Source: an uncultured archaeon (lineage in GTDB: Archaea; Aenigmatarchaeota; Aenigmatarchaeia; QMZP01; JACQNV01). Taken from it: a DNA stretch of 58,939 nucleotides. The position numbers were made by a program, and so were the translations under genes. Position 1 is the first letter of the stretch. Each line of letters begins with the position of its first letter. A model generated the notes under the pieces. It did not search any database. It had not been told where the DNA came from and saw only the letters and a program-made list of their open reading frames with translations. Below, in pieces: positions 1 through 58,939 of the stretch. Where the stretch lies: contig CAYYYJ010000002.1 in NCBI GenBank assembly GCA_964476045.1, forward strand, positions 1-58,939, given 5' to 3'.

Positions 1-124
1 CACGTGTTCGGATTGCAAATTAGCTTATCCAATTCTCGAGGACGTGCCAGACATGTTAATAGAAGATGCGTGGCCTCTGGAGAAGGCGAAAAAAGACGGA
101 TTTAAGCACGGGCTGAAACTCTAA
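1..124 (+). CDS. Trm112-like zinc-ribbon protein, C-terminal fragment (5' end outside window)
   Basis: Frame 2 reads TCSDCKLAYPILEDVPDMLIEDAWPLEKAKKDGFKHGLKL*; the C..C..YPI.D.P.ML.EDA pattern is typical of Trm112/UPF0434. Confidence 0.5.
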   Translation, partial: TCSDCKLAYPILEDVPDMLIEDAWPLEKAKKDGFKHGLKL

Positions 125-127
125 AAA

Positions 128-321
128 CGCCGAGGACAGGAATTGAACCTGCGCTCCCCGAAGGGAATCCGCTGACTAGGGACAAAGCTGATCTTCAGAT
201 CAACTTCAACCTTTCCGTTTCTCATACAAGACTAAACCTCGTCATTTCCGCCTACTTCCGAGTCAAGCCAATTTATTCACAGAAACTCAAGGCGGACGCA
301 TTACCGCTCTGCCACCTCGGC
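128..321 (-). tRNA. tRNA-Ser(UGA), class II, with ~112-nt intron (174..285) after position 37
   Basis: Sense GCCGAGG-TG-GCA..TGC-G-TCCGC-CTTGAG[intron]A-GCGGA-TTCCCTTCGGGGAGC-GCAGG-TTCAATT-CCTGT-CCTCGGC-G; acceptor, anticodon and T stems all pair. Confidence 0.8.
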
Positions 322-590
322 ATCTTAAAGAGTTTGGCTTTATGTTTTTAAATACTATTATCAAGTCGTTTTAAGATAAGTTTAGTTGACTTTAAGCCAC
401 ACAGTAAGAGTGCTCTGCGTCAGAGCTAGCTACAAAGATAAACAATTGTTCATGATTGGACAAAGAACAAATCTAAAATAGGATCAGCTTTTGATGAAAT
501 GCAAAGGACGTATAAAATAGATAGTTCAAGGCCTCTGATAGAATTTTACAGAAGCCACAAAGAATTGATTTTGATGGTTCCTGTTCGGGA

Positions 591-1568
591 TTAGATTTTC
601 TCAACCTCCGCAGTCATAGTCTCCCCAATAATCGCCCCAATCTGTGAGATCACTTTAGAGGCCATGAAAGCGCCTATCTTGCCGCAGGTTTCTAAAGATT
701 TGTTTCTTGTGCAGCCCCAGAGGAAACCGGCTGCATAAAGGTCGCCTGCGCCTGTTGTGTCAATTACTTTGGTTGGGTATATTGGAGCTTGGATTAGGAT
801 CTGGTTTTGTTTTATCAAAGAGCCTTTTGCCCCGATTTTTACAACAGCGATCTCAGCATATTTAAAGAGTTCATTGACAGCTTCAAAAGGGTCTGCTAAA
901 CCAGTGAAAGCTAGAGCCTCCGCCTCATTCGCAAAAATAAAATCAACGCCATTGTTCAAAACTTTGGTTATTTCAGAAAACTGCCTCTTAATCAGGAAAG
1001 GGTCTGCGAGATCAAAAGAGATCTTAGTTCCATTGCTTCTAGCCACGTCCATAGAATGGAATACAGCTTCTCTTGCTGACTCTATTTCGTAAGCTGTTGA
1101 ATGAAGTATCTTGGATTTTTTCACGTGGTCTTCTGAAACATCTGCAGCAGACAGGTTTCGCGCAGCTCCCAGGTTTGCGGCAAAAGTGCGCTCAGAGTCA
1201 GGCGTGATCAAGCTGATGCATTTCCCAGTGCCTGAGATATTGCATTTTGTGAGCTGTGGATGGACCATGAGTTGTTTTAAATTACTGGAAAAGAAGTCGC
1301 CATGCGCATCGTCGCCAACCCTTCCAATAAAAGCGTATTTTCCGCCGAGGTTTGCCATGCCCATTATTGTATTTGATGCAGAGCCAGCTGGGACCATTTT
1401 CGGGTTTAGGTTTCCGATTGAAGAAAGTATGGAGTTCACTTTTTGTTCGTCCAGTTCGTTAAAAGAACCTTTTTGCAAATTGAATTTTTGTATGCGGTCC
1501 GCATCAATCTGAACAAGTATGTCTATCAGCGCATTCCCTATTCCAACAGCATCGTATTCTTTTTCCAT
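591..1568 (-). CDS. PfkB-family carbohydrate/nucleoside kinase
   Basis: 325 aa ORF; DTTGAGDLYAAGF motif and N-terminal GNALIDIL typical of the ribokinase/adenosine-kinase family. Confidence 0.85.
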   Translation of the reverse strand: MEKEYDAVGIGNALIDILVQIDADRIQKFNLQKGSFNELDEQKVNSILSSIGNLNPKMVPAGSASNTIMGMANLGGKYAFIGRVGDDAHGDFFSSNLKQLMVHPQLTKCNISGTGKCISLITPDSERTFAANLGAARNLSAADVSEDHVKKSKILHSTAYEIESAREAVFHSMDVARSNGTKISFDLADPFLIKRQFSEITKVLNNGVDFIFANEAEALAFTGLADPFEAVNELFKYAEIAVVKIGAKGSLIKQNQILIQAPIYPTKVIDTTGAGDLYAAGFLWGCTRNKSLETCGKIGAFMASKVISQIGAIIGETMTAEVEKI

Positions 1569-1619
1569 AATTATAGAGGATTTTCGAGGATTTAAGTTTT
1601 TCGGTTGAATATATAAAAT

Positions 1620-2270
1620 ATGGCTTTTAAACTAGTCGCTTTCAGTTTTAGCGGAGTTCTGGTTAATTTTGAAGGCGCCGATAACGCTTGGGATCTGATA
1701 AGGAATTTGTACAAAGTGCCTAACCTATGGAAAGAGTATATTGAAGGGAAGATGAGCAGGTACCAGGTCAAGACAGAGGAATACAAATTATGGAAAACAG
1801 CTGGAATAAAATTAGACAACCTCATGACAGATTTGAGAAAGAACACAAAGATTTTTCCTGGAGTCGAGAAGCTTCTCCACGAGTTAAGGTCAAGAAATAT
1901 TGTCCCTGCTACTGTTTCTGACAGCCCTCACGTGATTGTTGAGGATATTGCTAACAGGCTTGGAATAAAATATTTTTCTGCGAATAGGGTTCTTTTCAAC
2001 AAAGACGGGTTTGCATACGAGACAGTTCCTTCCCACCCTTCTGGAGATGGCCGCGTCTCGAAATTGATTGCGCTAAAAGATTTCACAAACAGGGAGAACA
2101 TAAGATTGAGCGAAGTCATTGCAATCGGGAATGACAGGGAGGATATAGAATTGTTCAACGTAGTTGGGCGTTCGATCGCATTCAATGCCAAAGACATGGA
2201 GACAAGGAAAGCTGCACAGATAATAGTTAATTCGAATGATCTAGAGGATGTTTTGGATTATTTGAAGTAG
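1620..2270 (+). CDS. SerB-like HAD-fold protein with degenerate catalytic motifs
   Basis: HAD/phosphoserine-phosphatase-like layout, but motif I reads VAFSFSGVLV (expected DxDGT) and motif IV reads GNDREDIELF (expected GDGxND). Confidence 0.65.
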   Translation: MAFKLVAFSFSGVLVNFEGADNAWDLIRNLYKVPNLWKEYIEGKMSRYQVKTEEYKLWKTAGIKLDNLMTDLRKNTKIFPGVEKLLHELRSRNIVPATVSDSPHVIVEDIANRLGIKYFSANRVLFNKDGFAYETVPSHPSGDGRVSKLIALKDFTNRENIRLSEVIAIGNDREDIELFNVVGRSIAFNAKDMETRKAAQIIVNSNDLEDVLDYLK

Positions 2271-2292
2271 ATTTTGTTCTAAGATGTGGATA

Positions 2293-2307
2293 TATAACAC
2301 TGTTATA
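2293..2307. promoter_or_regulatory. 15-nt palindrome TATAACACTGTTATA (copy 1 upstream of JAMM gene)
   Basis: Exact palindrome; identical copy at 2391..2405. Confidence 0.5.
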
Positions 2308-2390
2308 CAATATGCCCACCCTATTTTCTAAAAAAATACACGCCCTTTATATAGACTGGAGTTACACAGCTTCTCATCTGTAATTTCCCT

Positions 2391-2405
2391 TATAACACTG
2401 TTATA
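2391..2405. promoter_or_regulatory. 15-nt palindrome TATAACACTGTTATA (copy 2, 17 nt before ATG 2422); possible TATA-containing promoter/operator
   Basis: Exact repeat of 2293..2307; its position fits a promoter for a short-leader transcript. Confidence 0.5.
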
Positions 2406-2421
2406 CTGAGGTATCCAAGTT

Positions 2422-3033
2422 ATGCACGACATCTTCATCAACCCAAAATCCCTGAAAGCCCTAGTCCTCTCAGCAGTAGAAGTCTATAACAGGGAAACTA
2501 ACGGCTTTATTGCAGGCAGAACAGTTGTGAAAAAAATCAAAGGAAAAGAAAAGCCTGTTATATCGCTCCAAACTGTTTATCCTCTGCAAACAGCTGACAG
2601 GAAACCGTCCCAGGTTATCCACGGAAACGATCTTGCTCACAGGAGAGCAGTTACATCCCTTGCTGCGATGAAGGTCCCTATTCTAGGCGGATTCCACAGC
2701 CACACTGATTATCATCCGACTCAAGATGCACCACCAGAACTGTCTCAAGGGGATATAGATCATATCCACGAAGAAATGAGAAGCCTCAAATCCCTCAGAG
2801 GCGGAAAAGAACTAAACAAATGGCTGGAAATAATACTCTCTATCAAAAAGAAAAACTATTCCAAATCACGCGAAAACAAAATGGAGATCAGCTCATACAA
2901 GAAAAGGCTTGGTTGTACAGTCATAACAGAGCCATACAAAGGCTACAAGATTACGCTCGCAGGTTATTGGCTTCAAAATAGCTCAGCTAAACTAAAAATA
3001 TTCAAGGAAGCGAAAATATATTCTTCAACTTGA
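2422..3033 (+). CDS. JAMM/MPN+ domain metalloprotease
   Basis: Conserved Glu (AVEVYNRETNGF) plus GFHSHTDYHPTQDAPPELSQGD, i.e. HxH...SxxD. Confidence 0.7.
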   Translation: MHDIFINPKSLKALVLSAVEVYNRETNGFIAGRTVVKKIKGKEKPVISLQTVYPLQTADRKPSQVIHGNDLAHRRAVTSLAAMKVPILGGFHSHTDYHPTQDAPPELSQGDIDHIHEEMRSLKSLRGGKELNKWLEIILSIKKKNYSKSRENKMEISSYKKRLGCTVITEPYKGYKITLAGYWLQNSSAKLKIFKEAKIYSST

Positions 3034-3062
3034 TTTTTAAGCAACGAGTCTAATATAGTTCG

Positions 3063-3677
3063 ATGCCAATCAAAGCAATAATCTTCGATGCAGACGACGT
3101 CCTGATAATAAAACCTAAAATGTTCAGCCAGTATCTTGAAGAAGATTATGGAATTCCGGCATCAGTAACAGCCAAATTCTTCAAAGGTGATTTCCAGAAC
3201 TGTTTGATTGGGAAAGCTGACCTTAAAGAAGAATTGAAAAAATGTATTAAAGAATGGGGTTGGGAAGGCACTGTAGACGATCTCCTTAAATATTGGTTTA
3301 AAGTCGAGCACAATATAAATCATGAACTCGTCGAACTAATAAAAGCACTTAAAGCTAAAGGAATAAAAACTTACCTCGGAACAAATAATGAGAAGTATCG
3401 AACAGAATATATAAGAAATCAAATGGGTTTCTCCAAGTTTTTAGATCATATTTTTGCTTCAGGTGAAATAGGCCACAAAAAACCCGACCTGAAATTTTTC
3501 GGGCATGTCTTCGAGAAAATAGCCCAGGATTCCAAAGTATCTAAAAACGAAATCCTTTTCATCGACGACGATCCAGAAAATATAGAGGCCGCGAAATCAT
3601 TCGGTTTCCAGACACTTCTATACAAAAATTTCCCTGAGTTTCAAAGCTTAATAAACAGTTTCGTTAAACATACATAA
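3063..3677 (+). CDS. HAD-superfamily hydrolase (subfamily IA-like)
   Basis: IIFDADDVL motif I, GTNN motif II, K...FIDDDPENI motifs III/IV. Confidence 0.8.
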   Translation: MPIKAIIFDADDVLIIKPKMFSQYLEEDYGIPASVTAKFFKGDFQNCLIGKADLKEELKKCIKEWGWEGTVDDLLKYWFKVEHNINHELVELIKALKAKGIKTYLGTNNEKYRTEYIRNQMGFSKFLDHIFASGEIGHKKPDLKFFGHVFEKIAQDSKVSKNEILFIDDDPENIEAAKSFGFQTLLYKNFPEFQSLINSFVKHT

Positions 3678-3708
3678 GTTTAAATATATACGTGTACATA
3701 AACATATC

Positions 3709-3972
3709 ATGACGACCAAAACTATTACAATAACAGAAGATGCATACGATGCCCTTAAAGGTTCAAAGGATATGGATGAAAGCTTTAGCAAAGCAATCCT
3801 CCGTATAACCCATAAAAAATCCCTGAAAGAGTTTGTCGGCGTCTTGTCAGAGAAGAGCGGGGACAAGCTTGAAGAGGCTATAAAGGAAATGAGGAGAAGC
3901 CGGGCAGAATCCAGAGAAAAGAGAATTGTGAGAATTTCAGGCCAGCTTAAAGGCAAATATGGCAGTTCTTGA
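3709..3972 (+). CDS. VapB-type antitoxin (small DNA-binding protein)
   Basis: 87 aa ORF overlapping the start of the downstream PIN gene; N-terminus KTITITEDAYDALK is typical of archaeal VapB-like antitoxins. Confidence 0.55.
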   Translation: MTTKTITITEDAYDALKGSKDMDESFSKAILRITHKKSLKEFVGVLSEKSGDKLEEAIKEMRRSRAESREKRIVRISGQLKGKYGSS

Positions 3973-4342
3973 AACTTCTTTTTTGATCGATATCCTTAGA
4001 GGCAGAAAACAGGCTGTAGACCTGCTTAACGAGCTTGAAGAAAGGGAACCGCTCTTCATAACAACTCCGACTATCATGGAATTATGGGAAGGTGCGTTGA
4101 GATCCCAGCTCCCGGAGAAAGAGATGAAAAAGACAGGAGATATGTTAGTAGCGCTCCATATCCTGGACTTTGATGCCAAGGCAGCTAAAAAAGCTGCTGA
4201 AATAAATTACGAGCTTTTACATTCACCGATAGAGGCTGAAGATTCCATGATAGCTTCAATCGCTTTTGTGCATAATGAAGTCCTTGTCACAAAGGACGAG
4301 CATTTTGTTCGTATCAGCGGCCTGAAGATACTGAAATACTGA
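3959..4342 (+). CDS. vapC: PIN-domain toxin (VapC-like)
   Basis: 127 aa; N-terminal LETSFLIDILRG, later acidic residues; 14-nt overlap with the upstream antitoxin ORF. Confidence 0.75.
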   Translation: MAVLETSFLIDILRGRKQAVDLLNELEEREPLFITTPTIMELWEGALRSQLPEKEMKKTGDMLVALHILDFDAKAAKKAAEINYELLHSPIEAEDSMIASIAFVHNEVLVTKDEHFVRISGLKILKY

Positions 4343-4346
4343 TTCT

Positions 4347-4994
4347 ATGCCAATAATCCTCGTCCCGACCTCCCACGTAGCAGAAGAAAGTGTTAGAAAG
4401 ATAAAGGAAGTGATAGAAAAAGTAAAACCAGACTGTGTTTGTGTAGAGCTGGACGAAAACCGATATCAGGCCTTGAAAACCAAACAATCTTCATCTTTCA
4501 AATCGCTAGGACCTTCCACGTGGCTTATTTTCACTCTTCTCAAAAAGCTCCAGAAAAAAATCGGCGATATAGTAGGAGTTATGCCAGGCTCTGATATGCT
4601 GACTGCAGTTGAATTTTCAATGGAGAAAAATATTCCAGTTTTCTTCATCGACCAGCCAATCCAAACAACTTTATACAATTTCCAAAAGCTCTCCTTCCGC
4701 GAAAAAATGAAATTAATGCGCTATGCTTTAACAGCTTCCTTCTCCCTTTACACTGGAATAGGTAAATCCAGAGAAAAAATAGATTTAACTAAAGTGCCTC
4801 AAGAAGACATTATAGAAAAAGCAATGGCTGAGTTCGAAAAAATCTTCCCGAGGCTCTACAAAATTTTGCTGGAAGACAGAAATGTATACATGGCTTCCCA
4901 GATCAGCCAGCTCTCAAAAACCCACAAAAAAATAGTTGCAGTTATTGGAGCAGGACACAGGAAAGGGATAAAAAGTCTACTGGAGAATAAATGA
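4347..4994 (+). CDS. TraB/PrgY-family protein
   Basis: LVPTSHVAEESV...PDCVCVELDENR and C-terminal GAGH are typical of the TraB family. Confidence 0.7.
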   Translation: MPIILVPTSHVAEESVRKIKEVIEKVKPDCVCVELDENRYQALKTKQSSSFKSLGPSTWLIFTLLKKLQKKIGDIVGVMPGSDMLTAVEFSMEKNIPVFFIDQPIQTTLYNFQKLSFREKMKLMRYALTASFSLYTGIGKSREKIDLTKVPQEDIIEKAMAEFEKIFPRLYKILLEDRNVYMASQISQLSKTHKKIVAVIGAGHRKGIKSLLENK

Positions 4995-4995
4995 T

Positions 4996-5424
4996 ATGCC
5001 CGAATATAACGCCCCATTTTTCAACGGTTTGACAGCTGTAGTCCTAGCTTTGAAAAAAAGGTACGGAGAAGACCAAGCAATAGAAGTCATGCGCGACGTT
5101 TTTAGTTCAAGGCTAAAAGGCGTCTACGATAAGCTTGGTTTCACAAAAGGGTCACCAGAAGATTTTGTCAGAGTAGTCGGAGAAAACGACAGGATGCTCG
5201 GGCTGGAAGCCGGGCTGTTTCTAGAAAAGGGAAAAATAATTTACAGGTTTAAAACAGACCCTTTCCCAAATTTGAAAGGCCATGTGAACCCGACGAATTT
5301 CGACGATTCTTATCTGAGATTCAAAGTCGAATATCTGCTTGGAAAAAACTGGTCTTACAAAACAACAAAGCATTTGTGGGGAGGAAACTCTTGCACAGAG
5401 CACGTTATTGAGAAAAAGTTATAA
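4996..5424 (+). CDS. hypothetical protein
   Basis: 142 aa ORF tightly following the previous gene; no motif recognised. Confidence 0.45.
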   Translation: MPEYNAPFFNGLTAVVLALKKRYGEDQAIEVMRDVFSSRLKGVYDKLGFTKGSPEDFVRVVGENDRMLGLEAGLFLEKGKIIYRFKTDPFPNLKGHVNPTNFDDSYLRFKVEYLLGKNWSYKTTKHLWGGNSCTEHVIEKKL

Positions 5425-5446
5425 TACTGGAATCCCTAATAAAGAT

Positions 5447-5707
5447 ATGTTACATGGCAAAAGATTGGTTAACCCAAAACATAAAATTTTAGCATTTGTT
5501 TTCTTTGAAATGATCATTAGTTTATTATTGATACAAGCTATCAGCAATCCGGATGCTCCCTTATGTCTGCGACCAGGAAGCGGTTATACAGGAGAATGCC
5601 CCCCAGAGAAGATTGCAGGCACAGCAAGCACACTTATAATACCATTATCGATACTGTTTATAATAATCTTAATTATTGGTATTCTTGAAGTCAGAAAGAT
5701 AATCTGA
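5447..5707 (+). CDS. small predicted membrane protein
   Basis: ATG at 5447 within ORF 5339..5707; two hydrophobic segments. Confidence 0.3.
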   Translation: MLHGKRLVNPKHKILAFVFFEMIISLLLIQAISNPDAPLCLRPGSGYTGECPPEKIAGTASTLIIPLSILFIIILIIGILEVRKII

Positions 5708-5710
5708 TTG

Positions 5711-6420
5711 TCACTTCCCAAACTTCTTCTCCTGCTCTTTATACCACTTCATTATCTTGTCAAATTCTTTTTTAGTGAATTCAGGCCAGAGCGTATCTGT
5801 AAAATAAAGTTCTGCATAACTTGCCTGGTAGAGCATGAAGTTGGAAAGCCTGTGTTGCCCTCCTGTCCTTATAACAAGGTCTAAAGGTTCTTTAACCATC
5901 AAGAAATTATCGATACTCTGTATCGGTTTTCCAACAACTTTTTTCACTGCATTATTTAGTTCCAGTTTGGATCCATAAGCTAGCATTATGTTCAGTATAT
6001 TTTTCGAGTAGTGTTTTGTAGATTTAACGACCTCTTTCGCAGCTTCCTTGAGGTCTGGCCTCCACAAACTAGAGTCTCCAAGAATCCTTATTTTTATCCC
6101 CCTTTCTTTTATTACAGGATCTGTCACAATATTTTTTAATTCACTGGTGTAAATCTTCCAAAGTTCGTCCAATTCCTCTTTCGACCTTTTTAAATTCTCT
6201 GTTGAAAGTGCGTATATAGAAATCCTTTTAATTTCGGGATAGTCTTTACACCAATCCAAGAATTCCCTGGTTCTCTGCGCCCCTAAAATATGTCCTGCCC
6301 AAGGATCGCTGCCTGTAACTTTTGCAAATCTCCGGTTCCCATCAGGTTAACCCTAATCTCAGAATGCTGAAATTATATAAGCCCTAGATGGATACCTTTT
6401 TTAGACTGATTTTCAAACAT
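5711..6420 (-). CDS. uppS: cis-prenyltransferase (UPP-synthase family) with reading frame interrupted by a 29-nt insert
   Basis: Downstream frame reads PDGNRRFAKVTGSDPWAGHILGAQ...; upstream ATG 6420 gives MFENQSKKGIHLGLI then TAA. Removing 6347..6375 yields ...IHLGLIPDGNRRFA..., the family consensus. Confidence 0.7.
6347..6375 (-). other. 29-nt hairpin insert in uppS (candidate mini-intron or disruptive insertion)
   Basis: Sense TAATTTCAGCATTCTGAGATTAGGGTTAA; nt 1-22 form a 9-bp hairpin; contains TAA and shifts the frame. Confidence 0.6.
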
Positions 6421-6523
6421 ACCCGTATAAAATAAAAGAACCTGTATATATAACTATTACCCAGGTTAGATTAAGAAGTAGAAGCGAAATATCCAAAATT
6501 TTCTATATGCCTTTCGGGGAAAA

Positions 6524-7345
6524 TCACTTCCTGTTGTCTAATTCTTCCAATCTTGCAATTCTTTTTTCAACAGGCGGATGTGTTGAAAACATCCCTATGA
6601 ACCAATCCCTCTTAAACGGATTTACAATCCACAAATGGGATGTGGCAGCAGAGCCCTTTATCGGATAATTTCTTGCAGTTTCATTTATTTTTCTCAGGGC
6701 CGAGGCAAGGTATTCCGGCTTTTTCGTCAGCATAGCTCCTGTAAGGTCTGCTTTGTATTCCCTGCTTCTGGATATTGCAAGCCTCACCAAAAGCGCAGCT
6801 ATTGGAGCAAAAACGAGTATAAGTATAAGCCCTATTATATTGCTCTCCCCTTTTCTTTCCCCGCCCCAAAATAGGCTGAAGTATCCTATCTGGGCCAAAA
6901 AAGAAATTGCTCCTGCAATAGTTGCAGCCATTGCAGAAATAAGAGTATCCCTGTTTTTTATATGGGATAGTTCATGGGCTAAAACACCTTTCAGTTCCTC
7001 CTTATCCAGATCCAAAATCCCTTTTGTCACAGTTATGGCTGCGTGTTTTGGATCCCTCCCGGTTGCAAATGCATTAGGAACTTGGCTGTCGACTATATAC
7101 AAGGGAGGCTCAGGTATTTCAGCTTCTCTGGCAAGCTCAGAAATAATTTCTTTCAGCTCTTTATCATCGTATGGCTTTGCTCTATACATTTTGAGGACAA
7201 GCTTGTCTGAATACCAGTAAGAGACGAAATTAATTACAACAGCGAGAATCAGAGCTAACCCAGTCCCGATAACTCCACCAAGAACAAATCCTACAGCTAA
7301 CAAGATCACTGTTAATACTGTCAGAAGTGCGAGTTCACTGATCAT
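6524..7345 (-). CDS. htpX: HtpX-like M48 membrane zinc protease
   Basis: HELSHIKNRD (HExxH), N-terminal TM helices, C-terminal STHPP..RI. Confidence 0.9.
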   Translation of the reverse strand: MISELALLTVLTVILLAVGFVLGGVIGTGLALILAVVINFVSYWYSDKLVLKMYRAKPYDDKELKEIISELAREAEIPEPPLYIVDSQVPNAFATGRDPKHAAITVTKGILDLDKEELKGVLAHELSHIKNRDTLISAMAATIAGAISFLAQIGYFSLFWGGERKGESNIIGLILILVFAPIAALLVRLAISRSREYKADLTGAMLTKKPEYLASALRKINETARNYPIKGSAATSHLWIVNPFKRDWFIGMFSTHPPVEKRIARLEELDNRK

Positions 7346-7378
7346 ATTATAGGATAGTAAAAAGAGCTATAAATTCTG

Positions 7379-7504
7379 TTAATTATCAAAAGTCTTTTTC
7401 ATTATCTTCTTATTTGCAATCTCTTCGCTAGCAAGAAGTCTAAGCAAATCCTTGTTTTCTTTTATGGAGATTTCAGCGGTTTTTATCACATCTTCCCTTA
7501 ACAT
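7379..7504 (-). CDS. small ORF (41 aa) immediately downstream of doc; possible cognate antitoxin in reversed order
   Basis: MLREDVIKTAEISIKENKDLLRLLASEEIANKKIMKKTFDN; starts 2 nt after the doc stop. Confidence 0.25.
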   Translation of the reverse strand: MLREDVIKTAEISIKENKDLLRLLASEEIANKKIMKKTFDN

Positions 7505-7506
7505 AT

Positions 7507-7869
7507 TTAATCCGTATTCTTCTGTATCCAGTCCTGAACACTGAATATATTCTTTTTACCTTCAGCTACATCATTTATATATTCACCAGCTTGCTTTATA
7601 TCCTTTAAGCATAGTTTTTTTCCGTTTTCCCTCAAAAAGGTGTCTGCAGCTTCCAGAGCTGTTCTTTTATTCCCATCTACAAAAGTATGTGATGTTATTA
7701 TCTCATAAAGTAGCATAGCAGCTTTGTTGTAAATATCTGTTTTTGAGTTCTCAATTTTATTCACTATGAATTCTAAATTGCTCCTATCAACTATCCCACT
7801 TTCACCGCCAAATTCTTTAATTAGTTTATCGTGTATTTCAATCACTTCTTCTATTGTTAGATATTTCAT
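7507..7869 (-). CDS. doc: Doc/Fic-family toxin
   Basis: HTFVDGNKRTAL = Doc-type HxFxDGNKR motif; 120 aa. Confidence 0.85.
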   Translation of the reverse strand: MKYLTIEEVIEIHDKLIKEFGGESGIVDRSNLEFIVNKIENSKTDIYNKAAMLLYEIITSHTFVDGNKRTALEAADTFLRENGKKLCLKDIKQAGEYINDVAEGKKNIFSVQDWIQKNTD

Positions 7870-8882
7870 ACTTGTAATCTCTCCATCTCTCTCAAAAGCC
7901 TCAGAGCGTCTTTCTTTTTCTCTAGGCCAATCTCAATGCAAACTAAACCGCCTACTATTTTTTTATTATCAAAGCTTAGTTCTGGCTGCCCATACAAAAC
8001 AATAGACCCTAAAGGGGACATGATAACAGAAGGCAAAACAGCAAGATCGTCCTCGCCATTTACGAGTATTTTTGTTTTCTGCCTGCTGGTTATAGCATCT
8101 TTTACGGAATTCCACAAAGCCTTGCTAGTAATTCCAGCCTTGTTGTAAACTTTCAATTCCTTCCCGCCAAAAACGATTTTTTTTTCGAAAGCCTGTCTCC
8201 TGACTTTCCCGTCAATAACTATAATATCCGGATCTAAGCCAGCTTCCAGGAGGGCATGGCTTGATTGGTCTCCTATTACAATAATTAATCCGCCTTCTTT
8301 TTTCTCTACCCCAGAATTAACAAAATTTTCAGCTGAGCTAAAGAGCTTCCCATACGGCTTTCTGAAAACCTCCAATAGTTTCTCAGGCAGTTCTAAATCT
8401 TTCTTAATTTCAAAAGCCTCTCTAAAAATAATGTTCAAAACCTCTTCTGCAGATTCCTCTGGTTTTTTTTCTGTCGTGTCAACCTCAAAAACTTTCTCGT
8501 TCTTTTCTAAAGCGTCAGATTTGCAGACTTCCATTATCTCTGCTTCTATGTTTTCTTCTATCTTTCCTTTAAACCAACCTCTTTTCTCCAGCCTTTTTCT
8601 AAGCTCCCCTGGACTTGTTCTCAGCACAATAACAAGATCTGCATCTAATTCGTGAGAGTAATGGGATTGTATTACAGAGTCTTGTTTTATTTTTTTAATT
8701 TCAGAATTCAGCTTTTTTATATCGGCGACATCGCATTTTCTTTTTTTATCGTATTCTAAAAAAAAGCCCTCCTCTTTAGCGACCTTATTTAAATCAATCA
8801 AATCAAATCCCAGTTTTTCCCCAACTATTTTAGAAACCGCATCTTTCCCTGTTCCCGGCGTGCCTGTAACCGCGATTATCAT
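7866..8882 (-). CDS. fusion protein: adenylate-kinase/Fap7-like NTPase + DUF359 (GTP-dependent dephospho-CoA kinase family)
   Basis: N-terminus MIIAVTGTPGTGKD (P-loop with D in the S/T position). C-terminus VIGDQSS...IVIDGKVRR...NKAGITS...VNGEEDLAVLP...VLYGQP matches the DUF359 pattern. Confidence 0.7.
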   Translation of the reverse strand: MIIAVTGTPGTGKDAVSKIVGEKLGFDLIDLNKVAKEEGFFLEYDKKRKCDVADIKKLNSEIKKIKQDSVIQSHYSHELDADLVIVLRTSPGELRKRLEKRGWFKGKIEENIEAEIMEVCKSDALEKNEKVFEVDTTEKKPEESAEEVLNIIFREAFEIKKDLELPEKLLEVFRKPYGKLFSSAENFVNSGVEKKEGGLIIVIGDQSSHALLEAGLDPDIIVIDGKVRRQAFEKKIVFGGKELKVYNKAGITSKALWNSVKDAITSRQKTKILVNGEDDLAVLPSVIMSPLGSIVLYGQPELSFDNKKIVGGLVCIEIGLEKKKDALRLLREMERLQV

Positions 8883-9463
8883 AGTATCTTCAAATCCTTT
8901 ACCTCTTTAACATCCCTCCCAACAATCAGTGTTCTTATGTCAGCTGCTTTTCCTGCATCGACATCGACTTGCGTATCCCCCACGAAAACAGATTTAGATT
9001 TTTCACAGTTAAGTATCTCGAGTATCTTTAGTATGCCTGCTGGCCCAGGCTTTGGGCCAAACTCATCCCCGATCACATAATCAAAGAATTTGTAGATGTC
9101 CAGTTTTTTAAGGACCTTCTCAATGAAATCTTTATTATTGTTTGAAACAACTCCGAGGCGTATCCCCCTACTTTTCAATCCATTTAAAACCAATTCAACC
9201 CCATCAAAAATAACGATCTTATCCAAATTTTCTAAAAGAAGCCTATCTTTCCATTTTATTATTTTTTCTTCGTCTTGTTCCGAAATTTTAAAGTCTTTAC
9301 AAACGTCCCTAATATCCCGGCCCCAAAGGGTTTTGTTCCACTTCTCCCTGTCTGGTATTTCGAACCCATACCCACCAAAAATAGTTCTGTGGATATGATG
9401 CCACGCTTCCCTGGAGTCGACTAAAACACCGTCCAGGTCGAAAATCACTGCTTGAATGTCCAT
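8879..9463 (-). CDS. HAD-superfamily phosphatase (beta-PGM/PGP-like)
   Basis: MDIQAVIFDLDGVLVDS motif I, VVSNN, K...FVGDTQVDVDAG; internal Met start chosen to avoid overlap with rfcS. Confidence 0.8.
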   Translation of the reverse strand: MDIQAVIFDLDGVLVDSREAWHHIHRTIFGGYGFEIPDREKWNKTLWGRDIRDVCKDFKISEQDEEKIIKWKDRLLLENLDKIVIFDGVELVLNGLKSRGIRLGVVSNNNKDFIEKVLKKLDIYKFFDYVIGDEFGPKPGPAGILKILEILNCEKSKSVFVGDTQVDVDAGKAADIRTLIVGRDVKEVKDLKIL

Positions 9464-9528
9464 ACCGAGTATTAGTTCCTGTATATTAAATGATAACAAT
9501 AAATAATCTACAATCAAATCCCCATCTT

Positions 9529-10479
9529 ATGGTAAATCTTGAAATTTGGACAGAGAAATATCGGCCAAAAAATTTAGACGAAGTCATAGGCCAGAAGCAT
9601 GTTGTTGACCGCCTCAAAGTCTGGGCAAAGGAAAAGAGCATACCAAACATGATGTTTGCAGGGTCAGCTGGTGTCGGGAAGACAACGACAGCTCTTGCCC
9701 TCGCAAAAGAAATCTTCGGCCAGCACTGGAAAGAAAACTTCAGCGAGACCAACGCATCAGATGAAAGAGGTATAGACGTCGTGAGAGGAAAAATAAAAGA
9801 CTTCGCAAAAATCATGCCTTTCGGGGCTTCTTTCAAAATAGTTTTTCTCGACGAGGCAGACGCTTTAACAACAGAAGCGCAGCAAGCCCTAAGAAGGACA
9901 ATAGAAAAATATTCCAATGTCTGCAGGTTTGTCTTATCATGCAATTATTCGTCAAAAATAATCGAGCCGATACAGTCGAGATGCGTGGTCTTCAGGTTCA
10001 AATCCCTTACGAAAGAGCAGATAGATGATTACATAAATAGGATTGTGAAAGCGGAGAATTTACAAATAGACAAAGATGCGATGAACGCTATCTACGAATT
10101 ATCTGAAGGCGATCTTAGAAAAGTTGCGAATATCCTGCAAGCCTGCTCAAGCCACAAAAACATAACAAAAGAAATTATTTACGAAATCACAGCACAAGTA
10201 AAACCAGAAGATGTGAAAAAGATGCTTGCCGCTGTTTTGTCAGGAAATTTCGAGGAGGCCAGGAAGCAGTTGTATAATCTAACCACATCTCAAGGGATTG
10301 CCGGGGAGGAAATAATCGAGACCATTCACAAAGAATTGTTTAGTCTCCCTATAGACGAAAAAGCCAAACTCGAACTTTTAGAAAAAATAGGCGAATACGA
10401 ATTCAGATTGAACCAAGGCTCTACGCCTGAGATACAGCTTCTTGCGCTGCTTGCGCAGTTTTTGAAATACAGGAAATAG
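9529..10479 (+). CDS. rfcS: replication factor C small subunit
   Basis: WTEKYRPKNLDEVIGQ, GSAGVGKTT, FLDEADALT, IQSRCVVFRF (SRC motif). Confidence 0.9.
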   Translation: MVNLEIWTEKYRPKNLDEVIGQKHVVDRLKVWAKEKSIPNMMFAGSAGVGKTTTALALAKEIFGQHWKENFSETNASDERGIDVVRGKIKDFAKIMPFGASFKIVFLDEADALTTEAQQALRRTIEKYSNVCRFVLSCNYSSKIIEPIQSRCVVFRFKSLTKEQIDDYINRIVKAENLQIDKDAMNAIYELSEGDLRKVANILQACSSHKNITKEIIYEITAQVKPEDVKKMLAAVLSGNFEEARKQLYNLTTSQGIAGEEIIETIHKELFSLPIDEKAKLELLEKIGEYEFRLNQGSTPEIQLLALLAQFLKYRK

Positions 10480-10513
10480 CATTCTTATAATATTATCTCA
10501 CCAAATATAGAAA

Positions 10514-10942
10514 ATGGCAAGGCGGATTCTGGGTTATACAAGGGCTGAGAGGACTGCTTCAGGAAGGCTCTTAATCAATTCTGCTGAGCATGACCTTTAT
10601 CCAACTCTAGATAAACTGCACGAAGAATGGGAGGGAAACAGACTTAATGCTCTCAGGGAATCTGTAGGCAACAGAGTTGGAGAACCGCACGCAGATTATA
10701 TGGTGGAGATGGAAGATGGTAAGATGAGGTTTATCCGCCTTGAACCTGTATCGGATAAAATTTATCCTGTTAAAGGATCCCTAATAGATTACATAGGCGG
10801 ACCAATCAGAAGGTTTGTTGGGAGGGGGTATTCTGCAGTTGCCCCTTACATAAGCTTTTTTATGGGCATTTTTACAGCAGACGATGAGCAAAGAAAAAGT
10901 TCTATGGCCGAGTTCAGGAAACACTTAGACAACCGTTCCTGA
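10514..10942 (+). CDS. hypothetical protein
   Basis: 142 aa ORF, no motif recognised. Confidence 0.45.
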   Translation: MARRILGYTRAERTASGRLLINSAEHDLYPTLDKLHEEWEGNRLNALRESVGNRVGEPHADYMVEMEDGKMRFIRLEPVSDKIYPVKGSLIDYIGGPIRRFVGRGYSAVAPYISFFMGIFTADDEQRKSSMAEFRKHLDNRS

Positions 10943-11302
10943 CAAAAATGTTGTCCTCGCTTTTTTAGTGAGCTTAACAAGATTCTCAGTCTCTATAACT
11001 TTTATAATATTCAAATAAGGCGACAACTCTCTGCTTATTTTGCTGTGCTCTTTTTCGCCTTTCTTGATTAGTTTCAAAATTTTATTTTCATAAGAAAGAT
11101 GGCCTGATTTTTCCAGATCCTCCAAGTTCCTATAAAGCGCGCGCTCGCCTTTTTCTGTTAGACCCCCTTTCCTCACAATTTCTATAAAAGCGGATTTGGA
11201 AACAGAAACCTGCAAAATCCTTTCTTTCAGCCTTTTATTTGACTCCTCATACAATTTCCCCAGGACAAAAAGGATGAACTTCTGCTTTTCTGACAGCTTC
11301 AT
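10925..11302 (-). CDS. hypothetical protein, possibly winged-helix DNA-binding
   Basis: 125 aa basic ORF; helix-turn-helix-like middle region. Confidence 0.4.
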   Translation of the reverse strand: MKLSEKQKFILFVLGKLYEESNKRLKERILQVSVSKSAFIEIVRKGGLTEKGERALYRNLEDLEKSGHLSYENKILKLIKKGEKEHSKISRELSPYLNIIKVIETENLVKLTKKARTTFLSGTVV

Positions 11303-11429
11303 GTTATAGGATTGGACTCATTATTTAAAAAACAGTTGATTAAACATCCAAGGCTGCATAGAGTGGATAGGCAGGATTCAACACCAGAGACTGCGTAAAG
11401 TTTACCAACAGAACTCAAGACAATAGTTA

Positions 11430-11502
11430 TAGCCCCGCGCGGATTCGAACCGCGGTCCACCGGTCCAGAGCCGATTATACTTGGCCACTATACGACGGGG
11501 CT
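11430..11502 (-). tRNA. tRNA-Gln(CUG), intron-less
   Basis: Sense AGCCCCG...ATCGG-CTCTGGA-CCGGT-GGAC-CGCGG-TTCGAAT-CCGCG-CGGGGCT-A. Confidence 0.85.
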
Positions 11503-11572
11503 ATTTTTGTATTCTAATCTTAGTCTGAAGGTTATTAAATGTTAAATATCTAATTACTATGATTGATAAGAT

Positions 11573-13297
11573 ATGAAAATACTTTTGCTTCACTGTGATT
11601 GGGTAGAGTGGGAGCCAACCAAGAAAGCGGTCAAATCCGCAGAGGAGCCTGTAGAGATGAAGCTCACGCGCGCTGAAGACTGCCTCATTGTATTTACTTC
11701 TGTTGAGAAAGCTGACGAAAAAGATCCAGAAAAGATTGTCCAAGAATATGTGAAAAACGTGAAAGACGTCGCAGCCCAAGTCAAAGCCAAAAATATAGTT
11801 GTATACCCTTATGCGCATCTAAGCAATACCCTTTCCTCGCCTGATGTTGCATTGACGGTGTTAAAAAATTGTGAAGCCCAGATGAAAAAAGAAGGCTTCC
11901 AAGTATGGCGCGCTCCTTTCGGCTGGTACAAGAAATTCTCTTTCAAGACTAAAGGTCATCCGCTATCTGAATTGGCTAGAGAATTGAGTGTTGATGGAAA
12001 AGATTCTAAAATTGCTGTTAAAAAAGAAGTGAAGGAACAGCAAACAGGAAAAATAATCCTTGACAGGAGAAATCTCCCTCCGAATGACCACAGAATTCTT
12101 GGGCAGGATTTAAAACTTTTCCATCTGGCTGATGAAGTCGGTCCAGGCCTTCCTTTATGGATGCCGAATGGCGAGATGCTCAGACATATACTGATGGATT
12201 ACATGAGAAAAATCGAAGAGAAATATGGATACAAATATGTCGCCACATCCCATATAGCAAGGGGCTCCATATACCACGCCACAGGACACCTCCCGTATTA
12301 CAAGGATTCGATGTATCCACCAATAGACATTGACGGATCGGAATATTATCTAAAACCGATGAATTGTCCGCACCACCACATGATTTTCAAGCAGCTCGTG
12401 CAGAGCTACAAAGAATTACCTCTCAGGCTCGCTGAAGCTGGGACAGTTTACAGGAACGAATTATCTGGTGTAACTTATGGACTAGTTAGAGTGAGGGGGT
12501 TGACACAGAACGATGCTCATATCTATGTCAGGCCAGACCAGCTGAAAGAAGAGTTCATCAAAGTCCTAAAATTATTTAAAGAGGTGTATGACACAACAGG
12601 AATCAAGGGTTATTGGTTCAGGCTTTCTTTGCCAGATTTCAAGAAAAATCCTGACAAATTCACAGGCGACCCAAAAGAATGGGAGCACGCCTCCGAGGAA
12701 ATTAGAAAAGCAATGAAAGAGTTTGGGGAAAAGTTTGTGGAAGAAACAGGCGAAGCTTCATTTTACGGGCCAAAGATAGATGTGCAGATAAAGAATTCCC
12801 AGGGAAAAGAAGAGAGCATTGCGACTTCTCAGGTGGATATTGTTGTGCCGAAGAGGCTTGGGCTGACTTATACTGCCGAGAACAATGAAAAAGTAAATAG
12901 CCTCATTGTAATTCACAGGGCAATACTCGGAAGCTACGAAAGATTTATTGCCTATCTTCTGGAACAGACAGAAGGAAAGCTTCCCCTCTGGTTGTCGCCA
13001 GTTCAAGTAAAAGTTTTATCTTTCACTGACAGGAATGTAAAAGCTGTTGAAAAGCTGGTTTCAGAGCTTCTAGAAAATGGAATAAGAGCAGAAGCTGACC
13101 TGAAAGATCATACAGTAGAGCACAAGGTAAGGGATGCTGAACTTCAAAAAATCCCCTATATTTTAGTGATCGGCGATAAAGAAGAAGAGAAGGGGACTCT
13201 AGCTGTTAGGACCCGCGGATCCAAAAAAGTTGAGTTTGGCGTGAAGAAAGACGAATTTATCAAAAAGCTCGAGAAAGAAGTTGAAGGGAAGAAGTAG
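11573..13297 (+). CDS. thrS: threonyl-tRNA synthetase with archaeal-type N-terminal editing domain
   Basis: 574 aa; class II motifs (YLKPMNCPHH, FRNELSG, GLTQNDAH), C-terminal anticodon-binding domain. Confidence 0.95.
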   Translation: MKILLLHCDWVEWEPTKKAVKSAEEPVEMKLTRAEDCLIVFTSVEKADEKDPEKIVQEYVKNVKDVAAQVKAKNIVVYPYAHLSNTLSSPDVALTVLKNCEAQMKKEGFQVWRAPFGWYKKFSFKTKGHPLSELARELSVDGKDSKIAVKKEVKEQQTGKIILDRRNLPPNDHRILGQDLKLFHLADEVGPGLPLWMPNGEMLRHILMDYMRKIEEKYGYKYVATSHIARGSIYHATGHLPYYKDSMYPPIDIDGSEYYLKPMNCPHHHMIFKQLVQSYKELPLRLAEAGTVYRNELSGVTYGLVRVRGLTQNDAHIYVRPDQLKEEFIKVLKLFKEVYDTTGIKGYWFRLSLPDFKKNPDKFTGDPKEWEHASEEIRKAMKEFGEKFVEETGEASFYGPKIDVQIKNSQGKEESIATSQVDIVVPKRLGLTYTAENNEKVNSLIVIHRAILGSYERFIAYLLEQTEGKLPLWLSPVQVKVLSFTDRNVKAVEKLVSELLENGIRAEADLKDHTVEHKVRDAELQKIPYILVIGDKEEEKGTLAVRTRGSKKVEFGVKKDEFIKKLEKEVEGKK

Positions 13298-13342
13298 CTG
13301 GTTTTGTTGTCTGAGCATTGATACACTCAAAATTTCCGAGAA

Positions 13343-13891
13343 TCAATCAATAAAAAATCTTTTAGTTGGTTTTATTATAAGGGTTTCTGGGTTCTCTATA
13401 GCCAAGTATTTTCTATCTGCCCTTTCCCAATATCTCGCTGCAAGGGTTATCTCTAAACTCAAATTAACCACATCAGCAACTTTAATGTCTGGAACAATAT
13501 GCCTTAAAAATTTTAAAAGCCTCTCCATATCTCCCTGAGTTTCGTCAGGCACGCATATTTCTATTTCTGGATAGCTTCTTTCAGGTTCTTTTCCTGAAAC
13601 CTCTTTGAACATTAGAGGCACAGCTTCTAGACTCACAATAATTTTTCCGTCTATTTCCCTCTTGTTGCATGGGGTCAGAGGATAAATTTTTAGAAGTTCT
13701 GCTACTTCATTCGCTGGATTGAAAACTACAGGGGATCCCCGATAATCTGAGAGACCATCCACAACAAAACCAGTATACCTTACAGCTCTGCAAAGTCCTC
13801 TAGATATCCTGTCGCTTTCAGGTTCTAAAATTGGTTTGTACCCAATCAATTCTGCCCTAAGCACTTGCTTATCCCTAAGTTTTACTAACAT
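13343..13891 (-). CDS. hypothetical protein
   Basis: 182 aa ORF, family not recognised. Confidence 0.45.
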   Translation of the reverse strand: MLVKLRDKQVLRAELIGYKPILEPESDRISRGLCRAVRYTGFVVDGLSDYRGSPVVFNPANEVAELLKIYPLTPCNKREIDGKIIVSLEAVPLMFKEVSGKEPERSYPEIEICVPDETQGDMERLLKFLRHIVPDIKVADVVNLSLEITLAARYWERADRKYLAIENPETLIIKPTKRFFID

Positions 13892-13920
13892 CTTAATTAT
13901 TGTAGAAATAGTTTTTATTC

Positions 13921-14277
13921 TTAACGGATCACTGTGGCCTTAGCGTCGATTACTCCTCCAGCATTCACCATATCAAGAAGATCAAACTCAGTCAAAACCT
14001 GTGTTCCACTATTATAGGGACCTATACCTTTTCCATGGCTCGCAAGTCTGTAAGCTTCCCTTGTTAAATCTAGTCTAGTCTCGTGATTGGATGCGTATCG
14101 CCTCAATTCCACAATGGCATCTAATTTTCTCCCTATTCTTGTTAAAGGGTCTGGGGTTTGGGCATCTATGATAAAATAAATCCCTATTCTAGCTCTTCTA
14201 ATTTCACGTGGAGTAATCCTGAATGGCAATAAGTCTCCTCTATCAGTCTGCGTTTGGTAACCAGTATGGTTTGTCAT
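13921..14277 (-). CDS. hypothetical protein
   Basis: 118 aa ORF, family not recognised. Confidence 0.45.
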   Translation of the reverse strand: MTNHTGYQTQTDRGDLLPFRITPREIRRARIGIYFIIDAQTPDPLTRIGRKLDAIVELRRYASNHETRLDLTREAYRLASHGKGIGPYNSGTQVLTEFDLLDMVNAGGVIDAKATVIR

Positions 14278-14305
14278 AAATCACAATATATGGCTTGTAG
14301 TATAT

Positions 14306-15745
14306 TTAAACCTTCCGTATCTCCGCAATGTTCCTCTGTCCGCCGCTGGATGAAGGCAAATTAGCTGTGATAACAATATTGTCGCCTTTTTTGATTTTCT
14401 GCTTGTTTTCCAAAAAGCAAACGCCTTTTTCAATGATCTCATTCACATTGCCAACTATCGGAACTTTGTAAGCGAAGATGCCCCAGAATAAAGAAAGAAA
14501 TTTGCAGACCTCTGGTTTTGGTGTGAGAACATAAATCGGGGACTGGACTCTGTACCTTGAAAGCATTTTGGCTGCATCGCCCCTGTTAGTGAGGGATAAT
14601 ATTGCATCGGCTTTGATGGAATCTGCTGACATTGCAACTGCCTTTCCTACAATAGAATAAATGTCATCTTTTTTTATTTCATACCTGTTAATCTTGTTTC
14701 TCACTTCTTTTTCAATAGAAACAGCTATTTTATTCATCATCGAGACTGTCTCAACTGGATATTTCCCGTTTGCAGTTTCCCCAGAAAGCATAACACAGTC
14801 AGCGCCCATGTAAATTGCATTTGCAACGTCTGTCACCTCAGCTCGTGTAGGCCTCGGGTTTTCAATCATGGAATTCAGCATCTGGGTCGCCACAATCACA
14901 GGCTTTCCTGCCTGATTGCATTTTTTAACCATCTGGTATTGGAGTGTAGGCAGTGTTTCAAGAGGTACGTCCATTCCCAAATCCCCCCTCGCAACCATGA
15001 CAGCATCAGAAGACCCTATAATTTCGTCGATGTTGTTGAGCGCTTCCTGGCATTCTATTTTAGAGATTATCTGGGTCCCGTTGTTTTTCAGATAATCTTT
15101 CAGCTCCAGGACATCTTTTTTGGTTTTTACAAAAGAAGCTGCTATAAAATCCACATTGTTTTTTACGCTGTATTCTATGTCTTTCCAGTCTTTTTCAGTG
15201 AAAGTCGGGCCCTGATGGCCAGCCTGCGGGATGTTTACCCCTTTGTTGTGTTTTAGTATCCCGGAATTTTTGGCCACGCATTCAGCTGTTGTTTTATCTG
15301 ATTTCACTATTTCAAATTCAAGAAGCCCATCCTCAACCATTATGTTCCCGGCGCCTCGTTGGACACTGGTCAGCAGACCAGCGTCGTCCATTTTTGGGAA
15401 AGCCTGCACATTCACAAAAACAGTATAAGGCTTTTTATCTGCCTGAACTTCCTTTTCATCAAGAGAGAAAAATATTTTGTCGCCTGCCTTTATTTCCAGG
15501 TTTTGTTTTTCTGTGTCAACCCTTATCTCAGGACCCTTCAAGTCAGAAACAATGGTTATTGGCCTGTCCCTGGATTTATTTATTTCCTGCAAAATTTTGA
15601 TCCTGCCTCCTTTTTCTTCTGGTCCCCCATGCGAGAAATTCAGCCTTGCAACATCCATTCCTGCGGCTATCATGCTGGATATAGTCTCTTTTGTATCGCT
15701 GGCCGGCCCGAGCGTGCAGATTATCTTTGTTTTTCTTAGGGGCAT
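14306..15745 (-). CDS. pyk: pyruvate kinase
   Basis: KIICTLGPAS, NFSHG, MVARGDLG, ATQMLNSM motifs. Confidence 0.95.
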   Translation of the reverse strand: MPLRKTKIICTLGPASDTKETISSMIAAGMDVARLNFSHGGPEEKGGRIKILQEINKSRDRPITIVSDLKGPEIRVDTEKQNLEIKAGDKIFFSLDEKEVQADKKPYTVFVNVQAFPKMDDAGLLTSVQRGAGNIMVEDGLLEFEIVKSDKTTAECVAKNSGILKHNKGVNIPQAGHQGPTFTEKDWKDIEYSVKNNVDFIAASFVKTKKDVLELKDYLKNNGTQIISKIECQEALNNIDEIIGSSDAVMVARGDLGMDVPLETLPTLQYQMVKKCNQAGKPVIVATQMLNSMIENPRPTRAEVTDVANAIYMGADCVMLSGETANGKYPVETVSMMNKIAVSIEKEVRNKINRYEIKKDDIYSIVGKAVAMSADSIKADAILSLTNRGDAAKMLSRYRVQSPIYVLTPKPEVCKFLSLFWGIFAYKVPIVGNVNEIIEKGVCFLENKQKIKKGDNIVITANLPSSSGGQRNIAEIRKV

Positions 15746-15788
15746 ATCGCAAGATTAGGTAATGTATGTTTAAATTCTAGAACCTCAG

Positions 15789-16277
15789 CTAATCTTCTCT
15801 ACAAGCTTCGCACAAAATCCCATAAGTCGATTTGTTCAGGTTTTCAGAGTATTCCTCGCATTGATCGCAAAGGCCCGGGACAGAGTATTTATTCTGATTT
15901 TCTGTTATAGGAACGCTATCTGCTTTTATGTGTTCTGTCCCTTCAAACGGATAGAAGAAAAATATCTTGCTAAAGTTTCTGGCCATGTCAGCATTCTGCG
16001 GATTTATCCAGTGATAAACTTCATGCGTGTAGCAGTAAGGGCAAAGCGGGCTCTCGTTGAATTTTCCGCAGTCAAGGCACGGTTCGAAGTTGTCTGGGAT
16101 TGCTGTATTAAAATGGTTTTTCAGGTATTCGTGGAATTTTGTGAACTGTTGTGAGTATTTTGGCGGCAACCATTTTTGCACATTACTTCCGATGCAATCC
16201 ACGCATAAAAAATTCCATATTGGTTCTCTGCACAATTGGCAGATTATGGATTCCTGGCTATTTTCTAAAAACTTCAT
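15789..16277 (-). CDS. Cys-rich (multiple CxxC) zinc-finger protein
   Basis: 162 aa with at least 6 CxxC pairs. Confidence 0.5.
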   Translation of the reverse strand: MKFLENSQESIICQLCREPIWNFLCVDCIGSNVQKWLPPKYSQQFTKFHEYLKNHFNTAIPDNFEPCLDCGKFNESPLCPYCYTHEVYHWINPQNADMARNFSKIFFFYPFEGTEHIKADSVPITENQNKYSVPGLCDQCEEYSENLNKSTYGILCEACRED

Positions 16278-16307
16278 AACACCCCCTAATTTAAACTACT
16301 TCTCGTC

Positions 16308-16371
16308 TTTCTAAAGAAGGCTGGAAATTGATTGAGAAAAAATATAAAAAATCAATTTCGTCCCTTTAAAA
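16308..16371 (+). repeat. palindromic element copy A
   Basis: CTTTCTAAAGAAGGCTGGAAATTGATT[loop]AATCAATTTCGTCCCTTTAAA. Confidence 0.8.
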
Positions 16372-16574
16372 CTAACTACTAGAGAATTCTCGCACTCCTT
16401 ATAAAGGAGTTTTGCCAACTCTGTACCAAATTGAAAAATCAAAATTCCCTGATCAAGGTTTTCTAAAAAAGAAAGGCTGGAAGAAGTAATCTTAACTATT
16501 TTTCGTTCAGCCAGAAAGTCGTCAATAGCCGAACACGCTTTAACACTTAAAAAGGCGGATATTTTATATATGTA

Positions 16575-18725
16575 ATGGTTACTATGGATATTGTCGGTTT
16601 AGAAAGCGCATCTGGATTTTCAGGTACAAAGCTCCAGGACTTTGTGCAAGCTGCATACTTTGTTTTAAAAAAATATAATAGAGAAAACCCTAAAGAGCAG
16701 GAATTGATCTGGCAAGATCTCTGCAAAAATCTTTTTGCTCTAAAAGAATTTTCTGACCTAAAATTTGAAGCACAGAAGCTGCTTTTCGATTTTGTTTATG
16801 GAAAGAGGCTGACTCAGGACGGACCGCCACCAGCATGGTTCCCCTCAAAAGAAAATTTAGAAAAATCAAATCTAGCTGTTGTAATGAAGGATCTGGATTT
16901 TAAAATGGCTGGAAACCGATCGAAGATGATTGAGATTGATCCTTCGCAATTGATCCGAGATCAATCTCGTCCCTTTAGGGAGTTCCACAAATGGTCTGTA
17001 GAAAACACCGACGACTTTTGGAGTCTAGTGACAAAAAGGCTTGGAATTGTATTTAAGAAGAGTTCTCAGAGGATATCAGACCTTTCTAACGGTGCAGAAA
17101 AGCCTGTTTGGTTCCCTGGTTCTGAGATAAATATTGTTGATAGCTGTTTTAATGCCGATAAAGGAAAAATTGCTGTCTATTTTTCTAGAGAAGGCTCAGG
17201 CAAAATTCAGAGCTGGACTTATGGAGATCTAGAAAATCTCGTCAATCAAGTTGCAAATAGTTTGAAAGAAAAAGGATACGAGAATGGCGATGTTATCGCG
17301 ATCGATATGCAAATGACTCCTGAGAGTGTTGCTGTTTACCTTGGAGTAATCAAAGCCGGTTGCGTTGCTTTATCAATAGCAGATTGCTTTGCTCCGCCTG
17401 AGATTGAGAAAAGGTTGAAGATAGGGAATGCGAAATTAATTTTTACAGTGGACTATTACATGAGGGACGGGAAGAAAATCGAAATTTATAATAAAGTTAA
17501 GGAGGCTAATCCTCCGCCTATTATACTAATTCCTTATGACGAAACTTCACAGGAAAAATTAGATGTGCTGGACATCTACTGGAAAGATTTTCTTGTAGTG
17601 AAAGATGAATTTGAATCTGTAGCTTGCAGACCGCAAGAGCCCACAAATATTTTATTTTCCTCTGGGACAACAGGCGAACCTAAAGCTATTCCATGGGACC
17701 ACACAACTCCAATAAAAGCTGCATCAGACTCGTTTTTCCATCAGGATATACACCCAGATGATATTTTAGCATGGCCAACAAATCTCGGATGGATGATGGG
17801 TCCGTGGCTTATCTACGCAACTTTAGTCAACAAGGCTTCAATGGCTTTGTACACAGGATCTTATTCTGGAAAAGAGTTTGGGGAATTCGTGCAAAATACT
17901 GGAGTTACTATGTTAGGTGTGATCCCAAGCTTGGTAAACATATGGAAAACAAAAAAATGCATGGAAGACCTTGATTGGAGCAAAATAAAAAGATTTAGTT
18001 CTACAGGAGAATGCTCGAGAAAAGAAGATATGTTATATCTCATGTCACTAGCTGGCTACAAACCGATAATAGAATATTGCGGCGGGACAGAGATCGGCGG
18101 GGTTTACATAACAGGAACAATGATACAGCCTTGCTCACCGTCCACTTTCACAACAGCTGCAATGGGTGTCGATTTTTTGATTCTAGACGAGAGCGGAAAA
18201 AGAACAAAAAACGGCGAGGTATTTATTATCCCGCCTTCTATTGGGTTATCGACCCTGATCTTGAATAGGGACAATTTCCAGACATATTATGAGGGATGCC
18301 CAAAAGAAAATGGCTATCATCTAAGACGGCATGGAGACCAGGTAGAGGAATTGGCAAACAACTATTTTGTTGTCCATGGAAGGACAGATGATACGATGAA
18401 CTTGTCTGGTGTAAAGGTGAGCTCTGCTGAGATTGAGAGGACACTGCACGGACATCCCGGAATATCAGAAACAGCTGCCATAGGGATAATGCCTGCAGAC
18501 ACCCGAATAACACAGCTTATTGTTTATGCAGTGCCGTCTAACGGAAGTGTTTTGAATAAGGAAAAAATAAAATCAGATTTCCAGCAAGCAATAAAAACAA
18601 AACTAAATCCAATTTATAAAATACATGATGTGGTTATAACAAATTCTCTCCCAAGGACAGCTTCGAACAAGGTGATGAGAAGGCTGCTGAGAGACGAGTA
18701 CCAGAAAAATATCCAGGCCAGATAA
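16575..18725 (+). CDS. AMP-forming acyl-CoA synthetase (acetyl/acetoacetyl-CoA synthetase-like) carrying a 24-codon element-derived insert
   Basis: 716 aa; FSSGTTGEPK AMP-binding motif, WSVENTDDFW N-domain, C-terminal TASNKVMRRLLR. Confidence 0.85.
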   Translation: MVTMDIVGLESASGFSGTKLQDFVQAAYFVLKKYNRENPKEQELIWQDLCKNLFALKEFSDLKFEAQKLLFDFVYGKRLTQDGPPPAWFPSKENLEKSNLAVVMKDLDFKMAGNRSKMIEIDPSQLIRDQSRPFREFHKWSVENTDDFWSLVTKRLGIVFKKSSQRISDLSNGAEKPVWFPGSEINIVDSCFNADKGKIAVYFSREGSGKIQSWTYGDLENLVNQVANSLKEKGYENGDVIAIDMQMTPESVAVYLGVIKAGCVALSIADCFAPPEIEKRLKIGNAKLIFTVDYYMRDGKKIEIYNKVKEANPPPIILIPYDETSQEKLDVLDIYWKDFLVVKDEFESVACRPQEPTNILFSSGTTGEPKAIPWDHTTPIKAASDSFFHQDIHPDDILAWPTNLGWMMGPWLIYATLVNKASMALYTGSYSGKEFGEFVQNTGVTMLGVIPSLVNIWKTKKCMEDLDWSKIKRFSSTGECSRKEDMLYLMSLAGYKPIIEYCGGTEIGGVYITGTMIQPCSPSTFTTAAMGVDFLILDESGKRTKNGEVFIIPPSIGLSTLILNRDNFQTYYEGCPKENGYHLRRHGDQVEELANNYFVVHGRTDDTMNLSGVKVSSAEIERTLHGHPGISETAAIGIMPADTRITQLIVYAVPSNGSVLNKEKIKSDFQQAIKTKLNPIYKIHDVVITNSLPRTASNKVMRRLLRDEYQKNIQAR
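16905..16976 (+). repeat. palindromic element copy inserted in frame in the acyl-CoA synthetase ORF
   Basis: ATGGCTGGAAACCGATCGAAGATGATTGAGATTGATC[17 nt]GATCAATCTCGTCCCTTT; near-identical to 41503..41570. Confidence 0.8.
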
Positions 18726-18727
18726 AG

Positions 18728-19915
18728 TTATACAGGGTTGGCGAGAAGCTGAGTATCAGCCTGTTTTGAAAGGTGATAAGCTAAAATTGGTTTTATTTGT
18801 AAAACACCCCTATCTATCATTTCATGGCTTTCAATAAGTCTGGCAGTCATATCTTTCTCCAAAATATTGGTTAATGGGATTGGAAACTCGTCTATAAGCC
18901 ACGCAAGTTCCCTGTACATGGCAGCTTCATATTCTTCCATGCCTTCCAACTCCATTTCATATATCCATAAAAACAGGTTCTCAGCCACCTTCTTGTTAAT
19001 TGCCAGAGGGGAATTTGGAATAAATCTTCTGATCCTGTAATCCAATCCGTGTTTCTGGCAAAATGCCTTTATTTTCTTCCCTAGAAAAGCCCATGAACTG
19101 TCTGTTGGCGAGAATTTTGCCTGATAAAGGCCTTTGTATTTCTCTGCCAACCCTTTCCTATATTTTTCCGCGGATTCGTAGAAAGCCGATTCCTGCCTGT
19201 CGCTCAATACCAATCCGCCGCCAAGGACAAATCTGCCACTGTTTTCTTTTGTCAGCTTTACAATAGATTCAAGGTTTTCATCACTGTCTGTAATAAAAGG
19301 GAGGACAGGCATAAGGGCTGTCCCTGTATATATTCCAGCTTCTCCCAGCGTTTTCATTGAAGCAAACCTGCTTTCTATTGAAGAAGCAAAAGGTTCGAAT
19401 ATCTCCCTGTAGCCTTTCGATCCAGAAGAATTAATACTGAAAACAACGCAAGCCCATGACTTTTCATTGATCCTCTTTATCAGATCCAGATCGCGCATGA
19501 CAAGAGGCGATTTGGCAATTATGAGGGTTGGAAAACCGCGCTTATAACACACTTCCAGCATTTTTCTTGACAGCCTGAACCTGCTTTCAATAGGCTGATA
19601 ATCCCCTGTTATAATTATGTCTTTTGGGACTTTGGAAAGTTCTTTGTCTAAAATTTCTGCAGCATTTGTTTTAATCCTGACAAATTGGGAAAACGGGTCT
19701 TTGAGGTTTTTTGTTAAATTGTTTTCAGTATTCAGCCCGTACATGTCCATGCGCAAAAAACAGTATGTGCACCCATATTGGCATCCAATGTATGGGTAAG
19801 CTGAATACTTTGACCAAAACCATCCCCCATCAATGTGCTTATTGGTTTTAAGCACGCTATCAACTTTTATTTCCTGGATAACCAGATCCGCCTGTGAATA
19901 TTTTTTGATGCCCAT
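18728..19915 (-). CDS. radical SAM protein (SplB/COG1533-like)
   Basis: GCQYGCTYCF = CxxxCxxC cluster motif near the N-terminus; 395 aa. Confidence 0.75.
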   Translation of the reverse strand: MGIKKYSQADLVIQEIKVDSVLKTNKHIDGGWFWSKYSAYPYIGCQYGCTYCFLRMDMYGLNTENNLTKNLKDPFSQFVRIKTNAAEILDKELSKVPKDIIITGDYQPIESRFRLSRKMLEVCYKRGFPTLIIAKSPLVMRDLDLIKRINEKSWACVVFSINSSGSKGYREIFEPFASSIESRFASMKTLGEAGIYTGTALMPVLPFITDSDENLESIVKLTKENSGRFVLGGGLVLSDRQESAFYESAEKYRKGLAEKYKGLYQAKFSPTDSSWAFLGKKIKAFCQKHGLDYRIRRFIPNSPLAINKKVAENLFLWIYEMELEGMEEYEAAMYRELAWLIDEFPIPLTNILEKDMTARLIESHEMIDRGVLQIKPILAYHLSKQADTQLLANPV

Positions 19916-19937
19916 GATGCTATTAATGCAAGTTTAA

Positions 19938-20808
19938 TTAAATGCTTTTTGCGATCAGCCTGTAATATCCGAATTTACCTTCCAGGTAAAGCCGGATAGT
20001 GAATAAAATGTCTTTTTTCAGATCGTCAGCCATTTTCTTGCCATATTCTGGGAATAAATTTTCTATTTTCGGCCTGAAATCCCTTTCAAAAACAGGTTCG
20101 AAATGCCTAGGCATAAGCTCCCTACCCACATTACTGACGTCTTCTATTTTTGTAATTTCAAAACCAGCCCCAGCCACAAATCTCTTATACTTTTCTATGG
20201 TACCAAAAGACGGGTTTTGCCACGTCTGCCTCAATTCTAAATGCTCTTCGTCTGCGATTTTCTCTGTAATTGTCCAGTCGTCAAAAGCCAAGACCCCCCC
20301 CCCGTCTTAGCACTCTACGGAAGCCTTTCAAAGCTTCTTCTTTATCTGGTAAATGATAAAACATGTTCATTGTCCAGACAACGTCAAAACAATTATCTTC
20401 AAATTGCAAATTTCCGGCATCATGAACAGAAAAGTCAACAAGATGATCCAGACGCATCCGTTTTGTCAATCGCCTTGCTGTTATTGTCTGGAGCTCACTG
20501 ATATTGATGCCATGTATCCGGCATCCGTACCTCTTAGCCAAATAGCGCGCAGGCCCGCCAATCCCGCAACCAACATCCAAAACATAATGACTGCCTTTTA
20601 TCTCAGCCAGCTCAGCGAGCCTTTTGGTTGATTCTATTGCACCGGCTCTCCATAAGCTTCCGGTTTTCCAGATGTTCTCATCATATACCATTGGCGGATG
20701 AAGGTGGTCTCCTGACAACAATCCAATCAGACCTCCGCCAGGCAATCCATATGCATGGCCAACTCTGTCGCTATCGTAGTATTTTGCTGCCACAGATTCG
20801 TCAATCAT
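19938..20808 (-). pseudogene. class I SAM-dependent methyltransferase split by a frameshift in a G10 run
   Basis: VLDVGCGIGGPARYL motif I in ORF 20281..20808; ORF 19938..20291 continues the fold. One fewer G at 20294..20303 fuses the two ORFs. Confidence 0.75.
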
Positions 20809-20871
20809 CTAAAATAAAACACTGTAAGAAATATAAAGCGCAAAGTATCTGCTATAAGCAATGCATAACTC

Positions 20872-20917
20872 CAAACAAGGTGATGAGGCGGCTGTTAAGG
20901 GATGAATACCAGAAGAT
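20872..20917 (+). pseudogene. relic C-terminal fragment of an acyl-CoA synthetase paralogue
   Basis: Encodes NKVMRRLLRDEYQK, identical in amino acids to 18666..18707 but with 7 synonymous codon changes. Confidence 0.6.
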
Positions 20918-20927
20918 TGCTCAATGT

Positions 20928-21485
20928 TTATTTTAATTTTATACCTTGATTCTTTTTGTGTATACCTCTTTTTCCGTGTGATGGTCTAGGAGGTAGAGTT
21001 GATTCTTCTTCCAGATAGGGAGCACGCCTTATAAGATGCTCTAAAAAAGGTTCAGTATCCTCTATTATTTTCAATTCAACAGTTTTTTGCCATAAGCCTG
21101 TATCTTTATCAAAACTCCATTCAGCACCCAATAGGTCATCCATAAGACTAAGATTGCTGTCATTTTTTACCCCACTTAAAAATTCACGCTCCTCCTTAAT
21201 GCTTCTGGGATCACTGATTCTATAAAATACCAGATAAATTCCGTACCTGAAAAATTTTGCTGTGACCCTTCTGTCTGAGTAGGCTAGTATATCTCCTCTA
21301 TCTCCATTTTGTCTGGTATAAGATAGGCTGCAGTTAGGGCCATATGATAATTTTGTTTCAGCCCTGCCGAAATCAAATGTACCGTCTAAATCCAGTTTTC
21401 TCCTATCAGGGCTGACAAAATCTGCCCTGTTTGTCAAACCGCTGAAAATCTCGTATAAAGGAAGTTGTCCATTTACAGGTTGCAT
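20928..21485 (-). CDS. hypothetical protein
   Basis: 185 aa ORF. Confidence 0.45.
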   Translation of the reverse strand: MQPVNGQLPLYEIFSGLTNRADFVSPDRRKLDLDGTFDFGRAETKLSYGPNCSLSYTRQNGDRGDILAYSDRRVTAKFFRYGIYLVFYRISDPRSIKEEREFLSGVKNDSNLSLMDDLLGAEWSFDKDTGLWQKTVELKIIEDTEPFLEHLIRRAPYLEEESTLPPRPSHGKRGIHKKNQGIKLK

Positions 21486-21808
21486 CTATATGGTAGGTTA
21501 GAGAAGCTTTATATGTTTTTTGTCCTGGCCATTTCAGCTTCTCAGAGAGAATTAGACCCATCTTTGGTAATCTACGAATCTGATAAAATAAGGTCAGAAC
21601 CATTTTCTGGCATCTCTAAAATTACAGGAGGCGCATATAAAAAATAACCGTCAATACAAAAAATATAAGATTTGTGTTCAGGGACAGGAAGGAGCCAACA
21701 AACCTGTCCCCAGACACAAGAAGAGGAATTTACTAGCCTACGAATATAAGTTATTAAGGAATTCTCACGCATTATATAAAGCTTTTCCCTAGTTTAGACC
21801 CAAATTCA

Positions 21809-21902
21809 GCCCTTTCTTTTCCCGATGGACTGAAACCGATTTCCGTTCGATCTATTCGAAATCGGTTTCGACCCTTTAAAGTGTTGAGATCCCAAAGAAA
21901 AA
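21809..21902 (+). repeat. palindromic element copy G with outer arms
   Basis: GCCCTTTCTTTTCCCGATGGACTGAAACCGATTTC[loop]GAAATCGGTTTCGACCCTTTAAAG...CCCAAAGAAAAAA. Confidence 0.75.
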
Positions 21903-21994
21903 ACGTTGAGATTAAGCCTTATAACCCAAGAAAGAAAAGGATTTACACCTATACCCAAAGAAAAACAATAGGCCGAATAAAACCAATAACCAAC

Positions 21995-22639
21995 TTAAGC
22001 AACCAGTTTCCCGCTAACCAACCTCGGGATTTTTCCAGAAGTGTCGAGTTTCAAAGAAGCCATTATTTGTTTTCGGAGTATAAGTAATCTGAAAATATTT
22101 CGTATGCTGCCTTTAGTGATTTTATCTCTGCTGGATTGGAAGGTTCCAGGATCTTTATCTTCTAACAAGGATCTCAAGTAGCCAGCAAAAGTCTCATCCT
22201 CTACATTCCTTCTTTTCCCATAATCTCCCATCGGAACTAACGTTACCAGCTTCGGATTTTTCTTTTTTATATAATTAACAAGGGAAGAGCAGTTCAGAAA
22301 GCAGCCTACTATAACTTCGTCAGCTTTCTTGGCCCCCAGAATTCCTTTTGTGCCTGCATCTGTTTTTACTATCACCCTTTTTCCAATAACTTTCGCATCA
22401 ATATAATGAGGCGAATTGTAGAGATCAACTTTCCTAAAGTGCTTTATCTCCCCGCAGATCAGATCCCCGCTTTTTTTTATCTCAAAGGCTTTATCCAAAG
22501 AATCTACTGGAATAACTTCTTTTGCACCTTTTTCAAAGCACTGGACTATTGTTGAGCTTGCGTTGATTACGTCTATGATTACAACTAGGCCTTCTGCTGA
22601 TTGTGCCCCTTCCAAACAGGATTTTATTAAAACTTTCAT
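21995..22639 (-). CDS. comB: 2-phosphosulfolactate phosphatase (ComB) family protein
   Basis: LVVIIDVINASSTIVQCFEKGAKEVIPV is typical of the ComB family. Confidence 0.7.
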   Translation of the reverse strand: MKVLIKSCLEGAQSAEGLVVIIDVINASSTIVQCFEKGAKEVIPVDSLDKAFEIKKSGDLICGEIKHFRKVDLYNSPHYIDAKVIGKRVIVKTDAGTKGILGAKKADEVIVGCFLNCSSLVNYIKKKNPKLVTLVPMGDYGKRRNVEDETFAGYLRSLLEDKDPGTFQSSRDKITKGSIRNIFRLLILRKQIMASLKLDTSGKIPRLVSGKLVA

Positions 22640-22643
22640 ATTA

Positions 22644-22762
22644 CGCCATCACCCGGACTCGAACCGGGATATCCCGTCTTCTGAGAAATTGGAATGCTCA
22701 ATTTCAGTATGTGAAGGAAACAGGCTTTCCAGGCCTGCGCAGTACCATTGTGCCATGATGGC
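22644..22762 (-). tRNA. tRNA-Ser(GGA), class II, with ~37-nt intron in the variable arm
   Basis: Sense GCCATCA-TG-GCA..TGC-G-CAGGC-CTGGAAA-GCCTG-[52-nt variable region]-CCCGG-TTCGAGT-CCGGG-TGATGGC-G; the variable region is about 35 nt too long. Confidence 0.7.
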
Positions 22763-22816
22763 TTTTGATCGATCGCTTGTTTATCTAACATTATCTAGAA
22801 CAAGACTATAAATAAT

Positions 22817-23029
22817 CTATTTCATCTTTTGAGGGATACCCAGCCTAGTGTTACCCATTCTTCCCTTAACGCATTTTTTGCAAGCCCCTATGTTGTGATG
22901 ATAACAGCTCAGACAGATTATCGCACCACAGATGTTGCATGTGTATGCTGGCTTCGCTACAGATCCGCACAAATTGCATAAACCTGAGATGTTTGTCTGG
23001 GTTTCGAGAAGTCTGCTGCCAATTGCCAT
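22817..23029 (-). CDS. small zinc-ribbon protein
   Basis: CNLCG...CNICG...CLSC...CKKC. Confidence 0.45.
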   Translation of the reverse strand: MAIGSRLLETQTNISGLCNLCGSVAKPAYTCNICGAIICLSCYHHNIGACKKCVKGRMGNTRLGIPQKMK

Positions 23030-23068
23030 ACAAATACTCGGTTTTTAAGAATAAAAATGTTATCTGAT

Positions 23069-24676
23069 TTATTCATCTGCTATAAATCTTAATGTATATT
23101 CAGTGTTATCTGGTATTGTTGGTGTCTTTAGATCGCCACCTTCGACCTTTTCAGTCCTTATACACACGTAATCATCACCTATGTCATGTCCATAAGGAGC
23201 GGTTGCCTTCACTTCCCTAGGGTTTTTTATTCTTGTATCCAATGTCCAAATAGGCGATCTCCTGATTTCCCCATCGCCTTTTTTCTTAATCGTAAATTCA
23301 TACTCGACACTGCCATCTTTTCTCACTTTTCTTTCTGATATTTTTTCAAAAGGCATCTCTACTTTCGGATTTCTTCTGAGTCTGGCCTTTGATTTAGGAT
23401 TTCCATATAAAATTTGTTTTGTTGGATAAAACTGAGATGCCAGGTCTCTCATACCCATCTGTGCTGTCGGGTTTTCTTTTCTCCATTCAGCCAACCACTT
23501 TCTTTCTAAAATTGTGCCGATCTCATTTGCTAACCTTGCTTTTGTTATACTAGGCTCTTCCCCGCTTAATCTGTCAACAAGACCAAATCCATGCCTGCCA
23601 TCGAAAGTATCGAATGGGTAGCCTACCAAAACAACTGCTCCTGCATCTCTCATATAAGCTAGACAGGAAGAGTTTTCTGGATCTTCTATTCTGCCTGCCT
23701 GGCAAGTAGCTGGAAACAGGACAACTTTAGGATTTTTTGAATCAACTCTTTCTGATGTTCCGTCTGGGTGTACAAAATATAGTTTTCCATCGAAAGCAGT
23801 TGGATTAGACCCTTTGTAATTCCAGCCGCCTACTTGCCCATGAGAATTTCCGTGGCCTCCTGCCCAAACAAACAAATCTATCGATGCCCTGTTCAGTAAT
23901 CTCAGAATTTCGTCTCCGTCCCGGGAAACATAACTAGTTTTTAATTTACCATCCCCTTCAATTATAAGCTTTCTAACTTTTCCATTTGGATCCAGCTTAC
24001 CATCTTCTCCTGTTCTAGCTTCAGCATATGCAGTGCCGTTCATTGAATTATCTATAATGCCTTCTGCGCCTTTCGCAACAACATGCCTTATTTCTAGGTC
24101 AGTTGTAGATATCATCCTATAAGCTGTATCCCAATCCAGCAAACCGTCCTTGCTTTTCTGTATTGGGATCGATCCAGCTATCGCATCTGGTTCTGGATCA
24201 GGATCGATCTGAGAAGCCATGATATTGACTTTTACAGGATTGCAGGAGCTCACTGCGTCATGGATTTTTTGCCAGTTGCCTCCGTCTAATTCAGGCAAGT
24301 CTTTCAGAGCCATTTTATCTGCAGTATCCAGATAAAGAATATGCCTGAGTTTCTTTTCTTTTAACAACCCGAAAACTTCTGTAGGATCTGAATTGTATGG
24401 CGCAAATATTGCACCTTGCTTTTTTAACTCGTCAAAAGATTTCTTGCCGTTCTCATCTTTCAGCAAATTCTTTTGGACTATGACAACAAAATCTGTTTTG
24501 TCTTTGTCCTGAGCTTCCAAATTTGTGGGAGATAAAGAATATGCTACATATAAAGCAGCAGCAAGACCTGCATACCTGCCTCTTGGCTTTCTAGATGCGT
24601 ATCCTGCCTGAGCTAATGCAGAGTAACCAACTGAGTCTACTAATGTTCCCATCCTCCTATTAGAAAGTCTTGCCAT
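23069..24676 (-). CDS. membrane-anchored protein with putative clan-CD (gingipain/caspase-like) cysteine peptidase domain
   Basis: N-terminal hydrophobic segment; WAGGHGNSHG (His-Gly), then about 50 aa later FPATCQAGR (Cys), resembling the His/Cys dyad spacing. Confidence 0.4.
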   Translation of the reverse strand: MARLSNRRMGTLVDSVGYSALAQAGYASRKPRGRYAGLAAALYVAYSLSPTNLEAQDKDKTDFVVIVQKNLLKDENGKKSFDELKKQGAIFAPYNSDPTEVFGLLKEKKLRHILYLDTADKMALKDLPELDGGNWQKIHDAVSSCNPVKVNIMASQIDPDPEPDAIAGSIPIQKSKDGLLDWDTAYRMISTTDLEIRHVVAKGAEGIIDNSMNGTAYAEARTGEDGKLDPNGKVRKLIIEGDGKLKTSYVSRDGDEILRLLNRASIDLFVWAGGHGNSHGQVGGWNYKGSNPTAFDGKLYFVHPDGTSERVDSKNPKVVLFPATCQAGRIEDPENSSCLAYMRDAGAVVLVGYPFDTFDGRHGFGLVDRLSGEEPSITKARLANEIGTILERKWLAEWRKENPTAQMGMRDLASQFYPTKQILYGNPKSKARLRRNPKVEMPFEKISERKVRKDGSVEYEFTIKKKGDGEIRRSPIWTLDTRIKNPREVKATAPYGHDIGDDYVCIRTEKVEGGDLKTPTIPDNTEYTLRFIADE

Positions 24677-24748
24677 GAGAATATCTTAATTTATTGGTTT
24701 AAATATGTTCCTGTTTAGCTACCTAAAAGTAACTATGATATAAATAGA

Positions 24749-24763
24749 TATAACAATGTTATA
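24749..24763. promoter_or_regulatory. palindrome TATAACAATGTTATA
   Basis: Variant of the 2293/2391 palindrome, upstream of the minus-strand peptidase gene. Confidence 0.4.
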
Positions 24764-24824
24764 TAAATAGTAGTTGTCAAAGTAACTTCAGTTTTTGCTT
24801 AAGCGTTGAATGGATGAAAGCGGG

Positions 24825-25241
24825 TTACAAAAGCTTTAGAAATTCATCTGCTTTCACTATTTTTGTTAGGTGGAATTCTTTGAGGTTCAACAAGTGTGGA
24901 TCTCCTGTAACTATGTAGTCTGCTTTAGCTGTTACAGCACACTCTATTATTTTATTATCGTCTGGATCGTCTCTAACAGCCTGAATCGTGTTTGCCGGTT
25001 TGACAACTTTTGCATATTCCAAAATTAAAGCTATCTGACTTTCAATAAAATCGTGGTCTTCAAGAAAATCCCTTTTCAAGACCCTTTCCAACTCTTCCAA
25101 TATTTGTGGTGATGTGAAAACCTGTATTTTTCCATCTATAGCAAGCTCCACTATCTGGTGAGGTTTGCCCAGCCAGAAGACAGAGGAAACATAAATGTTG
25201 GTGTCCAAAACAACCCTAAGCTTTTCGTTTTCTTCCTTCAC
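24825..25241 (-). CDS. PIN-domain toxin
   Basis: VVLDTNIYVSSVFW...; paralogue of 31290..31691. Confidence 0.8.
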   Translation of the reverse strand: MKEENEKLRVVLDTNIYVSSVFWLGKPHQIVELAIDGKIQVFTSPQILEELERVLKRDFLEDHDFIESQIALILEYAKVVKPANTIQAVRDDPDDNKIIECAVTAKADYIVTGDPHLLNLKEFHLTKIVKADEFLKLL

Positions 25242-25482
25242 GGATTATTCTCACAACGTCTTCTTCTGATTTTATTCCTAATTTCTTTGCGTGCTTTATT
25301 CCAAAATTTGTCAGCCTTTCAAATTCTTTTGTCGGGTCTGGAATATTTATTTTTTTTAATAGGATAAAGTCCTCCATTCTGCTTACAACCAGCTGTGAAC
25401 CTTCCTCTAATTCTAATTCCTGCCTAATGTGAGAAGGTATTACAACCTGCCCTTTTGTTGAGATTGTAGTTATTTCTGCCAT
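25216..25482 (-). CDS. AbrB/SpoVT-family antitoxin
   Basis: ISTKGQVVIPSHIRQELELEEGSQL; overlaps the PIN gene. Confidence 0.8.
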   Translation of the reverse strand: MAEITTISTKGQVVIPSHIRQELELEEGSQLVVSRMEDFILLKKINIPDPTKEFERLTNFGIKHAKKLGIKSEEDVVRIIREGRKRKA

Positions 25483-25564
25483 ATAAGAATGTATTACTTT
25501 CTTACCTTATAAAGGTTTTTATTATAATTTAAGAAGCCACAATTAAGACTCAAGACCGATGACT

Positions 25565-25643
25565 GAGTACCGAAGACTGCAGGAACTGCTTACTCCTGTT
25601 CTATTGGTTAGGTCTTGGGTTCTGAGTTCTGGGTCCTGAATCC
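25565..25643 (+). repeat. repeat X (about 85% identical to 33062..33145)
   Basis: CCGAAGACTGCAGGAACTGCTTACTCCTGTTCTATTGGTTAGGTCTTGGGTTCTGAGTTCTGGGTCCTGAA. Confidence 0.75.
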
Positions 25644-25666
25644 ATAATTAAAACTGTATTGCGTGT

Positions 25667-26296
25667 TTATTTAATTACTTTGTCCAGTTTATCCACCAAA
25701 GATTTTATCAACTCTGTATTGTTATTGTTGGATTTCACAAGCTCTTCCATAAGCTGTGATATATTATTATCTACTTTAATTATATTTTTGGCAATATCTC
25801 CATATTTCCCGTCCATTGTATTGAAATTTTTATTTGTATCTTCTCTTAAATTATCAACCTTCTCTCCCACTCCACAAACCTTCCTCCCAACACCATCAAC
25901 TTTTTCTCCAACAGCATCAACATTATCCCTAACATCTGATAAAATAAGAGATCCTATCTCAAGTCTCTCCAAGTTTGTCTTCTCAAAAGGAGTTTTGGCC
26001 TCTTCTCCATAATCTATATAAAAAAATCCTAATTTTTCCTTCACACCAATAGGTGTTTCTACAATTTTATCAACATGAAGGTGAAATGGCCCCTGTTTTT
26101 TGGATTTTATATTAACTTCTTTTTTAAAAGTCTCTATTGATCTGGCTTCTCCTTGGCAGAGTATTTGTACTGTTCCATCGTGCATGTTTTGAACATATCC
26201 TTTTAATCTGAGCTTTCTAGCTATCTGATTAACTAAAGCCCTGTATCCTACACCCTGTACATTCCCTTCAGCAACAAGTTTTATTGCAGTTTCCAT
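25667..26296 (-). CDS. acylphosphatase-domain protein with C-terminal heptad-repeat/coiled region
   Basis: N-terminus VAEGNVQGVGYRALV...GYVQNMHDGTVQILCQG; middle VDAVGEK-VDGVGRK-VCGVGEK tandem heptads. Confidence 0.7.
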   Translation of the reverse strand: METAIKLVAEGNVQGVGYRALVNQIARKLRLKGYVQNMHDGTVQILCQGEARSIETFKKEVNIKSKKQGPFHLHVDKIVETPIGVKEKLGFFYIDYGEEAKTPFEKTNLERLEIGSLILSDVRDNVDAVGEKVDGVGRKVCGVGEKVDNLREDTNKNFNTMDGKYGDIAKNIIKVDNNISQLMEELVKSNNNNTELIKSLVDKLDKVIK

Positions 26297-26327
26297 AGTT
26301 GCCTATTGGCTTTTAGCATATAAATAA

Positions 26328-26500
26328 CGGGCCCGGTGGGAAACCAACTTTGCAATCGGTTCCTGCTGTCTTGTGTCCTGTGTTTTGAGTTCTGAGTCTT
26401 GACGGTCTTCTACCCGCTGTCCTGAGTCCTGTGTTTTGGGTCTTGACGGAAGTCTTCTGTCCACGTGTCTTGAGTATTGGACGACTCATTTGAAGACATG
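26328..26500 (+). repeat. duplicated tRNA-Lys 3' exon (14 nt) plus GT/CT-rich degenerate repeats
   Basis: CGGGCCCGGTGGGA is identical to 33194..33207; followed by GTCYTGAGTYCTG-type repeats, including a ~45-nt imperfect tandem pair. Confidence 0.65.
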
Positions 26501-26522
26501 AGTGGAATTGTAAGTTCCTGAT

Positions 26523-26936
26523 TTAAATTGCTATGTTTTTCTCTTGACATTTTTTGCATATACCGTCTACATTTATCTGGAAATGACAGACTTTAGCTTC
26601 GATATTTTTGAGAAAATCTATTGACTCTATATCTATATGAGTTGATTTTAGGCATTTTTCACAGGTAAAGTGTGAATGATTTCTAGAATTTGATGAATAG
26701 ACAACTTTTCCCTTACAACTATACGAATATATTCTATGTGTTTTTCGCATGTCTTTTAGGAATCTGTAGACAGTTGCGAGTCCTATGTTACCTTTTTTCT
26801 TTTTTACTTTTTCGTAGAGATCCTCAGCAGTAAAGAAGGTGCTCAGATTTTTCAATTCTTCTAATATAACCTTCTTTTGTTCTGTCTGTCTTGAAACCCT
26901 TCCCATATCCTTATTGATAATGATAGTCATTAACAT
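26523..26936 (-). CDS. Fur-family metal-responsive repressor (Zur-like by context)
   Basis: LATVYRFLKDM wHTH, C-terminal HSHFTCEKC...CKKC metal sites; divergent from the COG0523 gene. Confidence 0.8.
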   Translation of the reverse strand: MLMTIIINKDMGRVSRQTEQKKVILEELKNLSTFFTAEDLYEKVKKKKGNIGLATVYRFLKDMRKTHRIYSYSCKGKVVYSSNSRNHSHFTCEKCLKSTHIDIESIDFLKNIEAKVCHFQINVDGICKKCQEKNIAI

Positions 26937-26964
26937 TTATAAATATATACATTGAAATCCAGAC

Positions 26965-28452
26965 ATGGAAAAAGTTGATACAATATTAGTGACAGGTGTA
27001 TTGGGTTCGGGTAAAACAACAACAATTAATAGGCTAATTAGTGATTTGGATTCTAGGGGAAAAAGACTATACGGGCTTGTTAATGATATAGGGGCTTTGA
27101 ATGTCGATGCAGAAAGGATAATGCTTCCAGAAGACAGGATTGCAGGATATTCAAGCGGTTGTGTCTGTTGCGAACGCCGTGAAGACCTGCAAAAATCTTT
27201 AGCCTCTTTAGACCAAACAAATGTTGATATGCTTTTGGTTGAACCAAGCGGGGCAGCAAACCCAATTGACATTGTTGAGACGTTGATAGATGATGAAAGG
27301 ATAAACTTGAAACATGTAGTGACACTTATTCCTGTGAGACATTTTGATTCTGTAAGATCTAAAAGTTCCTTCCTTGGAGGCTTAAGTACAGCTAGTGTTG
27401 TCGGGTACACTTGGCCTACAGATCCAGAAGAGCGAAGAAAAGTTGATTCTTTTTTATCAGATCAGGGTGTGACACAGCAAAGGATTGTGGTAGATGAAAA
27501 TTTTGGATATGATTCATTGGAGAATTTGGTGGGTTGGTCAATTGAAGGATTTATTGGAGAAGAGCATGACCATCATCATGGGCATGAGCATTACAAGACA
27601 GTTATTAGGACAATAAACCCTGCGGCTAGCAGAGAAGAAGTTATTGCGGTTTTGGAAAGATTGGCAAATCACGGGATTTCTAGGGCAAAGGGTTTTGTGC
27701 CTCACTTGCATATTTCATTTGATATAGTTGGAAACAGTTTAGCAATATCCGATGGTAGGGGCAGAGGCTCTATGGCATATGCTGTTCTTATTGATGAAGG
27801 CGAACTTCCAGTTGATTTGATAGAACCTATAACAGCCCCCAGGGAAGGCGCTTTTTTTGCCGATAACGCAACTCCGCAATCAAGATTGGCAACTTTCCAT
27901 TATTATTATAGTAGATCTGCTGGTACAAGACCTGATGCTGGCGGCATTGTCCAATCCAATTTTGAAGCCCCAGACGAAGCATACATTGCAGCAAAACAAA
28001 TAGCGCTTCAAGATCGTGACACAAATCCTTTGAGGCTTGCTCTGGCCCCCTATATTGATATAAGGTTAGGGGGACTGAGGGCTTTACAAAAAAGCGCCCA
28101 ACAAAATAAAAATTATGTTGGAGTAATGTTAGGGTCTTTTGCGATACAAATGCTTGGAGAATGGGACAAAATACCATTTCAAAGCCTTGCTGATTCAAGG
28201 CAATTGGAAAAAATAAAAAAAGAAGCGGTTCCCCAATTTTTTGACTATTTGAAAGCTTTCGGTGACAAAGATATGGAACCAATAAGGGGGAAAGACGGTG
28301 ATCCTTACAGCTGCTATTTTGTAAAAATGGCAAGGCAAGCTAGTCAATATGCCAAACCTGAAGATGTGCAAACGGCTGCACGTAATATGACAGGCGTTTA
28401 TAGGAGAAATGGGAAAGAGGAAATAGTAAATATGTGGAGGCAACTAACATGA
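26965..28452 (+). CDS. COG0523-family G3E GTPase (metal chaperone-like) with long C-terminal extension
   Basis: GVLGSGKTT P-loop, GCVCCE (CxCC), His-rich EEHDHHHGHEH; about 250 extra C-terminal residues of unknown fold. Confidence 0.85.
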   Translation: MEKVDTILVTGVLGSGKTTTINRLISDLDSRGKRLYGLVNDIGALNVDAERIMLPEDRIAGYSSGCVCCERREDLQKSLASLDQTNVDMLLVEPSGAANPIDIVETLIDDERINLKHVVTLIPVRHFDSVRSKSSFLGGLSTASVVGYTWPTDPEERRKVDSFLSDQGVTQQRIVVDENFGYDSLENLVGWSIEGFIGEEHDHHHGHEHYKTVIRTINPAASREEVIAVLERLANHGISRAKGFVPHLHISFDIVGNSLAISDGRGRGSMAYAVLIDEGELPVDLIEPITAPREGAFFADNATPQSRLATFHYYYSRSAGTRPDAGGIVQSNFEAPDEAYIAAKQIALQDRDTNPLRLALAPYIDIRLGGLRALQKSAQQNKNYVGVMLGSFAIQMLGEWDKIPFQSLADSRQLEKIKKEAVPQFFDYLKAFGDKDMEPIRGKDGDPYSCYFVKMARQASQYAKPEDVQTAARNMTGVYRRNGKEEIVNMWRQLT

Positions 28453-29327
28453 ACTATAAGGCAATTGTTGTTGTGACAGGCGTGGGTTTGGGAGAAGCTA
28501 AGATGATTTTCAAACAACCTGACCCTGCCGACCTAGTAGAACTTAAAGGAAAGATGTGTAAAATGAACTCGCCTGCAGGCGCTTCTGTAGAATTAAATAA
28601 AGCCGGTTATTTGGTTTATATGCTTGGGGATTGCCTCGATTGCATGGAAACTGTTGGAAAAAACTTCATGAAAAGCGAATACTATTATGAAAAAGTGGAT
28701 CTGCTCAACAAAGAGGAGGTAAATAAAGTTTGCCAGGAAATAGCTGAACTTAAACAAAAAACTAATTTGAATGTTCATCTTGTCCATTATGGGGGAATGT
28801 CAGGAGTAGCATCTAAAGTTAAACTACCAAAAGAAACTGTTGCTTTAGATCCTTGGGAGATACCGCCAAATTCAGTTGGGCCTTTCGTTGAAGCAAATAG
28901 CGGATCGCTTCTCAGTATTCTACAGGCAATGAAAGAAATTTTCAGAAAACAGAAAAAATCTAAGATTGTAATCATTTCCGCAATCAGTGCTATAAGGACT
29001 AAAAGATTGCATACCTTAGATGCTCTTCAAAAATCCGCAATCCACGCTATGGCAAGAAGCATGGCATTGGATCTTACGAAAGAAGGAATATATATTACAG
29101 AGATAATGCCCGGCATCACTGATACAGGATTCTACGATAATCCAACAACGTTTGAGGCTATGAAATTGGCATCAGAAGAACTTGGATATAAGTATACAGA
29201 AGAAACATTCCCTGTTTTCAAATCTCAAAGGGTGGGACAGGCTGTAGTTTTTGCAATAGATATAGATGCGCATGTAAGAGAAATTTCCTTGATGCCTTAT
29301 GGACAATATCCGCATTTGGGGGCTTAA
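28449..29327 (+). CDS. divergent short-chain dehydrogenase/reductase-like protein
   Basis: VVVTGVGLGEA Rossmann motif; ATGA overlap with the upstream stop; the expected YxxxK reads DALQK. Confidence 0.55.
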   Translation: MNYKAIVVVTGVGLGEAKMIFKQPDPADLVELKGKMCKMNSPAGASVELNKAGYLVYMLGDCLDCMETVGKNFMKSEYYYEKVDLLNKEEVNKVCQEIAELKQKTNLNVHLVHYGGMSGVASKVKLPKETVALDPWEIPPNSVGPFVEANSGSLLSILQAMKEIFRKQKKSKIVIISAISAIRTKRLHTLDALQKSAIHAMARSMALDLTKEGIYITEIMPGITDTGFYDNPTTFEAMKLASEELGYKYTEETFPVFKSQRVGQAVVFAIDIDAHVREISLMPYGQYPHLGA

Positions 29328-29442
29328 TTTATTCTAAAGCTTACAACTTGAAATGCGCTTAATAATTTCAAGAGTAAAACTTTTGGGAGCTAGAAACCAT
29401 AAAAGCCGCTTCGCTTTCGCTCAGTTGGCACGTCATGAAATA

Positions 29443-30948
29443 CTATAAATTTTCAAGGAGCTTCATCAGATTTCTTTTTGGAGCATGCTTTTCTTTGATA
29501 GCAGCTATTATTTTCTGCCATTTTCCCGGGGAAATGTCCTTTATTTTCTCCAAATATGCGACAGCTGTCCTGTAATTTTCGTTTCCCATCATACGTATAT
29601 AATCCTCTGCTAAACTGAGGTATATATTTAATGCTTTATCAGCTGACACCCTTTCGGCTATCTTATTTTTCATATCTTCTGACAAACTCTTCAGTGAATA
29701 CGCTCTGCTAACATCCCCCCTTTCCAAGTATAGGCTAGCCAAAATATTTGGGCTTTTTCCATTCTTCAAATAATCAATAAGCTTTTCCCTTTCAGCTTCC
29801 CAGATATTCAGCTTTTCTGAAATTCCCCTTATTTCTTCTATGTTCCATGGGGAATGTTTAAATAGTTTCCAAGCTGTCTGAAGAGCCAATTCCAAGTCCC
29901 CTTTCTTTTTATAAAGTTCTAGAAGCTCCATATCCAACTCCCCTGATTTGGCATATTTTATTGCCTCCTCTAGTTCGCCTTTCTCAGAGAGTTTATCAAC
30001 AAGGCACTCTGTCATGTTGAAGTTTTTGCAGGTTTCAATATACTCTTTTTCTTGGCCAAGCTTTTCTACAATAAAAAGTAAAAGGGAAGCCAAGGCTTCT
30101 TTTTCCCAGCCTTCGTAACTTTTTATTTTTTCAAAAACCAGCGACTTTGTTTTTAATAACATTTTATCATTTAAACCGGACATCGGCTTCTCTATGCTTT
30201 CTTCTATTCCATAATTAGCAGCCTCTGTATACAGATCCAGCAGGTTTTCAATATCTTGCTCTGTCATCTTCTTTGCAACTTTTGAAAGGGAATCCCCTAT
30301 ACTTATAACAACATCCCCGAATTCACCATTGTCGTCAATATTGTTTATATTTTCAACGCATTTTTCTAAAAAATAAATAAGGATTTGTATAGATTCTGCA
30401 TGGAAGCCTTTATCTATAATACCATCTATTTCGTTTCTTATATCTTCAATGTTTTCAACGAATTGCGGGATGGTATTATAATCAATAAAATCAAGATCAA
30501 ATGAACTGCTAATAATGCGCATGTATTCTTTTACATCGACTGATTTATTTGCCTTCAGGGCAGTTTCTGTTTTTAGTTTTCTTAGCAGTCTCTCATTTTC
30601 CATTGAGTTTTCCAAAATAATCTCTATCAGCTTTTCTTTTTTGAATGCCTTCAGATAGGATTTTATGTCTTCTGTCCTTATTTCTTCTGTTTTGGGAGAA
30701 TTTAAATAAGCTAAAAGAGCAGCAACTATATGCTTGCAGAAGCCTTCATATGGGCAGGAACACTTCTGGCCAGATTCAGATACTTCAACAGAATACAGGG
30801 CAGAACCTCTAACCTTGGCTTTCAGTTTGTTGTCTATAAGCATCAAATTTAAAACCTTGTTATCGAAAAAGTATTTTTCTCCCCTGTAATATATTCTTTC
30901 CCCCGAAATTTCCTTTATTTTCTTGGCTGTTAGATTTTGAATGTCCAT
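29443..30948 (-). CDS. SWIM zinc-finger protein with helical-repeat C-terminal region
   Basis: CSCPYEGFCKHIVAALLAY = CxC...CxH SWIM signature; 501 aa. Confidence 0.7.
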   Translation of the reverse strand: MDIQNLTAKKIKEISGERIYYRGEKYFFDNKVLNLMLIDNKLKAKVRGSALYSVEVSESGQKCSCPYEGFCKHIVAALLAYLNSPKTEEIRTEDIKSYLKAFKKEKLIEIILENSMENERLLRKLKTETALKANKSVDVKEYMRIISSSFDLDFIDYNTIPQFVENIEDIRNEIDGIIDKGFHAESIQILIYFLEKCVENINNIDDNGEFGDVVISIGDSLSKVAKKMTEQDIENLLDLYTEAANYGIEESIEKPMSGLNDKMLLKTKSLVFEKIKSYEGWEKEALASLLLFIVEKLGQEKEYIETCKNFNMTECLVDKLSEKGELEEAIKYAKSGELDMELLELYKKKGDLELALQTAWKLFKHSPWNIEEIRGISEKLNIWEAEREKLIDYLKNGKSPNILASLYLERGDVSRAYSLKSLSEDMKNKIAERVSADKALNIYLSLAEDYIRMMGNENYRTAVAYLEKIKDISPGKWQKIIAAIKEKHAPKRNLMKLLENL

Positions 30949-30969
30949 ATTATATATTTTGTTTAACTG

Positions 30970-31275
30970 CTAAAATCTTTGCGGGACACCTAATTTCTTA
31001 CAACATTCACATTCTTCGAAAACCCTTTTTGTCGGCTTGCAGAATGTCGTCCCTTTTTTAATGAGGTCTGAAAATTCTTTGTGTGTCATTTCAGAAATTC
31101 CTTTTTCTTTTAGATTTTTGGCAATGGTTTGTATATTTTTCCAATGCGTTTTCCCGTAGTCTGGTTCTTGATCTATTACTCCACAGTTTGCACAAAAATT
31201 TCCGAAAAACCAGTTTGCCAAGTGTTCTACTTTAGCTGGCTTTTTGATTTTTGATTCTGAAAGATTTTTAATCAT
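30970..31275 (-). CDS. hypothetical Cys-containing protein
   Basis: 101 aa, CANCG and CECC pairs. Confidence 0.4.
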   Translation of the reverse strand: MIKNLSESKIKKPAKVEHLANWFFGNFCANCGVIDQEPDYGKTHWKNIQTIAKNLKEKGISEMTHKEFSDLIKKGTTFCKPTKRVFEECECCKKLGVPQRF

Positions 31276-31289
31276 ACAAGAAAAGCGAG

Positions 31290-31691
31290 TTACAGAAGCT
31301 TTAGAAATTTGTCTGGCGTCAAATTTTTTATCCCTTGAAACTCTTTCATGTCTGTAAGATCAGGATCGCCGATAACAATATAATTAGCACCTCCATCAAC
31401 AGCTGTTTCAATTATCTTGTTATCTGTTGGGTCTCTTACAACATTAAGCGTGCTGACCTTTTGTACAATGTGGTAATCATTGAAAATGGTTTCTATAAGC
31501 TTTGAAAGCTGGTCTTGAGGAAAGCCAAATTTGTTTATCAGTTTTGTCAAAAATTCTTCCAGAATTTCTTTTGAAGTGATTAAAGCATATTCTCCATTTA
31601 ATCCTCTATTAATCACTTCGTGTGGTTTGCCTCTCCAGAAAACTGAAGAGATTAGGACGTTTGTATCTGGGACAATTCTGATCTCTGGCAT
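31290..31691 (-). CDS. PIN-domain toxin (paralogue of 24825..25241)
   Basis: IVPDTNVLISSVFWRGKPH...KFLKLL. Confidence 0.8.
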   Translation of the reverse strand: MPEIRIVPDTNVLISSVFWRGKPHEVINRGLNGEYALITSKEILEEFLTKLINKFGFPQDQLSKLIETIFNDYHIVQKVSTLNVVRDPTDNKIIETAVDGGANYIVIGDPDLTDMKEFQGIKNLTPDKFLKLL

Positions 31692-31692
31692 T

Positions 31693-32001
31693 TCAATCCC
31701 CTTCTAAAACATCTTTTTCTGTTATCCCTTTTTTCTTTGCAAACTTTACGCCGAAATCCACTATTTTTTCAAATTCTTTTACAGAAGGCAGTTCCATCTT
31801 CTTGAAAATTATTGTGTCTCCACTACCATAGACTGCGAATTTTGTGCCTTCTACTATTTTCATTTTTTCCCTGATCCCCTGCGGAATAACAACCTGCCCT
31901 TTTGGAGAAGTTGTTGTCATTTCTACTTGGCTCATAACTTGGTTGGAAGCTGATTCATAGTTGGAAATTCGGTCTTTCGCCCAGCTTCGGTCTTTCACCA
32001 C
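31693..32001 (-). CDS. AbrB/SpoVT-family antitoxin (start uncertain: GTG 32001 or ATG 31920)
   Basis: TTTSPKGQVVIPQGIREKMKIVEGTKF. Confidence 0.75.
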   Translation of the reverse strand: MVKDRSWAKDRISNYESASNQVMSQVEMTTTSPKGQVVIPQGIREKMKIVEGTKFAVYGSGDTIIFKKMELPSVKEFEKIVDFGVKFAKKKGITEKDVLEGD

Positions 32002-32255
32002 CTCATATGTTAGTACAATAGTTTTACTTTCTTACTTTATAAAGGTTTGTATAACAGTTTTCTGTCCAAAAAATTAAGAAACAGCTTCTTGTTTTCTTTT
32101 GCAGTATTCCAGTCTTTTACTTTTTCAGCTTCCCTTTCGTACTTCTCTTTCAAGTTATAGTTTACAAACAGGATAAAAGTGATAAGGATGAAGCTGTTCA
32201 ATTTGCTGAAGTCTGTGGAAAGTGAAATATAAACAAAGCCGCCAAATAATCATAG

Positions 32256-32849
32256 ATGCCTGAAAAGATTAAAGCTGAAGGATTGAGAATAGAAAAACTG
32301 GAACCGAGACATAAAGAGCTGTTGAATTCTTTTCAAACTTCAAACAAGGAGCTGAAAGATTTTCTTGTTGAAGATGCATTCAAAAATCAAGAATTGGCAA
32401 TTTCAACAACTTATGTCTGGTTTTACGCAAAAACAAATGAGCTGGTTGCTTATATAACCTTGCTGACAGATTCTCTCAGAATAAGGGAAACAGAATTAGA
32501 AAAGGCATTTGTAGATAAGGGAATTTTGTATAAAAGTTTGCCTGCACTCAAAATAGGAAGACTTTGTGTGGACAACCTATTTATAGGAAGGGGCATAGGA
32601 ACCCAGACAACTTATTTTGTGATGGATGTGCTTTTGACAATCACAGATTATGCTGGCTGTAGGTTTGTAGTTCTCGATGCAAAACCAGAAGCAGTGGAGT
32701 TTTACAAGAAACTCGGATTTCAAATACTGAAACAAGCAGATAAAGAAACTGTCCCAATGTATTATGATATGAGGGCCGGTATTGACCTTTACAGAAAAGG
32801 TGAGCTTAAGCTATCTGAATATTTTTTGAAAACTTTTCGAGCTCTCTAG
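32256..32849 (+). CDS. GNAT-family N-acetyltransferase
   Basis: RLCVDNLFIGRGIGTQ acetyl-CoA binding motif; FYKKLGF. Confidence 0.8.
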   Translation: MPEKIKAEGLRIEKLEPRHKELLNSFQTSNKELKDFLVEDAFKNQELAISTTYVWFYAKTNELVAYITLLTDSLRIRETELEKAFVDKGILYKSLPALKIGRLCVDNLFIGRGIGTQTTYFVMDVLLTITDYAGCRFVVLDAKPEAVEFYKKLGFQILKQADKETVPMYYDMRAGIDLYRKGELKLSEYFLKTFRAL

Positions 32850-32964
32850 CTAATTCTCTATCCTTTTCTGTCGGAGCTGAATTGTTCTTTTTAATCATGT
32901 TCTCCAAAAATCTTCTCGCATCTTCACCAGTAATTTCTGGTGTTGGTTCAATTGGCTTTGCCAT
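32806..32964 (-). CDS. small convergent ORF (52 aa), unverified
   Basis: MAKPIEPTPEITGEDARRFLENMIKKNNSAPTEKDRELARELEKFSKNIQIA; overlaps the GNAT 3' end. Confidence 0.25.
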   Translation of the reverse strand: MAKPIEPTPEITGEDARRFLENMIKKNNSAPTEKDRELARELEKFSKNIQIA

Positions 32965-33061
32965 ATGATATTTAATTTATTTAACAGTTTATAAGCTTTC
33001 AGGAGCGTGTTTTTCAATGCTTTCCCCTTCTTATACATTTCCATCAAAAAACTCTGAAAGC

Positions 33062-33145
33062 CGTAGACCGAAGACTTTGTAGGGAACTGCTTATTCCTGT
33101 TCTATTGGTTAGGTCATGTGTCCTGAGTTCTGGGTCTTGAAGACC
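33062..33145 (+). repeat. repeat Y (matches 25565..25643), lies in the trailer of tRNA-Lys
   Basis: CCGAAGACTTTGTAGGGAACTGCTTATTCCTGTTCTATTGGTTAGGTCATGTGTCCTGAGTTCTGGGTCTTGAA. Confidence 0.75.
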
Positions 33146-33193
33146 GTAGACTGAAGACTCAGGACTTCGGAGAGAACTGCATTTGGTATGAAG

Positions 33194-33510
33194 CGGGCCC
33201 GGTGGGATTTTCAGTCTTGAGTCCTGAGTTTTGAGTATTGTTATTGACCCAACTGTATTTGTATTGTAGTTTTCTTGGATACGGTAGCCTTCTTCTAAAA
33301 GAAGGCTAGCATTTGAACCCACGACCTTCCAGGTTTTCGCTTTTCAGCAAATCACTATCCGGTATCTTCTATCAGCCGAGTTGCACATTTTCTATCATCG
33401 CAGATTTCTGTCTGCTAAATATGCTTTTAACGACATCGTTTTGAAATAAGCAATGCCTATATCAAACAATATTAAAAGCCGGGTGCTCTACCAGGCTGAG
33501 CTACGAGCCC
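33194..33510 (-). tRNA. tRNA-Lys(UUU) with two introns: anticodon-loop (33335..33472, ~138 nt) and T-loop (33207..33310, ~104 nt)
   Basis: Exons GGGCTCG-TA-GCTC..GAGC-A-CCCGG-CTTTTA / A-CCTGG-AAGGTC-GTGGG-TTCAAAT / CCCAC-CGGGCCC-G. Acceptor and T stems pair only when all three pieces are joined; one C-U mismatch in the anticodon stem. Confidence 0.65.
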
Positions 33511-33570
33511 TTTAATTTGAGATTATTGTCTCTGAGTTTATTTAAATAGTAGAAATCAATTAAACAAGAT

Positions 33571-33744
33571 GCCCAGGTTGTGTAGCGGCCTAGCATAGAG
33601 CCCTGTCATGTAAGCTTTTGTCACAAAAGCTTAAGCAAAAAAGGAGCCTAAAATTCTTTCGCTTCGGCTCAGAATTTTTACGGCTTCCACGGAAAAGGCT
33701 TATACGGATCGGCTCTGACCCGGGTTCAAATCCCGGCCTGGGCG
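33571..33744 (+). tRNA. tRNA-Asp(GUC) with ~101-nt intron (33609..33709)
   Basis: GCCCAGG...GAGCC-CTGTCA[intron]C-GGCTC-TGAC-CCGGG-TTCAAAT-CCCGG-CCTGGGC-G. Confidence 0.85.
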
Positions 33745-33778
33745 CCTGTTTTTTAAAATTAACCCTCTTTGAGTAAAT

Positions 33779-34078
33779 CTACTCCCCAAAAATAGCGCCA
33801 AAGCCTGCTTGGGCAGATTCGTCCTGCTTTTGTATAATTTCTAGAATTTTATCTTTGTCGTTTCCTGTAAGCTCTTTCGTTAAATCTTTTAGAAGTTTTT
33901 TTGCTTCTTCCACAGCTTCTTCTGAGCAGTCCATCTCCAGATAGTAGCCTGTCTCTTTCAACCCAAGAGAACCAGCCTCCCTGAAATTGATTGACTGCCT
34001 TGCCAACAGGTCGTTTTTTAGAACAATATCACTGGCCTTCTGGTACTTGTCTTTTTCGAGATAAAATAATAGTTTCAT
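33779..34078 (-). CDS. hypothetical protein with ribosomal-stalk-like C-terminal tail
   Basis: 99 aa ending QDESAQAGFGAIFGE, resembling the archaeal P1/aL12 C-terminal ...AGLGALFG peptide. Confidence 0.45.
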   Translation of the reverse strand: MKLLFYLEKDKYQKASDIVLKNDLLARQSINFREAGSLGLKETGYYLEMDCSEEAVEEAKKLLKDLTKELTGNDKDKILEIIQKQDESAQAGFGAIFGE

Positions 34079-34081
34079 GAT

Positions 34082-34468
34082 TCAGTTCCCCTCTAATATT
34101 CTAACTTTAGCCGTACCTAATAATCTGACAGCATTTGAAGTCAGGCTATCAATAGTTGCTGTGTCGTATCCTTTTTTCCTAAGATGGTCTCTCAGATCAA
34201 CTGACTTGCCGTCACTTCTTTTAAATTCTAATTTTTCATAAATGCCATCTGATCCTATATCAATGCCTATTAATGTAAAGTCTTGTTCCGTGTGCCTGAG
34301 CTCAACTATTGTTTTATCTTTATAGACTTCAACAACAGCTCTGTTACCTTCTATATCACCTGTATAAATTGCTGGTGTATTGTATTTGTTGTATGAAAAC
34401 CAAGCTGCGTCTAAAAGTAATCCCGCTACTGTTACTTTTCTCCATCCAACATTAATTTTATATCTCAT
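34082..34468 (-). CDS. hypothetical protein
   Basis: 128 aa ORF packed between neighbouring genes. Confidence 0.45.
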   Translation of the reverse strand: MRYKINVGWRKVTVAGLLLDAAWFSYNKYNTPAIYTGDIEGNRAVVEVYKDKTIVELRHTEQDFTLIGIDIGSDGIYEKLEFKRSDGKSVDLRDHLRKKGYDTATIDSLTSNAVRLLGTAKVRILEGN

Positions 34469-34470
34469 GG

Positions 34471-35865
34471 TTATGTTAAATCTTCCTCCAGATATTTTTT
34501 TACTGTATCCAATAAATCCTGGTCTCCTGTTTTTAATACCTGGTTTGGGCCTAAAACTTTAAATCCTTTGCTCATGGAATCGGCCATGTGGGTAGCGAGC
34601 CCCTTTGCTTTCAGCACCTTTGAAGAAGCAGATAGTGTGTGGACAAGTTTCTTATCAGCTTTCCTGAAAATTCTAGACACTTCAGCAACCCACCTGTCCT
34701 CTTCAACCCAGACCCTGCCAATTTTCCTGTACTTTTCCACAAAGTCCTGCGAATTTTTTATTGCGAAAACAGGAGGCCCAACGACTCTCCTTATATTTGG
34801 GAGGCTCCCATTCTCAACTTCTAATAAAACAATGCACGTTTTCTCGTCTGTCCACACAAACTGTCCTATACATACAAATTCATATTCTTTCAAGATTTCA
34901 ACCAGCCTTTTAGAAGTTTTTCTGAGCTGCGGATATATTATATCGTCTACAATAGCAGGTCTCTTGAATCTTACTGCCAAAAATAACGTTCCTCTTGATT
35001 TTATTTTTCTCAGAAGCTCGGATGGTTTTATTTTTATTTCTTTTTTCTGGAAGTATGTTTCAGATGGCTTGTCCAAAAATTCCTGGACGAGATTCACGAA
35101 TTTTACAAAAACAGCAGGCGAAAGCGCTGCCGCCACATTCCTTTTCGGATCAACAGGATCTATAACAACAAGAGGCTGCCCCCTAAACTCTTGTTTAGTT
35201 CCAGAATATCTCCCTTCCAAATCGATAAACACCTGGCCAGGAATCCAATTAGACGTCTCTTTTAAAAGTGTTTTGAAGTCATCGTATTTTACAATCAGAA
35301 GTTCGCAGAGATATCCGGAAAGCCCTTGGGTTTTCAGGTCAGAACCATAAAGCCCATTCCTCTTGCAAAAAGTTTTGAGCAGTCTGGCCTCATTCGACTG
35401 GTGTGGATGGAGTTTTTTTGACAGGTATTGGTTGTGGAATGGGGTGCGATCTACAGCGGAAATTATTTTCTCAGCAGATTCAACTTTGTAGCAAGGGACA
35501 ATATCCACATCATACCCTTTGATTTTTGATCTCACATAAGGGTGCTCTGCATAAGCTATTTCAAAAAATCCCTTGAACGATCTCACAATCCTCTTGCCTA
35601 ATTCCAGTCCTTTCTTCTCTAAATCTTCGCGCCCAACATCAACAGGAAATTGTATGAAAATATCGAACTCTTTTTTGTGGGAAAGCCAAGTGTTTCTTGT
35701 AAAGGAGCCTGCGAGCACAACAGACAGTCCGAGGGGTTTTATTATTCTTTCTGTCTCAGCAAGCACATCTTCGATCACAGCGTGGACAGCATTCTTCTCC
35801 TGTTCAGAAGGGACTATCTTTTTGAGTATAGATTCGAGAATTAAATCGAGGTTTTTTTGAGTCAT
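34471..35865 (-). CDS. cca: archaeal class I CCA-adding tRNA nucleotidyltransferase
   Basis: 464 aa; LAGSFTRNTWL...FDIFIQF NTase core, archaeal CCA domain order. Confidence 0.9.
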   Translation of the reverse strand: MTQKNLDLILESILKKIVPSEQEKNAVHAVIEDVLAETERIIKPLGLSVVLAGSFTRNTWLSHKKEFDIFIQFPVDVGREDLEKKGLELGKRIVRSFKGFFEIAYAEHPYVRSKIKGYDVDIVPCYKVESAEKIISAVDRTPFHNQYLSKKLHPHQSNEARLLKTFCKRNGLYGSDLKTQGLSGYLCELLIVKYDDFKTLLKETSNWIPGQVFIDLEGRYSGTKQEFRGQPLVVIDPVDPKRNVAAALSPAVFVKFVNLVQEFLDKPSETYFQKKEIKIKPSELLRKIKSRGTLFLAVRFKRPAIVDDIIYPQLRKTSKRLVEILKEYEFVCIGQFVWTDEKTCIVLLEVENGSLPNIRRVVGPPVFAIKNSQDFVEKYRKIGRVWVEEDRWVAEVSRIFRKADKKLVHTLSASSKVLKAKGLATHMADSMSKGFKVLGPNQVLKTGDQDLLDTVKKYLEEDLT

Positions 35866-35901
35866 GTATTTTATTTGTGTGAAGTTGTATTTAACGAGGG
35901 A

Positions 35902-35916
35902 TATAACAGTGTTATA
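35902..35916. promoter_or_regulatory. palindrome TATAACAGTGTTATA upstream of cca
   Basis: Same palindrome family as 2293/2391/24749; 37-51 nt upstream of the cca ATG. Confidence 0.45.
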
Positions 35917-36158
35917 TTAAAATCAACCTATTTAAAACCCCAAGTCTATGTATATTAAAATCATAATCATTAAGTCCTTGAATAGAGATCAATAGAATAA
36001 TTTCATGATTCATGCCTGGATTTCATATCCTGTATATTCATGATCACTCTCATCCAACTTTGGGCTAATACCCAATTATAAACTTAAGGCTGTTTTAAAC
36101 AGCAGTGTAAAATCTCTAGTTCTATTGGACTTTTTTGATATTTGAAGGAGTGATTAAT

Positions 36159-37487
36159 ATGTCAAAATTAGCCCCAAATGCAACAAAGTATATCATTAAA
36201 GCAAAAATTAATGCAAACGGAGTCGTTGAAAAACCAGATGTCATCGGCGCAATTTTCGGCCAAACAGAAGGCGTCATGGGCGCAGACCTTAACCTAAGAG
36301 AGCTTCAGCGAACAGGAAAGATCGGCCGTGTCGAAGTAAAAATAAAATCCGAAAACGGCAAATCTGAAGGCACAATAATCATCCCATCATCTTTGACTAC
36401 TTCTGAAACAGCTCTCATAGCAGCTACCCTAGAAACAATAGATCGAATCGGTCCGTGCACAGCTGAAGTAAAACTAGAAAGCGTTGAAGATGTCATGGAG
36501 GACAAAAGAAAGCAAATCATAGAAAAAGCAAAGGGCATCCTGAAAAACATGATAGAAGTAAACGCCCCTGACACAGAGGAGATCTCAGAGCAAATAAAAG
36601 AATCTGTGAGATCAGAGGAAATCACATTGTTCGAGGGGCTCCCAGCAGGTCCTGGCATAAAAGAGTCCGATTCAGTCATAGTAGTCGAAGGCCGCGCAGA
36701 CGTAATTACACTACTAAAATTCGGAATAAGAAACACAATAGGAATCGAAGGGACTTCAGTCCCAAAACCAGTAGCAGACCTCTGTAAAGAAAAAGAGTGC
36801 ATAGTCCTCACAGACGGCGACCGTGGAGGTCTTCTGATAGTAAAAGAGTTAATGCAAGTCACAGATGTTGATTTTGTAGCACGTGCTCCTGAAGGAAAAG
36901 AGGTTGAAGAGCTCTCGAAAAAGGAGATTTTCAAAGCGCTCAGAGACAAAGTCTCCTCTCAGCAGTTCAAAAACGAACTAAGCTTTATAGAAAAAGGCCT
37001 TCCAGAAAAAGCATCGAAACAATCCAAAATAGAAACAGCTTCGGAATCCCCAACCAGTTCAGTCACCGGCGCATTCAAACCAAGAACAGCATATACGCCT
37101 AGAACAGATTTCAAGTCCGCGAGAGGAAGGAAACAAACATACGAAGCAAAGCCATTATACGCTCCAAGGCCCCCTATGTCAAGGCCAGCGAGATTAAGGC
37201 CAGACGAGAAAAAACTTTACCAAAAAACTCTAGAAGAGCTTATCGGGACACGCGCAGCCTGCATATTCGACAGCAAAGGAGAGCTTTTGGGAAGGGTCCC
37301 TTCAAAAGAGTTAGCAAACACAATCAAAACCCTCGAAAATGTCCACACAATAGTCTTCGACGGCAAAGTTGATCCAGAGATCGATTACGTGGCCAGAAGA
37401 AAAGGAGTGCGCCTCCTGATTTGCATGGAAAAAGATCCTAACCTAAGGTCTTCAATGACTATACTGTCTAAAGAGGATCTTAATTAA
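36159..37487 (+). CDS. dnaG: archaeal DnaG-type primase (TOPRIM)
   Basis: TKYIIKAKINANGVVEKPDVIGAIFGQTEG N-terminus, VVEGRADV and TDGDRGG TOPRIM motifs; GGAG 8 nt upstream of the ATG. Confidence 0.9.
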   Translation: MSKLAPNATKYIIKAKINANGVVEKPDVIGAIFGQTEGVMGADLNLRELQRTGKIGRVEVKIKSENGKSEGTIIIPSSLTTSETALIAATLETIDRIGPCTAEVKLESVEDVMEDKRKQIIEKAKGILKNMIEVNAPDTEEISEQIKESVRSEEITLFEGLPAGPGIKESDSVIVVEGRADVITLLKFGIRNTIGIEGTSVPKPVADLCKEKECIVLTDGDRGGLLIVKELMQVTDVDFVARAPEGKEVEELSKKEIFKALRDKVSSQQFKNELSFIEKGLPEKASKQSKIETASESPTSSVTGAFKPRTAYTPRTDFKSARGRKQTYEAKPLYAPRPPMSRPARLRPDEKKLYQKTLEELIGTRAACIFDSKGELLGRVPSKELANTIKTLENVHTIVFDGKVDPEIDYVARRKGVRLLICMEKDPNLRSSMTILSKEDLN

Positions 37488-37546
37488 CCTTTTTCTTAAA
37501 AAGTTTAAGTTTAAGCAAAAACCTGATTAATTTTTTTATTCGGATT

Positions 37547-37951
37547 TTATTTCGAATTTGGTATTATTTTCACTTCCCCTCTAACAGGCACCACTTCCAG
37601 GCTTCCTTTGTAAATCTGCACGATCCCAACCAGACTAATCTTTGCCCCATCTTTTATCTCAGCTGCTTTAATCCCGGATAATAGTTCAAACTGCTCCAGT
37701 ATACTATTCCAAACAACAACCCTTATTTTCTTCTCGCCTTCCATCAAATTAAAGAAAAGTCCAGTGTCAGTTTTCTTAATGCCTGAAGCAACTCCTGTAA
37801 TATTCACATACTTCCCGTCAAAGCTCTTGTCTATTTTTCCAATTGCAATCTCTTTCGCCTCCATGTTAGATGCAAAAATAAAAAGCAGAATTAACCCAAT
37901 TATACTGCCTGCCAGAGAAATTTTCAATAAGAGGCTTTCACTAATAATCAT
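37547..37951 (-). CDS. membrane-anchored OB-fold (nucleic-acid-binding-like) protein
   Basis: N-terminal TM helix, then an OB-fold-like pattern VNITGV...IRVVVW...ISLVGIVQIYKGSLEV. Confidence 0.55.
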   Translation of the reverse strand: MIISESLLLKISLAGSIIGLILLFIFASNMEAKEIAIGKIDKSFDGKYVNITGVASGIKKTDTGLFFNLMEGEKKIRVVVWNSILEQFELLSGIKAAEIKDGAKISLVGIVQIYKGSLEVVPVRGEVKIIPNSK

Positions 37952-37952
37952 A

Positions 37953-38513
37953 TCATCCTAAAGTAAACGTTTTAATTGGAGTATACACCGGCCCGATTCC
38001 TGTCAAACTGCTTTGGAAAAGTTTAATCTCTTCCACCCGCATCTCTCCAATATAGATCTTCTCCAACTCTTTTAATTTATCCAATAGTTTCTTTCTGTCA
38101 GTAACAATCCCAACCCTCGCAAAAGTCAGATGCGGGCGGGGGTCATAATCTTCCTTTCTGAAATCCTCCAATTTCTCATTCAACGCATTTTCGAGATGTA
38201 TTATCTGGTCCTTTCCCTGATTAACTTCTAAAAAGACCACTGTTATATAGGACGGATTATTGAAAAAAGATAATCCAGAAACAGAAATATTGAAAGGATC
38301 TGTTAACTTAGAAGCAGATTTTATACGTTCGGCTAGTTCAGTAACACTGTTATCTGAAACCTCTCCAAGAAATTTCAGTGTAAAATGAAAATTTTTCCTC
38401 TCAACTATCTTCAAGTCAGCAAATCCTCCAGCTTCGCCCAAAAACCTTTTCTGAAATTGCAAAACTTTTTCTTTCAGTTGTTCATCCAAATCTATCGCAA
38501 CAAACAATCTCAT
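37953..38513 (-). CDS. 2'-5' RNA ligase / 2H phosphoesterase (LigT/ThpR)
   Basis: Two HxT motifs: HFTLKFLG and HLTFARV. Confidence 0.8.
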   Translation of the reverse strand: MRLFVAIDLDEQLKEKVLQFQKRFLGEAGGFADLKIVERKNFHFTLKFLGEVSDNSVTELAERIKSASKLTDPFNISVSGLSFFNNPSYITVVFLEVNQGKDQIIHLENALNEKLEDFRKEDYDPRPHLTFARVGIVTDRKKLLDKLKELEKIYIGEMRVEEIKLFQSSLTGIGPVYTPIKTFTLG

Positions 38514-38642
38514 CTTTTTATTTAGAGATCAGTAATTAAAAAGGAGAAAAAAAGTATTCACACCATCTTCACGCCACCAAGATATATAAGCCAGGTTACC
38601 ATAAACTGTGTATCTTAAAAAATCAAATAAAATTTCAAGAAT

Positions 38643-38692
38643 GGATCAAACTGATTTCAGACCAATTGGTTAGGAAATCAATTTCAGCCATC
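38643..38692 (+). repeat. palindromic element copy F
   Basis: GGATCAAACTGATTTCAGACCAATTGGTTAGGAAATCAATTTCAGCCATC; about 90% identical to copy E. Confidence 0.8.
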
Positions 38693-38693
38693 T

Positions 38694-39770
38694 ATGGAGC
38701 CTATGAACGGATACCTCGACCTGAACTCAGCGTATACAAAAAACTTTGGCTGGAGATCCAATCCTTTTTCTTTCAAAATTGTCCCAGAGCTCTTTGTTGG
38801 CTACCAAAAAGAAGTCAGCACAATTTTTAACGGAGTAAACGACGGCTCTAGATTCTCTCTAATTTTAGGCCAATCAGGGACAGGAAAAACAACTTTTATG
38901 AAACATGTGCAGAGAAATCTCAGCGAGAAAAATAAAATCCTCTATCTCCCGAAAGCTCCAACAGACCCAAAAGACCTAGTTGAAATACTAACTAACAACC
39001 TAGGATTGAGTCCAGAAAATTCAGGCAAAGAAATAAACCTCTACAACATCGGAGACTTCCTAAACAAAGAAGTCAGGGATTTCAAAATAATCCTTTTCAT
39101 AGACGAGTGCCAAGAAGCGCCGAAGGAAACTTTCGAATGGCTCAGATCTCTGTCAGACCAGATAGACAATATCTCTATTGTATTATCCGGCCTCCCAGAA
39201 TTCGAGTCCATACTCAAAACAGAAATCCACAGTCTACTCAACCGCGTAAATATCAGGGTTGAAATGGGAAATCTCAGCAGATTAGAAACACTTGATCTAA
39301 TCAAGAAAAGAATAGAGTTTGTAGGCGGTATAGATACACAACCTTTCACACACGACGCGATAGAGATAATCTACGACAAAACAGCTGGCTACCCCAGAGA
39401 GATCCTAAGAGTCTGCGAAGAAGTCGCTCAAAAAGCTGCAATCAAAAATATTTCTATAGTAGACGCAGAGTTTGTCCAAGAGCAAGAAACCCTGAAATCA
39501 GTAGAAAAGCCTTCGATGCATGATCTCTCTGGAAGACAGAAAGCAATAATAGAATCCTTGATTTCCCACAAAACCCTTACACCGTCACAAATGGTAGCAA
39601 AGATCGACTGTAATGAATACAAAACAAAAGACAACGCAGTCCGCTCAGTCAACAACATCCTGAAAAGAATGACTGAAGAAGGCAAATTAATCCGAAAGAA
39701 AAGGGATAAAGCCTTTGTTTATGAGTTAGCGCCAAGAATGCAATCTGCTTTTAGTTTAGGAAAAGCTTAA
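38694..39770 (+). CDS. AAA+ ATPase with C-terminal winged-helix (ExeA- or Orc1/Cdc6-like; not resolved)
   Basis: GQSGTGKTT Walker A, LFIDECQE Walker B, C-terminal wHTH-like segment. Confidence 0.6.
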   Translation: MEPMNGYLDLNSAYTKNFGWRSNPFSFKIVPELFVGYQKEVSTIFNGVNDGSRFSLILGQSGTGKTTFMKHVQRNLSEKNKILYLPKAPTDPKDLVEILTNNLGLSPENSGKEINLYNIGDFLNKEVRDFKIILFIDECQEAPKETFEWLRSLSDQIDNISIVLSGLPEFESILKTEIHSLLNRVNIRVEMGNLSRLETLDLIKKRIEFVGGIDTQPFTHDAIEIIYDKTAGYPREILRVCEEVAQKAAIKNISIVDAEFVQEQETLKSVEKPSMHDLSGRQKAIIESLISHKTLTPSQMVAKIDCNEYKTKDNAVRSVNNILKRMTEEGKLIRKKRDKAFVYELAPRMQSAFSLGKA

Positions 39771-39868
39771 AGAATCCAAAACCCCCCTTAACGTATTTTT
39801 TAGAAAAACCCGAAAAGAAAAAGTTCTTTATTCTTAACCTCGATTCAAACAACTCTACTGTTTTCTAA

Positions 39869-40129
39869 CTATTTAACTTCTTTCTCTGCAACTATAACAA
39901 AATCCCCGACAGACCTGACTGCAGAAAACGGAACTAAAACCCTTCCCTTGTCATCTTGCTGTAAGTTCAGTTCTGTCGCATGCCTTGTTGGCTGGGTCAA
40001 AACAAGATTTATGAGTTCTCCTGATTCTGTGATGTAGTCTAAATCTCCAACAACACCAAATTTCTTTCCGCTTTCATCAGAAATAAGGACTTTTCCCAAC
40101 AATTCTCTGCTCTTCAACCTTTCCACCAT
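39869..40129 (-). CDS. PRC-barrel domain protein
   Basis: 86 aa; LLGKVLISDESGKKFGVVGDL...SVGDFVIV. Confidence 0.7.
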   Translation of the reverse strand: MVERLKSRELLGKVLISDESGKKFGVVGDLDYITESGELINLVLTQPTRHATELNLQQDDKGRVLVPFSAVRSVGDFVIVAEKEVK

Positions 40130-40134
40130 ATTCT

Positions 40135-40234
40135 ACCCTTTCTTTTCAAAGAAGGATGGAAGTTGATTTCCTATCCAATTTATCTGAAATCAACTTCGTC
40201 CCTTTAGAAAGGCTACAGTACCCAAAGAAAAGGG
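40135..40234 (+). repeat. palindromic element copy B with outer arms, 6 nt from the PRC-barrel start codon
   Basis: ACCCTTTCTTTTCAAAGAAGGATGGAAGTTGATTT[loop]AAATCAACTTCGTCCCTTTAGAAAGGCTACAGTACCCAAAGAAAAGGG. Confidence 0.8.
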
Positions 40235-40377
40235 TTTAGTAACCTTTCTGTTAACTATATTCTAAATTAACCGATTAAATATATAAAGGGTACTAAACTT
40301 TAAAAACTTAATGTGGTTCGTCCCCTTTGCAATAAATAAAGGTCGTTTTCAAGAATAATTTACCCAAAGAAACAAAA

Positions 40378-41127
40378 TTAGTCAGAAGTAGGCGTAACCT
40401 TTACCCCAATTTCTTCCAGTTTTTCCTTAAACTTCTCTAAAGCCCTGTTAATATCCTCTATGCTATGGGCTCCTGTACAAATTATTTTTCCAGAACTGAA
40501 CAAAAGGAATGCAACTCTAGGTTCTGTTATCCTGAAAACCAACCCAGGGAACTGCTCTGGCTCGTACTCAGCATTCTCTAGCATGAAAGCAATCTCTTCT
40601 AAATTTAGCTTTGCCAGGATCTTAGTTGAAGCAACAATATTCTCAACCTCTATTGGGAATTTTTTTGGCACATTGAACCCTACGCTGCGTATTGTTTCAG
40701 CCACTTTTTGCATCGCAATCTTGGCATTCTCTATACTCTTTGCGCCTGTACAAACAACCTTGCCCGAGCTGAAAATTAAAGCTGCTGCCCTAGGGTTTGT
40801 AGGCCTGTAAACAAGACCAGGGAACTGCTCAGGTTCATATTCAGTATTCTCTACCTCTTTAACAAGCTTTTCCAATTGAATATCAACTCCAAGTGTAGCA
40901 AAAGCAACTACGTTCTCAACTTTTATTTTAAAATCACTAGGTAAGTGTATAATCGGGCTACTCTCACTGCTGGGACTCTTCGTATTCTCCCCCTGATGAA
41001 CCGGTTCTTTAATTTTATGCTCTTTACCCTTTGTTGCTTTTAAATCTAGGGCCTTCTTTCCACTAATCTTTTTCATTTTGGGTTTAGTTTTTTTAGAAAT
41101 CGATTTCTTATCTTTAGCCATATCCAA
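40378..41127 (-). CDS. tbp: TATA-box binding protein with ~65-aa Lys-rich N-terminal extension
   Basis: Two TBP repeats (ENVVAFATL...EQFPGLVYR; ENIVASTKI...EQFPGLVFR). Confidence 0.9.
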   Translation of the reverse strand: MDMAKDKKSISKKTKPKMKKISGKKALDLKATKGKEHKIKEPVHQGENTKSPSSESSPIIHLPSDFKIKVENVVAFATLGVDIQLEKLVKEVENTEYEPEQFPGLVYRPTNPRAAALIFSSGKVVCTGAKSIENAKIAMQKVAETIRSVGFNVPKKFPIEVENIVASTKILAKLNLEEIAFMLENAEYEPEQFPGLVFRITEPRVAFLLFSSGKIICTGAHSIEDINRALEKFKEKLEEIGVKVTPTSD

Positions 41128-41224
41128 TCAGACATCGATAGTGGAATGTCGTCCACTCGCTGAAATATAAAACAAGAGCGTAAGCTTTATATTAGTATAC
41201 TATATATCGTGCTCCCTATATATA

Positions 41225-41268
41225 CTAAGCTTTTGTCATCAAAGCCTTAAGCAAAAAAGGATCCTAAA
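41225..41268 (+). repeat. copy of the 5' part of the tRNA-Asp intron
   Basis: TAAGCTTTTGTCATCAAAGCCTTAAGCAAAAAAGGATCCTAAAT versus 33611..33653, about 40/44 identical. Confidence 0.75.
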
Positions 41269-41279
41269 TGTTATGTTTG

Positions 41280-41474
41280 CTATCTCTCAAACTGTCCAAT
41301 TTCCTTCACCATATCCACATTGGATATCAAGATGGATCTGCAACAAAACTTCTCAATTCCTAAAGAATCTAGAACAACCTTCGAATCTTCCCCAGCGGCT
41401 AACCTGTCTTTATACTTCTCCCATACATGGGATATAGGTTTTCCACAGGAAAAACATCTCACAGGTATAATCAT
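41280..41474 (-). CDS. rpoN: DNA-directed RNA polymerase subunit N (Rpo10)
   Basis: MIIPVRCFSCGKPI...CCR. Confidence 0.9.
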   Translation of the reverse strand: MIIPVRCFSCGKPISHVWEKYKDRLAAGEDSKVVLDSLGIEKFCCRSILISNVDMVKEIGQFER

Positions 41475-41480
41475 AAGCTA

Positions 41481-41618
41481 TCCTTTTCTTTCCAAAAGAA
41501 GAGTGGAAACCGATCGAAGATGGTTGAGATTGATCTTGGATCAGCTGCGAAGGATCAATCTCGTCCCTTTGTGATCGGTTTCGTCCCTTTAAGTATACCG
41601 TACCCAAAAAGAAAGGGT
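41481..41618 (+). repeat. palindromic element copy C: one element nested in the loop of another
   Basis: Outer GTGGAAACCGATC...GATCGGTTTCGTCCCTTTA encloses inner GAAGATGGTTGAGATTGATC[17]GATCAATCTCGTCCCTTT; outer arms TCCTTTTCTTTCC / CCCAAAAAGAAAGGG. Confidence 0.8.
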
Positions 41619-41717
41619 TTAGTTAATCAATAAAATAGGTATAATCTCTTTTGTACAACAATCTATAACATATCTAATGTAAGGTTTAAATAGGTTTCTG
41701 CAGGTCAATAGTAAGTT

Positions 41718-42536
41718 ATGATTGATGTTCACTGTCACCTGGAACAAAAGGAATTCGAGAACGGCCTAGACAAAGTAATACAATCTTGTAAATCTGTAGG
41801 TATAAAAGCCCTGGTAACATCTTGCTGCAACCCAAAGGATCTGGAGAAAACCCTCGAAATCCAGGAAGAGTATAAGAACTTTGTTTTCGCCTGTGCAGGC
41901 CTGCATCCAGAGTACATAAAAGAAATCTCTCAGAAAGAAGCTGACTCTTATCTAGACCTTCTAAAGAAGAACAAAAACAAACTAATAGCAATCGGGGAAA
42001 TAGGCCTCGACTATTTCTGGATAAAAGAGCCTTCCTGGCAAGCCAAACAGAGAGAACAGTTCGCAGAGTTAATCAGGTTTGCTAAAGAGCTAAAAAAGCC
42101 TTTAGTTGTTCATTCCAGGAACTCACATCCTGACACAGTAAACATCCTCGAAAAAGAAGATGCGAAACAAGTCCTTCTCCACATGTTCGGCGGAAAAGAC
42201 CTGATCAAAAGAATTGTCCAAAACAATTGGTTAATTTCCATAAACTACCTCATAACCAGAAGCAAAGACTACAAAAAAATAGCGAGGGACACACCTCTAG
42301 AGAATATTTGTCTCGAAACAGATGCTCCTTGGAACGGAATACAAAAACCTTCCGACCAACTTTCTAAATCAGATGTAATTTTCCGAGAAAACAAAGAAAC
42401 AAAAATCACAACTTTGAGGAATGACCCAACAACAATCCTTCCCACCGCGCAAAAAATAGCTGAGATCAAAAAGGTCTCTTTCGAACAAGTCTGGAAAAAC
42501 TGCGGGGAAAACGCGAAGAAGTTTTTCAACATCTAG
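41718..42536 (+). CDS. tatD: TatD-family metal-dependent hydrolase
   Basis: MIDVHCHL, GEIGLDY, VVHSR, ETDAPW. Confidence 0.85.
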   Translation: MIDVHCHLEQKEFENGLDKVIQSCKSVGIKALVTSCCNPKDLEKTLEIQEEYKNFVFACAGLHPEYIKEISQKEADSYLDLLKKNKNKLIAIGEIGLDYFWIKEPSWQAKQREQFAELIRFAKELKKPLVVHSRNSHPDTVNILEKEDAKQVLLHMFGGKDLIKRIVQNNWLISINYLITRSKDYKKIARDTPLENICLETDAPWNGIQKPSDQLSKSDVIFRENKETKITTLRNDPTTILPTAQKIAEIKKVSFEQVWKNCGENAKKFFNI

Positions 42537-42542
42537 TTTTTA

Positions 42543-42953
42543 TCATTCCTGTATCGGCTTCACATAATACTTCCCACCGCACGCATCGCATTTCAAGAAG
42601 TTCATTCTCCCTTCCTTAATTATATGCGTGTCTGGCCTTCCGCACTCTTTGCAAATAACATATTGGTTTACGTAAAGCTCAATTTTCTTGTCCACTGAAA
42701 AATTATTGAATTTCCCAAAAACAGTGACCCTTTTGTTTTTAATCTCCCCTGAAGTGGCAAGCTCTTTAAGCAAAAACTTCAGCAAATGAGATTCGTCTCG
42801 CCCAAGAGTAGCAGCCAGCTCAGAAAAGTTCACAATTATTGTTTTTAGCCCATCAGCCTGCGTCTGCGACTTCGGCATCACAAACCTCTCGCCTGTGTCA
42901 GTCTTCTTCGGAACCTTCTCCATTAGCTTGTCCAGCATCTCTTCATAATTCAT
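42543..42953 (-). CDS. translation initiation factor aIF2 beta subunit
   Basis: C-terminal CKECGRPDT...CDACG zinc ribbon and typical N-domain. Confidence 0.9.
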   Translation of the reverse strand: MNYEEMLDKLMEKVPKKTDTGERFVMPKSQTQADGLKTIIVNFSELAATLGRDESHLLKFLLKELATSGEIKNKRVTVFGKFNNFSVDKKIELYVNQYVICKECGRPDTHIIKEGRMNFLKCDACGGKYYVKPIQE

Positions 42954-43054
42954 ATCTCTCTATTAAGATACTCAGGTTTAAAAAGTCTCCTAATTTGGTA
43001 TATTGGCACAGGTTGTCAATAGGCAAGTATATATAATTTCCCATTAAAAACAGT

Positions 43055-43327
43055 ATGATGCCAAACCAAAGAGTAGAATATGTGCCTGGAATGAGAGGGC
43101 CAGATTTTGAAAGACATTCAAGACGCTTAGGAATGGACAGTCCAGGAACAATATCTGATGTACTTCGTGTAAGAATAGCTGGGGATCTTGTTTATTTCGA
43201 TGGTTATGCGAGTCATGATTTAACGTGTGCCAGTGCATCAAAAAGAGTTCTACAAGCCGAAATGATGATACCTCCAGAAGAAATCCAAATATACAAAAAA
43301 CTTATAACAGTGGAAGAAGTCAGATAA
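43055..43327 (+). CDS. hypothetical protein
   Basis: 90 aa ORF. Confidence 0.35.
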   Translation: MMPNQRVEYVPGMRGPDFERHSRRLGMDSPGTISDVLRVRIAGDLVYFDGYASHDLTCASASKRVLQAEMMIPPEEIQIYKKLITVEEVR

Positions 43328-43518
43328 ATATTATTTCTCCAATCACTGTTTTTAGAAAATAAATCCCAAAGCTATCTACCCAAAAAGCATATAACACTGT
43401 AATCTTTATAAATCCCAGATCGATATAAATATTAGCAAATCTTCACGCAAAACCTAAATCCCACAAAATCAGTAAACAGCACTTCTTTTGCTGATGCAAA
43501 AGACCTGCACTAGAAAAC

Positions 43519-43633
43519 GACAAACAGAAATCGTTTGGCGACGATTCCTTTTTGAGACGAAAATTGTTTTCAAAACCAACTTTGGCGAGTTGTTTTGAAT
43601 CGTATTTGGAAAATAACTTGAAACAGACAATTG
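43519..43633 (+). repeat. three ~48-nt-spaced hairpins with identical TTGGCG loops
   Basis: AATCGT-TTGGCG-ACGATT (43519..43536); CAACT-TTGGCG-AGTTG (43567..43582); CAGACAA-TTGGCG-TTGTCTG (43614..43633). Confidence 0.75.
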
Positions 43634-43746
43634 GCGTTGTCTGATCTACTTACTGTAATGTATAAACATTAGCGGTAGGTTTAAAAAGTGTTTGTATACT
43701 GGAGTATATACTTCTGTTACAATCATCCATCTTAAAATCTACGAAA

Positions 43747-43797
43747 GACCGAAACTGATTTCAGACCAATTGGTTAACAAATCAGTTTCCGTCCATC
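43747..43797 (+). repeat. palindromic element copy E, 15 nt upstream of ftsZ
   Basis: GACCGAAACTGATTTCAGACCAATTGGTTAACAAATCAGTTTCCGTCCATC followed by TATGGAGG-N6-ATG. Confidence 0.8.
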
Positions 43798-43811
43798 TAT
43801 GGAGGTAAAAT

Positions 43812-44939
43812 ATGAATTCAATAATCGAGCAAGCTTTCAGTAAAAGCTTAGAACAGGCGCCTGATCCTGAACAGCAAAGGAAAACAATAATGGAAGAGTT
43901 CGGTCTCGATCTCAAGGATGCCAAAATAGTAGTAGTCGGCTGCGGTGGCGCAGGAAGCAACACAATAAACAGGCTTACAAACATGGGAGTACAGGGAGCC
44001 AAGACAGTGGCACTAAACACAGACGTGAAACATCTTTCAAGAACAAATGCCCACCACAAACTCTTGATAGGAAAAGAGCTGACAAGAGGACTTGGCGCTG
44101 GAGGTTATCCAGAAGTAGGCAAAAACGCAGCCCTTGAAAGCGAAAAAGACATCAAGAAAGTTTTAACTGACGCTGACATGGTTTACATTGTAGCAGGCCT
44201 CGGCGGTGGAACAGGGACTGGTTCAGCTCCCGTTGTCGCAAAAATAGCAAAAGAAATGGGCGCAATCACAATAGGCGCTGTAACAATGCCTTTCAAAATA
44301 GAGGGCGCAAGAATGGCTAAGGCAGAAGACGGCTTGTTCCAGTTACGGCAAAGATGCGACACAGCAATAGTAATAGAAAACGACAGGCTTCTCAAAGTCG
44401 CAGGAGACCTACCAATCGACCAGGCTTTCGCAGTCTCTGACAACATAATCGCAACAATGATCAAAGGCGTGACAGAAACAATCTCCATGCCCTCTTTAGT
44501 CAACCTAGATTACGCAGACGTGAAAACAATCATGCATTCTGGCGGCGTCGCAACAGTCGGCTTCGGGGAATCTGATACAGACCACAGGGCAGAAGAAGCT
44601 GTTGTAAAAGCTTTAACAAACCCTCTGCTAGATGTCGATTACACAGGTGGATCTGGCGCTTTACTCCACATAACAGGCGGGAATGACCTGAGATTAGAAG
44701 AAGTCAACCTGATTGGAGAGTATGTCTCCAAACAACTAGATCCAGATGCCCAAGTTATCTGGGGTTCGAGAATCGATCCAACCTTCAGCGGAAAGATCCG
44801 TGTAATAACAATAATAACAGGAGTAAGCTCGCCTTACATTGTAGGTCCTCTTGCGAAAAGGCAGGCCCTCCAAAAGCAACAAACTGAACTCAGAAGCCTC
44901 TCAGAAGAGTTTGGGATCAAGATGATGGTTGAAGGCTAA
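43812..44939 (+). CDS. ftsZ: cell division GTPase FtsZ
   Basis: GCGGAGSN, GLGGGTGTGSAPVVA tubulin signature. Confidence 0.95.
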   Translation: MNSIIEQAFSKSLEQAPDPEQQRKTIMEEFGLDLKDAKIVVVGCGGAGSNTINRLTNMGVQGAKTVALNTDVKHLSRTNAHHKLLIGKELTRGLGAGGYPEVGKNAALESEKDIKKVLTDADMVYIVAGLGGGTGTGSAPVVAKIAKEMGAITIGAVTMPFKIEGARMAKAEDGLFQLRQRCDTAIVIENDRLLKVAGDLPIDQAFAVSDNIIATMIKGVTETISMPSLVNLDYADVKTIMHSGGVATVGFGESDTDHRAEEAVVKALTNPLLDVDYTGGSGALLHITGGNDLRLEEVNLIGEYVSKQLDPDAQVIWGSRIDPTFSGKIRVITIITGVSSPYIVGPLAKRQALQKQQTELRSLSEEFGIKMMVEG

Positions 44940-45032
44940 TTTATTTTTTCCAGGGGTTTTCCCCCCAATTCTATTTTCTAATACGAAAATCTCTTAAAAT
45001 AGCTTTTAAGAGCTCACACACAATATTATTGA

Positions 45033-46124
45033 ATGAAGCGTTATTTTTTTGTTCTGGCCGCGGTTTTCTTTATTCTGATTATCCCTAACTTTGCGAAAGC
45101 TGAGGAAAAATCTATACTTGAAATAGGCCATGCATTAATGAGCCAAGACAATAAAACAGTCCGATTCATTGCAGCCTACGCGGAAAACTCCACAAGTGTT
45201 GTTAGTCTGATACCCAAAGCAGACTGTAAAATCTCTTTCACTGACCAGCCATCCCCGAAGCCAATGTCATATAATCCAGGAACCAGTTACGATTTCACAC
45301 GGGTATTCACAGAATCAGCTAAAATAGATTATACAGTAACCTGCTCAAGCCAGAATTATACACAGCAAACAAAATCCAAGCGCTTGGAGCTGGTCACTGA
45401 CTTTCTTGAAGTCGTTCTGATTAGTCCCCAAAACACTGTGACAACCCGAAACGTCAATTTCATCTGTGAAGTCCGCGGAAACAAGCCAAATGCAATAAAC
45501 CTTTACTCAGACACTTCAGGCGAATGGAAGCTGAGAGCCTCATCGCAAATCAAAACAACAAGATCCCCTTTCCGTGTAAACTTCACAGAAGATTATGTCT
45601 CAGATGGATCTTACAAATGGAATTGCGAAGCAGAAACAGGCAAGGGAACTAAATTCGCCCCTTCTGACAAAAAGTTTACACTAAAATTCTCACCCAAAGT
45701 CCCTGATTGTTTTGAAGCAGTTGATTGCACTTCCTGGGAACCACAGACATGTTCTGGAGACAAACAAACAAGATCATGCAACAAAACAGCTGAATGCAGT
45801 TATACACAATCCAGAAACTGCACACTCCCAGCAACAAGCCCTGACAACGGGATTGTCCTGCAGTCCCCTATACCAACGTTACCAGATACTCCTGGTTCGG
45901 CTAAAAGCAAAGACACAGGATTAGGCATACTCCCTATCCTCCTTTTAGTTTTAGTAATCGCCGGAGTCGGAGCCTTCCTCTTGATAAAGTTCAAAAGAAA
46001 AAAGCAGGCAAGTAAAGACAAAGAAAAAGAAGGCGACATCTTCGACGAGCTGGCGACAGAAGAGCTGCCAGAAGAACCTGAAGACCAAGAAAATCAAGAA
46101 CCAGAGGATGAGGACAAGAAATAA
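45033..46124 (+). CDS. secreted, C-terminally membrane-anchored protein with acidic tail
   Basis: Signal-like MKRYFFVLAAVFFILIIPNFAKA; C-terminal TM helix LGILPILLLVLVIAGVGAFLLI; EEPEDQENQEPEDEDKK tail. Confidence 0.6.
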   Translation: MKRYFFVLAAVFFILIIPNFAKAEEKSILEIGHALMSQDNKTVRFIAAYAENSTSVVSLIPKADCKISFTDQPSPKPMSYNPGTSYDFTRVFTESAKIDYTVTCSSQNYTQQTKSKRLELVTDFLEVVLISPQNTVTTRNVNFICEVRGNKPNAINLYSDTSGEWKLRASSQIKTTRSPFRVNFTEDYVSDGSYKWNCEAETGKGTKFAPSDKKFTLKFSPKVPDCFEAVDCTSWEPQTCSGDKQTRSCNKTAECSYTQSRNCTLPATSPDNGIVLQSPIPTLPDTPGSAKSKDTGLGILPILLLVLVIAGVGAFLLIKFKRKKQASKDKEKEGDIFDELATEELPEEPEDQENQEPEDEDKK

Positions 46125-46190
46125 TAGAGTAACAGGTTATTTTAATTTGAAACGCCTAAACATTTAAACCTAAATAAATTAGTACAACTT

Positions 46191-46617
46191 ATGATATCTA
46201 TACAAAATGCAGCAAAAGAGGATTTTATCCAGATAGAAGAAATATTAAAAGAAAATGAGATGTTGGTTCCGTATATAGACGGAAAAGAAGCCATGGAAAG
46301 GATCAAAAAAATCCGGAAGATACTTTTTGGTAGCAAAAGATGCTGATGCTGTTATTGGCTTTATCAGGGCTGTTTATGATGGCTCTAGAGCATTAATACA
46401 TCAAATGGCTGTTAGGAAATCCAACCAAAGAAAAGGTATCGGGAAAAAACTTATTTTAGAAATCTGTAAAAGGCTTAAAGAGGATGGAGCGCCAACAGTG
46501 TCTGTCACTGTAACAGAGAAATCAGCTTCCTATTATCAAAGCCTATCTTTTAAAAAGCTGCCTATCACGCTTATGCTAGCTGACGACATAAATAAAGTTA
46601 TAGGATTAACAGGTTGA
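46191..46617 (+). pseudogene. GNAT acetyltransferase with frameshift in an A7 run
   Basis: Frame 1 MISIQNAAKEDFIQIEEILK...ERIKK; frame 2 continues SGRYFLVAKDADAVIGFIRA...RKGIGKKL; shift at 46305..46311. Confidence 0.65.
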
Positions 46618-46707
46618 CACAACAGACTTTCCCTGGACACGTATCCTTACCTATTTAAATATACCTATTATATATCTAGAAATAAGCTGTTGAGTCCGGC
46701 ACTATTT

Positions 46708-46809
46708 GCCCTTTTGGGTACAGTAGCCGATTCGGCTGGAAACCGATTTTCTAAGCAATTGGTCTAAAATCGGTTTCGTCCCTCTAAAGCTCCCGGAAAA
46801 GGCTACTAT
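46708..46809 (+). repeat. palindromic element copy D; right arm overlaps the S15 start codon
   Basis: GCCCTTTTGGGTACAGTAGCCGATTCGGCTGGAAACCGATTTT[loop]AAAATCGGTTTCGTCCCTCTAAAGCTCCCGGAAAAGGCTACTATG. Confidence 0.8.
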
Positions 46810-47260
46810 GGCAAAGATGCATTCAAGAAAAAAAGGGAAGCATGGAAGCAAGAAACCGATGCAGAAAATCGCGCCTTGGGTCAGCTATACGCCTAAAGAA
46901 ATAGAAGAGATAGTTCTAAAGCTCCAGAGGCAGGGGATGCAGTCAGCTAAGATCGGCCTTCTCCTTCGAGACCAATACGGAATTCCCTCTACCCGTGTTT
47001 CAGCAAACAAGAAAGTCACAAAAATAATGAAAGAAAACAAAGTCTATCCGGCACTCCCAGAAGAAATCCTAAACTTATTAAAGAAAGCCGTAACCCTCAG
47101 AATGCACTTGGGAAAAAACAAAAAAGATTACACTTCTTACAGAGGCCTCGAGTTAACAGAATCCAAAATCAGAAGGCTCGCAAAATACTATAAGAGAGAA
47201 AAAGTCCTTCCAGCAGACTGGGTGTATGATCCAGAGAGAGCAGTGCTGTTGGTAAAGTAA
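46808..47260 (+). CDS. rps15: 30S ribosomal protein S15 (uS15)
   Basis: MAKMHSRKKGKHGSKKP N-terminus and 150-aa length are typical of archaeal S15P/S13e. Confidence 0.9.
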   Translation: MAKMHSRKKGKHGSKKPMQKIAPWVSYTPKEIEEIVLKLQRQGMQSAKIGLLLRDQYGIPSTRVSANKKVTKIMKENKVYPALPEEILNLLKKAVTLRMHLGKNKKDYTSYRGLELTESKIRRLAKYYKREKVLPADWVYDPERAVLLVK

Positions 47261-47266
47261 ATTTTT

Positions 47267-48427
47267 TTATTCGCTTAACCCTATTAGTTTTCTAGCTAGT
47301 TTCCCAGGATCATGTCTTAATAATCGAGACCTGCTTTCTGTACCGCTTATGAAATCTCCAGTTATGGGTTTTGATCCTAGTCTCTCCAATCCATCAGTAT
47401 CAACAGTGACAGGATATTTCTGTTCTCGAGCGTATGCAGCTAAAAGTTCTGGAGAAACATCAGTATTCGTATTACAAACAACAAAGTCAACAGGTCCAAT
47501 ATGATTTCTGACCCTTTCTAAGTGTCCTGAAGTTGTAAGTCCATTAGTCTCACCATGTTTCGTAACAAGATTGCAAACATAAACAACAATTGCACCTCTT
47601 TTTCTGGCCTCTGCAACAGCTTCAGGAAAACCATTCACAATAGTATTTGGTAGTACTGAAGTCCATAGATCTCCAGGGCCCATCACAATCGTATCTGCTT
47701 CTATAAGCGCATCTTCAGCTTGATAATATAATTCGGCTGGCCTCTGAGAGTCTTGCCTAAAAAGAGTAATCCTCTTGATAGGCCTTCTAGGCTCATGTCT
47801 AGGTACATCAATTCTATGTTCCCCATCAACCCTTTCCCCTGTATCCAGCTCAGCAATCAGAGTCACATCATTTATCGTTACAGGCAAAACCTTACCCCTG
47901 ATGTCTAACATCCTTGAGGCTTTTTCAAGCCCAGGCCCATAACCCCCTGTTATTTCGATCAGTGCTGTGAGTATAAGATTCCCTAGGGCATGCCCTTCGA
48001 CAGGATCGTTCTCTCTAAAACCATATTTTCGAAGTCTCCTGGCCAGGCTTTCTCCTAAAATATTTTGATCAAAAAGTTGGCCTAGTTTTCCAGTATAGTC
48101 TCTGTCAGGTCCTTGCATATCAGACAAAGCTCTAAGTAAGAGTTTCTCTACTGTCTGATCTCTCAAATAGCCCTCCCCTATTAATCTATACTCGAAAATT
48201 CTTGCGAGTTTGTTTTGTTCTTCTGCTAAAGAACAAAGAACTTTTCTCGCATCCCCGACAGCAGGAATTCTGTGGTAATTTCTAATCCTTCCTGTGCTAC
48301 CGCCCTCATCGGCCGTGGTTACTATCGCTGTTGGATACATTCCCTGGCCTTTTAATCCTGTACAAACAGTAGATGTCCCGCCACCTCCACCAACCACAAC
48401 AAATCTTTTCCCTACATATTCTACCAT
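47267..48427 (-). CDS. CofD/YvcK-family (UPF0052) protein
   Basis: FVVVGGGGGTSTV glycine-rich N-terminus; internal Met start chosen. Confidence 0.75.
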   Translation of the reverse strand: MVEYVGKRFVVVGGGGGTSTVCTGLKGQGMYPTAIVTTADEGGSTGRIRNYHRIPAVGDARKVLCSLAEEQNKLARIFEYRLIGEGYLRDQTVEKLLLRALSDMQGPDRDYTGKLGQLFDQNILGESLARRLRKYGFRENDPVEGHALGNLILTALIEITGGYGPGLEKASRMLDIRGKVLPVTINDVTLIAELDTGERVDGEHRIDVPRHEPRRPIKRITLFRQDSQRPAELYYQAEDALIEADTIVMGPGDLWTSVLPNTIVNGFPEAVAEARKRGAIVVYVCNLVTKHGETNGLTTSGHLERVRNHIGPVDFVVCNTNTDVSPELLAAYAREQKYPVTVDTDGLERLGSKPITGDFISGTESRSRLLRHDPGKLARKLIGLSE

Positions 48428-48505
48428 AAACAAGATGTCACAAAAACTTTTAAATTGCTTTCCCCATATCCAAGATATATTTATAATCACAGAAGAATAC
48501 AAATT

Positions 48506-49405
48506 ATGAAAGTCTATCTTACAATCCTCCGTCCTGGAAATTGCCTGATGTCAATAATCGCTGTCCTGATAGGCAGTTTCTTGATCCTCAAAACTTTTAA
48601 TCCAACTATCCTCTTGGCTTCGATAGCAGTCTTCCTAATCACAGGGGCAGGAAATGTGATAAATGATTACGTTGACATAGACGCCGATAAGGTCAACAGG
48701 CCGAAGAGGCCAATCCCGTCAGGCAAAATAAAACCAAAAACAGCTTTAGTATATTCAGTTATTTTATTTGGAATCGGATTAGCTCTATCTTTTTTCACAA
48801 CATGGTTTGCGTTCAGCCTGGCTTTAATCAACAGCTTCCTTCTGGTCGCCTACTCCTTCTCACTCAAAGAAAAAATGTTTTTAGGAAATGCTGTCGTCTC
48901 CTATCTAGTCGGCTCAACCTTCCTCTTCGGCAGCCTCGCTGTAATATCTGCAGTTACCCCAACTGTCTTGGTCCTTCCTCTCCTTCTAATGCTACTCGCA
49001 ACCCTCTCCAATTTCAGCAGAGAAATCGTCAAAACCTTAGAAGATTTAGAAGGAGACAAGCTAGCCTTTATCAAAAAAGTTGTCCAAAAAGCGAAAGCAA
49101 AAATCCTCCAGAAATTCAAAATAGAAAAAGAAAACGTAAAGCTAAGATATAGTGAAAGGTTCACAGCATCTATTGCTGTCCTCAGCCTGATAATTGTAAT
49201 AGCAATAAACCCTCTGCCTTACCTATTAGGGCTTTTCGGGATCTCCTATCTTTTTGTTGTTATCCCAACAGATCTAGTATTCCTATACGCAATTTCGTCC
49301 TTACTCCTCTCCAAAAACAAGAAAAAATATTCTAAAGCCAGCAAGCTGATAAAGATAGGGATGTTCCTGGGTTTAATATCCTACATTGTAGGTATAGTAT
49401 TTTAG
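48506..49405 (+). CDS. UbiA-family prenyltransferase, DGGGP-synthase-like
   Basis: NVINDYVDIDADKVNRPKRPIPSG motif, multiple TM helices. Confidence 0.8.
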   Translation: MKVYLTILRPGNCLMSIIAVLIGSFLILKTFNPTILLASIAVFLITGAGNVINDYVDIDADKVNRPKRPIPSGKIKPKTALVYSVILFGIGLALSFFTTWFAFSLALINSFLLVAYSFSLKEKMFLGNAVVSYLVGSTFLFGSLAVISAVTPTVLVLPLLLMLLATLSNFSREIVKTLEDLEGDKLAFIKKVVQKAKAKILQKFKIEKENVKLRYSERFTASIAVLSLIIVIAINPLPYLLGLFGISYLFVVIPTDLVFLYAISSLLLSKNKKKYSKASKLIKIGMFLGLISYIVGIVF

Positions 49406-49558
49406 AAATTATTATAAATGATCTTAACTTATTTCTTTAACTACAACTTTTTTTATAATATTTCTATAACTCAGTTTTTATCAAAAAGCTTATTTATAAA
49501 CTCTCTGTCCCCTCTAAATAAACAAAGTACATCAGAATACCCATCATTTTGTTTTGAT

Positions 49559-51682
49559 ATGTCAAACTCATCAGTTCTCTTAGATGATGTGCGGTCTTTA
49601 GGGATTTCCCCAGCCAAGCATACGATTTATGCTAATAGGGATCTCAGATACTCGGATCAAGATCCTACAGGATATCCAAAACTCAGAGAAAACAGAGACG
49701 GAACTGTTTCTTTCGGAACACCTTTTAGGCTGCCAGATGTTTATAGAAGGGAAATAGACAGGCGCCACAGGGAAGTTCCAGAACAAGAACCTGTGCAAGA
49801 AGAAACAAGGCATCCAGCAAGAAAACTTTATAGCTCTAGATCTTCAGGAAAGGTAGCTGCCGCTATCTTACCCATAATCGCTACAGCATTAGCTGCCACC
49901 CCTATCATAATCAGCCAGAACCAAAACCCACGAAACAAAAGAATCGTAGTTTCAGCAAGAGCAGAACAAAACGGTAGACCAATAAACTATAATCTAATCC
50001 TAGAAGGTCCTGAAGAGGTACCCCAAGGCGAAACACCTACCTATACGATGAGGTTAGAAACAGATGGTCTTATTCATTATGTATTTTCAGCTGCAGCAAT
50101 CTCTCCAGACAAAAATGGGAATTTCGGTGAAGTTAGATCCTTTAAGACTTATCCTAATTCCTCTGGAAGAAAACCAATGGACTGGAGGGCCCCGCATTTT
50201 CTGGATCCTATGAAAGGCGATCCAAGATATAAGGCAGCAGAAGAAGGCCTGCAAAAAGTTCGAGATGAGTTGGCTAAATTGGCAGATGAAGGCGGAAAAT
50301 TACTAAGAAAGGTGGGCGCTGATCCAGATATGCTTCTTGCTGACAACAGATTTGTTGCCAAAGCATCGGAGTATAGGCCTCTTGTTTTCTGGGATAAAAA
50401 AGCAAAGTGTATTCAAATTTTTAATTCAGCTTACTCTGACGGATCAGAGATTATTGGCTGGTCAGCAGTCGAGCATGAATTGCCTATTGAAGTTTTGGAT
50501 AATCTGAACTTCACCGTTTTTGCGTATCCAAGCCCTGAACCTGTTCAGGTCGACTACAAAAAACTAGCAGCTAGTATGAAAATAAAGGCCAAAAAGAAAG
50601 AAGAGCCTCCACAAAAAACCACGAGAACAATTTCAGCTTCTACTGAAAAAGAAATAGAAAAACCTTCAGGTGACACACACCTGTTGAAAACATACACAGG
50701 CAAGGTAGGTGGAGACAGAGAACCCGTTGTTCTTGAGATTTATTCAGATCACGCCGAACTTACTTTGTCTAACAACGGATCGCGGATTGTTTATACTGAT
50801 GACGGTCCAAATGGCCACTTTGATAGAATGACTATAAATGTGACAGGGAAACCTGTTGAATCTAGAGATTTTTCACAGTGGGAAAGAAAAGGAGGCGAAC
50901 TCTCGAGGAGAGCAGAAATATTTTCCCAGGTAGCATCTAACCAATTGTCGATAGAAGCTTTCGGAAAACCCCTTTTTGCCATTCTAGCTGAGGTTTTAGA
51001 CAGTCCAGATGGAAAAGCTATAAATAGAACAGAACTCGCAGATAAGGAGTCTCCACGAAATCGAGAACCAAAAAAAGACAATGACAAGATCCTGGAAACT
51101 TTTGAAGTAAAGCTATCAGGCTATGATGTAACTAATGTAAAAATCACTCTTTTTCCCAATAGATCTGTTTTAGAATATGATGATACAGATGGACGCAAAA
51201 CTCGTGTAACTGATTACGGGCCTGACAAAGTTTTCGATGAAGGATCACAAACAGATGGGACCGGAAATACTATAGAGAGAAATCTGGCTGAGGAGAGGAG
51301 AACAGGGAAAAAGCCAGACGGGAGAGAATCTGATGCAGGAAAACTTTCCAACGAGTCGAATAATGTAATAGTCCACGCCCTTACTAACGCGATAATCGAT
51401 AGAAATAAGGCAAGATTTAGGGGAGTAATTGCAGCTTCAGGATATGCAAGAAAATTTAATGAAGCTTTTAGAGGCATTGGTTTCGAAATGGAGGAAACTG
51501 CGCCGAGTGATAGACCAGCTGATGCTGATATAGAAGATTTAAAGATTTTTGGTCTGTACAAATCAGAAGTAATAGCCATGCTAGATCAAAAAAGACGCGA
51601 AGGGGTGAGAAGCCAACCTGGTTTTCAATTTCCTGGAAATTTTGGAGGTTTAGATAGCATTCCCGACAGGTTTGGAAGATAA
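49559..51682 (+). CDS. large hypothetical membrane-anchored protein with internal ~60-aa repeat
   Basis: TM helix VAAAILPIIATALAATPIII; repeat YTGKVGGDREPVVLEIY...VYTDDGPNGHFD / FEVKLSGYDVTNVKITLF...VTDYGPDKVFD. Confidence 0.5.
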   Translation: MSNSSVLLDDVRSLGISPAKHTIYANRDLRYSDQDPTGYPKLRENRDGTVSFGTPFRLPDVYRREIDRRHREVPEQEPVQEETRHPARKLYSSRSSGKVAAAILPIIATALAATPIIISQNQNPRNKRIVVSARAEQNGRPINYNLILEGPEEVPQGETPTYTMRLETDGLIHYVFSAAAISPDKNGNFGEVRSFKTYPNSSGRKPMDWRAPHFLDPMKGDPRYKAAEEGLQKVRDELAKLADEGGKLLRKVGADPDMLLADNRFVAKASEYRPLVFWDKKAKCIQIFNSAYSDGSEIIGWSAVEHELPIEVLDNLNFTVFAYPSPEPVQVDYKKLAASMKIKAKKKEEPPQKTTRTISASTEKEIEKPSGDTHLLKTYTGKVGGDREPVVLEIYSDHAELTLSNNGSRIVYTDDGPNGHFDRMTINVTGKPVESRDFSQWERKGGELSRRAEIFSQVASNQLSIEAFGKPLFAILAEVLDSPDGKAINRTELADKESPRNREPKKDNDKILETFEVKLSGYDVTNVKITLFPNRSVLEYDDTDGRKTRVTDYGPDKVFDEGSQTDGTGNTIERNLAEERRTGKKPDGRESDAGKLSNESNNVIVHALTNAIIDRNKARFRGVIAASGYARKFNEAFRGIGFEMEETAPSDRPADADIEDLKIFGLYKSEVIAMLDQKRREGVRSQPGFQFPGNFGGLDSIPDRFGR

Positions 51683-51854
51683 TTTATGCCAAGAGCAAAA
51701 TTAGCTGCAGTGGCTGCCAGTGTTGGGTTGGTTTCTGCAACCCTGTCTTGAAAATTTATAGTGTCAGTCTTGCCGCTGCAGAGAAGACGCCCCCTGCAAA
51801 TCACTTTTTCTTTCCGGATAACTTTATATATCACATGTTACAATAATGTAATAT

Positions 51855-52394
51855 ATGTTACAAAAAAGTAGTATGGATAAGATCCTGGAGGTTTTTTTCA
51901 TCAACCCAACAAAACCCCACTATTTAATTGATATCAGCAGGAAAATACAGTTGGCTCACACGTCGGTGAAAAGGGATCTTGACAATCTGGTCAATCTGGG
52001 AATTATCACGGAATCCATAGAGAAAAGGGGGAAAAGAAAATTCCCTGTTTATAAATCCAACCTTAATAGTAAGTTATTTAAAAAATACAAAATCATGTAC
52101 AATTTTAATTCTATTCTCGAATCTAAGATTGCGGAATTTATATGGGAGAAGCTTGCCCCTAAATCGATTGTGCTTTTTGGAAGTTATTCAAGAGGCGAAG
52201 ACATAGAGGACAGTGACATAGACATCTTTGTCGAATGTAAAAAAGACAATATGGACCTTAAATCCTTTGAAAAAAAACTCGGCAGGAAAATAGAGCTGCA
52301 TTTCAATGAAAGCTTCAGATCATACAGCAAGGAGCTAAAAAACAATATTATCAATGGAATTGTAATAAGCGGATTCTTGGAGGGCTTTAAATGA
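51855..52394 (+). CDS. wHTH + minimal nucleotidyltransferase (MNT) protein
   Basis: LFGSYSRGEDIEDSDIDIFV NTase motif; 4-nt overlap with the downstream HEPN gene. Confidence 0.75.
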   Translation: MLQKSSMDKILEVFFINPTKPHYLIDISRKIQLAHTSVKRDLDNLVNLGIITESIEKRGKRKFPVYKSNLNSKLFKKYKIMYNFNSILESKIAEFIWEKLAPKSIVLFGSYSRGEDIEDSDIDIFVECKKDNMDLKSFEKKLGRKIELHFNESFRSYSKELKNNIINGIVISGFLEGFK

Positions 52395-52807
52395 TTATAA
52401 ACATAAGGCCAGATAAAGAAAAAGCTGCTGCCCTAAAGAAAATGGCAGCGATAACAATGGAGAGGCTGGGAAAAACAGATGCAGAAAAATATCCCAGCAA
52501 CACACTCGTGGATTATTATGATATCATCCATAAACTAATGGAAGCCCTTACCTTGCGTGAAGGAATTAAGATAAAAGGCGAAGGCGCGCATCAGGAACTT
52601 ATAGATTTTCTTGCCAAGAACAAAGTTTTTGATGAGCAGTCAAGAGCCTTTCTGCAGCAAATGAGGGACATCAGAAACCAAATATCCTATGAGGGTTTCA
52701 TGGTGCATAACAACTATGTTACTCTGAATATGAAACAGATAAAATCTGTTATTAGCCTCCTGTTTGGCAGGCTCGAAAAAGAAAAGCCTGTTGAGCCCAA
52801 CAAATAA
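52391..52807 (+). CDS. HEPN-domain protein (partner of the MNT)
   Basis: Helical 138-aa protein, MRDIRNQISYEG region, operonic with the MNT. Confidence 0.6.
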   Translation: MIINIRPDKEKAAALKKMAAITMERLGKTDAEKYPSNTLVDYYDIIHKLMEALTLREGIKIKGEGAHQELIDFLAKNKVFDEQSRAFLQQMRDIRNQISYEGFMVHNNYVTLNMKQIKSVISLLFGRLEKEKPVEPNK

Positions 52808-52855
52808 AGCAGTCAATCTAACTGCTCTGCCTCAAGGAAAAGAAATCCGCATCTC

Positions 52856-54112
52856 TTATTTCTGTTTTCCCAAGAGAAACTTGAAAGCAGGCACCACTGA
52901 AATAGTTTTCCCGTCAAACCGCCTCTCGCCCGTCTTTTCATAAGAAACTATAATACCTTTATCAACTTTAAATCTATCCATAAATACCGAAAGCCCTTGG
53001 AAATCAGTTTTCCCATATTTGATTTCTATAGGGACGATTTTCCCATCTGCAAGCACCGCGTCAACCTCATTTTTATAAGGATCTCTCCAGAAAAATCCTG
53101 CATTTAGCTGATTCACAATCACGCATTCAAAAACTTTTGATCTCGAAAGATCGTCCCCTCTAAATACCATGTCAGGAGAGATAACTGTGGGATAATATTT
53201 CTTAAGTTTTCTTTCTGTTTTTCTCCTATTACCTGAGAAATTGTAAAGCTTTTTTATAAGGAAAGACTGTTCAAGATAAGAAAGATATTTTGAAAGCGTC
53301 TGCCTGGAAATGTGGAAATCGTTTCCAAGGCTTGACAAGTCAATCAACTGACCAGGCTCTTCCATGAAAATATTCAGAATAGATTCTATAACTGCGGGAT
53401 CGCTGACCTTGAAAAGCTTTGGTATGTCTTTGTACACAACTTTGTCTATTATGCTTTCTTTCACGTATTTTTTAATTATTTCCTTATCCCGGATTCCTAC
53501 AAGCTCAGGAAAACCAAGAGTATACAGAAATTCCTCGAACATCCTGAGCAGCTCTTTTTCGTATATATCTATTGGCCTAAACTCAACATTTTTAAAGACG
53601 AGGAATTCGCTGAAAGAAAGAGGTTCGACCTTAAATTCAAATATTCTCCCACCGAGCGTTTCTTTCGACTTGTTTTTTATGAAAAGGGATTCTGATCCAG
53701 AAATAACCACTTTCACATTACTAAACGCATCATAAACAGATTTTAATTTATCTTCCCATGAAGACAACTTTTGAATCTCGTCAAGGAGCAGCATGAATTT
53801 CCCTTTTCGAATATCCTTTCCAAAAAGCTGCTCATACTCTTTTATAACATCAGTTATTCCAATATCCTTGAATTCGTCAAAAGGGAAATAGATTATATCC
53901 TTTGGATCCAGACCAGCTTTAATCGCATCTTCAGCTAGTTTTAACATGATGGTCGTTTTCCCAACCCTTCTCAGGCCTGTCAGAGCTATTATCTGTTTAA
54001 GACCCATGAACTTCTGCAGTTTCTTATGAATCTCCCTCTCCTTGAATTCCAGTTTAAACAATTCTCTCCACCAAATATTCCTCTCGACGAGGATATCTCT
54101 AATTTGTGTCAT
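52856..54112 (-). CDS. AAA+ ATPase of the COG1373/DUF4143 type
   Basis: LTGLRRVGKTT Walker A, LLLDEIQ Walker B, C-terminal DUF4143-like region. Confidence 0.8.
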   Translation of the reverse strand: MTQIRDILVERNIWWRELFKLEFKEREIHKKLQKFMGLKQIIALTGLRRVGKTTIMLKLAEDAIKAGLDPKDIIYFPFDEFKDIGITDVIKEYEQLFGKDIRKGKFMLLLDEIQKLSSWEDKLKSVYDAFSNVKVVISGSESLFIKNKSKETLGGRIFEFKVEPLSFSEFLVFKNVEFRPIDIYEKELLRMFEEFLYTLGFPELVGIRDKEIIKKYVKESIIDKVVYKDIPKLFKVSDPAVIESILNIFMEEPGQLIDLSSLGNDFHISRQTLSKYLSYLEQSFLIKKLYNFSGNRRKTERKLKKYYPTVISPDMVFRGDDLSRSKVFECVIVNQLNAGFFWRDPYKNEVDAVLADGKIVPIEIKYGKTDFQGLSVFMDRFKVDKGIIVSYEKTGERRFDGKTISVVPAFKFLLGKQK

Positions 54113-54405
54113 ATACAGTTAACCTATAATCGATTCTATGTTAATTATATATAACACGGTATTTATAAGCTTTGGGTTCAGTCCAAGCGTTTCTAATTGC
54201 CGCCGCAAAGATAGCTGTCTGGATTTTCTAGGGCAAAAACTTGTTTCCTATGATCTTTTCAACTTTTTCTTTTCTTCCGCATATTTGAAGTGACTTGCCA
54301 GCGTTTTCATGACTTCCAAAAATTGTACTTCTTCTCCAAGCAGTGGTGCGACATCACTATGATAAGCTGGCGAAGACCCAATTTTTTTCTGCTCCAATAT
54401 ACACC

Positions 54406-54945
54406 TCACTGACTTATCAGCTCATCTATCCTGTTTACAAAATCAGAGGCGTCTTTGCGTATTTCCTCAGCCTCTTCCCTAGTCAAAGATATGTCAACAA
54501 AGTATTGCGCCATTATCCTTCTCCTTTTAGCTGCCCTTATTTTTGAGACATATAGTTCCTCAAGGTTTCTTGCTCTTTTCAGGCTATCCATATACTTTTC
54601 TTCAAGCTCCCCTTTATGCACAAAGTTATGCCATAAGGCAAGTATTGTTGCTTTATGACTATCACTTTTAATTTCAATGCTAGCCAAAGCCGCCATGGCA
54701 GCATGGTACATTGAATAGTAAGATATGACAATAACCCAATCATAGCCTTCATATGCTTCGCTTATTTTCAGAAGTTTCTTTGCATCCCTTTCCTCTGAAA
54801 GGTTCCATAGAGCTGCAGCTGTCTCGAGATTGTGCCTGGCTTTATACATGAAATTTCCTGTAAGCCGTTTTATGCCCCCTGTTTTTGTCAATAAGCCTTT
54901 TCTCTCAAATTTTCTTATTTGGGCCTCTGCTTTTCTTATATCCAT
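54406..54945 (-). CDS. HEPN-domain protein
   Basis: 179-aa helical protein starting 1 nt after the upstream MNT gene. Confidence 0.6.
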   Translation of the reverse strand: MDIRKAEAQIRKFERKGLLTKTGGIKRLTGNFMYKARHNLETAAALWNLSEERDAKKLLKISEAYEGYDWVIVISYYSMYHAAMAALASIEIKSDSHKATILALWHNFVHKGELEEKYMDSLKRARNLEELYVSKIRAAKRRRIMAQYFVDISLTREEAEEIRKDASDFVNRIDELISQ

Positions 54946-54946
54946 T

Positions 54947-55555
54947 TCAGACCTCGCTTAACAATTCCCAGAAATGCTCAAAGCCGTGCAGTATTATTTT
55001 GTCTATAATGGCTTCTCTCACCACGTTCTGGTCTTTTGAGCCTGCCATTTTTTTAAACATTTCCTGATCAACAATCACAGGGTTTATTGCCTTTCCGTAC
55101 CTTGTTTCAAGTGTATTTAATTCTTCATGGACTGCCTCATCTTCCTTTTTCGACATTATAATCAGCAGATCAATGTCGCTTGCCTTTTTTTCCCTGCCTT
55201 TTGCATAGCTCCCGAACAGGACTATGGAATAAAGTGTTTTTGTTTTTTGTCCGAGCCTCTGGACAGCCTCTTCAAGCATTTTGGACAAAACCTTGTTTTT
55301 TGACAGGAATGCGTCTGTCTTTTTTTGGGAAGCAAGGGAGAGCAGAAGCCTGGCTTTCCTGTTTTCAATGTTTATCGAACAGATTGTAGACCTTCCAACT
55401 TTTTTGCTTATCAAGACATTTTCTTGTATCATCTTCTGGACATTTTTATAGAGGTAGCTGTATGTCAGCCCAAGATTTCTAGCCATCTCATTCATTGAGA
55501 TCCCCTTTTCATGGTCCTTTTCATATACCCCTATTATTTTCAGTTCAGTCTCCAT
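54947..55555 (-). CDS. wHTH + minimal nucleotidyltransferase (MNT) protein
   Basis: LFGSYAKGREKKASDIDLLII NTase motif; N-terminal wHTH. Confidence 0.75.
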   Translation of the reverse strand: METELKIIGVYEKDHEKGISMNEMARNLGLTYSYLYKNVQKMIQENVLISKKVGRSTICSINIENRKARLLLSLASQKKTDAFLSKNKVLSKMLEEAVQRLGQKTKTLYSIVLFGSYAKGREKKASDIDLLIIMSKKEDEAVHEELNTLETRYGKAINPVIVDQEMFKKMAGSKDQNVVREAIIDKIILHGFEHFWELLSEV

Positions 55556-55565
55556 AATCTCACCT

Positions 55566-55581
55566 GAGATAACATTATCTC
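55566..55581. promoter_or_regulatory. inverted repeat GAGATAACATTATCTC, candidate operator of the MNT/HEPN operon
   Basis: Perfect 7+7 palindrome 11 nt upstream of the MNT start, followed by a third half-site AGATAAT. Confidence 0.4.
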
Positions 55582-55844
55582 GTATAAGATAATGGAGAAT
55601 CTTGTATATATGCTTTCGGCATCTGCCAAATCTGCCGTTTAACTGATAGGCGGTTTTTTTGGCTAACTCAATGCGGTCTTGGGTTTTGTTTCCGTGGTTT
55701 GCGCTAAAATCTCTGTTATAATCCTTTTTATAATAAGGACCAAATTCTTTCTAACCCATAGGTGGGGTTTTTAGGTCTTGCAGGTAATCTATAAAAAACA
55801 GGGTAGCAAAAGCTATAGCTTTCTTGTCAGATCTTGTGATTATT

Positions 55845-56843
55845 ATGAACAGGCGTGTTGGTTTTATTGCGGTGGGTGCAGGGCTTGTTGGGGCCTATAT
55901 ATTGCCTGAAGCGCCAAGAGGTTATTTGCGGGCTTTGTTTGGCGGTTCGGGGGACGGCTATCCAACTGCGCAAATACCGGGGGAAGGTTCTGGGAATGTT
56001 TTGAGGGTGGACGATGATGACTCGACTAGAGAATCTAAAGACTCATTAGACATTATTAGAGGCATTTCAGTAGCTCAGAATGACCAAGCTATTGACAGGC
56101 ATCTTTTAACTCTTTATAATAGAGATAGACACGTTTTTGACATTTTTTTTAGTTTACCTGTTTCAGTAACTGGTTATGATGTGAAAGATATAAATAGTAG
56201 ACTTCAACATCCAGCGAAAACCTTAGGTCTATTATTCGCAAGCGGTGTATACCCATTATCTGAATTTTTGCAGAGTCGTGATAAGAAAATGCTCGAATTG
56301 TTTAAATCTCGATCGGAGGCTGATCGGATTAAAAATAAACTAGGGGTGTTATGCGAACTTTATATGCAGAGAGAGCTTGGAAGACTTAACAGAAAAGAGG
56401 AATTGAGTAGAGACATAGAAAGAATGCAAGAGGCGCTAAAAGATATCGAAACCGTTCCGGAAGATCAACGAGATGCGGAAAAAATCGGCGAACTTAAGCT
56501 CTCTAACAGTATTTTATCCCGTTTACTAGTAACAGGCTTGCCTGATGATGTAAGCATACCTGAATATGTGAGAGCAGAGGGGACAAATTTTGGTTTATCT
56601 CCTTACGAAACAGGATTATTTTCCAAGTTTTTAGGAGTTTCAGAAGCTTTTGTAAAACAAGCTGATAAAAATAGGGGCGATGTATTCAATCCGGAATCAG
56701 AATTACCTAAGTTGGAAGATGGGGATAGAGAATTTTATCAGAACACAAGAGTTATATGGACAGGAGCCAGAAAAATTGGTGGGGGAATGGATCATGTCAA
56801 CAGACATGGACGGTTAGATGCAATGATTAAAGGACAAAATTAA
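55845..56843 (+). CDS. hypothetical protein with N-terminal TM helix
   Basis: ATG 55845 within ORF 55824..56843; FIAVGAGLVGAYIL helix. Confidence 0.45.
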   Translation: MNRRVGFIAVGAGLVGAYILPEAPRGYLRALFGGSGDGYPTAQIPGEGSGNVLRVDDDDSTRESKDSLDIIRGISVAQNDQAIDRHLLTLYNRDRHVFDIFFSLPVSVTGYDVKDINSRLQHPAKTLGLLFASGVYPLSEFLQSRDKKMLELFKSRSEADRIKNKLGVLCELYMQRELGRLNRKEELSRDIERMQEALKDIETVPEDQRDAEKIGELKLSNSILSRLLVTGLPDDVSIPEYVRAEGTNFGLSPYETGLFSKFLGVSEAFVKQADKNRGDVFNPESELPKLEDGDREFYQNTRVIWTGARKIGGGMDHVNRHGRLDAMIKGQN

Positions 56844-58939
56844 CGCTCTTTTCCAGGCCAGCTTGTTTTCACGTATTTTGCATGTAAAACTGCTATTGTA
56901 CAATCAGCTCCTGCGGATAAGATCCATCCAGCCGGACCAGAACCTAATTTAGTTGCCTTGAGACCAGAGCTAATACCAAATCCGGCTGTTGTTGCGGCTG
57001 CACTAAAATAACTGCTGTAATCTTCCTCATAGCAAAAATTATACCCATCGCCTTTGTTTTCGTGTTTGGATTTGTCAGATTTAACAATTATAGCAGGTAT
57101 TTTACAATTATTTGCAGACAGTTTGTCGACTTTGCCATCGTAATCGCTGTCTATATATACGACAGCACCCTCATTCGGAGAACTTACAAGACCAGAACCT
57201 CCTGTTCTTACATGCTGCAAATAATCTATAACACCATCACCCTCATTAATGTCGCTTTTCTTGCCTTCGTCTTTCATTGCAATTTTCACCCCCTCTGTTA
57301 GCGAGGCAAATCCAGAAACAGACGAGTAAGTATAGTCCAATTCCAGAGCAAAAAATCTCTTTAATTCAGATTTTTCATCTAAAACACCGTATAACCTAGA
57401 ATCCATTTTGAATTGAGTAGACGAACCTGTAGAGAACGTGACTGCTCCTCTTACCAAAGACACATCACACTGTAAGATATCTTTGTCATCTTGTTTTACT
57501 GTTCTGCAAGTAGGGCTATTTAGTTTAGGCTCTGTTATTCTTTCTGTTTTTTCCGGTACTGGCGACAACAATTTACCATTGTCTTTTGAAATCAAATCCA
57601 CCCTGTTTAATCCTTTATTATAATAATATCTAATTTTATTAATAGGATCATCTATCTCTATTCTATCTTTTACAGAATAGTCTGACAAAGTTTCCCCTAA
57701 AATAATTGTGCCTGGAAAGATTTTATATTTCCCTATATTTTTTATGATATCCAGTTCCGTATTTTTCATTTCTTCCGGTCTCGGACCATTATCGCTGAAA
57801 CTGAAAGGATACCAAGGTATGTCACTGCAAGTTACTCTGTTTTCAAATATACCTTTTTTATCTGCTTCGCATGTTGTGAATTTAGTAGACATGTCATAAT
57901 TGTAATTTTCACAACCAGTTTCACCCTTTTCTATGGTAAAGTCGGCTTTGCACGGAGATGCGGAATAAAACGGCTTATTCCCCGATCCCCATTGGGGTCT
58001 TTTAAGGATTATTGGCATGCTCACGCGTCCAGTTATGGGGCCTTCTATCTCAAGATTTTCTAATTGAAACGGTTTTCTTAAACCTTTACTATTCATCGAG
58101 TTTTGTACAACTAAAGAGTTTGGATGTTTATCCGTGAATTTGCCGAATTCGCTATCTAACCTTGCTAGAAAATATGATGTCCCAGTATCTGCACCAACAT
58201 AGCTCAAAAATCTTACTGTTCCAGCAGTTTTTGGATTAAGGATATATTTTGATATAAAATCGCCTATAGAAGCCTTTCCGGTGGCTTGAGTTACAATTTG
58301 CGGTATCTCTTCCGGTGGAAGTAACTTAGCCAGATTCACACTAGATATACCGCTATAATCCTTTTTGGCTACGTTGTCAAAAAGTTGTTTTATAGCATTC
58401 GTTTCTGCATTGTTTACAGGATCCCTGGTAGCCCTAAGGAAATAAGATGTAGAGCTGCCTCCATATTTTTCTATAATTGCCTTATTCATCAGAGCTGTTC
58501 CAGTTGCAGCTGCAACACCTCTCTCTCCACTTGCGGTTATTGCAGCAGCTAATCGTGCCTCTGTAGATGCTTGTTGACCTACTATCTTTTCTAAAGCAGT
58601 TATCCGTGCCTCTAAATTTTGTATCCTTCTATTTTGTAGATGGGTTTTCAGAGTTTCAAATGGAGCTATAATCGGTTTAAGAAGCTTTAATCCGTGACTC
58701 AGGCAAATTCCAGTAAACATAAGGTTGCCGAAATCTTTGTACCAGGCAGATTGGCCTGACCACGATTTTTCTTGACCTGCTGGAAAAACATTGGAATAAA
58801 CAACATACTTCGGATCCCCTGCAGCAGCAATCCAGTTGAAGTCTGTGGTTGCATCTACTGGACCCATCTTCAGGCCATACTCCTCAAACTCCTGCGGCAA
58901 ATTAAAGTTCTTGACGTCGCATGCCACTTCTGCTTTTGT
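56840..58939 (-). CDS. large hypothetical protein, 5' end probably outside the window
   Basis: Frame stays open to the window edge (TKAE precedes the GTG at 58927); coiled segment LQNRRIQNLEARITALEKIV; no family recognised. Confidence 0.5.
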   Translation of the reverse strand, partial: TKAEVACDVKNFNLPQEFEEYGLKMGPVDATTDFNWIAAAGDPKYVVYSNVFPAGQEKSWSGQSAWYKDFGNLMFTGICLSHGLKLLKPIIAPFETLKTHLQNRRIQNLEARITALEKIVGQQASTEARLAAAITASGERGVAAATGTALMNKAIIEKYGGSSTSYFLRATRDPVNNAETNAIKQLFDNVAKKDYSGISSVNLAKLLPPEEIPQIVTQATGKASIGDFISKYILNPKTAGTVRFLSYVGADTGTSYFLARLDSEFGKFTDKHPNSLVVQNSMNSKGLRKPFQLENLEIEGPITGRVSMPIILKRPQWGSGNKPFYSASPCKADFTIEKGETGCENYNYDMSTKFTTCEADKKGIFENRVTCSDIPWYPFSFSDNGPRPEEMKNTELDIIKNIGKYKIFPGTIILGETLSDYSVKDRIEIDDPINKIRYYYNKGLNRVDLISKDNGKLLSPVPEKTERITEPKLNSPTCRTVKQDDKDILQCDVSLVRGAVTFSTGSSTQFKMDSRLYGVLDEKSELKRFFALELDYTYSSVSGFASLTEGVKIAMKDEGKKSDINEGDGVIDYLQHVRTGGSGLVSSPNEGAVVYIDSDYDGKVDKLSANNCKIPAIIVKSDKSKHENKGDGYNFCYEEDYSSYFSAAATTAGFGISSGLKATKLGSGPAGWILSAGADCTIAVLHAKYVKTSWPGKER

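Follow-up and report, generated by a model that had tools for sequence, protein, structure and literature searches.

How does a tRNA gene whose matching stem strands lie scattered over several hundred nucleotides give rise to a tRNA, and do the long inserts between them serve any role? Archaeal tRNA introns are mostly thought to be functionless. The question is raised here by a tRNA-Lys(UUU) gene of 317 nt on the minus strand (33510-33194) of the window, by which we mean the whole stretch of 58,939 nt that was analysed from an uncultured archaeon of the Aenigmatarchaeota. The explanation that we consider rather probable is a working three-intron gene with a guide in the anticodon intron (intron 1) and a T-loop intron (intron 3) that was lengthened by a hairpin module.

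The tRNA-Lys(UUU) gene and its support

The sequence-only reading had recognized a tRNA-Lys(UUU) with most of its length intronic, and this was borne out, as the acceptor and T-stem strands find their partners where it had placed them and 243 nt of the 317 nt are intronic (Table 1). The mature form of 74 nt that it had predicted was recovered by computation, the exons of 38, 7, 15 and 14 nt joining into a product that ARAGORN calls tRNA-Lys(ttt). ARAGORN missed the unspliced gene in a one-intron search, and Rfam gave zero matches at the locus, both at the gathering threshold and at E values up to 10. Because standard tools overlook this gene entirely, counts of tRNA genes in such genomes come out too low. 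The region 33180-33900 is spanned without a single difference by contigs from runs of two studies, either of which may be the source sample, and an assembly error is therefore unlikely. Apparent joints in DNA contigs over the locus were discarded as they derived from other organisms or repeats, and L035, the closest related locus of the three that were obtained, had no match to the tRNA pair.

Five tRNA genes were found in the window and, as had been noted, four of them carry inserts. The divergent tRNA-Asp (33609-33709) carries a 101-nt intron at 37/38 with a strict BHB, made of multi-copy modules. The tRNA-Ser(GGA) gene (22762-22645, minus strand) does hold the insert ascribed to it, and the length of ~37 nt was revised to 35 nt (22710-22676) in the best BHB reading, which places it in the variable arm and has alternatives.

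Table 1. Features of the tRNA-Lys(UUU) locus, in coordinates of the window
Feature	Position	Strand	Basis or remark
Exon 1 (tRNA positions 1-37, 38 nt)	33473..33510	-	sequence
Intron 1, canonical 37/38, 109 nt, strict BHB	33364..33472	-	4 central, 4 exon-side, 5 intron-side pairs
Putative guide: 8-nt antisense to G31-A37 and first intron base	33423..33430	-	conserved in relatives
Kink-turn-like module including spacer	33392..33422	-	sequence, relatives
D'-like box	33419-33416	-	UUUA in this tRNA-Lys(UUU)
5-bp hairpin	33415-33400	-	within kink-turn-like module
3-nt bulge and C'-like box	33399-33392	-	within kink-turn-like module
Exon 2 (positions 38-44, 7 nt)	33357..33363	-	BHB geometry and relatives; overlooked in the sequence-only reading
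Intron 2, 44/45, 30 nt, relaxed BHB	33327..33356	-	4 central, 0 exon-side, 2 intron-side pairs
Exon 3 (positions 45-59, 15 nt)	33312..33326	-	sequence
Intron 3, T-loop 59/60, 104 nt, relaxed hBH-type BHB	33208..33311	-	4 central, 5 exon-side, 1 intron-side pair
Hairpin module with a pyrimidine arm, a purine arm and a further purine tract	33270..33309	-	multi-copy in genome
Three 7-nt tandem units	33211..33235	-	also in the 59/60 intron of tRNA-Asn and at four more sites
Exon 4 (positions 60-73, 14 nt; CCA not encoded)	33194..33207	-	sequence
Palindromic TATA-like box between divergent tRNA-Lys and tRNA-Asp	33539..33548	.	inferred shared promoter

Three introns and their BHB motifs

A BHB was taken as a central helix of 4 bp with the cuts lying within two 3-nt bulges, together with at least one outer helix of at least 2 bp. 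Examined junction by junction in this way, the gene has three introns in place of the two first proposed, each with all four central pairs, and an outer helix of at least 2 bp is present on both sides of intron 1, on the intron side of intron 2 and on the exon side of intron 3. Among 20,000 random boundary pairs drawn from the tRNA-Lys region, four central pairs arose in 2.1%, four central pairs with one outer helix in 0.5% and with both in 0.04%. What had been read as a single insert of ~138 nt after the anticodon loop resolves into introns of 109 nt and 30 nt flanking a 7-nt exon. The T-loop insert has the predicted length of ~104 nt and its cut moves from after position 60 to 59/60 with an identical product, as cutting at 60/61 leaves one central pair versus four central and five exon-side pairs at 59/60. 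Removal of the three introns yields a cloverleaf with a single C27.A43 mismatch.

A gene with two introns only, one of 138-139 nt in the anticodon arm and the other in the T-loop, is very improbable, although its product folds too and is called by ARAGORN as a 75-nt tRNA-Lys, the motif-free spliced alignment favoured a single 139-nt insert, and it is the three-intron product that contains the C27.A43 mismatch. Against it, a single cut of 138/139 nt in the 37/38 register has two of the four central pairs, the one product-equivalent slide with four has no outer helix, and its product would mispair C29 with U41 and have a variable loop of 6 nt. The 27.43 mismatch is moreover shared by the gene of G001, a genome of the same genus that lacks intron 2, and by the intron-less Lys(CUU) gene L018. 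Of the three motifs, that of intron 2 is the weakest, with two outer pairs. In G003, a genome of the same family, a 32-nt intron with a matching central helix lies at 44/45, and once it is taken out the flanks join into exactly the sequence that is uninterrupted in G001. Because G003 carries this homologous intron at the same site, a separate 44/45 intron was accepted. No further copy of introns 1 and 2 was found in the genome. Judged from its sequence, tRNA-Lys(UUU) is thus a real three-intron gene, and it is probably functional.

The genome (G000; 1.08 Mb, 91.7% complete) yielded one tRNA-Lys(UUU) gene in total; the finding of an intact second copy, named beforehand as what would speak against the locus, was not made, nor was any intron-less copy found. 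As this is the sole copy and AAA is the most frequent codon (6.6%), the gene is probably in use, although a second copy may lie in the unassembled part. The idea that the locus is a decaying pseudogene with collected repeats, the cell relying on another, unassembled tRNA-Lys(UUU), draws on this incompleteness and on what lies downstream of the gene, an island-like stretch that includes a second exon 4. We regard it as highly unlikely, as all stems and the three BHB motifs are intact, the kink-turn-like module shows a compensatory double change within the family (G-C in G001 and G003, A-U here), and 37 of the 39 tRNA genes found are interrupted likewise.

The tRNA set and the splicing machinery

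The census of tRNA genes comprises 39 loci, which were obtained from 38 candidates after two were dropped as implausible (C34:4837, C15:18109) and three were added by eye; four anticodons are unsettled. The 37 interrupted loci hold at least 63 inserts with a median length of 82 nt, these counts being lower bounds since motif-free spliced alignment fuses adjacent introns. Cases with more than 90% of tRNA genes interrupted are known from Asgard archaea (PMC11291895), and three-intron tRNAs and intron sharing between tRNAs are reviewed for Thermoproteales (PMC4033280). The present genome resembles both (PMC4033280, PMC11291895, bioRxiv 10.64898/2026.10.13.758758) in that a gene may hold as many as three introns, that different tRNAs have related introns and that more than 90% of genes are interrupted. 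It is unlike them in that the shared sequence is a repeat module found also outside tRNA genes, 40 of 63 inserts having matches at such places. The set includes a tRNA-Ile with anticodon UAU (G000:C1:130538-130862), as is reported for ARMAN archaea (PMC3239211).

Two EndA endonucleases are encoded, one of 403 aa (contig C21) that matches ARMAN-2 epsilon2 (PDB 4FZ2) over residues 18-403 with an E value of 4.5e-96, and the other of 183 aa and of the single-unit type. All seven EndA homologues with an organism name, among the at least 120 matches listed, are from Aenigm(at)archaeota. RtcB is also encoded, in a 1486-aa frame (G000:C25:2264-6502) of three pieces that probably includes two inteins. 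In vitro, the epsilon2 EndA of ARMAN-2 cleaves a 59/60 intron whose motif is of the relaxed hBH type, and ARMAN-1/2 (Micrarchaeota) are similar to the present case in combining such an intron with an epsilon2-type enzyme in the genome and in having pairs of introns at 53/54 and 59/60, which here occur in relatives (PMC3239211). The ARMAN introns tested in that work, of 13 and 25 nt, are far shorter than those of the present genome, and the second, single-unit EndA is a further difference from ARMAN-1/2 as described there.

A putative self-guide in the anticodon intron

Intron 1 contains, in order, the 8-nt antisense, four bases, the D'-like box, the 5-bp hairpin, the 3-nt bulge and the C'-like box. 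This combination of antisense and boxes was found in 55 of 301 genomes of the phylum versus 6 for a reversed control, and 48 of the 56 matches that were fetched lie inside Lys(UUU) introns, the other eight being chance matches outside tRNAs. To avoid circularity, genes were also chosen by exon sequence alone, which gave 75 sites, of which 73 are tRNAs and two are not. Perfect antisense of at least 7 bp is present in at least 58 of these 73 genes (2.1 expected) and in 14 of 16 families, the 58 being a lower bound as the rule for intron ends trimmed some introns. The first intron base and the guide base facing it form a Watson-Crick pair in 57 of 63 cases (A-U 33, U-A 16, G-C 8) against a mean of 24.6 and a maximum of 37 of 63 in shuffles, and the guide base would be able to pair with the mature A38 in only 35 of 63; the relatives behind the antisense and covariation counts are not independent, yet a change of pair type is seen inside each of the families f2, f5, f10, f13 and f17. 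Because the guide covaries with the first intron base and can pair with A38 in only those 35 cases, its target would be the unspliced precursor.

A tRNA-Lys(UUU) gene of the phylum could be fitted at 74 of 104 loci, and all 74 have an insert in the anticodon arm. If the guide role is true, a conserved self-guide would explain this retention while T- and D-arm introns come and go. The anticodon intron of at least one Lys(UUU) gene, L137 in G086, is without a guide and made of palindromic repeat sequence. Two differing tRNA-Lys(UUU) genes (L069, L141) occur in one genome bin, G182, in which contamination is possible.

The motif was parsed in 65 of the 73 genes into two spacer forms, leaving eight unparsed. 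It is an established rule for box C/D guides that the target lies at N+5, which gives U34 in the 24 genes with a 2-nt spacer. These keep the second G.A pair in 21 of 24, and their boxes come close to the canonical form, 11 of the 24 having CUGA or UUGA. The 4-nt-spacer form comprises 41 genes, including the one studied here, and the second G.A pair is present in 20 of them, though not in this one. The two bases ahead of the box covary with the C' strand in this form (-2:4b U-A 34, C-G 5; -1:3b G-C 31, A-U 8; 5 families), and the target is C32 when counted from the box and U34 under the covarying register, in which the helix is shifted by two. On these patterns U34 is the favoured target in tRNA-Lys, with C32 a serious second candidate; the available part of PMC2584109 makes no decision between the two.

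The intron 1 antisense likely guides 2'-O-methylation of U34 (or C32), by analogy with the intron of tRNA-Trp and on the conservation described above. Intron-borne guides are known from tRNA-Trp (PMC4090602, PMC7994747), whose intron a 2014 review presents as a unique example (PMC4090602), and one has been proposed for tRNA-Met of N. equitans (PMC3491384). The intron described here is like the tRNA-Trp guide intron in that it lies at 37/38, carries the antisense to its own anticodon loop beside box motifs and has the precursor as target. It differs in its host, tRNA-Lys(UUU), in having one internal C'/D'-like motif and one guide, in its duplex of 8-9 bp with one kink-turn, and in the variant with the two-base register shift. 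No conserved outer C/D pair was found in intron 1, as the CUGA near its 3' end is not kept among relatives (by eye); a second guide ahead of that CUGA was ruled out on the same ground, and the minimal introns of relatives, of ~44 nt, have no room for an outer box C/D and a second guide (by eye). The self-guide would thus be a well-conserved variant of the tRNA-Trp design and, if true, would set the minimum size of box C/D guide that merits a test.

The genome encodes fibrillarin, Nop5 and L7Ae. No methylase of the SpoU/TrmJ family was found in the 91.7% of the genome that is covered, though a TrmJ gene may lie in the rest. In a scan of 35 genes the layout pointing to U34 was also found in Glu(UUC), Arg(UCU) and Leu(UAA), besides two doubtful matches (Gly CCC, initiator Met); the scan missed candidates in Met, Trp and Leu(CAA) that were seen by eye. 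The tRNA-Thr(UGU) intron (G000:C3:9185-9310) also has a D'-hairpin-C' motif, and the bases ahead of this motif could form pairs that span the 3' splice site and point to U39 (by eye).

The three introns may be correct and the antisense and kink motif of intron 1 still not be a methylation guide, serving instead as a structural switch that times splicing, either free or bound by L7Ae, or as a recruiter of another anticodon-modifying enzyme. The short duplex, the single degenerate motif, the covarying pairs of the 4-nt form that lie two bases off the standard kink-turn register, and the C'-like box that doubles as the intron-side splicing helix in many relatives would all fit such a role. We nevertheless consider it unlikely, as the boxes of the 2-nt form are near canonical and exactly five bases from U34, and the layout, which is seen again in other U34 tRNAs, agrees with sites that are known guide targets in archaea (PMC7994747). 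The methylation guide hence remains our preferred role for intron 1.

The T-loop intron and a multi-copy hairpin module

T-loop introns had been called rare, which does not hold in this lineage: the T arm holds 14 of the 63 inserts in the genome, ten of them best placed at 59/60, and 39 of the 74 fitted tRNA-Lys(UUU) genes have a T-arm insert, the 59/60 site applying to 27 of 42 T-arm segments. The 59/60 position is not new and the T-loop intron belongs to a known type; most of the interest lies in the self-guide. Intron 3 opens with the hairpin module, and over 105 nt it shares 71% identity with the 59/60 intron of tRNA-Asn. By sequence comparison it appears to be a common 59/60 intron, kin of that in tRNA-Asn, which was lengthened by the hairpin module. 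This repeat content of intron 3, like the guide-like element of intron 1, had escaped the sequence-only reading.

As many as 38 of the 63 inserts match another tRNA gene and 40 match places outside the tRNA set, some of which may be undetected RNA genes, versus none of 63 for shuffles. A strict finder for the module returned 40 copies (10 in tRNAs, all in sense orientation, 6 in long ORFs and 24 elsewhere) and 1 and 0 copies on two shuffled genomes. A loose finder placed it in 37 of the 63 inserts; in 36 of these it lies no more than 10 nt from the 5' end, and 8 of the 37 gave a reverse match as well. The module is presumably mobile. It may be likened to Rickettsia palindromic elements, REP/MITE sequences and intrastrand triplex repeats. 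The likeness presumably lies in short hairpins that occur in many copies, in spacers and RNA genes as well as in frame within a protein gene. The module is unlike small palindromic repeats in its pyrimidine-purine-purine three-arm layout, in its strong bias to the 5' ends of introns and in that no mobilising enzyme was identified. One Y1 TnpA is encoded in the genome with flanking hairpins unlike the module (by eye) and no TnpB was found, so a link to IS200/IS605 is unsupported.

Whether the module founded intron 3 by insertion into an intact T-loop bears on how intron DNA reaches tRNA genes. Such founding is conceivable but somewhat unlikely. It would agree with the start of the module at most 10 nt from the 5' end in 36 of the 37 module-bearing tRNA inserts, with the sense orientation of all ten strict matches in tRNA genes, with inserts in 16S rRNA that the module opens too (by eye) and with the lack of a T-arm insert in G003. 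G001, of the same genus, nonetheless has a 59/60 intron of 19 nt that resembles intron 3 at its ends and lacks the module, and the Trp intron has the module ahead of a guide-like stretch (by eye). Given the short module-free intron in G001 and none in G003, landing of the module in an existing intron, or copying of such an intron, is at least as likely as founding.

A stronger statement would be that intron 1 is a minimal single-kink-turn self-guide for U34 methylation of tRNA-Lys, kept across this DPANN phylum, including the variant in which the two-base register shift keeps the target fixed, and that a mobile hairpin with three arms, landing just inside 5' splice sites, founded intron 3 or spread it, both roles being undescribed. 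We put this forward only tentatively, as a whole that is possible and rather doubtful. If true, the mobile hairpin would be an intron-gain route of the kind that recent work on Asgard archaea sought and did not find. Among the non-subscription papers covered, none was found that treats a guide in a tRNA-Lys intron or these hairpin modules in Aenigmatarchaeota.

Copies of the module and other inserts were also seen at several further places in the genome. The 16S rRNA gene (G000:C7:38700-41512) has several inserts, some opened by the module and others long and apparently protein-coding (by eye). The module lies in frame within a protein-coding gene (G000:C3:22821-22852), and modules are inserted in a stretch that resembles RNase P RNA (G000:C28:8000-8500, minus strand; identified by eye only). 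A module unit of ~67 nt forms a tandem array across an assembly gap (G000:C4:2300-2950, minus strand).

Proposed processing of the precursor

We infer that RtcB joins the exons of the 317-nt precursor after cleavage at the three BHB motifs, and that the epsilon2-type endonuclease most likely cuts the relaxed sites at 44/45 and 59/60. Intron 1 would be old and constrained, its antisense pairing with the anticodon loop and the first intron base in the unspliced precursor, where the single kink-turn motif would recruit L7Ae, Nop5 and fibrillarin for 2'-O-methylation of the anticodon loop. Guide pairing and the splicing helix are mutually exclusive since both need C32-U35, and methylation should precede excision because the guide pairing occupies bases of the splicing helix. 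Binding of the C/D proteins and methylation would accordingly come first, in cis or between precursors, with refolding and cutting afterwards. Introns 1 and 2 should leave one after the other, as both use the 7-nt exon.

Probable islands behind the lysine tRNA genes

A stretch of 138 nt, 95% identical between the two, follows both lysine tRNA genes (33193-33072, minus strand; G000:C24:10864-11001). No integrase was found inside either island, the two integrases of the genome lying on other contigs. The 14-nt last exon occurs again 6.9 kb or 1.8 kb further on, between flanks that the two copies have in common (26394-26328, minus strand; G000:C24:12644-12710). A split-tRNA reading of the exon 4 copy at 26341-26328 was dropped, as its flanks are shared with the copy behind tRNA-Lys(CUU) and are like an island end. 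From these repeats the stretches look like related islands integrated at the 3' ends of the tRNA-Lys genes, and the repeated core behind the lysine tRNA genes starts exactly at the 59/60 splice site.

Follow-up and report, generated by a model that had tools for sequence, protein, structure and literature searches.

Upstream of rpoN, a palindromic element at 41503-41590 carries, as read directly from the sequence, a second and complete hairpin element (41516-41570) in the place of its loop (Table 1). This composite probably represents two members of a non-coding, non-autonomous, REP/MITE-like family of palindromic repeats of Aenigmatarchaeota-like DPANN archaea, the turnover of which would proceed by insertion and hairpin deletion, and the nesting of which would occur via the hairpin tip. 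The sequence-only reading had described a complete second element at the loop position, and its description of the sequence was exact; the inner and outer units each have their own ends and constitute two subfamilies within one repeat family. The analysis relied on the window, i.e. the whole stretch of 58,939 nucleotides studied here, and on other metagenome assemblies, covering about 0.3 Mb of family-bearing DNA, in which sequences are designated by L and a number.

Table 1. Coordinates of the composite, of the other copies of the family and of the nests of L011 and L078 (positions refer to the window, except where another sequence is named)
Feature	Coordinates	Strand	Remarks
Pyrimidine tract then purine tract, CCTTTTCTTTCC-AAAAGAAGA	41482-41502	+	left of the composite
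Outer element, left end and left stem arm GTGGAAACCGATC	41503-41515	+	TGGAAACCGATC identical in simple copies of L002, L003 and L030
Inner element, complete: left flank GAAGATGG-TT, stem GAGATTGATC, 17-nt loop, stem GATCAATCTC, right end GTCCCTTT	41516-41570	+	
Inner left flank and stem arm, GAAGATGG-TT-GAGATTGATC	41516-41535	+	
Inner loop TTGGATCAGCTGCGAAG	41536-41552		centre is the palindrome CAGCTG
Inner second stem arm and right end, GATCAATCTC-GTCCCTTT	41553-41570	+	
GT spacer between inner right end and outer right arm	41571-41572	+	sole possible remnant of the outer loop
Outer right stem arm and right end GATCGGTTTCGTCCCTTT, then (A) at 41591	41573-41590	+	18 nt identical in L002 and L030
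Conserved flank AGTATACCGTACCCAAAAAGAAAGGG	41592-41617	+	alignment with L059-L066
rpoN, RNA polymerase subunit N, 64 aa	41280-41474	-	Pfam RNA_pol_N recorded for homologues
Sister copy: outer left arm and complete inner element, without outer right arm	16906-16976	+	in synthetase-like gene 16575-18725
Simple, un-nested sibling of the outer element (GGCTGGAAACCGATTTT-loop-AAAATCGGTTTCGTCCCTCT)	46729-46788	+	71.5 bits; 20 nt upstream of rpS15
Simple copy in an insertion of ~105-115 nt, 5' leader of 86-aa PRC-barrel gene	40149-40208	+	76.5 bits
Simple copy within the unit TCAGCCCTTTCTTTT...GTGTTGAGATCCCAAAGAAAA, intergenic here	21822-21880	+	unit is a T-loop tRNA intron in other genomes
Simple copy with AT-rich loop, 37 nt from the start of gene 15789-16277 (-)	16314-16370	+	
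Simple copy 13 nt upstream of ftsZ	43740-43799	-	42.6 bits
Simple copy abutting AAA-ATPase gene start	38637-38694	-	orthologous copy of L059: different stem, still paired
Stub GTGGAA-TG-TCGTCCAC, left and right ends without hairpin, TBP leader	41141-41156	+	
Three-level nest of L011, then tandem simple copy	13880-13995 of L011		identical in L012, another sample
Nest of L078	1335-1423 of L078		reads ATTCAGCTGGAAACCGATC / GATTCAGTTGGACATCGATC-CTAACCAATTGTGCAA-GATCGATGTCATCCCTTT / AACC / ATCGGTTTCGTCCCTTT

Organization of the composite and of the rpoN leader

The simple copies of L002 and L030 have ends identical to the outer arms (12/12 and 18/18 nt), and the inner left flank matches a variant of the family, ATGGTTGA, that is present in L058. 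The inner unit was matched by the covariance model (R1) over 41516-41573 (48.5 bits, E = 8.7e-10), a score that is partly circular because this unit is among the 23 copies used to build the model. Its loop and that of the sister copy at 16942-16958 (CTTCGCAATTGATCCGA) are reverse complements of each other, and the change from CAATTG to CAGCTG at the loop centre is a symmetric double substitution. The composite region folds as one coaxial hairpin, both as RNA (z = -4.3) and as DNA (z = -3.8), and the identical composite sequence was retrieved in a second assembly, Logan ERR4904392.

The gene named rpoN here encodes the archaeal RNA polymerase subunit N and not sigma-54. It is separated by a spacer of 243 nt from a TatD gene starting at 41718 on the plus strand. 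The composite is placed antisense to rpoN, in agreement with the opposite orientation previously reported from the sequence, and lies between the start codon and a promoter inferred from conserved TATA-like boxes. The distance of 7 nt formerly given between the composite and the start codon has to be corrected, the composite proper beginning 28 nt from the ATG (41474) and only the pyrimidine/purine flank (41481-41482) being found at 7 nt. The pyrimidine tract of this flank (41482-41502) is complementary to a Shine-Dalgarno-like sequence, AAAGAAAAGGA, located ahead of rpoN, and the purine tract corresponds to the left flank of the family; the same arrangement of pyrimidines and purines recurs at the copy starting at 40149 and in L005, L008 and L030. 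On the other side, the flank AGTATACCGTACCCAAAAAGAAAGGG is fixed at the rpoN locus, and the element adjoining it varies in type and orientation among species. Two simple copies have motifs resembling this flank: that at 40149 on its right side (40218), and that at 46729 on its left side, where the motif is inverted (46709). With the nest, the rpoN leader is longer by approximately 170 nt of antisense sequence that is strongly folded. The pyrimidine tracts of this leader are able, according to the folds, to pair with the ribosome-binding purine tract, and a putative effect of the nest on rpoN expression is possible.

The window is chromosomal, with intron-bearing tRNAs and genes for TBP, RNA polymerase subunit N, aIF2-beta and FtsZ among ordinary housekeeping genes, and the nearest relatives of its proteins are labelled Aenigmatarchaeota by their sources.

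A repeat family gained and lost on short evolutionary time scales

Members of the family are about 55-60 nt long and share a consensus made of (A)AGAAGG-n-TGGAA, a stem of 7-12 bp, a loop of 15-17 nt centred on CAATTG, the second stem arm and TTCGTCCCTTT. The left flank is purine-rich and ends in TGGAA, and the stem is variable but always includes GAT/ATC. The window copies were searched by motif, then as inverted repeats and then with a covariance model built from 23 aligned copies of at least eight assemblies, leading to a census of nine copies over the 59 kb (E down to 3e-17) and one stub. Copies are present on both strands, with two on the minus strand (43740-43799 and 38637-38694). At least seven other Aenigmatarchaeota-like assemblies also contain the family: copies were identified in three other MAGs by scanning one genome per species for the pattern, a pattern scan of metagenomes returned 42 loci including seven real family members, and further copies were obtained from contigs reached via the homologues of TatD and rpoN. 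The 35 remaining metagenome loci, with a GC content of 0.44-0.64 and without the family hairpin, were discarded, most of them corresponding to one recurrent bacterial sequence.

Over the 23 aligned copies, the main stem of 12 bp is 97% paired; eight of the 12 pairs changed on both sides and no pair showed a one-sided change. The alignment has six wobble (U-G) cells, all in the two loop-proximal pairs, and G11-A12 and the central GAT/ATC are invariant. A conserved 3x3 internal loop, CTG/GTC, is symmetric and not staggered. Loops occur in both orientations relative to the ends, being flipped in L006 and L008 and between the inner loop (41536) and that of the sister copy (16942), and some copies have a short loop of only 3-4 nt (L053, 131-175; L014, 20647-20688; L011, 18465-18506). 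Covariation restricted to Watson-Crick pairs, flipped loops and the symmetric change at the dyad centre argue for a DNA palindrome rather than a strand-specific RNA.

The window copies contain no ORF specific to the element. None of the 40 window proteins scanned is a transposase, and no Y1/HUH domain was found in the window; the absence of a transposase among these 40 proteins is consistent with a non-autonomous element. With Rfam 15, only tRNAs were matched in the window, the best scores of the element being obtained with plant and animal miRNA hairpin models (18-23 bits, versus cut-offs of 80-100). No published description of the family, or of Aenigmatarchaeota MITEs, was found in the literature. 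Several other identities were considered and rejected. The flanks are devoid of the G-A pairs and boxes required for a K-turn (L7Ae site) or for a C/D or H/ACA RNA, and several copies are positioned between divergent genes, where there is no 3' end for a transcription terminator to act on. The first six copies were all on the plus strand, as could result from a replication-linked bias, before the model gave two on the minus strand, and orientation tracks the neighbouring gene. The copies are dispersed, unlike a CRISPR or another tandem array, and the pattern had no match in IMG/VR that would point to a viral origin.

Among approximately 33 copies, 19 are within 61 nt of a start codon: the TGGAA side is at most 61 nt from the start of a gene reading away in 14 of them, and the CGTCCC side at most 51 nt from such a start in five. 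Three copies are inside ORFs, where copies are found in frame on either strand. The succession of purine tract, hairpin and pyrimidine tract is kept in either orientation, and head-to-head (inverted) pairs of copies are present in L078. The preference for start codons and this purine-hairpin-pyrimidine layout could reflect a function rather than tolerance.

Comparisons with relatives uncovered several sites that are filled in one genome and empty in another. In the window, 16906-16976 is a net insertion of 66 nt, in frame, in a 716-aa ORF similar to AMP-dependent (acyl-CoA) synthetases, and it accounts for exactly 22 residues absent from seven homologues. The empty site is present in the syntenic orthologue of L002 (~70% nucleotide identity), which reads ...TTACAGGAAA/TTCCATCG..., i.e. 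...ACAGGAAA/TTCCAT... (slash at the junction). The window gene has 67 additional nt and a 1-nt gap just upstream, hence the net 66 nt; the insert is in frame and free of stops, and is therefore translated. In the leader of the 86-aa gene, L059, whose rpoN is 89% identical, is empty between a conserved TATA box and the ATG (...ATATAGTT-TAAAGGCAAA-ATATGG). Conversely, the TBP leader contains a full copy in L059 and a stub in the window, similar stubs being found in L009 and in L061/L067. The LplA-like protein of L009 is longer by about 24 residues in the element segment; these residues are probably of element origin, the alignment with solved structures being weak. At 16314, L002 is too diverged to define an empty site, and has a short-loop hairpin there.

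The rpoN-TatD spacer itself is variable. It measures 203 nt in six contigs of an 89% relative (rpoN identity), where the same flanks enclose a simple, oppositely oriented copy from another subfamily (stem ATAGGTCT), and 131 nt in two contigs of 89% relatives, where only a stub is present and the remaining spacer is identical. It is free of elements in a 77% relative (140 nt) and shorter still in an 81% relative (72 nt, gene coordinates only) and in a 72% relative (48 nt). The closest syntenic relative is ENA ERZ27297570, with 78% identity for TatD and 81% for rpoN (gene coordinates only). Candidate target duplications exist in the synthetase gene (GGAAA/GGGAG) and in the leader of the 86-aa gene (CCTTT/CCTTT); they differ from one site to the other, and are short and imperfect. 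These comparisons show that, on short evolutionary time scales, copies are both acquired and lost.

Origin of the nest and alternative explanations

Nesting in the apical loop is also present in two other genomes, with two levels in L078 and three levels in L011, and these cases are independent recurrences. A motif scan for two close right ends in 246 kb of family-bearing DNA gave the window composite as the only candidate, and three nests were found overall. The nest of L011 reads GGTGGAAATAGG - taatttctg - TTGGAAGCTGAC - aatatttg - TTGGAAATTGAC-caca-GTCAATTTCAGTCTTT - ca - CTCAGATTCGGCCTTT - aa - GGCCTATTTCGTCCCTTC, and the orthologous place of L014 is occupied by a simple copy with the same left end, GGTGGAAATAG. 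The outer unit of L078 belongs to the ACCGATC subfamily, as in the window, and its inner unit is different. In all three nests, inner and outer units have the same orientation, the left flank of the inner unit (8-9 nt) abuts the outer left arm, and 2-4 nt precede the outer right arm (GT in the window, CA and AA in L011, AACC in L078); nothing recognisable as the remnant of an ordinary loop was found in any of them.

The nested arrangement would be better described as a single longer element if every copy of the subfamily were nested. Across genomes, simple copies of both subfamilies exist: copies of the ACCGATC subfamily are un-nested in the window (46729-46788) and in L002, L003, L030 and L058, and a stand-alone relative of the inner unit is found in L053 (131-175). 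Neither subfamily is thus obligately nested, and the nest is a real combination of two units. The outer left arm is nevertheless associated with both window copies of the inner subfamily (16906-16976 and 41503-41570), which are identical at 31/32 and 18/18 positions, and the stretch present in the synthetase gene extends from the outer left end, or from a GGAAA common with the target, to the inner right end. It follows from the presence of the outer left arm on both copies that the nest, or its left two-thirds, was copied as a unit, so that it predates the occupation of at least one of the two loci and that nesting at rpoN is not required.

These results modify the mobility formerly deduced from the nest. 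Mobility of the family is partly supported by covariation, the two loop orientations, presence/absence variation, the in-frame insertion, the tRNA inserts and recurrent nesting; gain and loss of copies, recurrent nesting in apical loops and the existence of stand-alone copies all speak for it, but they do not extend to an insertion event at rpoN itself. An allele with the outer element only, expected from such an event, was sought at rpoN in relatives and not found, the closest species having either a stub or a simple copy that is different and oppositely oriented; no allele with the inner element only was found in these relatives either. No target-site duplication is visible around the inner unit, and the candidates at other sites are mutually inconsistent. 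The data do not discriminate between transposase-driven insertion on the one hand and recombination or template switching between copies on the other.

According to the explanation that we favour, new copies would enter preferentially at the tips of DNA hairpins or at the centres of palindromes, candidate targets being the loop of another copy, the D- and T-loops of tRNA genes and GGAAA/TTCC in the synthetase gene; that all of these are hairpin tips or palindrome centres suggests that tips are preferred. At 41503-41590, a unit of the GAGATTGATC subfamily would have replaced the loop of a copy of the ACCGATC subfamily, and the stretch bounded by the outer left end and the inner right end may have been copied later into the synthetase gene, via alternative ends or GGAAA microhomology. 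Decay would occur by deletion of the hairpin, leaving the two ends as a stub. Entry at hairpin tips is not a general rule, since the insertions in the leaders of the 86-aa gene and of TBP have no obvious hairpin target.

The inserts of tRNA genes document the same type of position. Removal of a 218-nt T-loop insert in L006, or of inserts of 59 nt in the D-loop and 197 nt in the T-loop in L053, leaves a perfect tRNA-Thr(UGU) in both cases. Intact tRNAs are likewise obtained by removing a 107-nt D-loop insert of L041, composed of an element and its purine/pyrimidine flanks, from a tRNA-Ile(UAU), and a 164-nt T-loop insert of L052, of the same type as those of L006 and L053, from a tRNA called Arg(CCG) by ARAGORN. 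The same type of T-loop insert is thus present in two different tRNAs, and orthologous tRNA-Thr genes do not have the same introns. At the T-loop inserts, TCAG/CTGA could provide the central helix of a bulge-helix-bulge, a motif defined by two 3-nt bulges on either side of a 4-bp helix at the exon-intron borders. No tRNA exons surround the copy at 21822-21880, which belongs to a unit found as a tRNA intron elsewhere. Non-canonical tRNA introns and their 'transposition' between tRNA genes, of unknown mechanism, have been described in Thermoproteales (Fujishima et al. 2010, reviewed in PMC4090602). That the palindromic element inserts at DNA hairpin tips and that its insertions in D- and T-arms create the non-canonical tRNA introns of these DPANN archaea is a tentative proposal, which we consider rather unlikely in this complete form.

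The nest and the synthetase copy might instead be the products of template switching or gene conversion between dispersed palindromes with common ends, in the absence of any dedicated mobility machinery, loop flips, arm homogenisation and stubs being the outcome of the same hairpin-driven replication errors. The synthetase copy is indeed off-register, as it begins inside the outer left arm, with its left junction in the GGAAA common to donor and target, and ends at the inner right end. The inverted loops of the sister copies, the symmetric change from CAATTG to CAGCTG, the stem changes limited to Watson-Crick pairs, the difference in the element at rpoN between otherwise identical strains and the lack of both a transposase (40 window proteins) and a target duplication also fit with such errors. 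However, they poorly explain the spread of the family to many unrelated sites, including tRNA loops and leaders, and the specific end sequences conserved across genera, a conservation suggesting recognition by a protein; we regard this account as unlikely, although it accounts for the off-register synthetase copy, for flipped loops and for homogenised arms. A regulatory role was considered as well, in which the composite would be a functional two-tier RNA hairpin of the rpoN 5' leader, acting in cis on the access to the ribosome-binding site or by binding a protein, and the family a regulatory motif and not selfish DNA. The position of 19 of the ~33 copies at most 61 nt upstream of a start codon would be expected from it, as would the pairing, in folds, of the flanking pyrimidine tracts with the complementary ribosome-binding purine tract, the identical layout in either orientation and a copy that two species have retained ahead of the AAA-ATPase gene, with stems different in sequence yet still paired. 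It appears improbable in view of the element-free leaders of rpoN, TBP and the 86-aa gene in close relatives, of the different type and orientation of the element at rpoN between species with 89% identical rpoN, of the copies in frame within ORFs on either strand, of the flipped loops and near absence of G-U pairs in stems, and of the rarity of nests (one candidate in the scan of 246 kb and three in all).

The tRNA inserts could finally indicate that the family consists of mobile bulge-helix-bulge introns, cut by the tRNA splicing endonuclease and spread by reverse splicing, the copy of the rpoN leader being removed from the mRNA. Consistent with introns, the tRNAs left after removal of the D- and T-loop inserts are intact, and presumably essential, at four loci, one insert type is shared by two different tRNAs, and transposition of tRNA introns has a precedent in Thermoproteales (PMC4090602). 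However, the 3x3 internal loop (CTG/GTC) that the copies conserve lacks the stagger of a bulge-helix-bulge, and the borders of the leader insertions show no evident motif of this kind. The synthetase copy is in frame without stops and its precise removal, of 67 nt, would break the frame, indicating that this copy is translated and not spliced. This origin is very improbable for the family as a whole, and a palindromic DNA repeat that is inserted and deleted remains our preferred explanation.

Comparison with known systems and significance

The family resembles the REP/BIME repeats (REPINs, mobilised by RAYT) by its short imperfect palindromes with conserved ends and variable paired stems, its multiple and mostly intergenic copies and the head-to-head pairs of L078. 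It differs from them in being archaeal and AT-rich and in having no 5' GTAG, its ends being TGGAA and TTCGTCCC; no RAYT/Y1 transposase was seen for it among the 40 window proteins. Its copies are mainly in 5' leaders, and also in ORFs and tRNA inserts, and they nest within their own family. The loops of REP sequences are targets of insertion sequences such as IS1397, which constitutes a precedent for insertion at the hairpin tip of a repeat.

Like prokaryotic MITEs (PMC10969869, PMC11602168), the elements described here are non-autonomous, multi-copy, variable in presence/absence, mostly intergenic and sometimes fused in frame to ORFs, and high MITE densities have been reported in some DPANN genomes (PMC11602168). 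With ~55 nt they are at the low end of MITE sizes, however, and each of them consists entirely of one palindrome, instead of a core flanked by two terminal repeats; they have no consistent target-site duplication, and no parent insertion sequence was found. Rickettsia palindromic elements (RPE) are likewise palindromic repeats located in frame in protein genes and translated (PMC10969869), as are the 22 residues of the ACS-like protein here, but they measure ~100-150 bp, are restricted to Rickettsia and have no sequence relationship with the present family, of which just 2-3 of ~33 copies are in ORFs. The non-canonical tRNA introns of Thermoproteales (PMC4090602) share with it the D- and T-loop inserts and the occurrence of similar sequences in different tRNAs, whereas the family is also found outside tRNA genes, in leaders and ORFs, and the window composite is in no tRNA. 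The repetitive hairpin elements and GC clusters of mitochondria (PMC2800124) are also short, mobile-looking hairpins of compact genomes, in which stems are conserved, and are found in spacers and occasionally in genes; they are organellar and unrelated in sequence, and those of sponges vary in their loops, whereas the present family conserves CAATTG and varies in its stems.

Small palindromic repeats, well known in bacteria, have barely been described in the small, compact genomes of DPANN archaea. The turnover of the family beside core genes (rpoN, TBP, ftsZ and rpS15) implies that the 5' leaders of essential genes are repeatedly remodelled, and the nest is a useful marker of hairpin tips as putative entry points. 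The presence of this repeat inside and outside tRNA genes, with both empty and filled sites, makes the question of how tRNA introns are gained and move testable. If insertion at hairpin tips were indeed the origin of the tRNA inserts, it would provide a concrete DNA-level mechanism for the gain and 'transposition' of archaeal tRNA introns; the same element would then lengthen mRNA leaders and add peptides to proteins, and its self-nesting would be the same reaction on its own loop.

In-frame copy in a synthetase-like gene and copies in tRNA genes

The family copy located within an AMP-dependent acyl-CoA-synthetase-like gene provides a net in-frame gain of 66 nt, corresponding to 22 residues (KMAGNRSKMIEIDPSQLIRDQS) that are absent from seven homologues, and the empty site was seen in the syntenic orthologue present in L002, a locus from another assembly. 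A 1-nt gap lies immediately 5' of the insertion and appears to restore the reading frame after it. As a separate observation on the proteins encoded in the window, a remote link to transposase-associated domains was found only for a 501-aa protein (29443-30948, -), whose sole Pfam match is an N-terminal SWIM zinc finger.

Four tRNA genes from other assemblies also carry family copies, within inserts of their T-loop or D-loop, and perfect tRNAs were regained once these inserts were taken out. The orthologous tRNA-Thr genes of L006 and L053 do not share the same set of other introns. Two tRNA genes of the window have long introns, and that of the longer gene includes a weak family-like hairpin (173-217, -; GGTTGAAGTTGATC-tgaa-GATCAGCTTTGTCCC, 19 bits).

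Location of the family copies, stubs (the two ends of an element, hairpin missing), intron-containing tRNA genes and accompanying motif
Feature	Locus	Position	Strand	Remark
Family copy	window	16906-16976		within synthetase-like ORF 16575-18725 (+)
tRNA-Thr(UGU) with family copy	L006	7174-7510		non-canonical T-loop insert, 218 nt
tRNA-Thr(UGU) with family copy	L053	2545-2880		non-canonical T-loop insert, 197 nt
Arg(CCG) tRNA (ARAGORN call) with family copy	L052	11350-11700	rc	non-canonical T-loop insert, 164 nt
tRNA-Ile(UAU) with family copy	L041	2366-2620		non-canonical D-loop insert, 107 nt
tRNA with long intron	window	128-321	-	gene length 194 nt
tRNA with long intron	window	22644-22762	-	gene length 119 nt
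GTACCCAAA(G/A)AAAGGG	window	40218-40234
GTACCCAAA(G/A)AAAGGG	window	41600-41617
GTACCCAAA(G/A)AAAGGG	window	46709-46721		inverted
GTACCCAAA(G/A)AAAGGG	L053	about 2525-2540
Stub	window	41141-41156	+	GTGGAA-TG-TCGTCCAC
Stub	L009	2597-2615		GCTGGAAG-TATG-TCGTCCC
Stub	L061	about 3989-4021		GAAATTGAT-TTCGTCCC

Palindrome-rich stretch and unrelated matches

Many small palindromes are gathered in 509 nt devoid of ORF (21486-21994), including a unit, TCAGCCCTTTCTTTT...GTGTTGAGATCCCAAAGAAAA, that other genomes carry as an intron in the T-loop of tRNA genes. A T-loop-like CCCAAAT precedes this unit in the window, and no tRNA exons were found around it within this stretch.

The metagenome pattern scan recurrently retrieved a same 42-nt stretch, TGGAAGCTGAT...ATCAGYCTCGTCCC, in many contigs (L017, L019-L024, L026-L028, L034, L035, L037, L039, L040, L043, L044, L046, L047, L049 and L054), several of them labelled as human-gut metagenome. 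It was rejected as a family member, having no relation to the family, and probably belongs to a conserved bacterial gene.

Spacer alleles, stubs and paired copies

A single species displays two alleles of the rpoN-TatD spacer, differing by 72 nt (L059 5798-6000 versus L061 3908-4038). CAATTGGTT occurs twice in the longer one, once outside the element and once within its loop. A simple deletion is ruled out as the origin of this difference, because the sequence following the CAATTGGTT repeat differs as well. The second recurring motif, GTACCCAAA(G/A)AAAGGG, often preceded by GGCTACA, lies 15-20 nt from family copies; its position is fixed at the rpoN locus, whereas the orientation of the adjacent element varies among species.

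The three stubs look like footprints left by hairpin deletion, and a full family copy is present in L059 at the place of the window stub. The TBP encoded at 40378-41127 (-) is extended at its N-terminus: about 65 residues, rich in lysine, precede the two TBP repeats. In L078, a locus from another assembly, family copies and half copies are arranged head-to-head with one common stem sequence (3425-3535 and 5210-5352), and these pairs resemble the BIME/REPIN arrangements of bacteria.
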